A stretch of 64,000 bases of DNA from Candidatus Eiseniibacteriota bacterium (GCA_963762255.1 CAVXKA010000002.1:736001-800000), one strand, 5' to 3'; counted from the stretch's first letter, positions 1 to 64,000 are shown. Numbers and translations are program-made. The notes: generated by a model not told the origin, from the letters alone.

Positions 1-1
1 C

Positions 2-445
2 CGACTCCGGCTGCTCCTCGAAGCGCGCGTCGCCCCAGTTCTTGCTGACGTAGTACGCCTCTCGCTTGGTGGCGATGTCGTCCTGCTCGACCAGTTCCTT
101 GGAGAGCGCCATCATCCGCAGCGTCTGCGCGAAGGTCTTGACCGTGTTGACGGTGAGCGTGCGCTCCTTGGACTTTCCCTTCATCTCGAAGTAGCCGCGC
201 TGCACCGAGTACTTCACGTTGGCCAGCGCGCGCAGCGGAAGCCGCAGCGACGGCTTCTGCCGGGCGACGATATGGCGCTCGATCTGTCGCGCCTCGCTCT
301 TGATGAGGGAGACGGTGTCCTTGACCGCGGAAGCGGGGGCGCCGGCACTGCGCCGAGGCACCTTCGGCTTCGCCTGCGCCGCCGCCTTCGCGGCCGCCGC
401 CGAAGGCTTCTTCGTCCCCACCTTCGTGATCTTCTTCTTCGCCAC
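2..445 (-). CDS. top6A: DNA topoisomerase VI subunit A, 5' part (runs off window start)
   Basis: Not in the ORF track. Manual translation from GTG at 445 gives MAKKKITKVG...KERTLTVNTVKTFAQTLRMM...IATKREAYYVSKNWGDARFEEQPES. TKREAYY matches the Spo11/Top6A catalytic-Tyr motif, and top6B lies 0.7 kb upstream on the same strand. Confidence 0.9.
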   Translation of the reverse strand, partial: MAKKKITKVGTKKPSAAAAKAAAQAKPKVPRRSAGAPASAVKDTVSLIKSEARQIERHIVARQKPSLRLPLRALANVKYSVQRGYFEMKGKSKERTLTVNTVKTFAQTLRMMALSKELVEQDDIATKREAYYVSKNWGDARFEEQPES

Positions 446-459
446 TCCCCTGTCCTTCC

Positions 460-479
460 GTGATCACCCGGGTGATCAC
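460..479. repeat. Perfect 20-bp palindrome GTGATCACCCGGGTGATCAC (dispersed repeat, copy 1)
   Basis: Self-complementary and intergenic; the same unit recurs at 52387, 53737 and 62372. Confidence 0.85.
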
Positions 480-485
480 CTGTCG

Positions 486-1109
486 CTAGTCCAACGTCCT
501 CAACACCGCCCGCACCGGCGAGCTATCCGCTTCCATGAGCCGCAGCGGCAGCGCGATCAACTCGTACTCCCCGGCGTCCACGTCCGACAGATCCAGTCCT
601 TCGAGATTGCGCATCCCGGTCTCGAGGAGCACGCGGTGCGTGGGCAGCTCCTTCGACTCGTAGGCGTCCACCGAGGGCGTGTCGATCCCCAAGAGCTTCA
701 CCCCCATGCGCGCCAGCCGCCGCGCCAGCCCGGCATCGATCCACGCGAAGTCGGTGTTCCACTGCTCGAAATCGGGAAAGGTCCCCGTCTTGAAGAGCAC
801 GCGCTCGGCGCCGTAGAGCTCGACGCCAAACAGCGACTCCTCGTCCACGACCCGCGCACCGGTGAGATCGACGACCCGGCACCGGCCGACGTAGGGCGAC
901 AGATCCACCGCACCGATCGCATCGCCCGACACCGAGAAGTGCAGCGGGCCGTCGGCATGCGCCCCCAGATGCGGCGTCGACGTGAGAGATGCCACGTTGC
1001 TCAAGCCGCCCTGCTCCATGCGCGCCGCCCACGTGAGCCGGTACTCGGGGTCTCCCGGCCACACCGCAGTCCGCGCGGTGATCGGCGGCGAGATGTCGAT
1101 GAGCCGCAC
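486..1109 (-). CDS. Cyclase family metal-dependent hydrolase / kynurenine formamidase (KynB-like)
   Basis: HLGAHADGPLH (HxGxHxDxPxH), GIDTPSVD, LEGLDL and ALPLRL..ADSSPVRA motifs. Confidence 0.85.
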   Translation of the reverse strand: MRLIDISPPITARTAVWPGDPEYRLTWAARMEQGGLSNVASLTSTPHLGAHADGPLHFSVSGDAIGAVDLSPYVGRCRVVDLTGARVVDEESLFGVELYGAERVLFKTGTFPDFEQWNTDFAWIDAGLARRLARMGVKLLGIDTPSVDAYESKELPTHRVLLETGMRNLEGLDLSDVDAGEYELIALPLRLMEADSSPVRAVLRTLD

Positions 1110-1116
1110 GACAGCC

Positions 1117-2808
1117 TCAGTCCATCTTCCGCGACCGCTCGAGCGTGTCGCGCAACGTGGTCACCACCCGCGCTTCCTCGGCGTCGCTCAGCGAGAGAAT
1201 TTCCTTCAGAGCGATCCCGATATGCGGGATGTACTTCTCGATGTAGGAGCGCTTGCGGTCCGCCTCTTTCTCGCGCAGGCCGCGGCGAATGTGCAGCGAG
1301 AGCCGCCGCCCGCACTCCTGGATCGCGAGCCGGATCTCCTTCATGATCTCCGGGTAGTGCGCGATCGCCTCCTTGGACTCGCTGGTGAACGGCACCCACA
1401 CGGAGGCGATGTGCACCATGAGCACGATCGGCCCGATCGGCAACGACCCCTTCGACTGCTGCACCTTGTAGCTGCGCCACGCGGTCGAGATCACGCCCTT
1501 GGTGACCGCGCACGCGCCCTGCTGATAGAGCAGCGGCACGCGGTTGGCGAAGCGATAGAGAACGATCGGCTCGTCCCCGGGCAGGTCCCCGCCGAACGCC
1601 AGCGCGACCTCCACCTGGAACGGGTTCCCGCGATAGACGGACGGACTGCGCGTCGAGGCGGTGTAGAAACTCGCCTTCACCTCCTGCTTGAGGCCCTCGA
1701 TCAGCAACTCCTCCCCGATCGGCGAGAGGCAGTTGGTGGGCGGGGCCATGAGCTTGGTCTGACCGATCGCGTGGAACAGCGCTTCGGCGTCCTTGTGCTG
1801 GACGGTCCGCGCCGAGGCGTTCTCGCGGATCTTGGCCGTGGCCAGGATCCCATCCGCGACCCGCGGACTTACGCGCGAGAACTCGCTGGTGAGGAAGCCC
1901 TTCACGTTGCGCGCCTTGGTGTCGGAGAGCATCTTCATGAGCATGCCGAGCTCGACGCCGTGCGGGTGCGGCTGGATCTCGAGCGGCTCCTTCGGCAATT
2001 GCGACGCCGCGCGCTCGTAGACGATCGCCGCTTCCTTGGGAGGGCGATAGCCGAGTCGCAGGTGCGGGTTGGCAAGCGCGGTCTGCTGGATGTAGGCATC
2101 CACCGAGCGCGGCCCCTTGCGGTAGGTCGCCTCCATCTCGATCTCTACTCGCGTGCCGTGCTCCACGCCGTCCCACTCCACCTCGCGGTCGGCGATGGTG
2201 ACCGGCGCGTTCTTGCGGGTGTCGATCCGGATTTCGAAATGGTGCGCGGGGCGGTTCTTCGCGGTCCGGCTCGTGATCACGATCGGTTTGCCGGTGGTGA
2301 GCTGGCCGTACATCCCCGCCGCGGAGATGCCGATCCCCTGCTGCCCGCGCGACTGGCGCAGGCGATGGAACTTGGATCCGTAGAGGAGCTGCCCGAAGAT
2401 GCGGGGTATCTGCTGCTGCACGATGCCGGGCCCGTTGTCCTGCACCGCGATCCGGAACCGCTCCTCGGCGAGCTGGTCGATCTCCACCTGGATGTCGGGG
2501 AGAATCCCCGCCTCTTCGCACGCGTCGAGCGAGTTGTCCACCGCCTCCTTGATCGCCGTCAACAGCGCCTTGGCGGGGTTGTCGAATCCGAGGAGGTGAC
2601 GGTTCTTGGAGAAGAACTCGCTCACCGAGATCTCGCGCTGCGCCTTGGCCATGCTCTGGGCCGTCGCCGGCGCCCGGGCGCCGCGCTTGCGGGCAGGGGT
2701 GCGCTCCTCGCGCTCGGGCGGCGCTTCCTCCTCCGCCACGGCCACCGACGCATCGGCGAAGAGGAGTTCCTCCTGCTCGATCTTCTTCTTGCGCGTCCGC
2801 TGCTTCAC
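1117..2808 (-). CDS. top6B: DNA topoisomerase VI subunit B
   Basis: EFFSKNRHLLGF, KEAVDNSLDACEE, DNGPGI and SRGQQGIGIS (GHKL ATPase), plus RFANRVPLLY and VPFTSESKEAIA. Confidence 0.95.
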   Translation of the reverse strand: MKQRTRKKKIEQEELLFADASVAVAEEEAPPEREERTPARKRGARAPATAQSMAKAQREISVSEFFSKNRHLLGFDNPAKALLTAIKEAVDNSLDACEEAGILPDIQVEIDQLAEERFRIAVQDNGPGIVQQQIPRIFGQLLYGSKFHRLRQSRGQQGIGISAAGMYGQLTTGKPIVITSRTAKNRPAHHFEIRIDTRKNAPVTIADREVEWDGVEHGTRVEIEMEATYRKGPRSVDAYIQQTALANPHLRLGYRPPKEAAIVYERAASQLPKEPLEIQPHPHGVELGMLMKMLSDTKARNVKGFLTSEFSRVSPRVADGILATAKIRENASARTVQHKDAEALFHAIGQTKLMAPPTNCLSPIGEELLIEGLKQEVKASFYTASTRSPSVYRGNPFQVEVALAFGGDLPGDEPIVLYRFANRVPLLYQQGACAVTKGVISTAWRSYKVQQSKGSLPIGPIVLMVHIASVWVPFTSESKEAIAHYPEIMKEIRLAIQECGRRLSLHIRRGLREKEADRKRSYIEKYIPHIGIALKEILSLSDAEEARVVTTLRDTLERSRKMD

Positions 2809-2809
2809 G

Positions 2810-3781
2810 TTAGAACCATCCCTTGCGGCGGAAGTAGGCCAGCATGATCCCCGCCAACACCAGCATGGCGCCCACCACGAACCACACGCCGAGCGGGTGG
2901 TGGAGACCGGGGAACCACTGGAAGTTCATCCCGAAGAACCCGGTGATGAGGCTCAGCGGCAGCATGATGGTGGCGATGATCGAGAGCACCTTCATGATTT
3001 CGTTGGTGCGGTTGGAGATGACGGTCATGTAGGTGTCCATCGCGGTGCCGATCATGTCGCGGTACGCGTCCAGCGAGTCGGCGATACGCAGCAGGTGATC
3101 GTGGATGTCCCGGTAGTAGTAGCGGGTTCCCTCCTGGACGATCGGGCAATCGCCGCGGGCGATCTGGTTCATGATCTCTCGCTGGGGTCCCGCCACCCGC
3201 CGCAGGGCCATGATCGTGCGCTTGAGATCGAGGATTTCCTTCAGCACGTCGCGAGTAGCTCCCTCGAAGAGCCGGTCCTCGATCCCGTCCATTTTCTCGT
3301 CGAGGCGCTGGAGCATATCGAAGTAGTAGTCCACCATGCGGTCGAGCACCGCGTGCAACACCACGTCGGGTCCCCGGTGAAGAATCTCGGGGTTCTTCTC
3401 CACGCGCTCCTGGACCTCGCGGATGGAGAAGAGGCGGTCGTAGCGAACCGTCACCAGGAAGGCTGCCCCCAGGAAGAGGTCCAGCTCCACCATCTCCAGG
3501 GGATCCTTCCCCTCGGCGAGGTTGAGCCCGTGGAAGGTCATGAAGATATAGTTGCCGTACTCGTCGATCTTGGGCCGCTGGATGTTGCTGTGGCAGTCTT
3601 CGATGGCCAGGGGATGGAAGTGGAACACTGCCTGGAGCGCTTCGTAGTCGGCCATCTCCGGTTCGAAGAGGTCGATCCACACCCGTGTCCCGGGATCCTC
3701 CATGAAGGGACCCAGCTCCCCCAGCGGGATGTCCGAAACCAGGGCTCCATCGCTCTTGAGCATCAGGATTGTCGTCGCCAC
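2810..3781 (-). CDS. corA: Magnesium/cobalt transporter CorA
   Basis: HPLAIED and RPKIDEY, with the C-terminal GFFGMNF signature between two TM helices. Confidence 0.95.
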   Translation of the reverse strand: MATTILMLKSDGALVSDIPLGELGPFMEDPGTRVWIDLFEPEMADYEALQAVFHFHPLAIEDCHSNIQRPKIDEYGNYIFMTFHGLNLAEGKDPLEMVELDLFLGAAFLVTVRYDRLFSIREVQERVEKNPEILHRGPDVVLHAVLDRMVDYYFDMLQRLDEKMDGIEDRLFEGATRDVLKEILDLKRTIMALRRVAGPQREIMNQIARGDCPIVQEGTRYYYRDIHDHLLRIADSLDAYRDMIGTAMDTYMTVISNRTNEIMKVLSIIATIMLPLSLITGFFGMNFQWFPGLHHPLGVWFVVGAMLVLAGIMLAYFRRKGWF

Positions 3782-3949
3782 GCTCTCGTCCTCATCCGCG
3801 CCTTCCGGCGCGCGTCAGCGCAAAGCCGGCGCCAGTCTAGCAGCGAGGGAGAGCGCGGCCAACCGGCCGCCCTCGAAGCGCCCTGCGGACGACGATTTCT
3901 GCGTCGCGATTTACCCCCACCGCAACGCTTGCTAGACTCTCCCGTTCCC

Positions 3950-5119
3950 ATGCGTCGCTTATCGCCGTCACGCCGGTCAGCCGTCACGCGGACGCTCGCC
4001 GTCGCCCTCATCGCCTGCGCCTTTTCGATCGCCGGACCGCGAGTCCCGGCCGGAGCGACACCGTCTTCCCTCCAGGAGGCGGTGGACGCGGCCTCCCCGG
4101 GGGATACCGTTTGGGTTGATCCCGGCGACTACCCGCGCACGATCACGGTGAACAAGGCGATCACCGTCCGCCCGCTGGGGGCCGCGGGTTCGGTGCGGCT
4201 GGCCGCCATCGAGGCCTCGCTGGCCAGCATCGAGCAAATCGTCTTCGATGGCGCGCTGGGCGATTGGAGCGGCACGCTGGCCGTTGCCGGGCCCTCGGCG
4301 ACGTTCACCGGCTGCCGATTCACCGGGAAGCTCAGAGGCGTTCACGTTCAACCCGGAGCCGAGAACGTCGTACTTCGCGATTGCGCCTTCGACGCACTCT
4401 TCGAGGCCATCGCGGTGGAGCCCGGCTTGGGCTCACTCCGGCTGGAGCGCGTCGAGGCCTCGGATGTGTCCTTCGGCCTTGCCGTACATGACACCCTGGT
4501 CTGCCCCCCGGGAGGCATCCGCGCTCCCGCCGCGCGCTGCGCGAGCGGAAACTGCGGCGAGGTGCGCGTGATCGATTCCCGTTTCACCGGGGGCGAACTG
4601 CAGGTCGACCTCCCGGGGGTCGTCCTCTTCACGTCCCAAGGCTCCGTTTTCGAGGGCGCGAAGACCGCCTTCCGCGCGCGGGGGGCGCGCCTCGAACTGG
4701 ACGACTGCGTGATCTCCGGCGTGCTCCAGAGCGGCACCGGCCTCCTCCTTCACTCCGTGTCGGGCTACCTGCGCCGGTGCGATATCAACTTCTGGAACAC
4801 CGCGCTGGAGGTCGGCGACGGGGACTGCGGGTACTACTCGGACCTCGTCGTCGGGGGGACCCTCGACGTGACCAACGACATCGACAACACGCGAGTCTGC
4901 GTGCGCCTCCTCCAGCCGGAGCCGATCCCCGCCGAAGCCAATTTCTGGGGGTCCACCAACTGCGCCGGCATCCTCGCGGCGATCCGTGGACAGACGGTGA
5001 CGGCCATCACCGACCGCGAGCATGGCATCCTGTACTTCTGCTCCACCCCGGTCGAGCGCTCGACCTGGGGCGGGATCAAGAGCCGCTACCGCGAGCCCGA
5101 CGGGAGGAACGCGCGGTGA
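3950..5119 (+). CDS. Secreted right-handed parallel beta-helix (pectin-lyase-like) protein with C-terminal TWG motif
   Basis: Signal peptide after ATG 3950; SLQEAVDAASPGDTVWVDPGDY start; ANFWG motif; ends PVERSTWGGIKSRYR. The track ORF from 2606 is over-extended. Confidence 0.75.
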   Translation: MRRLSPSRRSAVTRTLAVALIACAFSIAGPRVPAGATPSSLQEAVDAASPGDTVWVDPGDYPRTITVNKAITVRPLGAAGSVRLAAIEASLASIEQIVFDGALGDWSGTLAVAGPSATFTGCRFTGKLRGVHVQPGAENVVLRDCAFDALFEAIAVEPGLGSLRLERVEASDVSFGLAVHDTLVCPPGGIRAPAARCASGNCGEVRVIDSRFTGGELQVDLPGVVLFTSQGSVFEGAKTAFRARGARLELDDCVISGVLQSGTGLLLHSVSGYLRRCDINFWNTALEVGDGDCGYYSDLVVGGTLDVTNDIDNTRVCVRLLQPEPIPAEANFWGSTNCAGILAAIRGQTVTAITDREHGILYFCSTPVERSTWGGIKSRYREPDGRNAR

Positions 5120-6861
5120 AGTCGCTCGGCCGCCTCCTTCCCTATCTCCTCCGCCACCGGCGCGCGCTGGACTGGGGCATGGTTGCGCTCTTCGTCTCCG
5201 ACGCCTTCCAGCTCGCCTCACCCTGGGTGTTCAAGTACGCCATCGACGGGCTCGGACGGGAGATGCATCGCTCCACGCTGCTGCTCTTCGCCGGAGCGCT
5301 CGTGGGCATGGCGCTGATCGGCGGCATCGCCCGCTACTTCATGCGCCGGCTGGTGATCGGGGCTTCGCGGGAGATGGAGTACGAGCTCAGGAACGACTTC
5401 TTCGCCAAGCTCACCACGCTGTCCTTCTCCTACTACAACCGCGTCCCCACAGGCGATCTCATGGCCCGCGCCACCAACGATCTCAACGCGGTTCGCATGG
5501 TGATGGGACCGGGCATCATGTACTCGGTCAACACCGCGGTGACGCTGGCCGCCGCGCTCACGCTCATGGTGATCCTGAGTTGGAAGCTCACGCTCATCTC
5601 CCTCATTCCACTGCCGCTCATCTCGTTCTTCATGTACCGGTTCGGGCGGGCCATCCACCGCCGCTTCGAGGAGGTGCAGGCTCAGTTCTCCACCATCACG
5701 TCCCGCGCCCAGGAGTACCTGGCCGGGGTCCGGGTGGTGAAGGCCTACGTGCAGGAGGAATCCGCCCGGCAGGACTTCCGCGACCGCAACCTGGAATACC
5801 TGGAAGGCAACATGCGGTTGGTGAAGATCAACGGGTTCTTCTCCCCCGTCATCGGGTTTCTCGCCGGCACCGGCACCGTGCTCGTACTGGGCTTCGGCGG
5901 GTGGCTCGTGATCGAGAAGGCGATCACCCTCGGCGATTTCGTCGCCTTCAACTCCTACCTGGTCATGCTCATCTGGCCGATGATCGCCCTGGGCTGGGTG
6001 GTCTCCATCTTCCAGCGCGGTGCCGCTTCGATGAAGCGCATCAACCAGATTCTCGACGAGGAGCCCGAGATCGCCGACCCCGAGGCCGGCGAGGCGCACC
6101 CGATCGCGGGCGAGATCGAATTGCGTGGCGTCCACTTCGAGTACGCCTCCCGCGCGGGGGTGGAAGTGCTGAAGGGCATCGACCTCCGGGTGCGGGCCGG
6201 CGAGACGGTGGCGATCGTGGGCCGCACCGGCTCCGGCAAGACCACCCTCGTGAACCTCGTGCCGCGCCTCTACGACCCGACGCAGGGTCAGGTGCTCCTG
6301 GACGGCGTGGACGTGCGGGACATTCCTCTGGACGCGCTGCGCGGCGCCGTCGGCTATGTCCCGCAGGAGACCCTGCTCTTCAGCCGCACGATCCGCGAGA
6401 ACATCGCGCTGGGTCGCCCCGACGCTTCCGATCCCGACGTGCGGCACATCGCCGAGCTGGCGCGCCTCGCCGAGGAGGTGGACGATTTCCCGTCGCGCTA
6501 CGAGACGATGGTGGGCGAGCGCGGGGTGACGCTGTCCGGAGGCCAGAAACAGCGCACCGCGATCGCGCGGGCGCTTCTGCGCAACCCGCGCATCCTCATC
6601 CTCGACGACGCCCTCGCCAGCGTGGACACCCGCACCGAGGAGGCGATCCTCGAAGGGCTCCGCGGCTTCATGCGCGACCGCACGACGCTCCTCGTCGCCC
6701 ATCGCGTGAGCACGGTGAAGCTCGCCGACCGCATCGTGGTCATCGAGGAGGGCGCCATCGCCGAGGAGGGCACCCACGAAGAACTGGTGGCCCGTGACGG
6801 AATCTACGCGGAGCTGGTGCAGCTCCAGCAACTCGAGCAGGAGCTGGAGGCGGCACAGTGA
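5116..6861 (+). CDS. ABC exporter, fused TMD-NBD half 1 (MdlA/YheI/TmrB-like)
   Basis: GTG at 5116 overlaps the previous stop. Six TM segments, Walker A GRTGSGKT, LSGGQKQR, and degenerate Walker B ILILDD. Confidence 0.92.
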   Translation: MKSLGRLLPYLLRHRRALDWGMVALFVSDAFQLASPWVFKYAIDGLGREMHRSTLLLFAGALVGMALIGGIARYFMRRLVIGASREMEYELRNDFFAKLTTLSFSYYNRVPTGDLMARATNDLNAVRMVMGPGIMYSVNTAVTLAAALTLMVILSWKLTLISLIPLPLISFFMYRFGRAIHRRFEEVQAQFSTITSRAQEYLAGVRVVKAYVQEESARQDFRDRNLEYLEGNMRLVKINGFFSPVIGFLAGTGTVLVLGFGGWLVIEKAITLGDFVAFNSYLVMLIWPMIALGWVVSIFQRGAASMKRINQILDEEPEIADPEAGEAHPIAGEIELRGVHFEYASRAGVEVLKGIDLRVRAGETVAIVGRTGSGKTTLVNLVPRLYDPTQGQVLLDGVDVRDIPLDALRGAVGYVPQETLLFSRTIRENIALGRPDASDPDVRHIAELARLAEEVDDFPSRYETMVGERGVTLSGGQKQRTAIARALLRNPRILILDDALASVDTRTEEAILEGLRGFMRDRTTLLVAHRVSTVKLADRIVVIEEGAIAEEGTHEELVARDGIYAELVQLQQLEQELEAAQ

Positions 6862-8678
6862 GCGCCCACGAATTCCAGGAAGACGAGATCCTGGGCAAAG
6901 CGTTCGACGCCCGGCTCATGCGGCGGCTCCTGGTCTATCTGCGACCGCACCGGACTTCGGTCGTTCTCTCGATCGTGCTCCTCGTCATCACCGCCGCTCT
7001 CGAGCTGACCGGACCGTACCTGACCAAGATCGCCATCGACCGATACATCGCCGACGGCGACGTGCCGGGTCTGGTCCGCATCGCTCTCCTCTACTTCGTC
7101 ACGCTCATCCTGGCCCTCGGTCTCGGGTACGCCCAGGTCTACCTCATGCAGCGGGTCGGCCAGGAGATCATGGTCACGCTGCGGGACGAGATCTTCGGCC
7201 ACTTGCAGCGGCTCCACATCGGGTTCTTCGATCGCAATCCGGTGGGTCGCCTGCTCACCCGTCTCACCAGCGACGTGGACGCGCTGAACGAGATGTTCAC
7301 GAGCGGTGTGGTGGCGATCTTCGGCGACGTTTTCACGCTGCTGGGCATCATGGGCGTGCTCATGGTCATGGACTGGCGGCTCGCGCTGGTTTCCTTCGCC
7401 GTGCTCCCGCTCCTCTTCTGGCTGAGCATGTGGTTTCGTGACGGCGTGCGGGACAGCTACCGCCAGGTCCGCACCCGCCTCGCCCGGATCAACACCTTCC
7501 TCCAGGAGTCCATCACCGGTATGTCGGTGCTGCAGGTGATGAACCACGAGAAGCGTAGCCGCGCCGAGTTCGACGAGCTCAACCGCGACCACACCGAGGC
7601 GCACCTGCGGTCCATCTTCTACTACGCGACCTTCTACCCCGGCGTGGAAGTCTTCTCCGCGCTCGCCCTGGCCATGGTGATCTGGGTGGGAGGGGAACAG
7701 ATCCTCAAGGGCGCGTTCACCCTCGGCGGTCTGGTGGCCTTCATCCAGTACGTCCGCCGCTTCTATCGCCCGATCCAGGATCTGAGCGAGAAGTACAACA
7801 TCTTCCAGGGGGCGATGGCGGCGAGCGAGCGCATCTTCACGCTCCTCGATACGCCGCCGGCCATCGAGGATCCCGCGGGAGCGGTCGTTCCCCGATCCGA
7901 CGGAGCCGCGCCGATCATCGAATTCCGAAACGTCTGGTTCGCGTACCAGGGCGAGGACTGGGTGACCCGCGACGTCTCGTTCCGGGTCATGCGCGGCGAG
8001 TCGCTCGCGTTCGTGGGCGCCACCGGATCGGGCAAGACCACGATCATGAGCCTCCTCATGCGCTTCTACGACGTGCAGAAGGGGAAGATCCTGGTGGACG
8101 GTGTGGACGTGCGCAACTGGCCGCAGCACGATCTGCGCAAGCGCATGAGCCTCGTGCTCCAGGACGTGTACCTCTTCAGCGGCACCGTCGCCCGCAACAT
8201 TCGTATGGGGAACGAGAACATCACGGAGGACGACCTCCAGACCGCGGCCCGCTACGTCAATGCCGAAGGATTCATCCTGGGTCTCCCCGAACAATTCGAA
8301 ACGCCGCTCGGCGAGCGCGGCGCCTCGCTCTCCACCGGCCAGAAGCAGCTCCTGTCCTTCGCGCGGGCCCTGGCCAACGACCCCGAGATCCTGATCCTCG
8401 ACGAGGCCACCAGCAACGTGGACACCGAGACCGAGATCCTCATCCAGGAGGCGCTCTCGAAGCTGATGCTGGGGCGCACCTCGCTGGTGGTGGCACATCG
8501 CCTCTCCACCGTACGCAACGTGGACCGCATCCTCGTCATGCACAAGGGCACGATCCGCGAGGAGGGTACCCACCAGGAACTCCTCAAGCAGCGCGGGCTC
8601 TATTACCGGCTCTACCTGCTGCAGTACAAGGACCAGGAGGCGATGGGAGCGGCCCGCCCCGCCCCGTCGGGATCCTGA
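6858..8678 (+). CDS. ABC exporter, fused TMD-NBD half 2 (MdlB/YheH/TmrA-like)
   Basis: GATGSGKT, degenerate signature LSTGQKQ and ILILDEAT. The GTGA overlap with half 1 points to an asymmetric heterodimer. Confidence 0.92.
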   Translation: MSAHEFQEDEILGKAFDARLMRRLLVYLRPHRTSVVLSIVLLVITAALELTGPYLTKIAIDRYIADGDVPGLVRIALLYFVTLILALGLGYAQVYLMQRVGQEIMVTLRDEIFGHLQRLHIGFFDRNPVGRLLTRLTSDVDALNEMFTSGVVAIFGDVFTLLGIMGVLMVMDWRLALVSFAVLPLLFWLSMWFRDGVRDSYRQVRTRLARINTFLQESITGMSVLQVMNHEKRSRAEFDELNRDHTEAHLRSIFYYATFYPGVEVFSALALAMVIWVGGEQILKGAFTLGGLVAFIQYVRRFYRPIQDLSEKYNIFQGAMAASERIFTLLDTPPAIEDPAGAVVPRSDGAAPIIEFRNVWFAYQGEDWVTRDVSFRVMRGESLAFVGATGSGKTTIMSLLMRFYDVQKGKILVDGVDVRNWPQHDLRKRMSLVLQDVYLFSGTVARNIRMGNENITEDDLQTAARYVNAEGFILGLPEQFETPLGERGASLSTGQKQLLSFARALANDPEILILDEATSNVDTETEILIQEALSKLMLGRTSLVVAHRLSTVRNVDRILVMHKGTIREEGTHQELLKQRGLYYRLYLLQYKDQEAMGAARPAPSGS

Positions 8679-8782
8679 CCGTTTCCGCTATTGCCTGCCG
8701 CCCGGCTGCTTGATACCCTTTTGCGCCTTGTACCCGACCCCCGCTGTTCCAGCGCCCTGAGGCGCGACGGAAAGGACCCATC

Positions 8783-9787
8783 ATGAAAACGCGCCTGTTC
8801 TGGCTCGCACTCAGCATCGCGCTTGCGGCCACGGGATGCGGCTCCATGGGGAGCAAGCTCCCTGAGGGCGCCGCGGCCACGGTGGACGGACAGACCATCA
8901 CCATCCCCGAGGTCGAGAAGGTCGCCCAGAACTTCCTCCGTCAGAACGTGCCCCCCGATTCCACAGTCGAGGGCGCAACCCGCCCCGAGCAGATCTACAA
9001 CACGGCGCTCGCGCGGCTGGTGGAGCAGAAGCTGCTGGAGAAGGCGGCGGAGAAGGCCGGCATCGTGGTGACCGAGGAGCAGGTACAGGGCCGGGTGGCG
9101 CAGCTCAAGGCGCAGGTCGGCGGGCAGGAGGCTTTCGTCGAGCTCCTCACCAAGAACAACGTGACCGAAGCCGACGTGGAGCGCGACATGCGCACGAACA
9201 TGCTCCTCGGCGAGTACTTCAACAAGACGATGGAGCAGAATCCCGGGGTCTCCGATGATGAGATTTCGGATTACTTCGACGGGCACCCCGAGTCGTTCGG
9301 CCCTCAGCCCGAGGTCCACGCCAGCCACATTCTGTTGATGGTCCCGGCGGGTTCCGACGCCGCAGCCAAGGCCGCAGTGCGGACGAAGATCGAAGGCATC
9401 CTGGCCAAGCTCCAGGGCGGCGCCGATTTCGCGCAGATGGCGAAGGACAACTCCGAGGACACCGGTAGCGGCGCCAACGGCGGAGATCTGAGCTGGTTCG
9501 GGCACGGGGCCATGGTCGCGCCCTTCGACTCCGCGGCTTTCGCCCTGGAGCCGGGCCAGATGAGCGGCATCGTGGAGACTCAATTCGGCTATCACATCAT
9601 CAAGGTGCTCGAGCGGCGCACCAGCGAGGGCCGGAACATCGAGGACGTCAAGGAGGGGATCCGGAGCTTCCTCAGCCAGGAAAAGGGCCAGAAGCAGTTC
9701 CGGGCGCGGGTGGATTCGCTCAAGGCGGAGGCCAAGGTCAAGACCGCCCCCCCGCCGGCGGAGGTCATCACCCGGTTGGGGTCGTAG
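8783..9787 (+). CDS. Parvulin-type peptidyl-prolyl isomerase lipoprotein (PrsA/SurA-like)
   Basis: Lipobox ATGC; SurA-N-like region; VHASHIL, GGDLSWF, MVAPF and ETQFGYHIIKV. Confidence 0.92.
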   Translation: MKTRLFWLALSIALAATGCGSMGSKLPEGAAATVDGQTITIPEVEKVAQNFLRQNVPPDSTVEGATRPEQIYNTALARLVEQKLLEKAAEKAGIVVTEEQVQGRVAQLKAQVGGQEAFVELLTKNNVTEADVERDMRTNMLLGEYFNKTMEQNPGVSDDEISDYFDGHPESFGPQPEVHASHILLMVPAGSDAAAKAAVRTKIEGILAKLQGGADFAQMAKDNSEDTGSGANGGDLSWFGHGAMVAPFDSAAFALEPGQMSGIVETQFGYHIIKVLERRTSEGRNIEDVKEGIRSFLSQEKGQKQFRARVDSLKAEAKVKTAPPPAEVITRLGS

Positions 9788-9806
9788 CTCCCCCCCGTGT
9801 TGGGGG

Positions 9807-9836
9807 TTGCCGGGGAGGACCCCGGCGGGGTACACT
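9807..9836 (+). promoter_or_regulatory. Putative sigma70 promoter for the small basic protein
   Basis: TTGCCG-18 bp-TACACT about 90 bp upstream of ATG 9923. Confidence 0.4.
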
Positions 9837-9922
9837 CCTTCGCGCTTTGTCCCCGGCCCTAGAGGTCCGGGGTGGTGGGGCCCCGGCGCCCCGTTCATCG
9901 CAGGTCAGGATGGGAACGATTC

Positions 9923-10027
9923 ATGGGAAGTCTGATCAAGAAGCGGCGCAAGAAGATTCGCAAGCACAAGCTCAAGAAGCGCCGCCGCGCCAACCGGCAT
10001 AAGAAGCGCGAGCGCTACAAGGTCTAG
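9923..10027 (+). CDS. Small basic protein of the bS22/mS38 (AURKAIP1/COX24) ribosomal protein family
   Basis: Below the track cutoff: MGSLIKKRRKKIRKHKLKKRRRANRHKKRERYKV (34 aa) matches the MGSVIKKRRKRMxKxKH pattern. Confidence 0.85.
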   Translation: MGSLIKKRRKKIRKHKLKKRRRANRHKKRERYKV

Positions 10028-10080
10028 ACGGCGCGCCCGCGGGAGCGCCCGCTGCGGCCTGTCGCCTCGGCATCGATCCA

Positions 10081-10120
10081 GAGAGAGGGGTCTCGCCCGT
10101 CGAGATCCCTCTTTCGTGTT
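10081..10120. terminator. Stem-loop terminator between the convergent bS22-like gene and ruvA
   Basis: GAGAGAGGGGTCTCG-CCCGT-CGAGATCCCTCTTTC followed by GTGTT. Confidence 0.7.
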
Positions 10121-10135
10121 CCTGGCGACGAGCGG

Positions 10136-10741
10136 TCAGCCTCGCTGGCTCTTCCCCCCGGCCAGCCGCTGGAGCGCGGTGCGGATGAGCGTCTCCGAGT
10201 CGGTGTCCGCCGCCGACTCCCTGGTCGCGCGCTGCACCGCGTCCTGCGCGGAAGGCCGCGTGTAGCCGAGCGAGACCAGCGCCGCCACAGCATCCGCTTC
10301 GGCGCGCCCCGCCGAGCCCTCGGCGGGTTCCGCCGCAAACTCCGAGAGCCCATCCTTGAGCTCCAGGCTCATGCGCTCGGCGGTCTTCTTGCCGATGCCG
10401 GGTAGCCGCGTCAGAAACGCGAGATCCTGCCCGCGCAGGGCCGCCACGAGCTGGGCGAGCGAGGGGACCGAGAGCGCGTTGAGCGCGATCTTGGGTCCGA
10501 TCCCCGACACCGCGATGAGTTTGAGAAAGAGGGTGCGCTCCTGCACGGTCCGGAACCCGTAGAGCGCGAGCGCGTCCTCGCGCACCACCAGCACGGTGTG
10601 CAGTGCGGTCTCCTCCCCCACCTCCCCCATCGCTTCCGATGCGGTGAGCGGTACCTGGATCTCCAGGCCGAGCCCGCCCATCTCGACGACCACGCGCGTG
10701 GCGTGCTTCTCGAGAAGTCGACCCCGGACATGCGCGATCAC
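10136..10741 (-). CDS. ruvA: Holliday junction branch migration protein RuvA
   Basis: MIAHVRGRL, VREDALALYGF, VSGIGPKIAL, LPGIGKKTAER and ALVSLGY; GTG start overlaps the ruvC stop. Confidence 0.95.
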   Translation of the reverse strand: MIAHVRGRLLEKHATRVVVEMGGLGLEIQVPLTASEAMGEVGEETALHTVLVVREDALALYGFRTVQERTLFLKLIAVSGIGPKIALNALSVPSLAQLVAALRGQDLAFLTRLPGIGKKTAERMSLELKDGLSEFAAEPAEGSAGRAEADAVAALVSLGYTRPSAQDAVQRATRESAADTDSETLIRTALQRLAGGKSQRG

Positions 10742-11223
10742 CGGAGATTCCTCACTCCCGCGCGGTGCCAGTGGCAGAGCGCGGCGGCCAGGGCGTCCGC
10801 GGCGTCGGAGGCGGGCGTCTCCTTGAGCGCGAGCAGTCCGCGCACCATGAACGCCACCTGCTCCTTGGACGCGTTGCCGTTGCCGGTCACGGCCAGCTTG
10901 ATCTCCCTCGGGGCGTACTCGTGGACGGGAGCGCCCGCCACCCGAGCGGCCAGGAGCACGACTCCGCGCACGTGGCCGAGCACGAGGGTGGAGCGCGCGC
11001 TCTTGTGGTAGAACGCGGTCTCCACCGCGACCACGTCGGGGACGTGCTCCGTGATGACCGCGCTCAGGTCCTTGAAGATCGTGTGGAGCCGGTCGGGGAG
11101 CGAGAGGCCTCGCCCGGGCCGGACCGTGCCGAAAAGGAGGGCACGGCTCCGCCCCGGCCCCGCCTCGATGAGGCCGAAGCCCGTCGCCTGGCTCCCTGGA
11201 TCGATCCCCAAAATCCGTGTCAT
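10738..11223 (-). CDS. ruvC: Crossover junction endodeoxyribonuclease RuvC
   Basis: ILGIDPG, VAVE, IKLAVTGNGNASKEQV and DAADALAAALCH. Confidence 0.95.
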   Translation of the reverse strand: MTRILGIDPGSQATGFGLIEAGPGRSRALLFGTVRPGRGLSLPDRLHTIFKDLSAVITEHVPDVVAVETAFYHKSARSTLVLGHVRGVVLLAARVAGAPVHEYAPREIKLAVTGNGNASKEQVAFMVRGLLALKETPASDAADALAAALCHWHRAGVRNLR

Positions 11224-11436
11224 ATCGACTGTTAGCCCGCCGCAGGCTACCACGGGTTCGGGCCCCCTGCAACCGCGCCGGGATGACGCGGAGACTACGA
11301 ACCGCTATACTGCGTCCGTCTGTTGGAGCGGTCCAATCCGCTCACGATTCCAGAGCGGCCCTCCCGAGCCCGACCCCCGTTGCGGAGTGGGCCGCCCCCA
11401 GTCGGGGTAGTCATCCGGAACGGAGGAAGGCTCACC

Positions 11437-14400
11437 GTGTTCATGCCGGCCCGAATTTCTCACACGATCGCCGCTATTTCCATCGTCATGACCGCGCTTC
11501 TGGCCGGTCAGGCGGCGGCCACTCCCGTCACGTTCCGCTTCCCGGCACCGGCAAGCGCGCAGAGCGTGTCGGTGGCCGGGAGCTTCAACGACTGGAGCAC
11601 GTCGGCGGCGCCTCTCGCCAACCGCAACGGGGTCTGGGAAGCGACGATCGATATCGCCCCCGGCAGCCACCAGTACAAGTTCGTCGTGAACGGCACCCAG
11701 TGGCTCACCGACGAGAGCGCCAAGGAGTTCACCGACGACGGCTTCGGGGGAAAGAACTCCGTGCTGATCGTGGGCGGCGAAGCGATGACGGTTGGCGGCG
11801 GCGCTCCGGCCGGCGCCGCGGTGCCTGCCGGCGGTGGAGCTGCGGTCAAAGCACCCGCCGGAGGTGGAGCGGCCACGCCCGCGCCGCCGTCGGGCATGAC
11901 GCGGGTGACCTTCCGCTACCAACCGGCCCCCGGGACCCGCACGGTCTCCGTGGCCGGTTCTTTCAACAACTGGACTGTGGACGCCACTCCCCTTCAGGAC
12001 CCCACCGGCGGCGGGATCTGGGAAGCCGTTCTCGACCTCGCCCCCGGAACCTATCAGTACAAGTTCGTGATCGACGGCAGCACGTGGAAGACCGATGAGG
12101 CCGCGACCGAGTTCATCGACGACGGGTTTGGCGGCAAGAACTCCGTGCTGAACGTCGCGGGCTCGACGATGACGGTGGGCTCGAAGGCTGGGGCCTCACC
12201 CAAGCCGGTGAAGGACGGCGGCCCCACCCCCACCGCCGGGGCGACCACCTCGGTCACCTTCCGCTACCAACCGGTCATCGGCGGCGTGAACTCGGCGAGC
12301 GTGGCGGGTTCCTTCAACGGATGGGATGCGACCAAGAATCCGATGAGCGACCCCGACAAGGACGGCGTATGGGAAGCCACCGTCCTCCTCCCCGCCGGCA
12401 AGGTCGAATACAAATTCGTGGTGAACGGCGATCAGTGGTTTGCCGACGATTTCGCGCCGGATAGCGCGCCCGATGGGTTGGGCGGCCAGAACTCGGTGGT
12501 CCTTGTCGGCGCCAACCCTATGATCCTCGGCCCCGGCGGAAACGTCGCCGCCAAGGGAAACGCTCCTCCGGCAGGGCTCCGTCAGGTCACCTTCCGCTTC
12601 AAGCCGGCAGGCAAGCCCGCCTCGGTGATGCTGGCCGGCACCTTCAACGACTGGAACGTGGGCAAGACCCCGCTCAGCGGACCCGACAACGCCGGCGAGT
12701 ACACGACGACGCTCCTCCTGCAGGAGGGCGAGTACCAGTACAAGTTCGTGGCCGACGGCAACTGGACCACCGACCGCGATCACGCCGACAGCTTCGTGGA
12801 TGACGGCTTCGGCGGGCAGAACAGCGTCGTACGGGTGGATTCGCGCTTCCCGGCGGTGGAGGTCAAGCTCGGCGACGGCAAGATCTCCGGCGCCGGCATC
12901 GATCACGAGCAGACCTCGACCGAGGTCAACAACATGGGCGGAGGGCACGTCGAGATCACGTTCCGCTCCCACCGCGGCGACATCGAGGGCATGGACCTCT
13001 TGATTCGCGAGGGATCCGCCGAGCGCTCGGTGGGCATGACCCCGGCCGGCCAGGACGGGGCGTTCCAATACTGGCGGGGCACGGTGGCTGCTGCGGACGC
13101 CTTCGATTACCTCGCCGCTTACAAGGACGCGGCGACGGTCGAGTACCTGACCGCATCGGGACTGACCGCGGCGCGGCCCGCACCGGATGCCTGGTTCCAC
13201 TTCACATCGGTCGCGTTCCCGCCGTTCGAGACTCCCGATTGGGTCAAGGACGCGGTGATCTATCAGATCTTCCCGGACCGCTTCAAGAACGGGAACCCGG
13301 CGAACGATCCCGACTTCAGCGCGTGGTACTACCAGGGCAAGACCTCGCTCCCCTCGTCGGGCAAGACCAATGACGAGTACTACCACCTGGTCACGGACTG
13401 GAGCGACATCGCCGGGCCTCGTACATAGCCCCTATCGGACGGACGGCGAAGCCCGACTACTTCTCCTTCTACGGAGGGGACATCGCGGGGGTGCGCGAGG
13501 GACTGGACTACCTGCAGGATCTCGGCGTCACGGCGATCTATTTCAACCCGACCTTCGAGGCCAAGTCGAACCACAAGTACGACTGCGCGGACTACCTGAA
13601 GCTCGACCCCGCGTTCGGCACCAACGACGAGTTCAAGGCGTTCGTCCAGGACGCGCACGCGAAGGGGATCCGCATCGTCCTCGACATCGTGTTCAACCAC
13701 TGCGGAAACGCGCACTGGGCCTTCGCGGACGCCGTGAAGAACGGGCCGCAGAGCGCCACCTACAACTGGTTCGAGTTCAAGAAGTGGCCGCTGCCCGACC
13801 GGTTCGGGACCGGCGGGGCCAAGCCCGAGGACTACTACCAGTGCTGGTGGGGATTCGGCGATCTGCCCGACCTCAACTTCGATCTCTCGCGCGCGAACCC
13901 GCAGGAGAACGGGATCAGGAACATCGCCGACGCCCAGCCCAATCAGGCGCTTCTCGATCATCTGAGCAAGGTGACGGCGCTATGGATCGGCGAGATGGAC
14001 TGCGACGGGGTGCGTCTGGATGTGCCCACCGAGGTGCCGTTCTGGTTCTGGACCCGCTTCAATCGCGAGGTCAAGGCGCTGAAGAAGGACGCCTACATCG
14101 TCGGCGAGCTCTGGGGTAACGCCGCCGACTACGTGGGGCCGACCCTCTTCGACGCCACCATGAACTACGCGTACTTCCGGGATCCGGTCACCAAGTTCCT
14201 CGGCCAGGGACGCGGCACCGCTGAGGAGTTCGACCGCACCATGGCCACCGGGCGGAACGCCTACCCCACCCAGGCGGTGCAGGTGATGATGAACCTGGTG
14301 GGTAGCCACGACACCGTCCGATACCGCGAGCAGATCGGGGGCGACCCCAAGCGGGTCAAGCTCACCGCCCTCTTCGCCATGACCTACGTGGGCGCGCCGC

Positions 14401-14798
14401 ACATCTACTACGGCGACGAGATCGGCATGATGGGGGGCAAGGACCCCGACTGCCGCCGCCCCTTCCTATGGAACTGGAAAGAGAACGCCGACCGCGTGGA
14501 TCTCCACGACACCTATCGTGCGCTCGGTAAGGCGCGCGCAGAGCATGTCGCGCTCCGCCGCGGGGACTTCACCGCACTGGTGACGAAGGGGCCGGTCTAC
14601 GCCTACACGCGCAGCGCGGGCGATGACCGCGTGGTGGTGGCGCTCAATACCGGAGCCGCGCCGGCCACGGTGACGCTGGATGCCAAGACGTTGGGCGGAG
14701 CGACCGAGGGGGTGGACATGCTCACCGGGAAGCCGGTGAGCCTCGCCGCGCCCATCGCTCTCGATCCGGTCTCCGGGATCGCGGTCGTGCTGAAGTAG
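11437..14798 (+). CDS. Secreted GH13 alpha-amylase/neopullulanase with four N-terminal CBM48-like repeats (frameshifted at about 13415-13450)
   Basis: Signal peptide; four copies of VTFR...VAGSFN.W...YKFV.DG..W..D......DG.GG.NS; PDWVKDAVIYQIFPDRF; FYGGDIAG; catalytic RLDV, VGEL and SHD. Track ORFs 11323-13428 and 13491-14798 join after removing two single bases. Confidence 0.88.
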
Positions 14799-15063
14799 CG
14801 CTGCGGCTCTTCAAGCGGTTCGACGCGGGGCGGGGCCGAGAGGCCTCGCCCCTTGCGCTGTCTCGCGCGGCGGTGCGCTTGTTGGGATTCAGGGCCGGCG
14901 GACTAGCTTGATGAAACGAGTTCGTTGGAACATGAGGCACTTTCCTCGGGGCAGTCCCGAGAGAGAAGTCCCTTCGGGGAGGACGACATGCCGGCTATGA
15001 TAATCTCGTGCATGGGACGTTCCTGGCGCTGACCGGTGGAGTTCTGCTGCGCAGACTTGCGGG

Positions 15064-15757
15064 GTGGCAATGGGCACTCTTGTCCGGTTGAAACGGTCCT
15101 TGCATGCGCACTTGGATGAAGCCGGCCGGTATAACTTCATCCGGATACTTCCTCCCGGAGCCCGTCTGCTGGATGTGGGGTGTGGGAATAGGAGCGCCTC
15201 CCGCTTCAAGGCGTATCGCGGTGATCTCCACTACGTTGGGGTCGATATCCAAGACTACAACATTGGTGACGCGGACAGAGAACCTGATGGATGCCTACTT
15301 CGTGTGCTCACCTGACTCTTTTTCTGATGGAATCCTGTCCCTGGGAGGGGCCTTCGATGCAGTGGTGTCCTCACACAACCTGGAGCACTGCGACAGCCCC
15401 GTGGCCGTCCTGGAAGCCATGTGCCGCTCCGTCAGGGAGGGGGGCCTCCTGTATCTCGCCTTTCCATCCGAGGCAACCGTGGGGTTCCCACATCGGGAGG
15501 GGTGTCTCAGTTTTCATGACGATGGTTCCCACCGCCATCTCCCCAAGTTCGAGAGTGTCCTGGGAACGCTGATATCCCGGGGATTCCGGGTAGAGCGCCA
15601 AGTACGAAGGAACCGGGGCACGATGAGAGTGCTATGGCTTCTCGGAGCTCTCCAAGAGCCCTGGTCACGCTGGCGGGGTCGAGTGCTCAGGGGAACCTGG
15701 TACTTCTGGGGATTCGAGAGCGTCATCGTGGCCAGGAGGATCCAGGCGGGGCAATGA
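15064..15757 (+). CDS. Class I SAM-dependent methyltransferase (frameshift at about 15280) in a lower-GC segment
   Basis: LLDVGCG and YVGVD in one frame; FDAVVSSHNLEH and REGGLLYL in the next. Confidence 0.75.
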
Positions 15758-15983
15758 ACCGGGAGATGGAGGACGCGGTTGCCGAGCAGTACAGCCAGCC
15801 ACGCGATCGATGCCGTCGGGGTGCGAATACGGCTCGCGTCCACAGTCCTCGAAGATCGCGCGAGGTCAAGTTGCCCAGGACACCACCGCCAATGGAGGGA
15901 GGATATAATCTGCACAACCCGCGGTTGCCCGCAACTCTAACGCACCGAACGGGAATTGCATCCCGCGCAGGCGCAAGCCCTCC

Positions 15984-17162
15984 CTAAAGCTCCGTACCCC
16001 GGCTATCAGGCGTCGCACCCCCTCCGCGAACACCTGCCGTCTCACCGATGAGGCTCAGCACGACCAGATCCTCCTCGGCGAAGTCGTAGAAGTACCCCGG
16101 GTGGACGAGCACTCCGTCCTCGCGCAGTAGGCGCATCGCGGTCTCGTCGTCGGCGCACCCATGGGGAAGCCGCACCAGGCCGTACCATCCGGCATCGCAC
16201 GCCAGCATGGACAGCGGTCCACCCGCGCACGCGGCTTCGAGCGACGCGCGCATTGGTCTCCGACGCGCGCCCGCACCTGATCCTGGATCGCGCCTGCGCC
16301 GCGCGAGAAGCTCCGGCGCCGCGTGCTGCACCGCTGTCCCCACGGAGAGATAGGTGTCGGTGACGAGGTCGAGTCGCTCGCGCGCCTCGGCCGCGATCGG
16401 CCCGGGTCCGCTCACCACGATCCACCCGAGCTTGACCTGAGGGAGCGCCACGACCTTGGAGAGGCCGCTCAGCGTGAAGGTCAGCGCACCGCGGTTTCCC
16501 ACGGCGCTCACCGGCGAACCGGCGCGGCCTTCGCGAGGGTAGTCCAGAAACACCTCGTCCACGACGAGCCCCGCGCCGCGCTCGCCGCACAGGTCGGAGA
16601 GAAACGCAAGCTCTTCGGGCGCGAGATAGGAGCCGGTGGGGTTGTTCGGGCTCACCGCCACGATCGCGCGCGTCCGCGGTCCCATCGCCGCGCGCACGCT
16701 CGCGCGGTCGAGCGACCAGCCTCCGGTCGGCGTGAACGCCAGGCGGTATGGCACCGGCACCAGCCCTTCGAGCGCGGTCAAGTGCTCGAAGAGCGGATAG
16801 CTGGGTTGGGGAACAAGGATTTCGTCGCCCGGGTCGGCCAGGAGCTTGAACACGAACGCGTACGCCTCGCTCGTGCTCGCGGTGAGAAACACGGTGTCGG
16901 GATCGACCTCGCGACCGTGGTCACGGTAGTAAGCGGCCACCGCGGCGCGCGCCGCGGGGAGACCTCTCGGAGAGGGCTCGTAGAGAAGCGCCTCCGGGCG
17001 CGCCCAGGCGGCGAGGATGGCATCGGTCTCGTAGCGGAAGCCGACTCGCGTCGGGTTGGTCTCGGTCAGGTCGAGGACGCGCTCCCCGCGCGCGCGCCGC
17101 GCCTCGACCTCGGCCATGAGCGGGTTCTTCTCGGAATCGTGTGGAACTCGGGTCGAGAACAT
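15984..17162 (-). CDS. PLP-dependent aminotransferase class I/II (3' end uncertain, local indels)
   Basis: SPNNPTG, VVDEVF, SGLSKVVALPQVKLGW and VLVHPGYFY. Confidence 0.85.
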   Translation of the reverse strand: MFSTRVPHDSEKNPLMAEVEARRARGERVLDLTETNPTRVGFRYETDAILAAWARPEALLYEPSPRGLPAARAAVAAYYRDHGREVDPDTVFLTASTSEAYAFVFKLLADPGDEILVPQPSYPLFEHLTALEGLVPVPYRLAFTPTGGWSLDRASVRAAMGPRTRAIVAVSPNNPTGSYLAPEELAFLSDLCGERGAGLVVDEVFLDYPREGRAGSPVSAVGNRGALTFTLSGLSKVVALPQVKLGWIVVSGPGPIAAEARERLDLVTDTYLSVGTAVQHAAPELLARRRRDPGSGAGARRRPMRASLEAACAGGPLSMLACDAGWYGLVRLPHGCADDETAMRLLREDGVLVHPGYFYDFAEEDLVVLSLIGETAGVRGGGATPDSRGTEL

Positions 17163-17169
17163 GATCCTC

Positions 17170-18265
17170 CTAGCGCGACTCGGTGCGCTCGCCCGCGGGA
17201 TCCGCGGCGAGCAGGCTTCGCATTCGCGTCTGCAGATGACGCCCGCGCGTCTCTCCCGCGAGATCGATGCGGCTCACGCGATCCCCGTGCCGTGCGAGCC
17301 AGGTCAGGGCGATCTCGGCGAGCGCCGCGGCTTCGTTCGCGCGTGAGCCGAGTCTCCGGCTCGCCCGGCGCCCATCCGCTCTCGCCGTCCAGGAATCGAC
17401 ACGTGCGTTCCCACAACGCGGTCGGAACTCGGGGCGAGCGACGCACACGCTCCCAGTGAAACCGACCGTCGCCGGCAACCAGGCACGCTTCCACGCAGCC
17501 CGCCACCGACGAAGGAAGCGCAAGGAGGACGACCGCTCGTCGCCATGCCCCCCGAGGGCGGCGGTGTACGCGCTCCTGACGATTGAGGGGCGGCAGCCCG
17601 CGGCACAGCCGCCTCTGCTCGCGCACAAGTGCCTCGAGATCGCTCCCCGCTTCTTCCCACGCGAGATCCACCGCCCGCTGCGCCAATTCACGGCTCTTCT
17701 CCGGCTCGACGGCGCTCGATCCGAAGTGGCGCGGCACGCGATGGCGCAGCGACCGCGCCTTCCCGACGTAGAGCGCGCTCCGGTCGGCGGCGATGAAGGT
17801 ATACACGCCCGGCGTCGCAGGAAGGCAGGTGATGACCTCGGCCACACCGGGCGAGGGATGCCAGCCGGAAGGAGCCGGAGCCGGGGCAGCCAAACGCGCG
17901 GCCAGCGCGGCCATCACCTTGCGGCCGAAGAGACCCGGATCTTCGATATCGTCGAGATCCGCCGCCAGCGCGCGGGCGAGCTGCGCCGCCGTGCGCGGGG
18001 CCGCGAGCCCCAAGCGCTGCAGCACCGTGCCGAGCGGGAACGACGCTCCGCCCCGCTCGCGCACCGCGTCCAGGAAACGCGCCGCGCCAGGAGACCATGC
18101 GAAGCGCGTGGGCCAGTACGCGAAGAGAGCCTCGGGCGGCACCGGCCGAGGCCACGCTTCCATCCCCGATGTGATCGTTCCGTCCTCGGCGCGCGCGGCA
18201 ACCAGGGTCGCGTTGCTCTGCGCGCTCGGTTGAACGGCCAGGATCAGCGGCGGAAGTTCGGTCAT
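17170..18265 (-). CDS. GIY-YIG (UvrC/Cho-like) nuclease domain protein (frameshift at about 17340)
   Basis: LPATPGVYTF...LYVGKARSLRHRV..HF...GSDLEALVRE...PPLN. The C-terminus continues in ORF 17170-17847. Confidence 0.75.
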
Positions 18266-18297
18266 GCCGGCCTCGGCGTCCAGGGCGGCGGCCCGGC

Positions 18298-19236
18298 TCA
18301 GGCCGGCCCGGGCTCGAGCGCGGGCCACTTCGGCCAGCACACGCGTCGGAACCCGCAGCGCGCGCACACGCCGCGATCCTCGGTGGGAGAGAACCGATCG
18401 ATCTCGGCGAGGTTCGCGTCGGGGTCGGTCAGGAGCGCCTTCATCTCCCGGATCGAGCCGCGGATGTGTTCGACCCCCTCGCCGAGCGCGCGCTCGTCGA
18501 GAGTCACGATCTCCACGTCGCCGGTCAGCAGGTAGTGCAGCTCGCCGATCGCCCGTTGGGGGTCGATCCCCCACTTGTCGCGGGCGAAGAGACCGTAGCA
18601 GACGAGCTGCATCCGGTTGCTCTCCTCCCCCGGGCGGCCGCTCTTCCAGTCGATGAGAAGCGCGTTCCCCTGATCGTTCTTGAGCGCGAAATCGGGGGCC
18701 ACGTAGACGCGCGTTCCTTCGAAGTCGAACGAGTCGAGCGAGTCGATCGGGAGCCAGTTCTCGATCCGAGTCTCCAGGATGATGCGGCGCACCTTCGAGT
18801 CGAAGAAGTGGGTGAGGCAGGCGAACACGCGATCGCGCATGCGCTGCCATTCCTCATCCGAGAGATCCTCGGCGTACTCGTGCTCGAAGAGCCCGACCGC
18901 GTGCTTGGGACGACGGCGGTACTCCCCCGCGCGGGACTCGGCGAAGCCGCGGCGGAGCCTCTCCAGCGCCCCGGCCTTGGCCTCGTCGAGGGTGGTCTCG
19001 CGGCCGTAGCGGTGGCGATTGAGCGTATCGGCCACGATCTCGTGCACGACCTGGCCGGCGAAGGTGTAACGGTTGCCGAGCTGTTTGAGGATGTAGATCT
19101 CGCGGGCAAGCGGATCGCCGTCGGCGCGCCATCCCCCCCAGGAGCCGTAGTGACGGAAATAATAGGCGCGCCGGCACTCCGAAAAAGCGCGATGCCGCGA
19201 GTTCGACCAGGAGAACTCGTTCTTGATCTCGGTCAG
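18298..19236 (-). CDS. PD-(D/E)XK nuclease family protein (RecB/AddB/Cas4-like)
   Basis: SWS....FSECRRAYY, GQVVH, APDF..LIDWKSG, QLVCY and C-terminal CARCGFRRVC. Probable CTG start overlapping the upstream TGA. Confidence 0.85.
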   Translation of the reverse strand: MTEIKNEFSWSNSRHRAFSECRRAYYFRHYGSWGGWRADGDPLAREIYILKQLGNRYTFAGQVVHEIVADTLNRHRYGRETTLDEAKAGALERLRRGFAESRAGEYRRRPKHAVGLFEHEYAEDLSDEEWQRMRDRVFACLTHFFDSKVRRIILETRIENWLPIDSLDSFDFEGTRVYVAPDFALKNDQGNALLIDWKSGRPGEESNRMQLVCYGLFARDKWGIDPQRAIGELHYLLTGDVEIVTLDERALGEGVEHIRGSIREMKALLTDPDANLAEIDRFSPTEDRGVCARCGFRRVCWPKWPALEPGPA

Positions 19237-19706
19237 GGCTCTTCCTCGGGATCCGGCGCGGCGAAGCCGTCGGCGAGGAAGCTCGCGATGGACATGCGCC
19301 CCCGGAATCCCCCTTCGAGGGTGTGCCAGGCTCGGATTCCCCTCTCCCCTTGCTTCCAGCACAGGAGCACGAGGTGTCCGTCCTTGAGCGCGAAGAAGTC
19401 GATCAGCCCCTGCTGGAACGACTTCGGGAGACAACCGGACTCGGCGATTTCCCCTTGCAGGGACTGAATCTCCTCGAGCAGCGCCTTCTCGAGACTCCGC
19501 AGGCGGTTGTATTCGCGCACGTCGGGGTTGGACTCGTCGCCTCCTGAGGCGGAGACGAGCCGCAGCACGCTGATGTCGTGCCGGCAGGCCTCGAAGCGGG
19601 ATTGGATCTCCTGCATCCGGGCCAGGCGGTCCTGGATGAAGGGGAGGAGCGCCTCGGCCTGCTCCAAGGTGAAGAGCTTGGGACCCAGATTGCGGGAGCG
19701 CGTCAT
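19233..19706 (-). CDS. DUF2203 family protein
   Basis: FTLEQAEALLP...GLIDF......VLLCWKQGE..I.AWH...GGFRGR. Confidence 0.85.
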   Translation of the reverse strand: MTRSRNLGPKLFTLEQAEALLPFIQDRLARMQEIQSRFEACRHDISVLRLVSASGGDESNPDVREYNRLRSLEKALLEEIQSLQGEIAESGCLPKSFQQGLIDFFALKDGHLVLLCWKQGERGIRAWHTLEGGFRGRMSIASFLADGFAAPDPEEEP

Positions 19707-19770
19707 GATGCCGTCCAGTGCCTCCACGTTTGGCTCGCGACGTGAGGATAGCAGAGCGGGGGGGACCGCC

Positions 19771-20661
19771 TCAACCGACGCCGGAGTTGGTCGCGCTCGT
19801 CGATTCGAGTCGATAGCGATGCACCGCCGCGTTGACCTCGCCGCCGACGAGAACGAGGACCGAGGACAAGTAGACGAAGGTGAGCGTGACCACCACCGTG
19901 GCCATCGGTCCATAGACCTGGTCGTAGACTGCCAAGCGCCGCAGGTACAGGTTGAACCCAACCGTGGTCACCATCCAGGCGACGGCAAAGACCAGGGAAC
20001 CGGGCCAGGACACACGGTGGACGTGCTTGAACTTGGGAGCGAGCCAGTACAGCAGGCGCGCGGCGAGGAGGACGATCAGCACCGAGATGGGCTGGCTCCA
20101 GTCGAAGACGAAGCGCAGGACGGCCCCTCGCAGGCGCCGCGCCTCCTCCGCTCCGCCGGCGAGATCCTCCCCGAACACCAGGAAGAGGAACCCGAGCACC
20201 AGGAAGAGCGCGCTCGTCCCCACCACCGCAAGAGCCATGAGCCGCGTCCGCCACGCCGCCCGCGATTCCTGGAGGTGATAGATGCGGTTGAGAGCGTGAA
20301 TGAGGGCCTGGACGACGTTGCTGGACGTCCACAGCAGGGCGACGAGAGCCAGCGGGAGGAGTTGCGGGGGAACCGGCTGCCGGGCAAGCTCCAGCACCTG
20401 GTTCAGGAACTCCTCCGCCTTGACCGGGATGACGCCGGCCGGGAACCCGACGAGGATCCGCAAATCGTCCGGGTTGGCCCCGACCAGACTGAGGAGGATG
20501 GAGAGGAGAAAGAGGAGCGCGAAGATGCTGAACAGACTGTAGAAAGCTATCCCGGCGGCATAGAAGGGAACGTCGTCCCTCCACATCCCGTCCCAGGTCT
20601 GACGCACTATCCAGCGAAGAGAGCCGGCGCCGTGGCGCGCGCGCCGGAGGGCGGTTTCCAC
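19771..20661 (-). CDS. YihY/BrkB family membrane protein
   Basis: AAGIAFYSLFSIF, ALNRIY, WPGS and YDQVYG; several TM segments. Confidence 0.9.
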   Translation of the reverse strand: METALRRARHGAGSLRWIVRQTWDGMWRDDVPFYAAGIAFYSLFSIFALLFLLSILLSLVGANPDDLRILVGFPAGVIPVKAEEFLNQVLELARQPVPPQLLPLALVALLWTSSNVVQALIHALNRIYHLQESRAAWRTRLMALAVVGTSALFLVLGFLFLVFGEDLAGGAEEARRLRGAVLRFVFDWSQPISVLIVLLAARLLYWLAPKFKHVHRVSWPGSLVFAVAWMVTTVGFNLYLRRLAVYDQVYGPMATVVVTLTFVYLSSVLVLVGGEVNAAVHRYRLESTSATNSGVG

Positions 20662-20663
20662 CG

Positions 20664-21416
20664 TCAGCCGCCTAGCTTCTCCATGACGTCGTCGGAGACT
20701 TCGAAGTTGGCGAAGACCTTCTGCACGTCGTCGATCTCCTCGAGCGCCTCGAAGAACTTGAAGAACTTCTCCGCCTCGCTCTTGTTGAGCGCTTTCGTGG
20801 TCTTGGCCAGCCGCTCTATCCCCGCCTCCGCTACCGGGATCCCCTTCTTTTCCAGCCCGCTCAGCACGGCTTGAAAGTCCCCGGAGGAGGTGATGACCTC
20901 GTAGCGGTCTTCCGCCTCGGTGTTGACGTCCTCGGCGCCGACCTCCATCGCGGCCTCGAAGATGGCGTCCTCGGTCACCTGCGAGCGCTCGACGTAGACC
21001 ATGCCCTTCTGTTCGAACATGTAGGCCACCGACCCCACCGCTCCGAGGTTTCCGCCGTACTTGGTGAAGGCGTGGCGGATCTCGCTCGCGGCGCGGTTGC
21101 GGTTGTCGGTCACGGTCTCGGCAAGCACCGCCACCCCCGACGGGCCGTAGCCCTCGTAGAGGATTTCCTCGAAAATCGCCCCTTCCAGCTCCCCGGTGCC
21201 CTTCTTGATCGCGCGGTCGATGTTGTCCTTGGGCATGTTGGCCGCCTTGGCCGTGGCCACCGCGGTGCGCAGCCGCGGATTTCCCGCCTGATCACCGCCG
21301 CCCGCCCGGGCGGCAATGGTGATCTCCCGAATCAGCCGCGTGAACATCCGCCCGCGGGCGGCGTCCGTAGCGCCCTTCTTGCGTTTGATGGTCGCCCATT
21401 TTGAGTGTCCGGACAT
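20664..21416 (-). CDS. yebC: YebC/PmpR family protein
   Basis: MSGHSKWATIKRKKG, NPRLR, YEGYGPSG, TDNRNR and DDVQKVFAN. Confidence 0.96.
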   Translation of the reverse strand: MSGHSKWATIKRKKGATDAARGRMFTRLIREITIAARAGGGDQAGNPRLRTAVATAKAANMPKDNIDRAIKKGTGELEGAIFEEILYEGYGPSGVAVLAETVTDNRNRAASEIRHAFTKYGGNLGAVGSVAYMFEQKGMVYVERSQVTEDAIFEAAMEVGAEDVNTEAEDRYEVITSSGDFQAVLSGLEKKGIPVAEAGIERLAKTTKALNKSEAEKFFKFFEALEEIDDVQKVFANFEVSDDVMEKLGG

Positions 21417-21422
21417 GGCTGG

Positions 21423-23507
21423 CTATTTCCCCTCGGTTTCCTCGCGGGCCGCCTTGGCCGCTGCGATGATGCGGTCGGCGGAGTCGCGCGGGATTTCCTC
21501 GTAGCTGCTGAAGGCGAGGGAGAAACGACCCCGCCCCTGAGTCATCGAACGCAACTGTGCGGAGTAGTGATAGAGCTCGGCCGCCGGGATCAGGGCCTTC
21601 ACGATCTGGCTGCGGCCATCGGGCGCCATCCCCAGAATGCGGCCGCGGCGCGAGCTCAAGTCGCCCATGATGTCGCCGGTGTAGTCCTCGGGGACGCGAA
21701 CCGACACCTCCATGATGGGCTCGAGCAGCACCGGACCGGCTTCCTGCATCAGCTTTTTGAAGGCCATGGAGCCGGCCACCTTGAACGCCATTTCGCTGGA
21801 GTCCACGCTGTGGTACGAGCCGTCGAAGAGAATCGCGCGGATGTCCACGACCGGATAGCCGGCGAGTTCGCCCTCGCGCATGGACTCGATCACGCCCTTC
21901 TCCACGGCCGGGATGTACTGGCGCGGGACCACGCCGCCCACGACGTTGTCCACGAACTCGAAACCGGTCCCGCGAGGAAGCGGCTCGAGCTTCAGCCACA
22001 CGTCACCGTACTGGCCGCGCCCGCCGGTCTGCTTCTTGTACCGGCCCTGGCCTTCCGCCTTGCGGGTGATGGCTTCCCGGAACGGCACCCGGGGCTTCTT
22101 CAGCTCGACCTCGACATGCTTGTCGCGCAGCTTGTCGAGGATCACCTCGAGGTGCAACTCACCCATCCCTCGCAAGAGCTGCTGGCGAAGCTCCGAGTCC
22201 ACCTCCAGGCGGGTCGTCGGATCCTCCTCCATGATCTTGTGCATCGCGATGCCGATCTTGTCCTCTTCACCCTTGTGCTTGGGGACGATGGCCTCCACCG
22301 CGAGCGGCTCCGGGAACACGGTCGGCGGCAAGACGTAGGACTTCCCCTTGTTTCCGAGGGTGTCGTTGGTGTGGGTGGCCTTGAGCTTCACGACCGCCGC
22401 GATATCGCCCGCCTCCAGCTTGCCCACTTCTTTCCGATCCCGCCCCTGGAGCAGGTAGATCTGGCCCAGCTTTTCCGAGTTGTTGCGCGTGGTGTTGTGC
22501 ACCTCGGTGCCGCTGGTGAACGTGCCCGAGTAGACGCGGATAAGGGACAGCTCTCCCAGATGGGGCTCGATCACGGTCTTGAACACCAGCGCGGCGGGGA
22601 CACCCCCGCTCTTGGGTTCGAGGATTTCCTCCGCGTCGTTCAGGATGGCCTTGACCCCCGGCCGATCCGCCGGCGAGGGGAAACAGACGACGAAGGCGTC
22701 GAGCATGCGGCGCACGCCGACGTTCATGACGGCACTTGCCACGACCGCGGGGTACACCCCTCCCTTGGCCACACCGAGGCGCAGCGCGGACAGGATCTCC
22801 TCCTGCGTGAGCTCTTCCCCTCCGAGGTACTTCTCGATGACGTTGTCGTCGAACTCCGCCACCGCCTCGATGAGCTTCTCGCGCGCGGACTGCGCGGCGC
22901 TCTTCAAGTCGGCGGGGATTTCCTCTTCCCGAGGCTCGTGGCCGGCGTCGGTGTAGACGTAGGCCTTCATCTTGAAGAGGTCGATGAGGCCCTTGAAGCT
23001 GGGTCCGCTGCCCAAGGGCAGCTGCAGCGGGACGACTTTCGGGGACAGGAGCTCCTGAGCCCCGGCGATGGCACGCGCGAAATCGGAGTGCTCCTTGTCC
23101 AGCATGTTGATGCACACCAGGGTAGGGATTCCCTGTTCCCGGGCCATCTGGAACGTGCGCTCGCTGCCGGCCTCCACGCCGGTCACGCCGTTCACCACCA
23201 GCAGGCAGTTGTCGGTGGCGCGCAACGCTGCCACCACCTCACCGGTGAAGTCGTCGTAGCCGGGGGTGTCGATGAGGTTGATCTTGCAGTCCCGCCACTC
23301 GCCGTAGCCTGTGGCCATCTGGATGGAGATCTTCCGTTTTTGCTCGGCGGCGGTGTAATCCATCGTTGTCGAGCCCGCATCCACGGACCCGATGCGGGAG
23401 ATGGACTTCATATCGAAGAGGATGGCGTCGGCAAGCGTCGTCTTCCCGCAGGTGCCGTGGCCGATCAAAGCAATGTTTCTCAGCTTGTCCGTGGGGTATT
23501 CCTTCAC
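21423..23507 (-). CDS. fusA: Elongation factor G paralog (EF-G2-like)
   Basis: Full five-domain EF-G (GMGELHL, KKQTGGRGQYG, DGSYHSVDSSEMAF) with divergent G-motifs GHGTCGKTT, RKISI and DTPGY. GTG start after GGAGG. Confidence 0.9.
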   Translation of the reverse strand: MKEYPTDKLRNIALIGHGTCGKTTLADAILFDMKSISRIGSVDAGSTTMDYTAAEQKRKISIQMATGYGEWRDCKINLIDTPGYDDFTGEVVAALRATDNCLLVVNGVTGVEAGSERTFQMAREQGIPTLVCINMLDKEHSDFARAIAGAQELLSPKVVPLQLPLGSGPSFKGLIDLFKMKAYVYTDAGHEPREEEIPADLKSAAQSAREKLIEAVAEFDDNVIEKYLGGEELTQEEILSALRLGVAKGGVYPAVVASAVMNVGVRRMLDAFVVCFPSPADRPGVKAILNDAEEILEPKSGGVPAALVFKTVIEPHLGELSLIRVYSGTFTSGTEVHNTTRNNSEKLGQIYLLQGRDRKEVGKLEAGDIAAVVKLKATHTNDTLGNKGKSYVLPPTVFPEPLAVEAIVPKHKGEEDKIGIAMHKIMEEDPTTRLEVDSELRQQLLRGMGELHLEVILDKLRDKHVEVELKKPRVPFREAITRKAEGQGRYKKQTGGRGQYGDVWLKLEPLPRGTGFEFVDNVVGGVVPRQYIPAVEKGVIESMREGELAGYPVVDIRAILFDGSYHSVDSSEMAFKVAGSMAFKKLMQEAGPVLLEPIMEVSVRVPEDYTGDIMGDLSSRRGRILGMAPDGRSQIVKALIPAAELYHYSAQLRSMTQGRGRFSLAFSSYEEIPRDSADRIIAAAKAAREETEGK

Positions 23508-23908
23508 GTCAACCTCCTGTCTCCCACCCAGTAGCAATCGCGGATCCGGGGAAGCCGGGCCGAGGGTACACGGGGCCAGGGGATGCCGGCGGTGGAGGCA
23601 CAGCCGGCGCCGGCGCCGTCGGGTCGAGGAGGCCGCAAGCGCGGATACGGCGGGCGCGCCACCCCCGGGGCAACCCGATTTCGTCTCTAACAACCAAAAG
23701 GCCCCGGTGGGGCCTCGGTTGCGCAGACGAAGGAGCCTATCACCGCGCCCCATCACGGTCAAGAAGGCCGATGCCCCCCAATCCCCCCCGGCACAAGGAG
23801 ATGGGGGGTCGTTTTCCTTGCCTTCCCCCCTCCCCGCGGCCTATGCTCTCTCACCTGCCGATCCTCTGCGATTCCGGCTTCCCGATCATGAAAAGGGAGA
23901 CGCCATCG

Positions 23909-24253
23909 ATGAAATTCAACTCGCGTCAGGTGGGTGACGTGGTCGTCTACGACCTCAAGGGAGGGTTGGAAGGCGGACCCGATACCTTTGCCATCAAGGA
24001 CGACGTCAAGAAACAGATGGAGCAGGGGCACCGCAAGTTCCTGCTGAATATGGACGGGGTGGACTACGTGAGTTCGACCGGGGTGGGGATCGTCGTTTCG
24101 GTCTACTCGAGCATCATGAGCGGGGGCGGCGCCATGAAGATCTCCAATGCGAATCAGCGCGTTTCCCGGGTCATGATGATCACGAAGCTGCTCGAGGTCT
24201 TCGATTCGTATTACAAGGAAGAGGAAGCAATCCAGGCGTTTCAGTCGGCCTGA
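23909..24253 (+). CDS. STAS domain anti-sigma factor antagonist
   Basis: LLNMDGVDYVSSTGVG; ITKLLEVF..Y..EEEAI. Confidence 0.9.
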   Translation: MKFNSRQVGDVVVYDLKGGLEGGPDTFAIKDDVKKQMEQGHRKFLLNMDGVDYVSSTGVGIVVSVYSSIMSGGGAMKISNANQRVSRVMMITKLLEVFDSYYKEEEAIQAFQSA

Positions 24254-24274
24254 GCATACGGGAGAGCGACAGCG

Positions 24275-24610
24275 ATGAAGTTCGGGATGGAAAAGCACGG
24301 CGATGTAGTGGTAATCGAGCTCAAGTCCTCGTTGGAAGGGGGCCCCGACACCTTCGATCTGAAGGATGAGGTCAAGGCGCGCCTGGGCGAGGGAACCCGC
24401 AAGTTCGTACTCGACATGGAGAAGGCCGGCTTCGTGAATTCCACCGGTATCGGGGTTGTGGTGGGCGCCTACTCGAGCATCAAGCACGCGGGCGGCCAGC
24501 TCCACATCTGCGGGATCAGCGATCGCGCCCGCCGCGCCTTCGTTGTCACCGGCGTCTGGCAGCTCTTCAGCGTGTTCGAGACACAGGACGAGGCGCTCAA
24601 GGGCTTCTAG
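24275..24610 (+). CDS. STAS domain anti-sigma factor antagonist (tandem paralog)
   Basis: VLDMEKAGFVNSTGIG; shares LEGGPDTF with the previous gene. Confidence 0.9.
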   Translation: MKFGMEKHGDVVVIELKSSLEGGPDTFDLKDEVKARLGEGTRKFVLDMEKAGFVNSTGIGVVVGAYSSIKHAGGQLHICGISDRARRAFVVTGVWQLFSVFETQDEALKGF

Positions 24611-24635
24611 GACTCCATCTCCACGGAGACCCCAC

Positions 24636-25457
24636 ATGCTGCACGCCACCTTCAGATTGACACTTCGATCCCTCGGTCTCTGCCTCCCGATGATGGCCGC
24701 GATGGCCCTCGCCGGGTCCGCGCCTGCCTGCGCGCTGGAGCCGGGCGAGTTCGATCCCGCGCCATTCGATTCCCTGCTCCAGACCTACGTCCGGGACGGG
24801 GCTGTCGACTACGCCGCCTGGAAGCAAGACGGGCTGACCTCGCTCGACCGCTTCCTCGACGACGCCGCCGCCCACGACCTCACCCAGCTCATGGGCAAGG
24901 AACCGCGCGCCGGATTCCTCATCAACGCGTACAACGCCTGGGCGATCCGGCAGATCGTGGCCGCCTACCCGGTCGAGCGCGTGCAGGACATTCCCGGCTT
25001 CTATGACGGCAACCGTCGCCGGATCGCGGGTGAGGACCGCTCGCTGGCAGAGATCGAGGCCGCGCTCGACGCGATCCTCCCCCACCAGCCGGACTACATC
25101 TTCGCGCTCTCGTCGGGAGCGGCGGACATGCCTGCACTGGCCGGCGAGGCCTATCGCTCGGACGCCTTCGTGTCCCGCATCCGCCGGGCCGCTTCGGCGT
25201 ACCTGACCGGGCCTCAGCCCGTCGTCTACGATCACGAGAAGAATGTCCTCCGCCTCCCTCCGCCGTTCCGCGGTCACGTGGAGCGGTTCCAGGCGCTCCA
25301 GCCGGGCCTGCAGGGGTTCCTTTCGCCCTACATTCCTCTGGCTGACCTGGTGGCTCTCCAGACCGACTCGCCGAAGCTCGAAATCGCCGAGTCTCTAGGC
25401 ACGCTTCGCAAGCCGCAGTCGGCGGCCCCCGGGGACAGCTCCGGGGCCGAGCGGTGA
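24636..25457 (+). CDS. DUF547-like secreted protein
   Basis: Signal peptide; FDSLLQTYVRDGAVDY, FLINAYNA and SLAEIE. Confidence 0.75.
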   Translation: MLHATFRLTLRSLGLCLPMMAAMALAGSAPACALEPGEFDPAPFDSLLQTYVRDGAVDYAAWKQDGLTSLDRFLDDAAAHDLTQLMGKEPRAGFLINAYNAWAIRQIVAAYPVERVQDIPGFYDGNRRRIAGEDRSLAEIEAALDAILPHQPDYIFALSSGAADMPALAGEAYRSDAFVSRIRRAASAYLTGPQPVVYDHEKNVLRLPPPFRGHVERFQALQPGLQGFLSPYIPLADLVALQTDSPKLEIAESLGTLRKPQSAAPGDSSGAER

Positions 25458-26636
25458 CCGGTTACCCCAGCGCCAGACGTCAAGCTCAACCCTCGCGGTC
25501 TGACCCGCTGGCGCAGCGGTCATCCCTGGATCTACCGCGGCGGGATCGAAATGGTCGAGGAGAGCACCGGTACCGAGCCGGTGGCACGTGTCCACGATCC
25601 CCGAGGGCGATTCCTCGGCCAGGCGCTCGTGAGCCGGGAATCCCAGATCACCCTGCGGTTCCTCACCCGCCGCGAAGAGCCGGTGGACGCCGATTTCATC
25701 GGTGATCGTCTCGCCCGCGCTGTGGCATTTCGCGACCGGCACCTGCCCGGACGGGACGCGGTGCGGCTTGTCTTTGGCGAGGCCGACGGCCTCCCCGGGC
25801 TGGTCGTGGATCGCTATGGCAAGCACCTCGCCGTGCAGTTCCTCGCCTGGGGAATGGATGCGTTGAGCGCGGACATCACCGAGGCGCTCCGGCGAATCGC
25901 GAACCCCGACTCCATCCTCGCCCGCAACGATCCCGCGGTGCGCGGCCTCGAGGGGCTCCCCCGCACGGTGACCCAGCTCTTCGGCGAGACACCCGACGCG
26001 GTGGCCTATCACGAGGGCGATCTCGCGCTCTCCGCCGATCTGCGGCGCGGCCAGAAGACCGGCGCCTTCCTGGATCAGGTCGAGAACCATGTCCTGGCCG
26101 GCCGCCTCGCGCACGGCAAGGTGCTCGACGTCTTCACGTACACCGGCGGCTTCGCCCTGGCCGCGGCGCGGGGCGCGGAGTCGGTGACCGCCGTGGACAC
26201 CTCGGCGGACGCCCTGCAGATCGCCCAAACGCAGGCCGCGCGGAACGGCTTGCAGAACGTGACCTTCACCGAGGCCAACGCCTTCGACTATCTCAAGGAT
26301 GCGGACCGGCGGAGCGATCGGTTCGACATGGTGATCCTCGACCCGCCCGCTTTCGCCAAGAACAAGGGCGAACTCGATGGCGCGCTGCGGGGCTACAAGG
26401 AGATCAACCTGCGGGCGATGAAGATCCTCGAGCCCGGTGGTATTCTCCTCACGTGCAGTTGTTCGTACCACCTGAGCGAGCAGCTCATGGACGAGGTGCT
26501 GGCCGCGGCCGCGGCCGACGCGCATCGCGCATTTCGAGTGCTCGAGCGGCGGCGTCAGGCGCCTGACCACCCCGTTTTGCTGGGCTTCCCCGAGAGCCTG
26601 TATCTGAAATGTCAGGTGCTGGAGCTTTTGGACTAG
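25454..26636 (+). CDS. RlmI-like class I SAM-dependent rRNA methyltransferase (probable frameshift at about 25475)
   Basis: GHPWIY (PUA domain), EADGLPGLVVDRY, GQKTGAFLDQ, VLDVFTYTGGF, ILDPPAF, TCSCS and YLK. Confidence 0.88.
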
Positions 26637-26652
26637 GACCCTGTCCCGGAGG

Positions 26653-27939
26653 TTGGCGGTGACGCAGGAGCCTTCCAAGGCCGAACGCGAAAAACTGATC
26701 TACGACTGGAACACGGCCGACGGCGCGCCGCGTCTGCCCGCGAGGCGGGTCACGCTGGACGATGAGTCCCTGCGCGACGGTTTGCAGTCCCCCTCGGTGA
26801 GCGATCCCCCCATCCAGGAAAAGATCCGCATCCTTCACCTCATGGAGGCCCTCGGTATCCAGTCCGCCGACATCGGGCTTCCCGCCGCCGGGCCTCGCGC
26901 CGCCGAGGACACGCTGGCGCTGGCGCGGGAGACCGTGGCCGGAAAGATGGCGCTTCATCCCAACGCCGCGGCGCGAACGCTGGTGAAGGACATCGAGCCC
27001 ATCGCCCGGATCAGCCAGCAGGCCGGATGCCCGATCGAAGTGGCCATGTTCGTGGGCTCGAGCCCGATCCGCTTCTACACGGAGAACTGGGAGCTCTCCA
27101 AGCTCCTCAAGCTGGTCGATGAAGCCGTGAGCTATGCGGTACGTGAAGAACTTCCGATCATGTTCGTGACCGAGGACACCACTCGCGCGACACCGGAGAC
27201 GATCAAGGCGCTCTACCAGACCGCAATTCGCGGCGGCGCCCACCGAATCGCCGTGGCCGACACCGCCGGACACGCCACCCCCGCCGGTGTGAGGGCCGTC
27301 ATCACCTATGTGCGCGAGATCTGCGAGCAGATCGAATACGACGTGATGATCGACTGGCACGGACACAACGATCGCGGCCTCGGCGTGGTCAATGCCGTTA
27401 CCGCCGCCCTGTGCGGGGCGGACCAGCTCCACGGCACCGCGCTCGGCATCGGGGAGCGCTGTGGCAACGCGGCCATGGACCAGATCCTGGTGAACCTCAA
27501 ACTCATGGGGCTCATCCACAACGATCTCTCGAGGTTGCAGGAGTACTGCGACGCGGTGGCGAAGGCGGTGGGGTTCCCCATCCCGGTCAACTACCCGATC
27601 GTGGGACGCGACGCGTTCCGCACGGCGACCGGAGTGCATGCCGCCGCGGTGCTCAAGGCGCGCCAGCGCGGCGACGTGTGGCTCGAGGACATGGTGTATT
27701 CCTCGGTGCCGGCCTACATGATCGGGCGCGAACAGGTGATCGAGATCGGGCCGATGAGCGGCCTGGCCAACGTCACGTACTGGCTCGACCGTCACGGCTA
27801 CACTACGGCGCCCGCCCTGGTCGATCGCATCTTCCGGGAAGCCAAGGCGGCCAAGGCCGTGCTCTCCGACGAGACCATCCATCGCCTCGCCCGCGAGGCG
27901 GGAGCCACCCGCGCGGATACGCCGTCCGCGAAGCAATGA
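26653..27939 (+). CDS. LeuA family DRE-TIM metallolyase (isopropylmalate/homocitrate/citramalate synthase-like), without a regulatory domain
   Basis: DESLRDGLQ, ADTAG, HGHNDRG, GIGERCGNA and GVHAAA. Confidence 0.88.
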   Translation: MAVTQEPSKAEREKLIYDWNTADGAPRLPARRVTLDDESLRDGLQSPSVSDPPIQEKIRILHLMEALGIQSADIGLPAAGPRAAEDTLALARETVAGKMALHPNAAARTLVKDIEPIARISQQAGCPIEVAMFVGSSPIRFYTENWELSKLLKLVDEAVSYAVREELPIMFVTEDTTRATPETIKALYQTAIRGGAHRIAVADTAGHATPAGVRAVITYVREICEQIEYDVMIDWHGHNDRGLGVVNAVTAALCGADQLHGTALGIGERCGNAAMDQILVNLKLMGLIHNDLSRLQEYCDAVAKAVGFPIPVNYPIVGRDAFRTATGVHAAAVLKARQRGDVWLEDMVYSSVPAYMIGREQVIEIGPMSGLANVTYWLDRHGYTTAPALVDRIFREAKAAKAVLSDETIHRLAREAGATRADTPSAKQ

Positions 27940-27944
27940 GGACC

Positions 27945-29651
27945 ATGAAATCACCCTGTTGGGTCCGGACGCTTCCGGCCGCGTGTTTCGCCGCCTTGTT
28001 CTTGGTCGCCTGTGCGCCTCGCGAAGAGGCTCCTCCCCCACCGCCGCGTTGGACGGCGCTGACTTCGGGAGCGGCCTACGACGGCGAAACCGACGTCGCC
28101 CCCGATTCGAGCTTCGTCGTGTTCGTGTCGACGCGGGACGGGGTGCGCGGGCTCTACCGGCTGGACGTGGGGAGTGGGGAGGTCACGGCCATCGCCAAGG
28201 CTGACGGGGCGATCTCGTCGCCCGCGATCTTCCCGGTCCGCCGAGTCGCCTATGTCGCAGCCAGGCGCATCGCCTACATCACGGGCGGGCGCCTCGCGAC
28301 CTGCTGGATGGACGGCACCAACCCGCGGACCTTCACAGAGTTGCCGCCGGGCTCCTCCCCCACCTGGAGCCCCGACGGCGCACGCGTCCTCTACGTGTCC
28401 ACCGACGGCGCCTTCATGCTGGCCGATGTCGAAGCCGGCACGGTTGCGCCGGCCGGGTGGCCCATTCCCGCCGACGCCTCCGAGCCGATGTGGAGCGCCA
28501 GCGGCACCGTGGTCTTCCGCGCGGGGCCGTCCGGCCATGGCGACATCTACGCGTTCGATCCCTCGCGGTCGGATCCGCCTCGGCGGGTGACCAGCACCCA
28601 GTGGGACGAGCGCGCACCCTACCTGCGCGACGGGCTGCTCGCGTTCACCGCCAACCCGGACGGCGCGTATCGGCCGTTCGCGCTGGCGATAGACGCGCGT
28701 GAAGGCACGGCTCCGGAGCGTCTCGGCCCGGCGCGCACGCACGCCATGGATCCGGTGGTCTGGCCCGGCGGCCAGTCGGTGCTGGTGAGCGAGGCGGGGG
28801 GATGGGCGATTCGGTTCCGCGCGGCCGCGGGCGGTGAGGTCTCGACAGCGGTCCCTCCGGATGCGGATCATCGGGATCCGGTTTTCGACGCAACGGCCAA
28901 GAACATCTTCTATACATCCGACGCGGACGGAAACGATGACATCTACGTGGTCGATCTGAGCGACAGCAACGTGGCCAACCTGACTACCAGCCTCGAGCGT
29001 GACCTGGGGCCCGATTTCTCGCCCGCCACGCATCGTCTGGTCTTCGTGGCCGAGCGCGAGGGCAACAGCGAAATCATGAGCATCGACGAGAGCGGCCTCG
29101 ATGAGCTCATCCTCGCCCCCAGTCCGGCGCAGGACGAGGAGCCGAGCTTCTCCCCCGACGGCACCCGCGTGGCCTTCGCCTCGAATCGGGCGGGGAGCTT
29201 CGACATCTGGATCGTGGATGCGGCCGGCGGCGAGCCCGTGCGAGTGACCACCGACGACCGCGGCGACGAGCGGCACCCGACCTGGATCGACGAGGGACGC
29301 GCGCTGATGTTCTCCGCCGACGGGAGTGGACGCTCGGGTCTGTGGAAGACCGTACTGGAAGGAGGCTCAGTGAGCCGCATGGCGGAAGACACCGAGAGCC
29401 TCTCCGCGGATTCGAACCCCTCGGCCTCCACCGACGGAACCCGCGTCGTATTCACGCGTACCGTCCGCGACGATGCCGACCTCTGGGTGCTGGATCTCGC
29501 CACGGGAAAGACGGCGCCCGCCATCGTCGACTCTCTCCAGAACGAAGACAACGGCGCTTTCAGCCCGGACGGTTCCACCCTGACGTATCAGGAGGGCGCC
29601 GCCCGCAACCTCGTGCGGTGGTATCTCGGTGTAGGACCGGCCGCCCGCTAG
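27945..29651 (+). CDS. TolB-like double beta-propeller (PD40 repeat) lipoprotein
   Basis: Lipobox LVAC; repeated P.[WF]SPDG...[FY].S motifs. Confidence 0.85.
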   Translation: MKSPCWVRTLPAACFAALFLVACAPREEAPPPPPRWTALTSGAAYDGETDVAPDSSFVVFVSTRDGVRGLYRLDVGSGEVTAIAKADGAISSPAIFPVRRVAYVAARRIAYITGGRLATCWMDGTNPRTFTELPPGSSPTWSPDGARVLYVSTDGAFMLADVEAGTVAPAGWPIPADASEPMWSASGTVVFRAGPSGHGDIYAFDPSRSDPPRRVTSTQWDERAPYLRDGLLAFTANPDGAYRPFALAIDAREGTAPERLGPARTHAMDPVVWPGGQSVLVSEAGGWAIRFRAAAGGEVSTAVPPDADHRDPVFDATAKNIFYTSDADGNDDIYVVDLSDSNVANLTTSLERDLGPDFSPATHRLVFVAEREGNSEIMSIDESGLDELILAPSPAQDEEPSFSPDGTRVAFASNRAGSFDIWIVDAAGGEPVRVTTDDRGDERHPTWIDEGRALMFSADGSGRSGLWKTVLEGGSVSRMAEDTESLSADSNPSASTDGTRVVFTRTVRDDADLWVLDLATGKTAPAIVDSLQNEDNGAFSPDGSTLTYQEGAARNLVRWYLGVGPAAR

Positions 29652-29676
29652 CGGAGTCCCCGGCGCTCGGCGGGCA

Positions 29677-30291
29677 TCAGCGATCGAAGTCGATGTAGTC
29701 CATCTGCTTCACGGAGCTGTTCATCGTCAGCTCCCAGAGCACGAAATCTCGCTCCCCACGGAACTTGGGGATCAACGCGAAGAACTCCTCGCGCCGCTGG
29801 TCCTGGTACGTCAACTGGACCTGGAAGGCATAGTCCCGGCTGAGTTCCATGGCTTCGCGGCCGATGATGGCTTGATCGAAAAGCCCGATCGGCATCTGCC
29901 CTTCGAAGTCGACCCGTCTGAGTTCGGAGAAGGGGATCGTAACCATCTCCTCGTACTGATCCCGATAGAACCCGTAGAAGGCATGGATGCCCCGGCGCCG
30001 GTTGAACTCGATTTCGAGCTTGTCCACGTAGATCTGCCCGCTGGAGGTGTAGATGGTTACGTTGAAGACGTCGCCGGGTTGGGTGACGACGGCCTCGGGG
30101 GGCTTTCCCGCCGGCGCGTTGCGATCGGTGACGCGCGGCGTGGGAGGGGCGCCCGAGCTTCCGCCTCCGCAACCGGCGAGGGCCGCGACGAGTCCGATCA
30201 GGCAGACCGCCGACGTCAGGGCGGCGAGGAGAGACAACGACATCCCGGCAATGCCGGGCGTTGCTCGGGGCATGCGGTCGTGTGCGATCAT
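29677..30291 (-). CDS. Hypothetical lipoprotein
   Basis: Hydrophobic stretch and LAGC lipobox, followed by a globular domain with coding-like codon usage; start follows GAGGTG. Confidence 0.7.
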   Translation of the reverse strand: MIAHDRMPRATPGIAGMSLSLLAALTSAVCLIGLVAALAGCGGGSSGAPPTPRVTDRNAPAGKPPEAVVTQPGDVFNVTIYTSSGQIYVDKLEIEFNRRRGIHAFYGFYRDQYEEMVTIPFSELRRVDFEGQMPIGLFDQAIIGREAMELSRDYAFQVQLTYQDQRREEFFALIPKFRGERDFVLWELTMNSSVKQMDYIDFDR

Positions 30292-30510
30292 CGGCACCTC
30301 CGGTTCACCCTCCGCCGCCGCGCGCAGCGCTTGAAGCCGCGTGCGGATGCCACCGGGGCCAGGCGGCGTCCGGAGGATACCAAGCGGGCCGGTGTCTAAC
30401 AACGCCGCGGCGTAGCCCGCGGCTGCTCGCGATGCCGGGCCCGTGATACGATTGCTGTCCCCCCTCGCGCACGCGACTCGGCAGTCGCACGACCTCCAAG
30501 GCGGTTTTCG

Positions 30511-31371
30511 ATGCACGAAGGATCGAGTTGGATCCGGCCCGTTCTTGCCGGGCTCCTTCTCGCCGCGGGGATCTTCATCCGGTTCGTACCCGGGGCAACA
30601 AGGCTCCAGATTCCCTTCGGCCTCCCGTGGGCGGACGCGGATGAGGACATCCGGCGCCGCTCGCGGCATCGCCTGGGGGAAAGCCTCCTCGCCTGGGCGC
30701 TCTGGATCGTGGCCCAGATGGCGGTGGGGCTGCCACCCTCATGGATCGCGGCGGTCTGGGCTCCACTCGCTCTCGTGATCCTCATCGCGATCTCGTACCC
30801 GGCGCGCCTCTACGTGCGGCGCTACTTCCCCGATCTGCTCCCCGCGAGCGCCATGGAGGGAGAGCGGGTGATTCCGAGGCGCGGAGGGTGGCTCGTCATC
30901 CTCCTGCGCGAGATTCTGCCCCTGGCCGCCGTCCTGATTCCGATCCTGGTGGTGCGGGACGTTCGACCGGACCTGCCGGCGCGGATTCCGGTGGGCTGGA
31001 CGTTGCACGACGGCCCCATGGTGTGGATGGATCGGGATCCCGCGCTGGATCTTCTGCGCCACCAGACGATGGTGGTCTACCTGGTCCTCCTGGGGTTGGA
31101 GGGGATCTTCCTCGTCTGGAAGGGAGTGAGGGGACGGCGAGGGGATCTGGCCCGGCGCATGCTCACCCCGCGCCACTGGCTCCTCTTCCTGTTCAGGCTC
31201 GGTTGGGTGGGCCTCTTCGCCGGACTCAACCTGGGATTTGTGTTCCACGCCCTGAAGGGGGGCTCGGCGCTCCCCTACCTGATTCCCGGCCTCTTTACCC
31301 TGGCCCTCTTGGGCTTGCTCTTGAGGGCCCAGAGTCGCCGGCCCCAGACCTCGGGGCCGGCAAGACTCTGA
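30511..31371 (+). CDS. Integral membrane protein (DUF1648-like segment)
   Basis: About seven hydrophobic segments; LPARIPVGW...G resembles the DUF1648 LPxxIPxHW motif. Confidence 0.65.
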   Translation: MHEGSSWIRPVLAGLLLAAGIFIRFVPGATRLQIPFGLPWADADEDIRRRSRHRLGESLLAWALWIVAQMAVGLPPSWIAAVWAPLALVILIAISYPARLYVRRYFPDLLPASAMEGERVIPRRGGWLVILLREILPLAAVLIPILVVRDVRPDLPARIPVGWTLHDGPMVWMDRDPALDLLRHQTMVVYLVLLGLEGIFLVWKGVRGRRGDLARRMLTPRHWLLFLFRLGWVGLFAGLNLGFVFHALKGGSALPYLIPGLFTLALLGLLLRAQSRRPQTSGPARL

Positions 31372-31379
31372 CCGCCTGG

Positions 31380-31793
31380 TCAGGAATTCTTGGAGTGGAG
31401 GCTGGCTCCCGGCTCCAGATAGCGAACCACGCGGGCGGTGATCGAAAGCCTGGACTTCATGCCGCCGGTCTCGCTGCTGACCGGCTTGACCTCGGTCAGA
31501 GCGTCCGCCCCCACCCTCCGGGCGTAGTCCTTGAGCGACGAGACCAGGTCGTCGTAGGTCGAGCTGTCGTTGAAGTTGGCGTCCATGTTCCGGCGTGCGG
31601 ACAGGGTACCGATGACGACGTGCGGGGTCATGACCGAGCCTTCGAACACCTCCACCGGGGCGTACTTGTCCCGGGCCGGGTACTCGGTGGCATCCATCCG
31701 GACGAACCGAACACCGGAGCCGCAGGCCGAGAGTCCGGCCGCGGTCGCCACGAGCAGAAGGGTCATGGGAATTGACCGAAAGACGCGATGCAT
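31380..31793 (-). CDS. Lipoprotein with a YbjQ-like small domain
   Basis: LSAC lipobox; PHVVIG.L...LKDYARRVGADAL pattern. Confidence 0.7.
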   Translation of the reverse strand: MHRVFRSIPMTLLLVATAAGLSACGSGVRFVRMDATEYPARDKYAPVEVFEGSVMTPHVVIGTLSARRNMDANFNDSSTYDDLVSSLKDYARRVGADALTEVKPVSSETGGMKSRLSITARVVRYLEPGASLHSKNS

Positions 31794-31925
31794 GTCCAGC
31801 CTCCTCGCAAGGGTCGAATCGGTGCGCGAGAGACGCACCCCTTCTCGTGATCGGAACGCACGCGGCGGGCTTGACCGGGAAGGGCCGGGGAGCCGCTCGG
31901 ATCGGGGGATTTGGCGCGAAAGTGT

Positions 31926-31956
31926 TTGACAGGGCGAAATGGGCGGTGCTTAATTT
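31926..31956 (+). promoter_or_regulatory. Putative sigma70 promoter of the histone-like gene
   Basis: Perfect TTGACA at 31926 and AT-rich TGCTTAATTT at 31947-31956; spacing is 18-19 bp. Confidence 0.45.
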
Positions 31957-32042
31957 CGCCGCGACCATTTTGGCGGCGCGCAGTGCGAGCCGTCCGTTCG
32001 CGTCGGTCTCCCTTCCTTCCAACCAACTGCGAGGAGAAAAGA

Positions 32043-32261
32043 ATGGCCAAGAAGATGGCGCCCAAGAAGTCGCCCGACAAGAAGGCGTCGGGTGGTGATC
32101 TGATCATCTCGAAGTCGCGCACCAAGGCGGCGGTGAAGAAGTGCAACGTGTCGAGCGACTTCTACGGCGCCCTGGACAAGAAGGTCCGCGGCCTCATCGC
32201 GGAAGCCGAGTCGCGGGCCATGGGCAACAAGCGCAAGACGCTCAAGCCCCAGGATCTCTAG
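32043..32261 (+). CDS. Prokaryotic histone-fold protein (DUF1931 / face-to-face-like) with Lys-rich N-terminal tail
   Basis: MAKKMAPKKSPDKKASGG-DLIISKSRTKAAVKKCNVSSDFYGALDKKVRGLIAEAESRAMGNKRKTLKPQDL. RKTLxxxD is the L2/alpha3 signature; SD GAGGAG; own terminator. Confidence 0.85.
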   Translation: MAKKMAPKKSPDKKASGGDLIISKSRTKAAVKKCNVSSDFYGALDKKVRGLIAEAESRAMGNKRKTLKPQDL

Positions 32262-32292
32262 ACCCCGTTTCGGTCGCAGAATCCTTTGTTCC

Positions 32293-32320
32293 AAGAGCGG
32301 CGCCTTCGGGCGCCGCTCTT
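32293..32320. terminator. Hairpin terminator after the histone gene
   Basis: AAGAGCGGCGCC-TTCG-GGCGCCGCTCTT, a perfect 12-bp stem. Confidence 0.85.
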
Positions 32321-32334
32321 CGTTGGTGCCGAAC

Positions 32335-33755
32335 TCAAGGCGCGGAGGGTTCGAGGGCGGGCAGCGGTTCCCGCCCCACCGCGTACCGTTCGATGCTGGA
32401 GCGGATGCCGGGGCTCTCTCCTCGAAAGCCGCCACCACCTGCGCCTCGGTCACCAGTCCCGCGCCTTCGTATCGGTTGTGCTCCTCGAACAGACGGCGCA
32501 GAGTGCGATCGAGCGCGCCGGGCCCGGAGACCGTCTCCATTCGCTCGTCGATCAGGCGCGCGACCAGGAATCCGCGGGAGTAGACGAGCGAGTACGCGCT
32601 CAGATCGTTCATGGCACGCGCGGCTTCGGCGAGCGTCAGATCCCGATGCCCGGGAGTCGCACGCCACTCGGCTTCCTTCCTGCGCGCAACGTCCCCGAAC
32701 CCGGCCGGTGTGAGCACCCCGGATCGTTCCATGAGGCGGAATGCCATGTACTCGGTGACCCCTTCCATGAGCCAGATGAGATCGGGGGCGTTCTGGAAGG
32801 GAGGTTCGGGCGAGGCGATGACCGCGCCGCCGATGTAGAAGTGAAAGCACTCGTGAGCGGCAAGCGCGGTGAGGCCCTCCATGTCGTTGAAGCGATCGGG
32901 GGTTGCCAGGCACAGGAAGGCCCCTTCCTGGCTGGTGCCGCTGACGATGCTTCGCCGGCCATCGGTCGGCGCCACGCGGTAGAGAGCGAGCACGTCGAGC
33001 CGATCCCCTCGCGGGGGCGCGCCGAAGAGCGCCACCATCTCGCGGAGCACGGGGAGCAGCCGGTTGGCGATGTGCAGACCGAGGCCGGCGCTCGCTGTGC
33101 CCTCGGTGAGGACCGTCACAGCGGCCCGATCGGAACTCAAGTGGGACGGCTTGAAGTCTCCTGCGGCGGCGAACCCGCTCCATGCGTCGTGCAGGTTCGC
33201 CGGCCGGTAGGCGCCGTCCTCCTGCGGCCACGAACCCCAGATTTCCCAACCCACCGGCGCGCACACGTGGATGGAAAGACTCGCCGGAGCGCGCGCGCCC
33301 AGGTTCACCGGGGTGAGGAGCACCGAATACCCGATCCAGACGAAGCGCCCGTCGGTCACGAAGGAGGCCTCGGGAGACGCCATCGGATCGTAGCCGCGGA
33401 CGCGGTAGGTCAGGGTGAAGCGACCGGGATTGCGGGAGAGCTTCCACCGGCCTTCTCCGTCTTCATGCGTCCGATCGAGCCCGATTTCGGCGCCGGTTGC
33501 GTCCGCGGCCCGGATGTCTTCGATGTGGCCCGGCATGTCCGCGAGCGCGCCCCACGATTCGAGGAGACGAAACGCGGGGCGGCGTCCTGGAAGATCCCGC
33601 GCGTCGAGACGGACCTCGAAGCCATCGGAGATGGAACTCACGGTGTAGACGAGCACGGGAGCCCGACCTGCGGGCACGAGAGAGCACGCGGGGCCGGCCA
33701 CCGCGGCGAACGCGGCCAGGAGGAGCGTGAAGGATATTCGGGTGATTCGCGTCAC
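32335..33755 (-). CDS. M61/M1-like gluzincin metallopeptidase, secreted or lipoprotein (frameshift at about 32420)
   Basis: AAHECFH, WLMEGVTEY and VYSRG. The true C-terminus is probably in the frame ending at 32335, next to the terminator. Confidence 0.8.
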
Positions 33756-33874
33756 TGTCGTCGGTCCACCGGTGGTTTATAGTTGGGTGATCGGCTGCGG
33801 GCCTCCGAGCTTGACCGCGAAGATCGAGGAACCACCGCCGGATGGCCTTTCCGAGCAAGAGGAGCCCGAACCGC

Positions 33875-34075
33875 GTGCACATTCGCTTGAACGGAGAACT
33901 CCGCGAGATCGAGTCGGGCCTCACCGTAACCCGACTTCTGGAATCGCTGGGCTTCGGCACAGGGCGGGTGGCGGTGGCGGTGAACGCGGAAGTGGTGCCT
34001 CGGACGGAGCACGCCGAGCGCGTGCTCTGCGACGAGGACGAGGTCGAGATCATTCACGCGGTAGCCGGCGGATAG
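33875..34075 (+). CDS. thiS: Sulfur carrier protein ThiS
   Basis: [18 protein letters not shown] and C-terminal AVAGG; directly upstream of thiG. Confidence 0.95.
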
Positions 34076-34094
34076 CCGGAGGAGAATCGGGAAC

Positions 34095-34889
34095 ATGACG
34101 CTGACGAATCACGGGGACGAGGCGCTCGTCCTGGGTAGCTTTCAACTGCGCTCCCGGCTCATCGCCGGCACCGGCAAGTACCCTTCGGCCGAGATCATGC
34201 GCGAGGCGCTGAAGGAGAGCGGGACCGAGATGGTGACCGTCGCCATCCGGCGGGTGGATCTCAAGGACCGCGGGCGGGACAGCATTCTCGGTGTCCTGGT
34301 CGAAGGAGGCTACACGATCCTCCCCAACACCGCGGGGTGCTACACCGCGAAGGACGCCATCCTCACCGCGCGGCTCGCGCGCGAAGCGCTCGATACGTCC
34401 ATCATCAAGCTGGAAGTGATCGGGGATCAGAAGACACTCTTCCCCGACAACGAGGAACTCCTGGAGGCGGCGCGCGTGCTCGTCAAGGACGGGTTCACGG
34501 TCCTCCCCTACACGAACGACGATCCCATCATGTGCAAGAAGCTCGAGGACGCCGGATGCGCCGCGGTGATGCCGTTGGGCGCGCCGATCGGGAGCGGCCT
34601 CGGCATCCGCAACCCGACCAACATCCGGATCATCCTGGAGACGGTGAAGGTGCCGGTGATCGTGGATGCGGGGGTGGGGATAGCATCCGACGCAGCCGTC
34701 GCCATGGAGCTGGGTTGCCACGCCGTGCTGATGAACACCGGCATCGCGGGTGCGAAAGATCCGGTGCGCATGGCTCGGGCGATGCGGCGAGCGGTGGAAG
34801 CGGGACGCGACGCCTACCTCGCCGGGCGCATCGTGAAGAAACTCTACGCCACCGCGTCGAGCCCTATCGAGGGCGTGATCGGCTCGTGA
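34095..34889 (+). CDS. thiG: Thiazole synthase
   Basis: [37 protein letters not shown] and VDAGVG. Confidence 0.97.
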
Positions 34890-35512
34890 CCTCCGGCTTT
34901 CCGCCCGGGCTGTTGCTCATCACCGATCGCGCCCAGGCACGGCTTCCGCTTGTAGAAATCGCCGAGGCCGCGCTCGGCGCCGGCTTCGCCGCGGTAATGC
35001 TGCGCGAGAAGGATCTCGGCGGGCGGGAGCTGTTCGAGCTCGCGAAGACCTTATGCGGGATCTGCGAGCGTTACGGGCGCCCTCTGATCGTCAACGACCG
35101 GTTGGATGTTGCGCTGGCGCTCCCCGGTGCGGGCGCGCACCTGGGCAGGGCGGGCGTCCCGATCGCCGACGCGCGGCGGCTCCTGGGGGCGGATAGACCG
35201 CTCGGATACTCCGCTCACGAAGCGGATGAAGCGCGCGCGGCGATCGAGGCCGGCGCCGACTACGTCACCCTGAGCCCGATCTTCTCCAGCGCGAGCAAGC
35301 CCGACACCATGCCTCGCGGGGTCGCGTGGCTGCGCGCGGCCGCGGCGGAGTTGCCGCGGGGGCGCGTGATCGCGCTCGGCGGAATCACAGCCGACACGCT
35401 GGCCGAAGTGCGCGGAGCCGGAGCGGCAGGTGCGGCGATCATGGGCGAAATGATGCGAGCGGAGTATCCGGGGCGGGCTGCGGCGGAGATGGTGCAAGCG
35501 TTCGGGAGCTAG
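34886..35512 (+). CDS. thiE: Thiamine phosphate synthase (ThiE/TenI family)
   Basis: [33 protein letters not shown] and ALGGI; GTGA overlap with thiG. Confidence 0.88.
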
Positions 35513-35550
35513 TCACCCGGCTCCGCATCCAAAATGTGATACAAATTGTC

Positions 35551-35559
35551 TGTTATAAT
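35551..35559 (+). promoter_or_regulatory. Extended -10 promoter element
   Basis: Perfect TG-T-TATAAT within an AT-rich intergenic tract (about 35530-35620). Confidence 0.6.
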
Positions 35560-35653
35560 ATCTTCCCTTGCACGGCAGTGAAAATAGGCGTACATATGAA
35601 CTCGATCCTCAGTAATTACGGGTCACCCCTCGACCCGTGAAAGGAGACGAGCC

Positions 35654-37063
35654 ATGCTGCGTCTCTCCGGCCGATTCCTGATCGGGTCCCCACTGTTTGC
35701 AGTCCTGCTGCTCGGCGCCACTCTCCGCACGGCGACGGGTCTCACGCTGGACGACGCCAAGTTCGCCCTGCATCTGAAGGCGGCCACCACGGACTCACGA
35801 ACGGCCTGCACGACCTGGGCGCCGGTCGACGTCCCCTGTTCCCAGTTCCAGACCCGCGGTCAGGTCGGCGTCCGCTACGACGCCTACCTCATCATCGCCA
35901 ACGCGGGGGGAAACGCGTGGAACGAGCACGGTGTCGGCGGGGTCTCCTGCGGCATCGAGTACGACGCCGCGATGGGATCCGGCGTGGACGTCTTCGGCTG
36001 GTACCTCTGCGCCGATCTCGAGTTCACGAATGGCGGGGCCAACGGTGAGTGGCCCGCTGCAGGCGGCGGCAATCGCATGACCTGGGTGCTGACCACCAAC
36101 TGCCAGGAGCACATCATCGCCGGCTACGAATCGGAAGGGGTCCACGCCGTCGCGGGAGCCTTCTACGTGTATGCGTACGACGAGGATCTCCTCTACGTCC
36201 AGCCCAACTTGAACACCGTCGTCCAGGAGCTTGCGATCGCTGATTGCACTGCGAGGACGAGTTACCTGCCGTGGGACCGCCGAGGCGCCATACAGTTCAC
36301 CGCGACGGGCGACACGGATGGATACAACCCATGCACCGGGGCGGGGACGCCTCCCCCGGATCCTCCGGAACCCCCGCCACCTCCTCCGCCTCCTCCACCT
36401 CCCCCTCCGCCACCTCCGCCTCCCCCGCCGGTGGATCCCACCGTGATGCTGCATGTGGGCCCGGTGGTCGCACAGCGGGTAGGTTGCGCGAGCGCTCCCA
36501 GCGCCCCTGAGGACGTGGTCACCTTGGGTCAGGCCAACTCCGACGGCAGCGCCCTCTACTTCGTCTACGTCCTGGCGACCCCGGGCAACCAGACCGACCC
36601 CATCGGCTTGAGCGGCGTCCAGCTCGGCATCGAATACACCGAGAGCCCCCTCCCCACTGAGGGTCTCAAGATCTTCGGCTGGTCCCGCTGCGCAGGCATC
36701 GAATTCACGGCCGACAATTGGCCCGCATCCGGCACGGGCAACACGATCGTCTGGGGCAAGGACAACTGCGAGCCAGGACCCATCGCGGTGGCCGGCTACT
36801 TCTACGTCGGCGCCTACTCGCCTTCGACCATGTCCATCGTGGGATGGCCCGCCACCGGCCTCGTGAAGACCGCCGACTGCCTGGGCGCGGAAGCGGTGTT
36901 CGACGACACACTCAGCACAGCGCAGGTCGGCTGGGTGTCCTTGGGCGGGGCCTTGAAGGGGCAGGACAGCGATGGCTGTAACCCCGCCGTCGAGATCTGC
37001 AACGACGAAGGCGTGGCCGTCCAGCCCACCACCTGGGGGAGGTTGAAGACACTGTTCAAGTGA
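35654..37063 (+). CDS. Secreted protein: two Cys-rich unnamed domains, poly-Pro linker, C-terminal TWG motif
   Basis: Signal peptide; internal duplication (LH..., G....GIEY, GW..CA..EF....WPA.G.GN...W...NC, AVAG.FYV.AY, ADC); ends VAVQPTTWGRLKTLFK. Confidence 0.8.
   Translation: MLRLSGRFLIGSPLFAVLLLGATLRTATGLTLDDAKFALHLKAATTDSRTACTTWAPVDVPCSQFQTRGQVGVRYDAYLIIANAGGNAWNEHGVGGVSCGIEYDAAMGSGVDVFGWYLCADLEFTNGGANGEWPAAGGGNRMTWVLTTNCQEHIIAGYESEGVHAVAGAFYVYAYDEDLLYVQPNLNTVVQELAIADCTARTSYLPWDRRGAIQFTATGDTDGYNPCTGAGTPPPDPPEPPPPPPPPPPPPPPPPPPPPVDPTVMLHVGPVVAQRVGCASAPSAPEDVVTLGQANSDGSALYFVYVLATPGNQTDPIGLSGVQLGIEYTESPLPTEGLKIFGWSRCAGIEFTADNWPASGTGNTIVWGKDNCEPGPIAVAGYFYVGAYSPSTMSIVGWPATGLVKTADCLGAEAVFDDTLSTAQVGWVSLGGALKGQDSDGCNPAVEICNDEGVAVQPTTWGRLKTLFK
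36351..36430 (+). repeat. CCN triplet repeat encoding a polyproline linker
   Basis: PPPDPPE followed by a run of about 20 Pro codons. Confidence 0.9.
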
Positions 37064-37120
37064 GGAGACCGCGCATCGCGGGGGCTCGCCGAGTCCACCC
37101 GGGTGGACTCGGCGGGTCGC

Positions 37121-39553
37121 TCAGCGTCCGCCGCGCTTCTTCCCTCCGCGGCGGCTTCCGCCGGAAGCAGCCGCCTTCTTGGTCGCCCGCGCGCGACCGG
37201 GAGCCGCAGTAGCTCCCCGGCCTGGAGCCGCAGCCGTTCCACGCCCCGGGGCCGCAGCAGTTCCACGACCGGGAGTCGTTCCACGCCCCGGGGCCGGGGC
37301 CGCTCGCCGACCGCCCTTGCTCCGCTGCTTGAGTTCTTCGATGCGCGAGCGCGGCTTGACCGGCTTCGTCTTCCCCTCGAACGCGGTCTTGGCCCGGCGG
37401 CGTCGCTGCTCCGGCGTCTGCTCCTGCGGTTCGTCCCCACCCACCAGCAGGAAATCGATCTGGCGGAGTTCCTTGCTCACCGAGAGCACCTGCACGCGCA
37501 CGCGGTCGCCCAGCATGAATCGACGACCGGTGTTGCTCCCCACGAGCGCGAAGTCGTTCTCCCAGTACTCGTAGTAGTCGTCACCCAGCGCGCTGATGTG
37601 CACGAGACCGCTCACGAAGAACTCGCCCAGCTCGACAAAGAAACCGAAGACCTCCACGCCGGTGATGATCCCATCGAACTCCTCGCCCAGGTGACGCTCC
37701 ATGAACTGGATCTTCTTGAGTTCGACCGAGTCGCGCTCGGCGCTCTCCGCAAGCCGCTCGCGCTCGCTCGATCGGAGCGCCGCGTCCTCCAGCCATTCCC
37801 GGTAGCGGTCGGCGTGCGAGATGGGCGCCGGCTGCCGCCCCGACAGTACGCGGAGCGCGCGGTGAACCAGCAGGTCCGGGTACCGGCGGATGGGCGAAGT
37901 GAAGTGAGTGTAGTCCTTGAGCGCGAGACCGAAGTGTCCGAGCGGAACGGTGTCGTAGCGCGCGCGGGCGAGGCTACGCAGGGTCTTCGTGTGGACGATT
38001 TGTTCCTCGGGCTTACCCTCGGCCAGCTTCAGCACGCGCTGCAGTTCGCTCGGCGGGACCTTGCCGTTCGCGTCCACGTGCAGCGAGTAGCCGAAACGCC
38101 CGATCAGGGCCTGCAGCTCTTCCAATTTCTTCTCGGCGGGCTCCTCGTGAACGCGGTAGATCGAAGGGCGCTTGGAGCGCAGCAGGTGGCGCGCCACGAC
38201 CTCGTTGGCGAGAAGCATGAACTCCTCGACAAGGCGATGGCTCTCCATGCGCACGACCTTGCGAATGTCGATGGGGAACCCTTCGGCATCCAGTATCACC
38301 CGGCTCTCGGGCAGATCGAAGTCGAGCGCTCCGCGACGCACACGCTTCTGGTTCAGGACCGCTGCCAGCGCCCGAAGACGGTCCATGAGGGGGGCGATGG
38401 GCTCCAGCCGGCGGCGCATCTCGGGATCGCCGTCGAAGAAGGCCTGCGCCTCCTCGTAGGCCAGCCGGCGCGTCGAGCGGATCACGGTGTCTTCGATGCG
38501 GAAGCCCATGATGCGGCCGCGCTCGGTGATGTGAACGAGCACGGACATGGCGAGCCGGTCCACGTTCGGGTTGAGCGAGCAGAGGTGGTTCGAGAGCTTC
38601 TCCGGCAGCATGGGGAGCACGCGGTCCACGAGGTAGACGCTCGTCCCCCGCTGCCATGCCTCCCGGTCGATCGGATCGTCGAAGCGCACGTAGTGGCTGA
38701 CGTCGGCGATGTGCACGCCGAGTTCCAGGTCGCCGTCCTCGCGCACGGTCAGGGAGAGCGCGTCGTCGAAATCCTTTGCGCTGACGGGATCGATGGTCAC
38801 GACCTGGATGCCCCGCAGATCGACGCGGCGCTTGATCTCCTCCGCCGGCACTTCGTCGGGGAGCGCGGCCGCCGCCGCCGTCACCTCGGGCGGGAATTCG
38901 GTGGGCAACCCGTTGTGCTTGACGATGAGGAGCACGTCGAGGCCGAGATCGCCGGGAGTGCCTAGCACTTCGTCCACCCGCCCCGTCGGCCCCGAGGTCG
39001 GCGATCCCCAATCGGTGATCTCCACCATGACCTTCTGCCCGTCCAGCGCTTCCTTGGATTCCATGACGGGGACGAAGACATCGCGGCGGAATCGCGGATC
39101 GTCCGGGCACACGGTGACGAAGTGTTGCGCGCGCTTCACCGTGCCCACGAACATGGTGGAGGCGCGCTCGAGTACCTTCACCACCCGCCCCTCGGGGCGG
39201 CCCCGCCGATGATGCTCCACCCGCACCACGACCTTGTCACCGTGATACGCGTTGGCCAGTTCCTCAGCGGGGATGTAGATGTCCTCGCCCGGCTTCTCGG
39301 GCAACAGGAACGCGGCGCCGCTGCGGATGAAGGTGAGGCGACCGACCACCAGGTTGATGCGATCGGGGGGTGCGTAACTCCCTCCCCGAACACTGTAGAG
39401 ATCGCCGGTCTTGGCCAACCCCTCGACGAAATCGTCAAAGGCGCGGTAGCGCGCCTTGTCGATGGCCAGAGCCTTCGCCAGATCCCGGGCCTTGAGCGGC
39501 CGACCCGCCTTGCGTAGCGCCTCGAGGACCGATTCCTTCAGAAACTCAGCCAC
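37121..39553 (-). CDS. rnr: Ribonuclease R
   Basis: HTH and CSD domains; TIDPVSAKDFDDA, HFTSPIRRYPDL, S1 domain and basic tail. Confidence 0.96.
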   Translation of the reverse strand: MAEFLKESVLEALRKAGRPLKARDLAKALAIDKARYRAFDDFVEGLAKTGDLYSVRGGSYAPPDRINLVVGRLTFIRSGAAFLLPEKPGEDIYIPAEELANAYHGDKVVVRVEHHRRGRPEGRVVKVLERASTMFVGTVKRAQHFVTVCPDDPRFRRDVFVPVMESKEALDGQKVMVEITDWGSPTSGPTGRVDEVLGTPGDLGLDVLLIVKHNGLPTEFPPEVTAAAAALPDEVPAEEIKRRVDLRGIQVVTIDPVSAKDFDDALSLTVREDGDLELGVHIADVSHYVRFDDPIDREAWQRGTSVYLVDRVLPMLPEKLSNHLCSLNPNVDRLAMSVLVHITERGRIMGFRIEDTVIRSTRRLAYEEAQAFFDGDPEMRRRLEPIAPLMDRLRALAAVLNQKRVRRGALDFDLPESRVILDAEGFPIDIRKVVRMESHRLVEEFMLLANEVVARHLLRSKRPSIYRVHEEPAEKKLEELQALIGRFGYSLHVDANGKVPPSELQRVLKLAEGKPEEQIVHTKTLRSLARARYDTVPLGHFGLALKDYTHFTSPIRRYPDLLVHRALRVLSGRQPAPISHADRYREWLEDAALRSSERERLAESAERDSVELKKIQFMERHLGEEFDGIITGVEVFGFFVELGEFFVSGLVHISALGDDYYEYWENDFALVGSNTGRRFMLGDRVRVQVLSVSKELRQIDFLLVGGDEPQEQTPEQRRRRAKTAFEGKTKPVKPRSRIEELKQRSKGGRRAAPAPGRGTTPGRGTAAAPGRGTAAAPGRGATAAPGRARATKKAAASGGSRRGGKKRGGR
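37189..37300 (-). repeat. Degenerate tandem repeat (about 24 bp) encoding (A)PGRGTAA units in the RNase R tail
   Basis: APGRGTTPGRGTAAAPGRGTAAAPGRGATAAPGRAR. Confidence 0.75.
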
Positions 39554-39964
39554 TCAGTCCTTTCCACCGGTTCCCTGGAACTGGTCTTCCCTGCGTCGGA
39601 AAAAGACGTTGAAGGTGGTGAGGGTGCCATAGACACGCGTGATGTACTGCTGCATGTCGACCTTGTCCTCGTCGGTGAGTTTGGGGTGCGCGTTGATCTT
39701 TTGCTCCAGCACGCGCAACCGGTCGCGCAGCATCACCAACTTGTGGAAGAAGCTCTCGAGAGGAACCTCTTTGGGCTTGAGCGAGAGATCGCCGGGCTGG
39801 AACACGGCTGTCCCTCCCTGCCAGCGCCCTTCCAGGCGGATCTCGCCGAGGACGAATTCCTCATCCAGGATCTCGCGCAGGATCTCGCGAAACTCGTCGA
39901 CATGCATGGTGGGAATGAAGTCGGGGTGGCGCTCCCCCGCCGTGCCCTCCGGTCTCGATTCCAT
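39554..39964 (-). CDS. Conserved hypothetical protein
   Basis: WQGG...[27 protein letters not shown]...[15 protein letters not shown]; TGATG coupling to the upstream gene; abuts rnr. Confidence 0.8.
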
Positions 39965-40797
39965 CAAGGCCTCCCGGTGCGTGCGAGCAAGAAATTGGAC
40001 TCCATGAGAACGTCGAGGGTGACTTGGTCGCGCGCACCGAGGGTCACCGATCTCTGCGCGGCCCGGTACTCCAGATGGGGATCGCGAAAGTAGACCGTGA
40101 CCGCATCGCTGACCACGCGCTCTCCGAGCGTGGCACCGGCGGAGGACGTGAGCGTGAACGGCTCGCCGATGCCGAGATCCTCGAGGAGAAAATAGCCGTC
40201 GGGGGCGGTCTGGTAGTTGTACGCCTCCGAGAAGATCAGTCCCTGCGGACGGTTGACGAGGAGATTCTGCGTGAGAACGAGGGGCGAACTCCCCGCAGGC
40301 GGATTCTCGGGGACCGTCATCCGCACTTCGTAGAGGCCGTTCGGCACGTAGGGGACGGGAACCTGGAGCGCTCGGTTCACCCCATCCCAGTTCACGCTGT
40401 GGATCCCCGCCGAGAACGCCCCGGTCTTGAGCGTGGCGATGACCGCGGGCACTCCCGCCACCGGAGCGTAGATCTCCAGCCGTCCGGTGGTGTCGACGTC
40501 GCATTCGACGACGACCGTGACCGCGCCCCCCACTTCCGTGGCGTTGGGGTTCGGGTAGGGCGGTCGCAGCCGGACGCTGGATGCGACCGGGGCGGTGAGG
40601 CCGATCGGCCCGCTCGCCGCCGCCGTGCGGAAGGCGAAGAGCGCTCCGACCTGGATCTCGCCGAGTGGCTGGCCCTGCGTGTCCATGACCGATCCGCTGA
40701 TGCTCGCGTTGTGTCCGGGAGGGACTTCCTGGGCGCACCCGCCGCCCAGGACGGCGGCGAGCAGGATCGCGGCTGGGAGGAATCCGGTGGTTCTCAT
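39964..40797 (-). CDS. Lipoprotein with an internal FlgD-Ig-like domain
   Basis: GGGC lipobox; PYPNP...[10 protein letters not shown]....VPNGLY. Confidence 0.7.
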
Positions 40798-40907
40798 GAT
40801 CGGGCTCATCGTAGCGGGGGCGGCCCGGAACGGCAACCGCTTCCACTTGCCGGTCAGGGGCGCGGCCTCTAGCATGGGGCCCTGTCTTACAGCTCTCAGG
40901 GAGGAGA

Positions 40908-42053
40908 ATGGCCATGGACTTCCGTCTCAGCGACGAACAGAAAGCGCTTCAGGAACTGGCACGCGACTTCGCGCGGAACGAGATCGAGCCGGTCTCGGCG
41001 CATCATGACCGCACCGGCGAGTTCGCGACGGACATCTACGAGAAGGCGTTCGAGCTGGGGATCATGAACACGCACATTCCCGAGGAGTACGGCGGGCTGG
41101 GTCTCGGTGTGCTGGAGGCGTGCGTCATCGCCGAGGAGATCGCGGCCGGCTGCAGCGGCATCTATGCCTGCATGGAAGTGAACTCGCTCGCCGAGGCCCC
41201 CCTCATCGTGGCCGGCACCGACGACCAGAAGAAACGCTTCCTCACCCCCATGACCGAGAAGCTCACCTTCGCCGCCTACGCCGTCACCGAGCCCAATGCG
41301 GGGAGCGACGTCGCCGCGATCAAGACCCGCGCGGTGCGCGACGGGGAGGACTACATCCTCAACGGAAGCAAGATGTGGATCACCGGCGCCGGGCACGCCT
41401 CGTGGTTCTTCGTGCTCGCCTACACCGACCCGCAGAAGAAGTACAAGGGGATGACCGGGTTCCTGGTTCCCGCGGACCTTCCCGGCGTGCGGGTGGGCAA
41501 GAAGGAATGGAACATGGGGCAGCGGGCCTCCGACACCCGCACGGTGGACTTCGAAAACGTGCGCGTGCCGGCGGCCGACCGCCTGGGCGCGGAGGGCCAG
41601 GGATGGCTGATCGCCATGTCGGCCTTCGACCACACGCGGCCCGCGGTGGCGGCGGGCGCGGTAGGGGTCGCTCGGCGCGCCATGGAGCATGCGGTGCGCT
41701 ACGCGAAGGAGCGCGAGACGTTCGGCACGCCGATCGCCAACCACCAGACGATCTCGTTCATGATCGCCGACATGGCCAAGGAGATCGCGGCGGCGCGCCT
41801 CCTCGTTCACCATGCGGCGTGGAAGATCGACAACGGCGAGCGCAACACGCTGGAGGCTTCGATGGCCAAGTGCTTCGCCGCCGACACCGCGATGCGGGTC
41901 ACCACCGACGCGGTGCAGATCTTCGGCGGCTACGGCTACAGCACCGAGTACCCGGTGGAAAAGCTCATGCGCGATGCCAAGGTGTTCCAGATCTATGAGG
42001 GCACGAGCCAGGTCCAGCGGATCATCATGGCCCGCGAAATCCTGAAGGACTGA
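40908..42053 (+). CDS. Acyl-CoA dehydrogenase (MCAD-like)
   Basis: [29 protein letters not shown] and [12 protein letters not shown]. Confidence 0.95.
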
Positions 42054-42055
42054 CC

Positions 42056-42619
42056 ATGTTTGCTCTCTTCTGGCTCTTCGTCCTCGTCGTGCTCTTCTGG
42101 CTGGCGTTCATCTTCAACCATCTCGTCGCGCTCCGGAATCGCGCCAAGGCGGCATGGTCGGACATCGATGTTCAGCTCAAGCGCCGGCACGACCTGATCG
42201 GAAACCTGGTGGAGACGGTGAAAGGGTACGTGCAGCACGAGCGGAGCACGCTGGAAGAGGTGGTCCGGGCACGCACCGTGGCCGAGACCGCCCGTGACGC
42301 GGGGAAACCGGGGGAGGCGGGAGCGGCGGAGAACGCCCTCGGGGGGCAGGTTCGGGGGCTTTTCGCCCTGGCTGAGGCATATCCCGATCTCAAGGCCAGC
42401 GATCGATTCCTGGACCTGCAGCGCGCCCTCACCACGGTCGAGAACGACCTGCAGAACGCTCGTCGCTACTACAACGCGGTGGTGCGCGACTTCAACACAC
42501 GGGTCCAGTCGTTTCCAGACCTTCTGGTGGCGCGGCCCCTGGGTTTTCGCGAGCGCGAGTTCTTCGAACTCGATGACGCCGCCGAGGCCCAGGCCCCGCG
42601 CGTGGAGATGAAATCATGA
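42056..42619 (+). CDS. lemA: LemA family protein
   Basis: N-terminal TM; WSDIDVQLKRRHDLI, EAYPDLKA and ARRYYN. Confidence 0.95.
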   Translation: MFALFWLFVLVVLFWLAFIFNHLVALRNRAKAAWSDIDVQLKRRHDLIGNLVETVKGYVQHERSTLEEVVRARTVAETARDAGKPGEAGAAENALGGQVRGLFALAEAYPDLKASDRFLDLQRALTTVENDLQNARRYYNAVVRDFNTRVQSFPDLLVARPLGFREREFFELDDAAEAQAPRVEMKS

Positions 42620-44379
42620 ACAGCCGCGTTCGCGGCCTGGCCTTGGTGCTCGCCCTCGCCGCCGTCACAGCGACAGCACCCCGTGCCGCCCGCGCCGACG
42701 AGAGCGCCTACGTCATCCGGCGCTTCCACACCGACCTCGCCGTGCAGGCCGACGGCCTCGTCCGAGTCGAGGAGCGGCTCGAGGTGGAGTTCGCCGAGCC
42801 CCGCCACGGCATCTACCGCACGATTCCCATCCGGTACACCGATCCCAAGGGGTACGCGTATTCGTTGGGCTTCCGGCTCCTGGACGTGCATGACGAGAAC
42901 GGCGCGATCCACAAGGCGCAGGTTAGTCACAAGGGGCGCTACGTCGACATCCGCATCGGCGACGCGAACCGCACAGTGATGGGGCGCACTGTCTACGTGA
43001 TCCGCTACGAGCTTCGCGACGCGCTCGCCCACTTCCCCAACTCCGACGAGCTCTACTGGAACGCCACCGGGAACGAATGGCGCACACCCATCGAGGTGGC
43101 CTCGGCTACGGTGCGGCTCCCCGCCGGGCTCCCGGCCGACTCGCTGCAGGCCGCGGCCTATACCGGACTCTTCGGGAGCACCGAGCGCAACGTGCGCATC
43201 GCATATCCGGGGCCGGGGGTCGTCCACTTCGAAGCTCTGGCGCCGCTGGCTCCGCTCGAAGGGCTCACCGTGGCGGTCGCATGGCCCCCCGGCTACGTTC
43301 GGGTGCCCTCCGCCGTGGCTCGAACGCAAGGGTTCTTCGGAAACAACTGGATCCTCCTCGCGCCGTTGCTCGCGCTTGGCTTTTTGTTGCGCCGCTACTT
43401 GCGAAGCGGGCGCGATCCCCGGGGGCCGGCAGCCGTGATGGTTCGCTACGAACCCCCGCCCGGCGTGACCGCCGGCGGCGTGGGAACGGTGGTGGACGAG
43501 CGGGTCGATCTCCGCGACATCACGGCCACCGTGGTGGATCTGGCGATCCGTGGATACCTCACGATCCGCGAGGAGGAGAAGGAGCTGCTATTCGGCCTCA
43601 CGACCCGACGCACCACCGTGTTCGAGCGCAAGCGGGAGAGCGCGACCGCCGGCCTTCTCCCCCACGAGCAGAAGGTGCTCAACGGGCTCTTCGAGTCCGG
43701 CGACGTGGCGGATGTCGACGATCTGAAGCAGAAGTTCTACCAACACATCCCGGCCATCCGCGATGCCCTCTACGAGCGCATGGTTGAGAAGGGGTACTTC
43801 TCCGGCAAGCCGGCCTCGGTGCGCCAGCGCTACGTGGGATTCGGGTTTCTCGCCGGCTTGGCGACGTTCGGCATCGGCGCGATCTGGGCATCCTCGCGTG
43901 GCGGGATCATGCCGAACGCGCTCGGCGTCCCGGTCGTCTCCGGAGTACTCACCGCCATCCCCTTCTTCGCCTTCGCTCCCGCAATGCCCCGCCGCACGAA
44001 GGCCGGCGTCGAACTGCGAAACTGGGCGCTGGGCTTCGAGGAGTTCGTGAGCCGGGTCGAAAAGGAGCGCATCGAGGCCGACCGCGCACAGAACGTCTTC
44101 GAGACCCTTCTACCCTACGCGATGGCACTCGGAGTCGCCGCGGCATGGGCGCGCAAGTTCGAGGGGATCTACGCCGCGGGGAGCGGACCGGCGTGGTACG
44201 TCGGCCCGCAATTCGGAAGCGGCTTCTCCACGCGCAGCTTCGAGCAGAGCCTCTCCGGCGCGATGACGCGCGCCGGACAGGGCATGGCCGCGGCGCCGCG
44301 CTCCAGTGGATCGAGCGGTGCGGGAGGCGGCGGATTTTCCGGCGGGGGCGGCGGCGGCGGTGGCGGAGGGTCCTGGTAG
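42616..44379 (+). CDS. DUF2207 membrane protein
   Basis: HGIYR.IP, DELYWNATG, LPYAMALGV and a Gly-rich GGGGGGSW terminus; usual lemA partner. Confidence 0.92.
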   Translation: MNSRVRGLALVLALAAVTATAPRAARADESAYVIRRFHTDLAVQADGLVRVEERLEVEFAEPRHGIYRTIPIRYTDPKGYAYSLGFRLLDVHDENGAIHKAQVSHKGRYVDIRIGDANRTVMGRTVYVIRYELRDALAHFPNSDELYWNATGNEWRTPIEVASATVRLPAGLPADSLQAAAYTGLFGSTERNVRIAYPGPGVVHFEALAPLAPLEGLTVAVAWPPGYVRVPSAVARTQGFFGNNWILLAPLLALGFLLRRYLRSGRDPRGPAAVMVRYEPPPGVTAGGVGTVVDERVDLRDITATVVDLAIRGYLTIREEEKELLFGLTTRRTTVFERKRESATAGLLPHEQKVLNGLFESGDVADVDDLKQKFYQHIPAIRDALYERMVEKGYFSGKPASVRQRYVGFGFLAGLATFGIGAIWASSRGGIMPNALGVPVVSGVLTAIPFFAFAPAMPRRTKAGVELRNWALGFEEFVSRVEKERIEADRAQNVFETLLPYAMALGVAAAWARKFEGIYAAGSGPAWYVGPQFGSGFSTRSFEQSLSGAMTRAGQGMAAAPRSSGSSGAGGGGFSGGGGGGGGGGSW

Positions 44380-44464
44380 CCCCCAATCGCAGAGACTGCG
44401 CGTTTTCTGTGTGATAAAATGGCAATTGCTTCCCACCCCCATGCAATCACCGGGAGGGAACGCC

Positions 44465-47400
44465 ATGTCTTGCCGACGTTCGCTGGTTCTCGTCGCCGCC
44501 CTTCTCATCGCGCTTGTGTGCGTGATCCCGACCGATGCGGTTTGGGCGGGCACCCAGGATGGCTCCGCGCTCGCGCTCCACGTCAAGGCCCACACGTCCA
44601 AGAGCACGACGGCCTGCACGACGTGGGCTCCCACGATCCCCTGCTCGGACTACGTCACCGCCTGGCCGATCGGGGTGGCTGCGGACGTCTATCTGACGGT
44701 GGTTCGCGGCCAACTGGAGCCCGGCATCGCCGGCCTCTCCTGCGGCATCGACTACACCACCACTCCCGGTGCCGGAGTGGACGTCTCAGGCTACACGCTC
44801 TGTGGCGATCTGGAGTTTACGAACGCCGGGGCCAACGGCGAGTGGCCGGCTGCCGGCGGTGGTAATCGGATCGTCTGGGACAGGCTCGACAACTGCCAGC
44901 GCACGTTGATGGGTAGCGACGGCGTCCACGCCGTCGCCTGCGCGTTCTACGTCTACGCCTACAGCGAGGACCAGTTCAGGGTCATCCCCAATGCCAACCT
45001 CCAGTCGGGGCCCGAAATCATGGTGGCCGACTGCAGGTCCTCGGAATCGAGGGTAACGACCGCGGCATCCGGGACCGTGTTCTTCTCCGCCGCGGCATCC
45101 GGCGGCTGCAACCCGTGTACAGACGCGTGTGATGAGGGGAGCGCCTGTTTCGTCACCCCGAAGATCATCGACTTCGGCACCGTCGCCCCTGGAGAGAGCA
45201 TCGAGAAGAGCTTCACCATCAACAACCAGTCCACGATCGTGACGTCGGGAGCGGTCGCGGATACCTGTCCGGATTTCGAGGTCGTGTCGGGAGGCGGGTC
45301 TTACACCCTGCTGCCAGGAGAATCCCGTGAGGTCGTGGTCCGCTTCGCGCCCACCGACTGGGACGGGAGTTCCTGCATCATCTCGACTGGAGCCCTTTGC
45401 CAGGGAGTGCGGTGCGCCGGAAACCTCGGGGTGCGGTGCGAATTCAGCCCCGAATCGCTTTCCTTCGGCGAGGTCGCCCTCGGCGAATACGCGGACCGGT
45501 CGTTCACGATCACCAGTACGGGATCGGTCCCCCTTCAGGTGGGGCCGACGAGTCCCTGCAGCGAGTTCTCGATCCTGAGCGGGGGCGGGATCGGCCAACT
45601 CGATCCCGGGCAGTCCCGCACGGTGATCATCAGATTTGCCCCAACCGCCCTCGGCACGCGGACATGCTCGATCTACACAGGAACTACGTGCGTCTCCGTG
45701 CCGTGCGCAGGAACCGGAGTTTCCCGATGCCGGGTCACTCCCACGACGATCGCCTTCGGCTCGGTGCTCGCCGGTGAGTTCCTCGACCGGAGCTTCACAA
45801 TCACCAACGTGCAGGCGAGCCATACGCTTGCGGTGAATGTCAGCGCCACGTGCACAGCCTTCTCAATCATCGCCGGCGGAGGCTTCGCCATCTTGCTTCC
45901 CGGAGAGAGCCGCACCGTCACCCTCCGCTTCGCCCCGGTCACCCGCGGCAGCTACACCTGCGAGGTCCGGACAGGGTCGGCCGACTGCGGGGTCGTGACC
46001 TGCTCCGGGTCCGCTCACTTGCTGTGTACCGTGTCCCCGACCGCGCTGGACTTTGGGACGGTTCCCATCTGGTACTTTGCCGACCGAACATTCTGGATTA
46101 CAGCGACCGGCGCTGCGCAGACCGGAGAGGTGACCCTGACCGGTGAGGATTTCTCCATTCTGAGCGGGGGGGGATACTACTCGCTGGCGAAGGGCGCCTC
46201 ACGCCAGGTCGTGGTGCGTTTCCAGCCCACCACTGTCGGACTGCACACGTGCACGATCGAAACCGGCAACTCCGAGTGCGGGGGGGTGACCGGCACTGGA
46301 GAGGGCGAGCTTTCGGCCGGTTACCAGGAGAGCGCGGTCATCACCTTCCATACGAAATCGCACACGACGAAAGCGACTACTGTGTGCGTACCGGCTCAAT
46401 CGGGCGGGCCGGCCCCCACCGATATTCCATGCACCGAGTACGTGACCAGCGCGGGCACCGAGACGAACTACGACATCTACATCATGGTGGCGCGGGTCGA
46501 CGGGGAGGATGGGATTTCCGGGGCGGCCTTCGGGATCACCTACAACGGCACCATGGGGGCGGGAGCCGACGTATTCGGATGGACGAGCTGCTCCGACATC
46601 GAACAAACTGGCGCGGGATGGCCGGATGCCGGGACCGGGCTCGAGATGTCGTGGTCACCGATCGACAACTGCCAACGGACGACGCTCCCTGATCATCCGG
46701 AGGAAGGGGCAGTCGCTGCGGTCGGGGCCCTGTACGTCTATGCATACGGTGCGGACAGACTGGACCTCACCGCGCGGCAGGATGTGCCTACCCGAAACCT
46801 CTCCATCATGGACTGCGACGGTGTGGTAAGTGTCCTCTCCCCCGAACGGGTGGGGAATGTTGCCTTCTCGCCGTCGGCCCTCGAGCCCGGATACAACCCC
46901 TGCAACGACAACCCGCCTACAGCGGTTTCGATCCTGACGTTCACCGCGATCCGTGTGGACGAGGGAGCTGAACTGCGCTGGCGCACCGCCGGTCTTGAAT
47001 CCGACCACGCCGGCTTCGAGATCCATCGCGAGACCGCCACCGGCGAGCGGGTCACACTTGACGGTCCGATCGCGGTGGACGAAGAGGGCTACGCCTTCAT
47101 CGACAACGATCCCCCGTCCGTCGAGACCCGCTACTGGCTCGCCGAGCGTTCCCGCGCCGGCGACGTCACTTGGTTCGGCCCCGCGGTCCTGGCCCCCGGC
47201 GTGCCGAGCGGGATCGGGTTCAGGGTCCTGAGTGTCGGCCCCAGCCCGTTCACCACGGTGAGCCGCTTCGCGTTCCGCACCGGTCAAGACGGGCCGGTCA
47301 CCGTGCGCGTGCTCGACGCGATGGGTCGCGAGGTGGCGCGTCCACAGGACGGGGCGCTGCCGGCCGGCACGCACGACGTGACCTGGGACGGCCGTACCGC

Positions 47401-47497
47401 GAACGGACAAGCCGCTCCCGCGGGGGTCTATCTCTATCGGATCGAGACGCCCCACGGTGTCGCGTCTGGGAAAATCGTGCTCATTCGAGGAAGGTAG
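44465..47497 (+). CDS. Large secreted protein: two Cys-rich unnamed domains flanking four choice-of-anchor-D/ASH Ig repeats, with FlgD-Ig/T9SS-like CTD
   Basis: Signal peptide; four copies of P....FG.V......[KR][ST]F.I.....V.[LV]RF.P; PSPF...V.D..GR.V...GTHDVTWDG...AGVYLYR...K.VL.R. Confidence 0.85.
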   Translation: MSCRRSLVLVAALLIALVCVIPTDAVWAGTQDGSALALHVKAHTSKSTTACTTWAPTIPCSDYVTAWPIGVAADVYLTVVRGQLEPGIAGLSCGIDYTTTPGAGVDVSGYTLCGDLEFTNAGANGEWPAAGGGNRIVWDRLDNCQRTLMGSDGVHAVACAFYVYAYSEDQFRVIPNANLQSGPEIMVADCRSSESRVTTAASGTVFFSAAASGGCNPCTDACDEGSACFVTPKIIDFGTVAPGESIEKSFTINNQSTIVTSGAVADTCPDFEVVSGGGSYTLLPGESREVVVRFAPTDWDGSSCIISTGALCQGVRCAGNLGVRCEFSPESLSFGEVALGEYADRSFTITSTGSVPLQVGPTSPCSEFSILSGGGIGQLDPGQSRTVIIRFAPTALGTRTCSIYTGTTCVSVPCAGTGVSRCRVTPTTIAFGSVLAGEFLDRSFTITNVQASHTLAVNVSATCTAFSIIAGGGFAILLPGESRTVTLRFAPVTRGSYTCEVRTGSADCGVVTCSGSAHLLCTVSPTALDFGTVPIWYFADRTFWITATGAAQTGEVTLTGEDFSILSGGGYYSLAKGASRQVVVRFQPTTVGLHTCTIETGNSECGGVTGTGEGELSAGYQESAVITFHTKSHTTKATTVCVPAQSGGPAPTDIPCTEYVTSAGTETNYDIYIMVARVDGEDGISGAAFGITYNGTMGAGADVFGWTSCSDIEQTGAGWPDAGTGLEMSWSPIDNCQRTTLPDHPEEGAVAAVGALYVYAYGADRLDLTARQDVPTRNLSIMDCDGVVSVLSPERVGNVAFSPSALEPGYNPCNDNPPTAVSILTFTAIRVDEGAELRWRTAGLESDHAGFEIHRETATGERVTLDGPIAVDEEGYAFIDNDPPSVETRYWLAERSRAGDVTWFGPAVLAPGVPSGIGFRVLSVGPSPFTTVSRFAFRTGQDGPVTVRVLDAMGREVARPQDGALPAGTHDVTWDGRTANGQAAPAGVYLYRIETPHGVASGKIVLIRGR

Positions 47498-47546
47498 CTG
47501 AGCCGGACCAAGCGTCATCCTGCCGCGCGCATGGCACCCGAGGACC

Positions 47547-48779
47547 CTACCGCGTCTCTGGCGGCAGCTCCACGCCCGCCAGCTCGGCCACGCGCAGCAT
47601 GACCGCAGCCAGCCGCGTGTCGGGCGTCGAGGCTCCGGCGGTGAAGCCCACGCGGATCGGGCCCTCGGCGGGAAGCCAGCCGGATGATTCCACGACTTCG
47701 GAGGCGCCCACCGGCTGATGGCGAATACGGTCGGCGGCGAGGCTCGTATCGTCCTCGATGTGAAAGGTGGGCACGCCGGCGCGCACCGCGATGCGGGCGA
47801 GATTGCGCGTGTTGGACGAGTTGTATCCGCCCACGACCAGCATGAGATCGACGCGCCCGCCCGACACCAGCGCCAGCATCGCGTCCTGATTCTCCTGGGT
47901 CGCATTGCAGATGGTGTCGAAGTCGCGGAAGCGATCCTCCACCGCCTGCTCCCCGCCGCGCCGGCCGATCGCCGCCTCGATCATGCGCCCGATCTCCCGG
48001 CTCTCGCTGGCGAGCATCGTGGTCTGGTTGATGAGCGCCACGCGGTCCAGATCGCGCTCGGGATCGAATCCCGGCGAGGCTCCGCGGCCCAGTTCTTCCA
48101 TCAACGCGGCGGCGGGCGCGCGTCCGTCCAGAAAGTCGCAGAGCACTCGGGCCTCTTCCGGATCGCGCACGATCAGGTACTTCCCGCCTTCGTGCAGGAT
48201 TAAGCTGCACGTGGCGCGCGTCTCGTCGTGGCCCAGGGTGGCGTGAATCACCGTGGTATAGCCCGCCTCGATGTTGCGCTTGGTGCGCAGGTGCGGCTTC
48301 AAGACCCACGGGCACGTCGTGTCGATGATCGTGCACCCGATGGCCTGCAGCCGTTGCACATCCTCCACCTCGGCGGAGAAGGCGGGGATGATGGCCACGT
48401 CGTCCGCGGTGAGCGCCTCGAATCCGCCTCCATCCGCGTAGGCGCCCTTGATGAAACGCGCGCCGCGGCGCAGAAAGTCCCGATTCACTCCCGGGTTGTG
48501 GATGATCTCGTTCAACACCCAGATGCGCTTGCCGGGATACGCCGCGATCGCGTGCTCGACGATGTCCACGGCCTTGTCCACGCCCCAGCAGAACCCGAAT
48601 CGCTCCGCGCAGGCGATGGTGAGCCGCCCGGCGGTGAGGGTGTAGCCGTGCGCGCGCAGATGATCGACCAGCGGACTCGCATAGCTCTGGCGGTCGTCCG
48701 CCGAGGAGCCCGCCTTGCCCTCGGCGGCGCCCCGCACGAGGTTCGTGCCCTTGATGATCCCGCCAGCGTCCTTCGCCAT
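47547..48779 (-). CDS. ispH: 4-hydroxy-3-methylbut-2-enyl diphosphate reductase
   Basis: FGFCWGV, IIHNP, DTTCPWV, NQTT, DTICNATQENQ, SSNT and TAGASTPD. Confidence 0.95.
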   Translation of the reverse strand: MAKDAGGIIKGTNLVRGAAEGKAGSSADDRQSYASPLVDHLRAHGYTLTAGRLTIACAERFGFCWGVDKAVDIVEHAIAAYPGKRIWVLNEIIHNPGVNRDFLRRGARFIKGAYADGGGFEALTADDVAIIPAFSAEVEDVQRLQAIGCTIIDTTCPWVLKPHLRTKRNIEAGYTTVIHATLGHDETRATCSLILHEGGKYLIVRDPEEARVLCDFLDGRAPAAALMEELGRGASPGFDPERDLDRVALINQTTMLASESREIGRMIEAAIGRRGGEQAVEDRFRDFDTICNATQENQDAMLALVSGGRVDLMLVVGGYNSSNTRNLARIAVRAGVPTFHIEDDTSLAADRIRHQPVGASEVVESSGWLPAEGPIRVGFTAGASTPDTRLAAVMLRVAELAGVELPPETR

Positions 48780-50807
48780 CACCGCAGGTGTTTCTCGAAC
48801 CATCCCGCGATCCGGTTGAGCCGCTCCAACCGGTTCTGGGGCCGTCCGCCGCGGGAGAGACCGTGGCTCTCTCCTTCGAACCGGATGAACTCCACCTCCC
48901 GCTTCAACACCTTGAGCGCGGTGAACAGCTCCTCCGCCTGCGAGACCGGGCAGCGATGGTCCTCTTCACTGTGCACGATGAGGAGCGGGGTCTTCATGTT
49001 GCGTACGTAGTGGATGGGCGACATGCGCAGGTAGAAGAGCGCCGAGGCCTCGTCATCCCAAGGCTTGCCCGAGATCTCGCCTTCCAGATCGAAACCGTAG
49101 TCGCTCGATCCGTACATGGAGTAGAGATTCACGACGCTGCGCTGCGTGACCGCGGCCCGGAAGCGATCCGTGTGCCCAATGATCCAGTTGGTCATGAAGC
49201 CGCCGTAGGAGCCGCCGGTCACGCCGAGACGCGCGGCGTCGACATAGGGAAGACTCACCAGGTGATCGGTCACCTTCATCATGTCCACGTAGTCGGGGCC
49301 GCCCCAGTCCTTCCAGATCGTCCTGGTGAAGGCCTCGCCGTAGCCCTGGCTCCCCTGCGGGTTGGTCCAGATCACGACGTTGCCGCGAGCGGCGAGCAAC
49401 TGCATCTCGTGAAAGAAGGCATGCCCGTACATCATGTGCGGACCGCCGTGGATCTCGAGAATGGCCGGGTAGTTCTTCCCGGGCTCGAACGTCGTACGGC
49501 TTGAGAATCCAGCCCTGCACCTTCACGCCGGGAGCAGTGTCGATCCAGATCTCGTCGGGCTCGCCGATGTGATACGTCTCCCGATACGAGCGGTTGTGAT
49601 CGGTGAGGATGCGCGGCTCTCCCCCCTTCGGGAGGTCGAGCACTGCGATCTCGGAGGGGCGCGTGTGGGTGGTGGCAAGGAGAGCGAGGCGGCCCACGGA
49701 TCCATCGGCGGAGAACCCCGAGAGCCCGCGCCCGGGCGGCGTCAGGCGCGCCACGTTCCCACCCTGCGCGCCCACACGACAGAGCAACGTGCTCCCGCTG
49801 TCGCTCAGAACGAAGTACACGTGCTTGCCGTCCCGGGACCAGATCGGCGGCTCCATGCCGTCCCCCGCTTCACGGGTGTCGCCGATGATGAAGTCGCCGG
49901 CAGTGCGGCCGAGCTGCGGGGTGAGGTCTGTCGGCTCGCCCCCTGCGACCGGGATCGCCCAGACATGGGCGTCCATCCATCCCGCGGTCCCCTTCTCGCC
50001 GAAGCTCCCGAGGAAGGCGATGGTCTTGCCGTCGGGCGAGAACGAGGGCGCAGTATTGGGTCCGAAACTCTGCGTGAGCCTCGTCACCGGACCGCCGTCG
50101 GTCGGGATCGTGCAGATGTCCAGGTTGTCGTAGTTGAGGTGCGCGTCCTCGAGCCGGTTCGATGCGAACGCGATCTGCTTGCCGTCCGGAGAGAACACCG
50201 GTTGCGCGTGATCGAATTCGCCCTCGGTGAGTTGCCGCGCAACGCCGCTCGCAACATCGACCACATGAAGATGCTGGTGCGAATCGAAGAGGAAGCCCAT
50301 GCCGTCCTCTTTGAAGTGCGCCGACGTGAGGACCTTGTAGGCGTGCCGCTTGGCCAGCTCGCCTTTCTTCTCCGCCTCGCGGCGTGCCTTCTCCTCGTCG
50401 CTGATCGCCCGGAAGGCGATCACCAGACGCTTCCCGTCCGGAGACCAAGACACCGCGCCGATGGAGCCGTCCAAGTCGGTGAGCCGCTTGGCCTCGCCGC
50501 CGTCCAGCGAAAGCAGATAAACCTGCTGGCGCTTCTCGTGCCGGTTCGAGACGAACGCGAGCGTGCGGCCGTCCGGCGACCAGCGGGGCATGACGTCGCT
50601 CGAATCCCCGAAGGTGAGGCGCCTCGGCTCGCCCCCGTCAAATGGGACCAGATAAAGGCTTGTGACGTACTTGTTCTCCGCCAGCCGCGCTTCCTTGACG
50701 GTATAGGCGACGTGCTTGCCGTCCGGCGCAATCCGAGAGTCGCCGACGAAGGCGATTTCGAACAGAGATTCCGCGGTGACAGATTTTTTGCGGCCGTTGC
50801 CGGTCAT
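48779..50807 (-). CDS. S9 family (acylaminoacyl/dipeptidyl) peptidase (frameshift at about 49490)
   Basis: WSPDG propeller repeats; IHGGPH, GGSYGG, HSEEDHRC and ESH catalytic motifs. Confidence 0.9.
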
Positions 50808-51017
50808 TTCCGAACCTCCTCGAGGATGACATGAAGACAAACGAGAATAGCATGCGGAGACGCGCGCGGGCAGACGCCGGAGACATGCCGCGCAGATCCA
50901 TCGCTCCGCGCTCTCGCAGCGTGGACCGCGCGGCCCCTGCTATGATTCCTCCGCTTTCTGGTCGAATCCGGCGGGTGCCGGTGGCGCACCTCGAGGGATC
51001 GCCGCAAGGAGGTTGGG

Positions 51018-52133
51018 ATGATTGTCGGAGTGCCTAAGGAGATCAAAGCGGACGAGAACCGGGTGGCCCTACTCCCCGTGGGAGCGGAGCAGCTCATCGC
51101 CCGCGGTCACAGGGTGCTGGTGGAGACGCAGGCCGGCGTGGGGAGCGGCTTCTCCGACGAGGACTACAAGGCCGCCGGCGCGGAGATCGTAAAGACCGCG
51201 GCCGAGGTGTACCAGAAGGCCGAGATGATCGTGAAGGTGAAGGAGCCGCTTGCCGCGGAGTACAAGCTCCTGCGCGACGGCCAGATCGTCTTCACCTATT
51301 TCCACTTCGCGGCGGGCGAGGAACTCACCAAGGCCGTGCGCGATTCGAAGTGCGTGGCCATCGCCTACGAGACCGTGCAGCTTCCGAGCATGGAACTTCC
51401 GCTCCTCACGCCCATGAGCGAGGTCGCGGGCCGCATGGCCATCCAGGAGGGGGCGGTGTTCCTCGAGTACCGACGTGGCGGGCGCGGCGTGCTACTCGGC
51501 GGCGTCCCCGGAGTGCTCCCCGCTGCGGTGACTATTCTCGGCGGCGGCGTGGTCGGCACTAATGCAGCCAAGATGGCGGCAGGGCTGGGCGCCGACGTGA
51601 TCATCCTCGACATCAACCTCGAGAGGCTACGCCACCTCGACGACGTCATGCCCAAGAACGTGCGCACGATGATGTCGAACCCGGCCAACATCCGCGAATG
51701 CATCTCCCGCTCCGACCTCGTGGTGGGCGCGGTGCTCATCCCCGGCGGACGGGCGCCGTGGCTCGTGACCAAGGACATGCTCAAGCTCATGAAGCAGCGG
51801 GCGGTGATCGTGGACGTGGCGGTGGATCAGGGCGGGTGCATCGAGACCACCAGGGCCACCTACCATCACGACCCGGTGTACACGGTGGACGGCGTGGTCC
51901 ACTACTGCGTGGCCAACATGCCGGGCGCCGTACCCCACACGAGCACGCTGGCGCTGACCAATGCCACCCTCCCCTACGCGCTCAAGCTGGCCGATCTTGG
52001 CTGGAAGGACGCGGTGCGCAAGAACGCTGATCTCGCGCTGGGAGTGAACATGGTGGGTGGGGAGGTCACCTACGAGGCGGTGGCGCAGGCCTTCAAGCTG
52101 CCCTACACGCCGCTCACGCAAGTGCTGAACTAG
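51018..52133 (+). CDS. ald: Alanine dehydrogenase
   Basis: [38 protein letters not shown] and VANMPGAV. Confidence 0.97.
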
Positions 52134-52148
52134 ACGAGAGGAGCAACG

Positions 52149-52349
52149 GTGACCGAATCCACAGGGAAGAAGGCGTGCCTGGTCTGCCACCGGAGCGCGG
52201 ACGAGACGCCGTTGGTGCATCTGGTCTATCGCGAGAGCGTGCTCTGGATCTGCCCGCAGCACTTACCGGTCTTGATCCATCATCCGGATCAGTTGATCGG
52301 CACGCTGCCGGGGGCGGAGGGGTTGAAGCCGGCGGAGGGTCTCGACTGA
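52149..52349 (+). CDS. Small putative zinc-binding protein
   Basis: CLVC...WICPQHLP.LIH; SD GAGGAG. Confidence 0.7.
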   Translation: MTESTGKKACLVCHRSADETPLVHLVYRESVLWICPQHLPVLIHHPDQLIGTLPGAEGLKPAEGLD

Positions 52350-52386
52350 CGCGTGGGACGGCGTGGCCGGCGGCCTCACCGCCGGC

Positions 52387-52417
52387 TGATCACCCGGGTG
52401 ATCACCCGGGTGATCAC
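52387..52417. repeat. (TGATCACCCGGG)2-TGATCAC palindromic tandem (dispersed repeat, copy 2)
   Basis: 2.6 perfect 12-bp units, intergenic. Confidence 0.85.
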
Positions 52418-52577
52418 GCATCCCGGCGGCGGCCTATCCACCAACGCCCGCTGGCAGAGTCTGGTACGTTCGCCGATGCGCCATCCCGCCTGCGGAGCTA
52501 TGCTGGACGGCGTGTGTGACTACGAAGGTCTTTCCAATTCACGTTAGGCCGCCAGCCATAATCATAGGAGGAGAACA

Positions 52578-53216
52578 ATGAGCAAAGTATTCGTGAACAT
52601 CGGGCTTAGCCTTGACGGCTACATGACACCGGAAGGCATGACTCTGGAAAATTGGGATACGCCTGATCACAAGGACTGGGGAGTAAAGTGGGGTGCACTG
52701 ATGGGTTGGATTCACAATCTGCAGTATTTCCGCGAGAACCTCAAGCTCGGACCAGGGGGACAGACCGGGCCGGTCAATGACATGCTTCGTCACACCACAG
52801 AGCGCATCGGCGCAAACATTATGGGCAAGCGAATGTTCGACGTTGGCGAACGCGCATGGCCTGAGGAGGCCCCGTTTCATACTCCTGTTTATGTTCTTAC
52901 CCATGAGAAGCGCGAACCTTGGATTCGGCCGGGTGGGACGACGTTCGACTTCGTAAACGATGGCCCGGAAAGTGCTCTTGAGCAGGCCATGGAGTCTGCG
53001 GGCGGTCGCGATATTCGCATCGCCGGCGGCGCGGATGTGATCCAGCAGTACCTGAACCTGGGCGTCATCGACGAGCTGGAAATCGCCCTGGCGCCCGTGG
53101 TGTTCGGCGGTGGGAGACGACTCTTCGAAAACCTGCGCGAGCCGATGCCGCAGTTTCGAATTGACCAAGTGCTCCATGGTCCGGCAGCTACCCACTTGCG
53201 CTATGTGCGTGAGTAA
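52578..53216 (+). CDS. Dihydrofolate reductase / RibD C-terminal family protein
   Basis: SLDGY, IMGKRMF, PVYVLTH, IAGGA, IDEL...AP...GGGRRLF. Confidence 0.9.
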   Translation: MSKVFVNIGLSLDGYMTPEGMTLENWDTPDHKDWGVKWGALMGWIHNLQYFRENLKLGPGGQTGPVNDMLRHTTERIGANIMGKRMFDVGERAWPEEAPFHTPVYVLTHEKREPWIRPGGTTFDFVNDGPESALEQAMESAGGRDIRIAGGADVIQQYLNLGVIDELEIALAPVVFGGGRRLFENLREPMPQFRIDQVLHGPAATHLRYVRE

Positions 53217-53221
53217 GGTCG

Positions 53222-53285
53222 GCCTAACAACCGGTTGCAGCGGACGGTCCGCTGCGCGGCCCGCCGCTGAACCGGAGCGTTGCCG
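53222..53285 (+). other. attC recombination site (64 bp)
   Basis: RYYYAAC (GCCTAAC)...CGGTTGCAGCGG...CCGCTGAACCG...GTT, an imperfect inverted repeat with one extrahelical base. Confidence 0.88.
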
Positions 53286-53325
53286 GGCTCTTGGGGACAG
53301 CGTTGGGTTGAGAGATAGTGTGCCC

Positions 53326-53541
53326 GTGAGTGATCCTGCAGTCGACATCAGCAGTCTGACCCCAGAGCAGAAGCTCCGCCTGATCGAGGAGCTCTGGGAT
53401 CGTCTGTCTGATGACGAGATCCCCATTACTGAGGCTCAGAGGCAGGAACTGGAGCGCAGGCTTGCTGACCTGGAGAGCAACCCCGACAAAGTCGTCCCTT
53501 GGGATGAAGTCCGGCGCCGTCTCCAGGACCGCATCACGTAA
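53326..53541 (+). CDS. Putative addiction module antitoxin (TIGR02574-like)
   Basis: LTPEQKLRLIEELWDRL....TEAQRQELERRL.......VPWDEV. Confidence 0.85.
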   Translation: MSDPAVDISSLTPEQKLRLIEELWDRLSDDEIPITEAQRQELERRLADLESNPDKVVPWDEVRRRLQDRIT

Positions 53542-53717
53542 CGCTTGTATTCACTGAGACCGCACAGGTAGAGACGGAAGCTGCGACTGCGTGGTACGAA
53601 GCGCAACGATCGAGGCTCGGAGTGGAATTCCTCGCCGCTCTCGACGCCGCGATTGAAGCAGTCCGCATGCATCCAGAGGCCTATCCGGTTGCACTTCGGG
53701 ATATTCGAATGGCCTGA
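53538..53717 (+). pseudogene. Truncated ParE/RelE toxin remnant
   Basis: VTLVFTETAQVETEAATAWYEAQRSRLGVEFLAALDAAIEAVRMHPEAYP...IRMA*. GTA sits where a coupled GTG start is expected, and the frame stops after 59 codons. Confidence 0.75.
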
Positions 53718-53736
53718 AGCAGCGCGGCGCCGCGCC

Positions 53737-53756
53737 GTGCTCACCCGGGTGATCAC
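53737..53756. repeat. GTGCTCACCCGGGTGATCAC (dispersed repeat, copy 3)
   Basis: One mismatch to copy 1; overlaps the aminotransferase stop codon. Confidence 0.8.
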
Positions 53757-54979
53757 GACACCTCGGCGAGCGCCTCCCCCATCGTCACAGCCGCCTCGTC
53801 GAGCACCTCTTCCGGCGTGTTGAGCGGCGGCGCCAACCGCACCACGTTGTCGTGGTGCAGCGTCCAGCCCAACAACAGTCCGCGGTCGCGACACGCGCTG
53901 GTGAACGCGCTCGTGAGCGCCGCCGACGCGAACTCGATCCCGATGAAGAGCCCGAGCCCGCGCACCTCGCGCACACCGGGCCGCGCGCCAAGCGCTTCTC
54001 GCAGCCGCGCCGCGAACCGCGCACCCACGCGCTCCGACCGCTCGACCAGCCCGTCGCGCCGCATCACGCGCAGCGCCGCGCGCCCCGCCGCGCACGACAC
54101 CGGATGCCCGCCGAAGGTGGTCACGTGCGAGAGCGGCGGATCATGGGTCAGGGTCTCCATCAACGCGCTCGCTCCGGCGAACGCGCCCAACGGATAGCCT
54201 CCCCCCAACGCTTTCGCGAGCACGATCACGTCGGGCACGACTCCCCAGCGCTCGCAGGCGAACAACCGTCCGGTCCGCCCGAACCCGGTCATGACTTCGT
54301 CCAGGATGAGGAGCGCCCCCACCTCGCGGCAGCGCCGGGCCAACGCAGGGAGAAAGTCGCTGGGGGGAATGCAGACGCCCCCTTCGCCCTGAACCGGCTC
54401 CACGATGACCCCGGCCACGCTGTCATCCAGAGCCCCCAAGGCCACCACATCCCCGAACGGCAGCAGCCTCACAGGGCCGAGAAGCGGCTTGAAGGGATCC
54501 TGGTAGACCGCACTCCCGGCGACGCTTAGCGCGCCGAATGTGTCGCCGTGATACGCCCCGCTGAAGGCGACGAATCCCGCGCGCCCGGTGGCCTTGCGGG
54601 CGAGCTTGAGCGCCCCCTCCACCGCCTCGGCGCCGCTGTTCACGAAGAACACGCGGTCGATCGGCGCGGGCAGCACCTCGGCCAGCTCCGCCGCGTAGAG
54701 CGCCTGCTCCTCCAGCACGTACTCGCCGTACACCATCACGTGGTGATAGCGCCGATTCTGTCGCTCCACCGCGGCGACCACTTCCGGGTGCGTGTGACCG
54801 ATGTTGGCCACTGCGATCCCGGCCAGCAGATCCAGGTAGCGATGGCCGTCGGGGGTGTGGATGTAGGGGCCCTCGGCGCGGTCCACCACGATGCCGATGG
54901 GGCCCGCCGAGGTCCACGCGAGATGCTCCGCGAAGGCCCGCCCCCAGCTCTCGAAATCGCTTGAACTTGAATCGGCCAT
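53753..54979 (-). CDS. Class III PLP aminotransferase (acetylornithine aminotransferase-like)
   Basis: YLDLLAGIAV..IGH, NSGAEAVEGA, YHGDT, EPVQGEGG, DEVMTGFGRTG, LAKALGGG and TTFGGHP. Confidence 0.93.
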   Translation of the reverse strand: MADSSSSDFESWGRAFAEHLAWTSAGPIGIVVDRAEGPYIHTPDGHRYLDLLAGIAVANIGHTHPEVVAAVERQNRRYHHVMVYGEYVLEEQALYAAELAEVLPAPIDRVFFVNSGAEAVEGALKLARKATGRAGFVAFSGAYHGDTFGALSVAGSAVYQDPFKPLLGPVRLLPFGDVVALGALDDSVAGVIVEPVQGEGGVCIPPSDFLPALARRCREVGALLILDEVMTGFGRTGRLFACERWGVVPDVIVLAKALGGGYPLGAFAGASALMETLTHDPPLSHVTTFGGHPVSCAAGRAALRVMRRDGLVERSERVGARFAARLREALGARPGVREVRGLGLFIGIEFASAALTSAFTSACRDRGLLLGWTLHHDNVVRLAPPLNTPEEVLDEAAVTMGEALAEVS

Positions 54980-55018
54980 GTGGATTTCCGATCGATGGTT
55001 ACAGAGAGGCCAGCTCAG

Positions 55019-56332
55019 TCAGCAGCGGCCGCGCCGCAGCAACTCCGCCAAGCCCGAACGCCCATCCGCTCGCCATCCCGCGGGAGGATCCTGGATGGTC
55101 TCGAGCGGAGCTGCGAAGGCCACGCCCGCATCACGCGCCGCTTCCGTGTACGTCCCCGCCCGATTGCCGAGGCAAGCGTAACCGATCCCCTGCACCTCGT
55201 CGCGGTGCGCCGCGAGAAGCTCGCTCAGCTCGCGCGCCCGTGGAAGCGCCGTCACCCGAACCACGCGCGCCGCAGGGCCCACCTCCAGGGAAAGCGCGTC
55301 ACCCCAGACCACGCCCCACGCCGGCAGCGCCGGAGCGATGATCCCACGACGCCGACCATCCCCCATCTCGTAGCGCGCGCGATGGGCAAGGATCGCCGAT
55401 GTCTGCGCGGCGGTGCGTGGCGGCGAAGGCCACCGCCGCTCCCACCCCGCGAGCGCCTCAGCAAGCCGCGCCGCAAATCGCCCCCGCTCCCCCGCCACGA
55501 ACAGGATGCGCGGTGAGAGGCACCCGGCCTGCTCCCAGAGCACGATCTCGCGCGCGATGCGCGACCACCACGAAGCAGGCGCATCCCGCCAGCCGCCTCC
55601 CACGATGCCGATCGAGATGCGCGGGCCGTATACGAGGAGAGGTAGAGGCTCATCGCTCGACCGCTGCGCGACCCGCGCGGTCACGGATCGCACCATCTCG
55701 GCGCCGCCGCTGGCCACCACGAGGCCGGCCTTCGCAAAGATCTCTCGCTCGACGGCCTCGTCGCCCCCCTTCCACTGCGCCACCGCAACCGCGCGGCCGA
55801 GCGCCGGCGCGGCACGATCGAGGCTCTCCTTGAAGAGACGCGCGGTGACAGGCTCCTCCGCCGCCGGCTTGAGTATCACCGCGCTTCGCGCAAGCAGCGC
55901 CTCCAACGCCGCGGGTATTGCGAGCCCGGCCACGTTGCCGGCCAGGATCTGCGCCACGACCTCGGGGCCGCGCGGGGCGGGACCCCGTGCCGTGCGGCGT
56001 CCCGCGACGGCGGCGGCGCGCCGGCCTGCGGGCCCGACCGGCGCCCCCGCCTCCACCCGCGCGTCCGCGAGCCAGCGCGCAAGCTTCACGCGCCCGTGCG
56101 CCGCGATCATGCGCCTAAGCCCAAACGCGAGCATCGCCTCACTCATGCCGGTGTCGGCCGCGAGTTCCGCGGCCGCGCGGGCGCCAAGACCTGCCGGTCC
56201 CTTCCACAACGTCAGCGCTGCGCCGAGTCCCACCAGCAACTCGTCATCGCTCATCACGGCCAACTCGTGCGCGGCCGCGCGCAGGCGCGCGAACACCGCT
56301 TCACCCGGCACGTACGAGGGCGGCTTCTTCAT
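55019..56332 (-). CDS. LuxC-like acyl-CoA/acyl-protein reductase
   Basis: ILAGNV, VILKP, WKGG, SGG, YGPRIS and EQAGCLSP (catalytic Cys context). Confidence 0.8.
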   Translation of the reverse strand: MKKPPSYVPGEAVFARLRAAAHELAVMSDDELLVGLGAALTLWKGPAGLGARAAAELAADTGMSEAMLAFGLRRMIAAHGRVKLARWLADARVEAGAPVGPAGRRAAAVAGRRTARGPAPRGPEVVAQILAGNVAGLAIPAALEALLARSAVILKPAAEEPVTARLFKESLDRAAPALGRAVAVAQWKGGDEAVEREIFAKAGLVVASGGAEMVRSVTARVAQRSSDEPLPLLVYGPRISIGIVGGGWRDAPASWWSRIAREIVLWEQAGCLSPRILFVAGERGRFAARLAEALAGWERRWPSPPRTAAQTSAILAHRARYEMGDGRRRGIIAPALPAWGVVWGDALSLEVGPAARVVRVTALPRARELSELLAAHRDEVQGIGYACLGNRAGTYTEAARDAGVAFAAPLETIQDPPAGWRADGRSGLAELLRRGRC

Positions 56333-57417
56333 CCGCCCCCCAAGAGCTCCTCGGTGACGAGCGAGCAGCCGCGCAGCTCGGCGTCCCGCGCGCGCCCGCG
56401 TAGGAGGAACCCTCCCTCGCGCATCGCGCCAAGGTCTTCGGTCACGATCGCGCTCACCGTCCAGGCGTTGGCCAGATCGACGTGCGCCAAGAGCCCGTCA
56501 ACACCCGCCGGCGCGGCACCGAGCGTCGCGGGATCGAGCACGCGCGTGCGTACCCAGTGCGGGCTCTCGTAGATCCGTTCGCCCGGCCCCGGCAGGCCGG
56601 CGACGCAACAGGCCAGCGTGGATTCGTAGAACTGCGAGCACATCTCGGTCATCCCATACTCCCCCACGACGTGCGTCAAGGGCACGCCCAGGCGCTCTTC
56701 GTAGAGGCGCATCAGTTCGTCACGCGAGATCTCGCGCCCGCGCCCCTTGGTTCCGCCGGTGTCCATGACGCGGCTTCCCGCGGGGAGCGAGAACCGCTCG
56801 CCGCGCGGAACGAGTTCATCGAGAACATGGGCGAATGCGAACGCGGTGCCGAGGAGAAGCACGGGCTCCTCGGCGCGGACCACATCCCGAAGCGCCGCCA
56901 GCAACCCGTCAAGATCGGCCGTGGGAGGTTCGAAGAACCGCCCGCTTCCCGCCGCACCGAAGCGCTCCAGCGCGCGCTCGACCATGTAGGAAAGCGAACT
57001 GTCCGGGAGCGCGGCCTCGCTGGGGATCAACGACAGGATGCGCATGCGCCCGCGATCGGGAAGGACGTGGCGGCGGAACGGCTCCTCCCATGCCGCCTCG
57101 TAGAGCGAGAGATCGGGGAGATGATGACGGCCTCGCCGATCCACCCCCGTCGTGGTCCCGCTGGTCGCGAAGACGCGAGCGGCGGGCGCGGTGGAGAGCA
57201 CCGCTTCCTTGAAGGCCGCGGTGGGGACGGCGGGGATGTCCTCCCACGTGCGAACGCGCTCCGGGATCAGGCCTCGCGACCTGCACAGTCGCCGGTACGG
57301 CTCGTTCTGCGCGAACTGGTACGCGAAGACCTCCAGTGCCACCGAATCGAAGTCGTCGCCGGAAGGATCGCGGATGAAGTGAAGCGCGCGCTCCACCGCA
57401 TCGGGGCGCCCGATCAT
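56329..57417 (-). CDS. LuxE-like acyl-protein synthetase
   Basis: F.YQ...N..YR, IPAVP..AFK, TSGTT, SSL.YM, TGGTKG, EYGMTE, TEDLG and GR....ELRGCS (acylated Cys context). Confidence 0.88.
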   Translation of the reverse strand: MIGRPDAVERALHFIRDPSGDDFDSVALEVFAYQFAQNEPYRRLCRSRGLIPERVRTWEDIPAVPTAAFKEAVLSTAPAARVFATSGTTTGVDRRGRHHLPDLSLYEAAWEEPFRRHVLPDRGRMRILSLIPSEAALPDSSLSYMVERALERFGAAGSGRFFEPPTADLDGLLAALRDVVRAEEPVLLLGTAFAFAHVLDELVPRGERFSLPAGSRVMDTGGTKGRGREISRDELMRLYEERLGVPLTHVVGEYGMTEMCSQFYESTLACCVAGLPGPGERIYESPHWVRTRVLDPATLGAAPAGVDGLLAHVDLANAWTVSAIVTEDLGAMREGGFLLRGRARDAELRGCSLVTEELLGGG

Positions 57418-60071
57418 CGCGCCAGCACCAGCTTGTGCGTGCGCTCTTCCCCCATCGCCTCCAGACGGTAGAAGTACACCCCCACGGCCACCGCTTCGCC
57501 GCGCTCGTTCCGGCCGTCCCAGACTGCTTCGTGCGAGCCGGCGGCGAAGACGCCGTCGACGACCGTGCGAACGGCGCGCCCGGATGCGTCAAAGACTCGC
57601 AACGTCGCCCGACCCGGCCGAGGGAGCGTGAAGGAGATGCGCGACGCGGCGCGGAATGGATTCGGCCGGCTCGCGGCAAGAGCCAAGGCCGCCCCCAGCG
57701 CATCGGCGGCGCCAACCTCCACGGGTCCGTACCACGTGACGCCCCCCGTGCGCGTCAGCTCGGCCAGCCAGTAGCGCAGCCGCCCCTCCGGGGCGCGATC
57801 GTCCACGAACGCGTACGCCGAGGCTCCGCGCAACGGCGCCTCGGTGAGGCGCACCCGATCGCCCGGTGCGCTCTCGCGGTACACATCGAATCCCGCGTGA
57901 TCGCCGGAGGGCTCCGCTACCTCCCAGCGCAGATCCACACCCGCGCCCGACCGCTCCGCGGTAAAGCCCAGAAGCCTGACCGACACGAAACCCGAAGCGT
58001 CCCATCGGGCGAAGTTCTGCGACGAGCCTCCCCCAGCCACTGCGAACGCGCCGCCAACGTAGACGTCCGTGCCCGAGAGCATCAGCGCGCGCACTTCGCC
58101 GTCCACCCCTTCGCCGAGCGCCTGCCACGCAACGCCGTTCCACCGAGCCACCCCGCGCGCGGAGACGCTACCGATGGCGGTGAAGTCCCCCCCCATGTAG
58201 ACGGTGTCGCCGCGGGCTGCCACCGCGCGCACGGGACGCAGCTCGAGGCCCTCGCCCAACGCGCCGGACCATGCGCCGCCGTCCCACGCCGCGATCCCGT
58301 TCGCCGGCATACTCCCGGATCCGGTGAACGAACCTACGGCCACAATACGATCTCCTGCGGCAGCAAGACCCAGGACTTCTCCGTCGAGTCCTCCTCCGAG
58401 GGACGACCATACCGCGCCATCCCACCGTGCCACGTTGACCGCGGGGAATCCGCCCGCATTGTTGAAGAGCCCGCCGATGACCAAGCCGCCGGGAACCGTC
58501 ATCACCGCGTTCACCACGTAGGGCGGCTGGATACCTGTCCCGAGCGGTGCCCAGCGCGTGCCGTCCCACCGCGCGACCCGGTTCACCGACGAATCGCCGG
58601 CTGCGGTGAACGCGCCCGCCGCGTACAGCATGCCGTCCTCGTCCACCGCGAGCGATTGGCACCCCCCGTTGAGCCCCGGTCCCAGTGGATGCCAGGCACC
58701 TCCGTCCCACTTCGCGATGTTGAGAGTGGAGATCTCTCCCGCCATCGAGAAGCTTCCTCCGGCATAGATCGCTGCGGGGGTCACGGCGAGGCAGCGCACC
58801 GAGCCGTCGAGGCCGCTGCCCAAGGCGCTCCATCGCTCCCCATCCCAGAACGCGACGCTGCTCGCGATGACACCGCCCGCCACGGAGAAATCGCCGGCGA
58901 TGAAGACGCCGCCCCATCCCTGCACCACCGCGTTGACCGCGCCCTCGATGCCGGCGCCCAGAGCTTCCCAATTTGTGCTGTCCCAGACCGCGATCCCATG
59001 TGCGACGCGCTCCCCGGCGGAGTCGAAATCTCCGCCGGCACAGAGCCGACCTTCCGCGTCTGAGGCAAGGGCACGCACGACACCGTCGACTCCTTGCCCG
59101 ACCGGGGAGTACGTGCTCCCGTCCCACCGCGCCAGGTGGGCGACATCGTTGCCGGCGATGCCGGTGAACGACCCGGCAAGATAAAGGGATCCTCCCATTT
59201 CCATCATCGCCCGAACCACGCCGTTCGCACCGCCGCCCGAGGCGGCGTCCAACACGGAGCCGTCCCAACGTGCCAGGTACAGAGCGTCGGCGTCCCCAAC
59301 GTGGGTGAACGTCCCCCCGAGGAATAGCGCGCCCTGGTGCGCGGCGATCGCGTACACGGCCCCGTCGGTGCCCGAGCCCACACTCGACCACGCCGCCCCA
59401 TCCCACTGCGCCACGCAAGGGGCGGAGACTCCGCCGGCCTCGTCAAAGCTTCCCCCCACTACGACCCGACCGTCGAAGGCGGCGATGGCGTACACAGCGG
59501 CGGCGTCGCCTGGACTGTCGACACCCGTCCCCAACGCGGACCATGCGACGCCGTCCCATCGCGCAATCCGAGAGGCCGGTGTCGCCCCTACGCTATTGAA
59601 CTGCCCGCCCACGTAGAGTTGGCCGTCGATTGCGGCCAGCGCGTTCACTACGTAGTTAGGTCCGGCGCCCAGAGTCGACAATGAGGAGCCGTTCCAGAGC
59701 ACGAGATTGACGGCATCGATCTCTCCCGCTCGGGTGAAGAACCCGCCGATGGCGAGTCCTTGCGCCGTGACGGCCAGGGCATTCACGGTGGGGTGGACGG
59801 TCCCGTTGGTGCCGAGATGGGCCGGATCGCTCCAGCTCCGCCCATCCCAACAGGCGAACCCATTCGCCGCGACCCCTCCCGCCTGAGTGAAGTCCCCGCC
59901 GATGTAGAGTCGTCCATCGTAGAACGCGACAGCTTTCACGGTGCCGTCGACGCCGGGATAGCCGAACCGATCGTCCCAGCGCGGGTCCGTGGCTTGGGCG
60001 GCGGGAACGAAGACCCAACCGATGACGCAGAAGACAACCGGAACCCGGAGTGCAGCCAGCCGACCATGCAT
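57414..60071 (-). CDS. Secreted beta-propeller repeat protein (Rax2-like repeats) with FlgD-Ig/T9SS-like CTD
   Basis: About 13 repeats of V.A......LY.GG.F..AG......ARWDG..W..LG.G; PNPF...WDGR...GVYFYRL...KLVLAR. Confidence 0.85.
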   Translation of the reverse strand: MHGRLAALRVPVVFCVIGWVFVPAAQATDPRWDDRFGYPGVDGTVKAVAFYDGRLYIGGDFTQAGGVAANGFACWDGRSWSDPAHLGTNGTVHPTVNALAVTAQGLAIGGFFTRAGEIDAVNLVLWNGSSLSTLGAGPNYVVNALAAIDGQLYVGGQFNSVGATPASRIARWDGVAWSALGTGVDSPGDAAAVYAIAAFDGRVVVGGSFDEAGGVSAPCVAQWDGAAWSSVGSGTDGAVYAIAAHQGALFLGGTFTHVGDADALYLARWDGSVLDAASGGGANGVVRAMMEMGGSLYLAGSFTGIAGNDVAHLARWDGSTYSPVGQGVDGVVRALASDAEGRLCAGGDFDSAGERVAHGIAVWDSTNWEALGAGIEGAVNAVVQGWGGVFIAGDFSVAGGVIASSVAFWDGERWSALGSGLDGSVRCLAVTPAAIYAGGSFSMAGEISTLNIAKWDGGAWHPLGPGLNGGCQSLAVDEDGMLYAAGAFTAAGDSSVNRVARWDGTRWAPLGTGIQPPYVVNAVMTVPGGLVIGGLFNNAGGFPAVNVARWDGAVWSSLGGGLDGEVLGLAAAGDRIVAVGSFTGSGSMPANGIAAWDGGAWSGALGEGLELRPVRAVAARGDTVYMGGDFTAIGSVSARGVARWNGVAWQALGEGVDGEVRALMLSGTDVYVGGAFAVAGGGSSQNFARWDASGFVSVRLLGFTAERSGAGVDLRWEVAEPSGDHAGFDVYRESAPGDRVRLTEAPLRGASAYAFVDDRAPEGRLRYWLAELTRTGGVTWYGPVEVGAADALGAALALAASRPNPFRAASRISFTLPRPGRATLRVFDASGRAVRTVVDGVFAAGSHEAVWDGRNERGEAVAVGVYFYRLEAMGEERTHKLVLAR

Positions 60072-60203
60072 GACTCAAGTCCCCATGTGTAAGCCCGTGA
60101 CCGAGAATATAGCGCCAAGGCGGGAGACGCGCAGAGTAAACCGGACAAACTTACTCGTATTTGTCTCGTTTTCATCGATCCCCTTTATCCCGAGAATGGA
60201 TGG

Positions 60204-60231
60204 TCGACAACCCGTCTCCCATGGATAGAAT
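60204..60231 (+). promoter_or_regulatory. Putative sigma70 promoter for the cytochrome gene
   Basis: TCGACA-16 bp-TAGAAT, which would start transcription near 60238. Confidence 0.45.
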
Positions 60232-60247
60232 CCGCCACAGTTGATGA

Positions 60248-60328
60248 CAGCGAGGCAAGCAACCCAGGCTCAACGGTCTGGCGCAAAGATCCGGTGGTTC
60301 CACGGCCCTGCGACCGCCGGATGACAAG
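60248..60328 (+). ncRNA. Candidate cyclic-dinucleotide (GEMM-I-like) riboswitch variant
   Basis: GCAA-stem(CCAGGC/GTCTGG)-CGCAAAG-stem(ATCCGGTGGT/ACCGCCGGAT)-GAC in the 5' UTR. It lacks the canonical GNRA loop and receptor. Confidence 0.4.
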
Positions 60329-60345
60329 TGGATAAGGAGTGTGGG

Positions 60346-62298
60346 ATGAAGAGCTTCCCGTTCAAAGCCTGGATTTTGCCCCTGATCGTCGCCGCGACGG
60401 TCGCCGCCGGCGCCGTTCAAGGCCTCGCGCAGGAAGGGGCGGCGATCAGTAACGGCGACTGCGCCATGTGCCACAACGGAGACGACGCGAGCATTCCCGC
60501 CGTCACCGAAGCGTCCCTGAGCCAATCCTCGCACGCCGGCTTGAGCTGCATGGACTGCCACGCGGACATCGCCGAGATCCCCCACGCCGAGAAACTCGCG
60601 CGCGTTCAGTGCGGCACGTGTCACTCCAGCGAGAGCGAGACCTACACGCAGCACGGTCGCGGGATCGTCGGCACGACCGAGGATCTCCCCGAATGCCAGG
60701 ACTGCCACGGCTCACACAATATTCTTCCGTCCTCCGACAACCATTCGCAAGTCCACCCGACCAACCTGTCGCAGACGTGCGCCGTCTGTCACGCTAATCT
60801 GGACCTGGCCAAGAAGCACGACATCAAGCTCAAGCGTGCGGTGGCCGTTTACGAAGCGAGCGTTCACGGTCGGGCAGCCATGGGCGGCATCTACACCGCC
60901 GCCACCTGTACGGACTGCCACTCCACCGAGGGCACCGCCCATCGGATCCTCGGCCCCGGCGACGCCACATCCAGCATCAATCACTTCAACATCCCCAAGA
61001 CCTGCGGCAAGTGCCACCGAGGCATCGAGCAGGACTACGAGGAAGGTATCCACGGGCAGCTCGCCGCTCGCGGCGAGACCGACACGCCGGTATGCACGAC
61101 CTGCCACGGCGAGCATGGGATTCTCGCCACCGACGATCCGCGGTCCAATGTGAGCCCCACGCTCGTTGCCGAGGCAACCTGCGCGCCCTGCCATGAGTCG
61201 GCTCAGCTCAACGAGAAGTACGGTATTCCCGCCGGCCGCCTGGCCTCGTTCGTGGACTCCTATCACGGGTTGAAGAGCCGGTCCGGCGACCCCACCGTGG
61301 CCAACTGCGCGAGCTGCCATGGCGCTCATCGGATCCTGCCCAGCGCGAACCCGCAGTCGTCAATCTATCCCGCCAACCTCCAGAAGACCTGCGGCCATTG
61401 CCACCCGAACATCAGCACGCAACTTGCCCAAACCCAGATCCACAGCGCCAACGCGGGGCTGCAAACCGGGTGGTCGCGCTTCTTTGCGGTCGTGTACACG
61501 ATCCTCATCATCGCCGTGATCGGCGGCATGCTGGTCTACGTCCTGATCGACCTGCGCGCCCGGTACCGCGAAATGCTCGCCCGCCCGCAGATCCGACGCA
61601 TGGACACCAACGCGATCCTTCAGCACAGCGTGCTGACGGCCGCCTTCATCGTCCTCGTGGTCACCGGCTTCGCGCTCCGTTACTCGGAGGCCTGGATCTT
61701 CAATCACATCTTCGGCTGGGACGGCGGATTCCGGGTACGGGGCATCATCCACAGGTCGGCGGCGGTGTTGCTGGTGCTCGGCTCGCTCTGGCATCTGCTC
61801 TATCTGCGCACCCACAACGGTCGCAAGTTCGGCCGGGGAATGCTGCCGAGTCTGGAGGACGCGAAACAGCTCCTGCACATGGTCCAGTTCAACCTTGGGC
61901 GGCGCAAGGATCATCCGCACTTCGATCGCTTCACCTACGTGGAGAAGGCGGAGTACTGGGCGCTGATCTGGGGCACCGTGGTGATGGCCATCACCGGTTT
62001 CTTCCTCTGGTTCGACAACCTGGCGGTGAGCATCTTCCACAAGGGATTCCTGGACGTGATGCTAGTGATTCACTTCTACGAGGCGTGGCTGGCCACGCTG
62101 GCGATCGCCCTCTGGCATTTCTACTTCACCGTGTTCCGGCCGGGCGCGTATCCGGGGAACCCTGCCTGGGTCACGGGTAAGATGCCGGCGGATCTCTATC
62201 ACGACGAGCATCCCGCGGACACGTCGGCGCCGATGGCCGAACCGGCGCAGGAGCTCTATCCGGATCGCGCGGACGCCGCGGGGAAGAAGCAGGCCTAG
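60346..62298 (+). CDS. Multiheme cytochrome c (11 CxxCH) fused to a cytochrome b/FdnI-like membrane domain (CbcL-like)
   Basis: Signal peptide; 11 CxxCH motifs counted by hand; TM region with LQH, IIHR, EKAEYWAL.WG, IHFYEAWLA and WHFY. Confidence 0.9.
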   Translation: MKSFPFKAWILPLIVAATVAAGAVQGLAQEGAAISNGDCAMCHNGDDASIPAVTEASLSQSSHAGLSCMDCHADIAEIPHAEKLARVQCGTCHSSESETYTQHGRGIVGTTEDLPECQDCHGSHNILPSSDNHSQVHPTNLSQTCAVCHANLDLAKKHDIKLKRAVAVYEASVHGRAAMGGIYTAATCTDCHSTEGTAHRILGPGDATSSINHFNIPKTCGKCHRGIEQDYEEGIHGQLAARGETDTPVCTTCHGEHGILATDDPRSNVSPTLVAEATCAPCHESAQLNEKYGIPAGRLASFVDSYHGLKSRSGDPTVANCASCHGAHRILPSANPQSSIYPANLQKTCGHCHPNISTQLAQTQIHSANAGLQTGWSRFFAVVYTILIIAVIGGMLVYVLIDLRARYREMLARPQIRRMDTNAILQHSVLTAAFIVLVVTGFALRYSEAWIFNHIFGWDGGFRVRGIIHRSAAVLLVLGSLWHLLYLRTHNGRKFGRGMLPSLEDAKQLLHMVQFNLGRRKDHPHFDRFTYVEKAEYWALIWGTVVMAITGFFLWFDNLAVSIFHKGFLDVMLVIHFYEAWLATLAIALWHFYFTVFRPGAYPGNPAWVTGKMPADLYHDEHPADTSAPMAEPAQELYPDRADAAGKKQA

Positions 62299-62322
62299 TC
62301 GCCCATTCGCGGTTGGACGTGC

Positions 62323-62352
62323 CGAGGGCCCGGCGGCAACGCCGGGCCCTCG
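62323..62352. terminator. Hairpin between convergent genes
   Basis: CGAGGGCCCGGCG-GCAA-CGCCGGGCCCTCG. Confidence 0.75.
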
Positions 62353-62371
62353 CATTTCCGGGCGGCAAGGA

Positions 62372-62405
62372 CCGGGTGATCACCCGGGTGAGCATCTGGG
62401 TGAGC
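62372..62405. repeat. CCGGGTGATCAC-CCGGGTGAGCAT-CTGGGTGAGC (dispersed repeat, copy 4, decaying)
   Basis: Three progressively degenerate 12-bp units. Confidence 0.75.
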
Positions 62406-62416
62406 GTGAGCTGCGG

Positions 62417-64000
62417 CTAGTGATAGAGCGTATTGATCCGATTCCAGGTCGCTGTTTGGGGTGCCACCGCATCGCAGCCGGCAGTCGGGAACGCCCCGAT
62501 GGGCCCGGCTGGATGCAGGAGGGCGGGAGAGTTGGCCGCCAGGGAGTAGTCACCGCTGCTCACACCTCTGTCGCAGAACAGCGGATCGGCGGCGAGGTTG
62601 CCGCTGATGCTCGTCCAGTCCGCGCAGAAGCCGTTGCCGTCACCGCCCACGTTGGACCACGCCAGATTGTTGCGGATCTCGAACGTGGCGACCGATTCGC
62701 AGCGGATGCCGCCGCCGTAGGTCGAGTAGGCGATGATGTTGTTCTCGATGAGCTTGGGGCCGGCCTTGAGCAGGGCGATCCCGCCGCCGCCCCACGTGGG
62801 GTCCGACTTGCCGCGGGCGTCATTGAATACGATCGTGTTGTGGTGGACCCAGTAGGATCCTCCATAGAGCCAAATGCCGCCGCCGCTGAATTGCACATGC
62901 CCGCCCCCCAAAGCCTTGTTGCCAAGGATGAGGTTTCCCGCGATCTCCATCTCTCCGGACGGCGTCCCGAGTGCGCAATGAACACCGCCGCCATGATCGC
63001 CAGCCTTGTTCCCAAGGATACGGTTGTCGAGGATGGAGACATTGATTTGGTACCACGGCAGGTAGGCCCAGATCCCTCCTCCATCTCCGTTGGCAGACTC
63101 GTTTCCGTCGATGACGTTGCCACGAATGACACCGGAGCCCTCAAGCCCGATACCCCCTCCGTTGGAGGTTGCCCGATTCAAGCGGATCACGTTGTTCTCA
63201 ATCAGTGGCCCAAGCGGTACGTCCGACGCCAAGATCCCCCCCCCCACATCCCGACGGTGTTCTTCTCGATGACATTGCCTCGGATCGTCGGGCCGCAATA
63301 GAGAATCAAGACCCCCCCCCCCATTCGGTAGTCGTCGCCGGTGGCACCGTCCATGAGGTCCCCCACACCCCCCGTGATCGTGAACCCTTCGATCACGGCT
63401 CCGCGCCCCTCTCCGTTCCGGAACACCACCACGCTTCCCCGCTTGTGGCTCCCATCCAGGATGGTCACCTCCGGTCCGGCCTGGCTCCGCACCACGATGT
63501 TCTTCCCGTTGTAGTTCAGGTTCTCGTAGTAACGCCCCGGCATCACCAGCACGGTGTCTCCAATGGCCGCGCTGTCGATCCCCGCCTGCACCGTCGGGGC
63601 ATCCCCCAATCCGTCCGCCCGGATGAGCCAGGTGAGCTGCGGTCGCTCCACGAACCCGGACGCCCCATTCGAGAACGCGCCCCGATTCCCGGCGAGGTCC
63701 GTGGCCCGCACCGCGAACCACAGCGTCTTCGGACCGGGCAGGTCCGATACCGTCGCCGTCTGCGTCACCCCGGGATGCACGATGGACACGGATGCCTGGA
63801 CGGAACCCGCCACCTGCCAGTCTGCTTCATCCTCAATCCGGCTCTCCGCATAGCGGATCTCGTAGCCGTCTACCTTGGCTTCGTCCCCGTCGTTGCCCGG
63901 CGCCGTCCAGCGCAGCGTGGCGGTCCGGGTCCCGGTCTCGACCACCTCCAGGTCCGTGATCGTCGCCGGGGCCACCGTATCGGCGGGAAGAGTCGCCTCA
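62417..64000 (-). CDS. FN3 plus parallel beta-helix protein, probably secreted (5' truncated by the window; frameshift at about 63240), with TW-type C-terminal motif
   Basis: LRWTAPGNDG..YEIRY (FN3); TVQAGIDSA..GDTVLV.PGRYYEN; GGG repeats; DPLFC; ends VAPQTATWNRINTLYH. Confidence 0.8.

Follow-up and report, generated by a model that had tools for sequence, protein, structure and literature searches.

Known routes to preQ1 and related acid-reducing systems

Queuosine biosynthesis is usually presented as one fixed pathway, which proceeds through FolE, QueD, QueE, QueC, QueF, Tgt, QueA and QueG/H, and genome-based calls of 'de novo' synthesis or 'salvage' depend on detecting QueC and QueF. QueC is the preQ0 synthase and QueF the preQ0 reductase, and together they lead from 7-carboxy-7-deazaguanine (CDG) to 7-aminomethyl-7-deazaguanine (preQ1). 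A different acid-converting system is found in luminous bacteria, where LuxE and LuxC act on myristic acid and the C-terminal cysteine of LuxE is the acyl-group carrier. Reductases of this kind can also be paired with aminotransferases. TabE/TabA and TamH of the tambjamines are described as converting a thioester to an aldehyde, which a class III PLP transaminase finally turns into a primary amine, and TabE reportedly groups with LuxC (10.1101/2025.08.11.669332). PigE of prodigiosin (NCBIfam NF053554) represents a similar combination of thioester reductase and omega-transaminase. In both systems the substrates are fatty acyl chains attached to a carrier protein, and the genes belong to biosynthetic gene clusters.

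The locus described here lies in a window of 64,000 nucleotides from a Candidatus Eiseniibacteriota bacterium (GCA_963762255.1 CAVXKA010000002.1:736001-800000), and it combines relatives of LuxE and LuxC with an aminotransferase. Its distribution points to a role in queuosine synthesis, and no paper on the CDG-to-preQ1 route proposed below was found in the literature.

Organization of the module

Three co-directional genes on the minus strand encode a LuxE-like acid-activating enzyme with the acyl-protein synthetase fold (56329-57417, 362 aa), a LuxC-like thioester reductase (55019-56332, 437 aa) and a class III (omega-type) aminotransferase, P0003 (53753-54979, 408 aa). The stop of the LuxE-like gene and the start of the LuxC-like gene share a 4-bp ATGA overlap (56329-56332), and a 39-bp spacer (54980-55018) separates the LuxC-like gene from the aminotransferase gene, which confirms the arrangement given in the initial annotation. 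The same annotation proposed conservation of the triad across genomes as a check, and the three genes are indeed found together in 10/12 relatives' loci. In nine of these twelve, an aminotransferase orthologue of 57-86% identity follows LuxC, while in the tenth linked locus (L037) the aminotransferase is 41% identical and lies upstream of LuxE.

The LuxE-like protein belongs to Pfam family PF04443 (E 7e-17, 61.8 bits against a cut-off of 24.9), and its residues 23-357 cover model positions 38-388 of 391. A profile of its family matches LuxE of the Photobacterium phosphoreum complex (PDB 7xc6_E) over nearly the full length (E 1.5e-31), with RGCSL aligned to KGCSL. The cysteine of the RGCS motif, Cys351, is invariant in 12/12 and 13/13 relatives, and the TSGT, MDTGG-K-G, EYGMTE and RGCS motifs are invariant across 12 relatives. 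The curated LuxE equivalog NF052244 is far from being reached (52.8 bits against a cut-off of 550). The gene is present in one copy in the genome, and relatives appear in public records as 'hypothetical', 'LuxE' or 'long-chain fatty acid--CoA ligase'. Flavobacterial LuxE-like matches (~32% identity, e.g. L126) have no LuxC alongside and were treated as a separate subfamily.

The LuxC-like protein is a member of PF05893 (E 4e-40, 138.2 bits, cut-off 21) and matches LuxC of PDB 7xc6_A with an E value of 1.9e-8. Cys271 of its QAGCLSP motif aligns to the cysteine of QQACFST in that structure, and the Gly270-Cys271 pair is invariant in 76/76 relatives; both cysteine contexts noted in the initial annotation are intact. 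Similarly to its partner, the protein stays well under the curated LuxC equivalog NF052251 (43.6 bits, cut-off 750). In a genome of the same class (G014), the two enzymes are fused into a single LuxE::LuxC protein (L146:12168-14741).

The aminotransferase is a full-length class III member (PF00202, E 1e-107, 360.3 bits), in which the PLP-binding Lys256 is invariant in 54/54 relatives and Asp227 is conserved. Its best NCBIfam matches are ArgD/LysJ-like, putrescine or GABA transaminases, all under their cut-offs, and these nearest curated families act on amino-acid semialdehydes. According to the initial annotation, an ordinary ArgD without conserved linkage would have refuted the three-enzyme module, but this identity was rejected, because the genome has its own ArgD (C1:157532-158770) in an argC-argD-argF-argB operon elsewhere and the linkage of the triad is kept. 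P0003 is 40% identical to that ArgD and falls short of both ArgD families (TIGR00707, 343.6 against 410.05; NF002874, 347.2 against 457), although the arg-operon gene likewise scores under the ArgD cut-offs.

Across lineages, LuxE/LuxC are not always accompanied by the aminotransferase. When multiple tblastn queries are used, as single-query annotation undercounted both LuxC and the aminotransferase, the latter is detected near LuxE/LuxC in 32/80 and 31/80 loci, many of which are short contigs, which leaves 48/80 and 49/80 pairs without one nearby. Module-linked aminotransferases of Eisenbacteria and Myxococcota are 36% identical, and in three complete chromosomes that have LuxE/LuxC no relative of P0003 above 44% identity was found.

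A gap in the queuosine pathway and the distribution of the module

The genome, 93.6% complete in 3 contigs, encodes most of the queuosine pathway. The QueD (TIGR03367, 98.9 against a cut-off of 89.25) and QueE genes overlap (C1:741062-742086), the best family of QueE being TIGR04349 at 262 bits, under its cut-off of 300. The Tgt and QueA genes adjoin each other, and QueG (381 against 200) is encoded ~91 kb from the module. FolE was assigned to an ORF by eye, and a second PTPS gene lies alongside. QueC and QueF were found neither by HMM nor by tblastn in this genome (best E 0.13 and 0.66, respectively). With QueD, QueE and Tgt present and QueC and QueF absent, the gap falls exactly at the conversion of CDG to preQ1. 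QueA and QueG, both retained, require preQ1-tRNA.

The module and the canonical enzymes exclude each other in related genomes. Among 41 genomes of the same class, 22 have the module, a strong match to QueC and/or QueF is present in 13, and no genome combines the two. The remaining six comprise four without QueD, which have Tgt only, and two without Tgt, whereas QueD is present in 22/22 and Tgt in 21/22 of the module holders. Related genomes are non-independent observations in such counts: on the Tgt tree of the class the module label needs ~4 changes, and only 1-2 switches are forced by well-supported branches. One module holder, G003, also has a weak QueC-like match (2.5e-24).

The same pattern is apparent in 121 Myxococcota genomes of at least 90% completeness, where the LuxE-like gene occurs in 97 and QueC in 23, with both in none and neither in one; QueF is present in 20, and 19 of these also have QueC. 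QueE was unseen in 31/97 module-holding Myxococcota when a single QueE query was used, which also missed 6/23 QueC holders, and the five of these 31 that were checked all have QueD and Tgt. In five small loci, a motif search of the surroundings of QueD gave no QueE. The genome's own QueE protein is an insensitive probe, detecting QueE in 83/121 Myxococcota and 26/101 Gemmatimonadota and missing it in QueC holders. A weak QueF-like match (1e-16) accompanies the LuxE-like gene in one myxococcotal genome, G114.

In Gemmatimonadota, QueC is present in 75/101 genomes overall and absent from 11/11 with a strong LuxE-like match, a count that excludes the weak LuxE-like (A1) matches of G184 (3e-27) and G180 (4e-11), two QueC-bearing genomes in which these matches are probable paralogues. 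A further genome, G182, has QueE without QueC or a LuxE-like gene, and 14 others have neither QueC nor a LuxE-like gene by a survey in which the QueE probe is insensitive. Finally, five module-holding genomes from five phyla, consisting of one Binatia MAG contig and four complete chromosomes, one of them from the isolate Minicystis rosea, have QueE and Tgt in 5/5 and QueC and QueF in 0/5.

Queuosine genes adjoining the module

The module is not adjacent to any que gene in the genome studied here, and among 160 fetched loci a que gene is found in only nine, so adjacency is a minority pattern. Where it occurs, the arrangement is operon-like and varied. G014, from the same class, carries queD | queE-aminotransferase-(HNH ORF)-LuxE::LuxC, and L115 carries queE-LuxE-LuxC with genes 1 bp apart. 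In addition, in 7/80 metagenome loci a que gene, confirmed by NCBIfam, abuts the module on the same strand: queE in L177 and L202, queD in L194, L198 and L206, and queG in L170 and L210.

A proposed route from CDG to preQ1 and its alternatives

These findings suggest that the module is a QueC/QueF-independent, nitrile-free branch of queuosine synthesis that leads from CDG through 7-formyl-7-deazaguanine to preQ1, a reading to which we assign a probability of roughly 0.7. The substrate and product are proposed because the distribution and the gene neighbourhood point to them, and the chemistry fits since CDG and preQ1 differ exactly by the conversion of an acid to CH2NH2. The acid-to-aldehyde-to-primary-amine logic of the initial annotation is compatible with all observations, and its substrate is now proposed from genomic context. 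QueD and QueE would supply CDG, whose 7-carboxylate the LuxE-like enzyme is predicted to adenylate with ATP and then hold as a thioester on the C-terminal Cys351. Cys271 of the LuxC-like enzyme would then accept the acyl group, and reduction with NAD(P)H as the presumed cofactor would yield 7-formyl-7-deazaguanine, an aldehyde that the PLP aminotransferase would convert to preQ1 using a putative amino donor. Tgt would put preQ1 into tRNA, and QueA and QueG would complete queuosine. 7-formyl-7-deazaguanine itself is a known compound, described as being released by QueF variants (PMC13740343).

Compared to the LuxC-LuxE fatty acid reductase of P. phosphoreum (PDB 7xc6), the module shares the two folds and the catalytic cysteines of the relay, C-terminal in LuxE and at the active site in LuxC, and the genes are similarly adjacent or overlapping, with LuxE::LuxC fusions among relatives of the module. 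Unlike the luminous system, it has an attached aminotransferase, and its distribution follows queuosine genes rather than light production, which is why a polar purine acid, not a fatty acid, is proposed as the substrate. The initial annotation had remarked on the absence of luxAB and luxD, and a scan of 10 neighbouring ORFs within ~10 kb agrees, with neither a luciferase nor a LuxD domain in any of them. The proposed start and end compounds and the pathway position are those of QueC and QueF, and in other lineages the module fills the operon slot of QueC beside queE or queD; however, the folds are unrelated, and the proposed route would avoid both a nitrile (preQ0) and an amide, using an aldehyde intermediate and introducing nitrogen by transamination. 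Counted by the usual stoichiometries, its cost would be a single ATP and a single NAD(P)H, against two of each for QueC and QueF. The order of chemistry would resemble that of the tambjamine and prodigiosin pairs, but the module lacks a carrier protein, its LuxE-like enzyme presumably being its own carrier, and the proposed setting is housekeeping tRNA modification. P0003 in turn has the fold and PLP residues of ArgD/LysJ acetylornithine-type aminotransferases, while it lies under both cut-offs and outside the arg operon.

Family membership alone would suggest another outcome, in which a LuxCE-type reductase and an omega-transaminase turn a fatty acid through a fatty aldehyde into a fatty amine, serving as a lipid amine or anchor precursor, as the initial annotation had envisaged. 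The labels 'LuxE' and 'long-chain fatty acid--CoA ligase' given to relatives agree with this, as does the LuxC-related reductase that, together with a class III transaminase, is described as producing dodecylamine for tambjamine BE-18591 (10.1101/2025.08.11.669332). Such a product is nevertheless very improbable. The 10 neighbouring ORFs scanned include no acyl carrier protein, thioesterase or lipid gene, the curated LuxE and LuxC scores are far under their cut-offs, and a fatty amine leaves unexplained both why the module and QueC/QueF strictly exclude each other in three samples at phylum or class level and why operons with queE, queD and queG exist. It is also unlikely, if less so, that the module converts some other small carboxylate, for example to an amino-acid or dicarboxylate semialdehyde and its amine, with the exclusion arising as a by-product of shared ancestry. 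The curated relatives of the aminotransferase, the location of the module away from que genes here and in most loci, and the few switches forced on the Tgt tree are consistent with this possibility. On the other hand, the canonical arg operon is already present, which argues against the ornithine/lysine-type step that had been put forward; shared ancestry poorly explains the absence of co-occurrence in 41 and 121 genomes, the lack of QueC in 11/11 Gemmatimonadota or the retention of QueD, QueE and Tgt in module holders; and queE, queD and queG each border the module, in distinct architectures.

The loci without a nearby aminotransferase, and the three complete chromosomes without a close P0003 orthologue, could instead indicate a 7-deazapurine module with a different output, namely 7-formyl-7-deazaguanine or another 7-substituted deazaguanine where the aminotransferase is unlinked, or one that uses a salvaged precursor in place of de novo CDG. 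This is quite unlikely, given that the preQ1-tRNA-dependent QueA and QueG are kept in this genome, that the aminotransferase linkage is tight and conserved in this lineage, and that queE-aminotransferase-LuxE-LuxC operons exist.

Implications of a possible second preQ1 route

It is fairly likely that the CDG-to-preQ1 conversion via 7-formyl-7-deazaguanine constitutes a second, unrelated and widespread route to preQ1 that bypasses preQ0. If so, judging by these samples, it would be the main preQ1 route in most Myxococcota and much of Eisenbacteria, and it would also operate in parts of Gemmatimonadota, Binatia, Acidobacteriota and Chloroflexota. Such bacteria would produce queuosine without ever forming preQ0, and whole phyla scored as incomplete for queuosine would be self-sufficient. 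Furthermore, the pathway could no longer be said to require preQ0, a point of relevance to DNA modifications and antibiotics derived from preQ0, and a function could be given to two large families that now lack annotation. For biocatalysis, the interest would lie in a carboxylate reductase that works on a polar heteroaromatic acid and needs no carrier.

The upstream propeller gene and regulatory elements

Upstream of the module, a gene on the minus strand (57414-60071) encodes an 885-aa beta-propeller protein with Rax2/DUF5122 repeats, a FlgD_ig domain and a weak T9SS-type tail. Its end overlaps the start of the LuxE-like gene by a 4-bp ATGA, and the two are probably co-transcribed. The coupling to a secreted propeller protein noted in the initial annotation is real as an overlap, but it is kept only in the same-genus relative L034, the one locus among the 12 with a full-length match; the other 11 lack the coupling, save for an 82-residue tail match in L033. 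A functional link of the module to the propeller/T9SS protein was rejected because the synteny is confined to the genus, and their adjacency is an accident of gene order within the genus, with the propeller protein outside the system. At gathering thresholds, Rfam gave no riboswitch or other match in the window or in L146, L115, L055 and L154. The promoter/terminator scan of 53300-60400 returned no terminators and one promoter-like site, on the opposite strand.

Gene organization and conservation of the module

Four ORFs run in one direction on the minus strand, and encode a beta-propeller protein with a FlgD_ig/T9SS-like tail (57414-60071; Pfam and NCBIfam domain matches), a LuxE-like protein (56329-57417; Pfam PF04443, E 7e-17), a LuxC-like protein (55019-56332; Pfam PF05893, E 4e-40) and the class III aminotransferase P0003 (53753-54979; Pfam Aminotran_3, PF00202, E 1e-107). 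Both 4-bp overlaps (propeller/LuxE-like and LuxE-like/LuxC-like) read ATGA, and a spacer of 39 bp precedes the aminotransferase gene, which confirms the cluster described in the initial annotation. The intact cysteine contexts reported there (RGCS and QAGCLSP) are borne out by solved structures: the LuxE-like family profile aligns to the LuxE chain of 7xc6 at E 1.5e-31, placing RGCSL on KGCSL, and the LuxC-like protein to its LuxC chain at E 1.9e-8, the cysteine of QAGCLSP falling on that of QQACFST. The QAGCLSP cysteine is invariant in 76/76 relatives, and Lys256 of the aminotransferase in 54/54. As had been stated, luciferase and LuxD are absent, here from the 10 neighbouring ORFs within ~10 kb.

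The source genome contains about six class III aminotransferase loci. Its ordinary ArgD lies on contig C1 (C1:157532-158770), flanked by argC and by a carbamoyltransferase gene and argB (flanking ORFs read by eye); P0003 is 40% identical to it, scores below every ArgD/LysJ cut-off, and can thus be rejected as the ordinary ArgD. Among 12 loci from relatives up to class level, the LuxE-like, LuxC-like and aminotransferase genes occur together in 10, nine of which carry a 57-86% identical aminotransferase orthologue behind LuxC; in L037 the aminotransferase gene is upstream of LuxE and its product 41% identical. The LuxE part is missing from L035, a 3-kb contig, and L040 has no aminotransferase gene within 14 kb. 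The early concern that P0003 might be an ordinary ArgD with no conserved linkage is therefore dispelled. The proposed coupling to the propeller gene stands as an ATGA overlap but not as a conserved link, since that gene is retained only in the same-genus relative. Judged from sequence, the trio appears to be a real, conserved acid-to-amine module.

In two larger sets of 80 loci each, just 32 and 31 loci have an aminotransferase gene close to the module, and the linked aminotransferases of different phyla share only about 36% identity. A close P0003 orthologue is absent from three complete chromosomes, therefore the last step may use other transaminases elsewhere, and different lineages may employ different ones.

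A candidate route from CDG to preQ1

The canonical pathway needs QueD, QueE, QueC and QueF (passages of PMC11130926). In the source genome (3 contigs, 93.6% complete), QueD (TIGR03367, 98.9 bits; cut-off 89.25) and QueE (best family TIGR04349, 262 bits, under the cut-off of 300) are encoded by overlapping genes within C1:741062-742086, Tgt and QueA by adjacent genes at C1:251034-253246, and QueG at C2:884463-885563 (381 bits; cut-off 200), while a FolE candidate (ORF read by eye) adjoins a second PTPS-family gene. Profile searches of this genome gave no match to QueC (PF06508) or QueF (PF14489), and the best tblastn matches to the relatives' QueC and QueF had E values of 0.13 and 0.66, respectively. 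The cell thus seems to make 7-carboxy-7-deazaguanine (CDG) and to keep every enzyme using 7-aminomethyl-7-deazaguanine (preQ1), without either of the known enzymes between them. CDG carries COOH where preQ1 has CH2NH2; this is the very conversion that the trio should perform, and so the trio fits this gap. It is probable (roughly 0.7) that the module's substrate is CDG and its product preQ1, in a non-orthologous replacement of QueC and QueF.

By homology with LuxE and LuxC, the LuxE-like enzyme would adenylate CDG and form a thioester on its C-terminal Cys351, from which the acyl group would pass to the active-site Cys271 of the LuxC-like reductase; contact between the two proteins is supported by a LuxE::LuxC fusion in a same-class genome (G014). 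Reduction by NAD(P)H would then free 7-formyl-7-deazaguanine, which the PLP enzyme is predicted to transaminate to preQ1. The aldehyde is a known hydrolysis product of QueF variants (passages of PMC13740343).

The enzyme families are already known, and it is the pathway role that would be new: no description of an acid-to-amine route from CDG to preQ1 was found in the literature searched, which covered few subscription journals and no supplements. The 120 listed relatives are publicly named 'hypothetical protein', 'acyl-protein synthetase LuxE', 'long-chain fatty acid--CoA ligase' or 'LuxE/PaaK family acyltransferase'. Among characterised systems that form amines, the tambjamine enzymes TabE, which is LuxC-related, and TabA come closest (sections of 10.1101/2025.08.11.669332). 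Flagellin glycosylation islands also carry LuxC/LuxE-like genes (passages of PMC4875605).

Distribution with respect to QueC and QueF

Among 41 genomes of the same class (Eisenbacteria), 22 hold the module (the source genome G000 and G001-G009, G013, G014, G016, G020, G021, G023, G027, G029, G033, G035, G038, G040), 13 have strong QueC and/or QueF, none has both and six have neither. QueC was found at E < 1e-59 in 11 genomes, and QueF at E < 1e-19 in the same 11 as well as in G018 and G034. Two of the six lack Tgt; the other four are Tgt-positive without QueD or module, and are salvage-like. QueD accompanies the module in 22/22 holders and Tgt in 21/22, the sole exception being G027 (85% complete). 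An exception to the exclusion is a weak full-length QueC-like gene in the holder G003 (C14:169887-170459, 2.5e-24). On a Tgt tree of 37 same-class genomes, the module label requires 4 changes and QueC/QueF 5, so few being reached in 0/500 label shuffles, and the well-supported branches by themselves force just 1-2.

Similarly, 97 of 121 Myxococcota genomes (>=90% complete) have the module, 23 QueC, none both and one (G048) neither. QueF occurs in 20, 19 of them QueC holders; the twentieth, G114, is an exception that combines a LuxE-like gene with a weak QueF-like match (C4:287751-287972, 1e-16). A single QueE probe found no QueE in 31/97 module holders, and missed it in 6/23 QueC holders; five of the 31 were examined, and all have QueD and Tgt. 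In Gemmatimonadota (n=101, including genomes flagged unpublished: G258 of the 11 and G218 of the 75), 11 genomes have a strong module match, 75 QueC, 0/11 both and 15 neither. Weak LuxE-family matches in G184 and G180, both with QueC, were kept out of the 11 as probable paralogues. One of the 15, G182, is an exception with QueE and without QueC or a LuxE-like gene. Finally, five genomes from five phyla were picked as module holders (Minicystis rosea, chromosomes of Dehalococcoidia, Longimicrobiales and Thermoanaerobaculia, and a Binatia MAG contig of 5.2 Mb); none of the five has QueC or QueF, and all five have QueE (one weak, 4e-15) and Tgt.

Linkage to queuosine genes

At the G014 locus (L146), queE, a class III aminotransferase gene, an HNH-endonuclease ORF and the LuxE::LuxC fusion run in one direction, with queD ahead of them on the opposite strand. 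The fusion (L146:12168-14741) is one 857-aa ORF with both Pfam domains. The HNH ORF (L146:10395-11870) may be a mobile insertion. In G008, G016 and G033, long frames (679-806 aa) stay open across LuxE and LuxC, which suggests fusion there too. In a Gemmatimonadota MAG (L115), queE, LuxE-like and LuxC-like genes are 1 bp apart or overlapping.

Of 80 metagenome loci retrieved with the LuxE-like profile, seven place a queuosine gene directly beside the module in the same orientation, all confirmed with NCBIfam models: queE-aminotransferase-LuxE-LuxC (L177, L202), LuxE...LuxC-queD (L194, L198, L206) and queG-aminotransferase-LuxE-LuxC (L170, L210). Looser cases are G097, with queE 3 kb from the module, and Minicystis rosea, whose queD lies on the opposite strand at a distance of 2.5 kb. 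Over 160 loci, eight immediate que neighbours were observed versus ~0.5 expected by chance (a rough estimate), and QueC or QueF occurs in none. Such adjacency is a minority pattern, and is absent in the source genome.

In L175, L193, L194, L206, L209 and L032, 1-5 kb of other genes separate the LuxE-like and LuxC-like genes. Flavobacteriia and other Bacteroidota (L126, L130, L132, L138, L140-L145), including cultured Aquimarina, Tenacibaculum and Lishizhenia, have solitary LuxE-like genes (~32% identical), whose surroundings within 10 kb contain neither a LuxC-like nor an aminotransferase gene and which appear to form a separate subfamily.

Other genes near the module and in the genome

Just downstream of the module, on the plus strand, lie genes for an alanine dehydrogenase (51018-52133), which could regenerate the amino donor (a linkage known from the window alone), and a RibD_C-domain reductase (52578-53216). 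Also on the plus strand, 53110-53541 encodes a PF09720 'addiction module' antitoxin (E 9e-19) that probably begins nearer to 53350. Behind it, a short ORF (~53538-53740, plus strand) resembles a RelE/ParE-type toxin by eye. Both genes point towards the aminotransferase gene, and the GC content around them is lower (0.605-0.644). On the other side of the cluster, 60328-62298 (plus strand), transcribed divergently from the propeller gene, encodes a 656-aa protein that combines multihaem cytochrome c domains (Cytochrome_C7 / c3) with a cytochrome b561 (Ni_hydr_CYTB) membrane domain. Elsewhere in the source genome, a class III aminotransferase match in four pieces with differing open frames (C2:1421965-1423194) resembles the lysine-6-aminotransferase-like gene at C1:62275-63621, and may be a frameshifted pseudogene.
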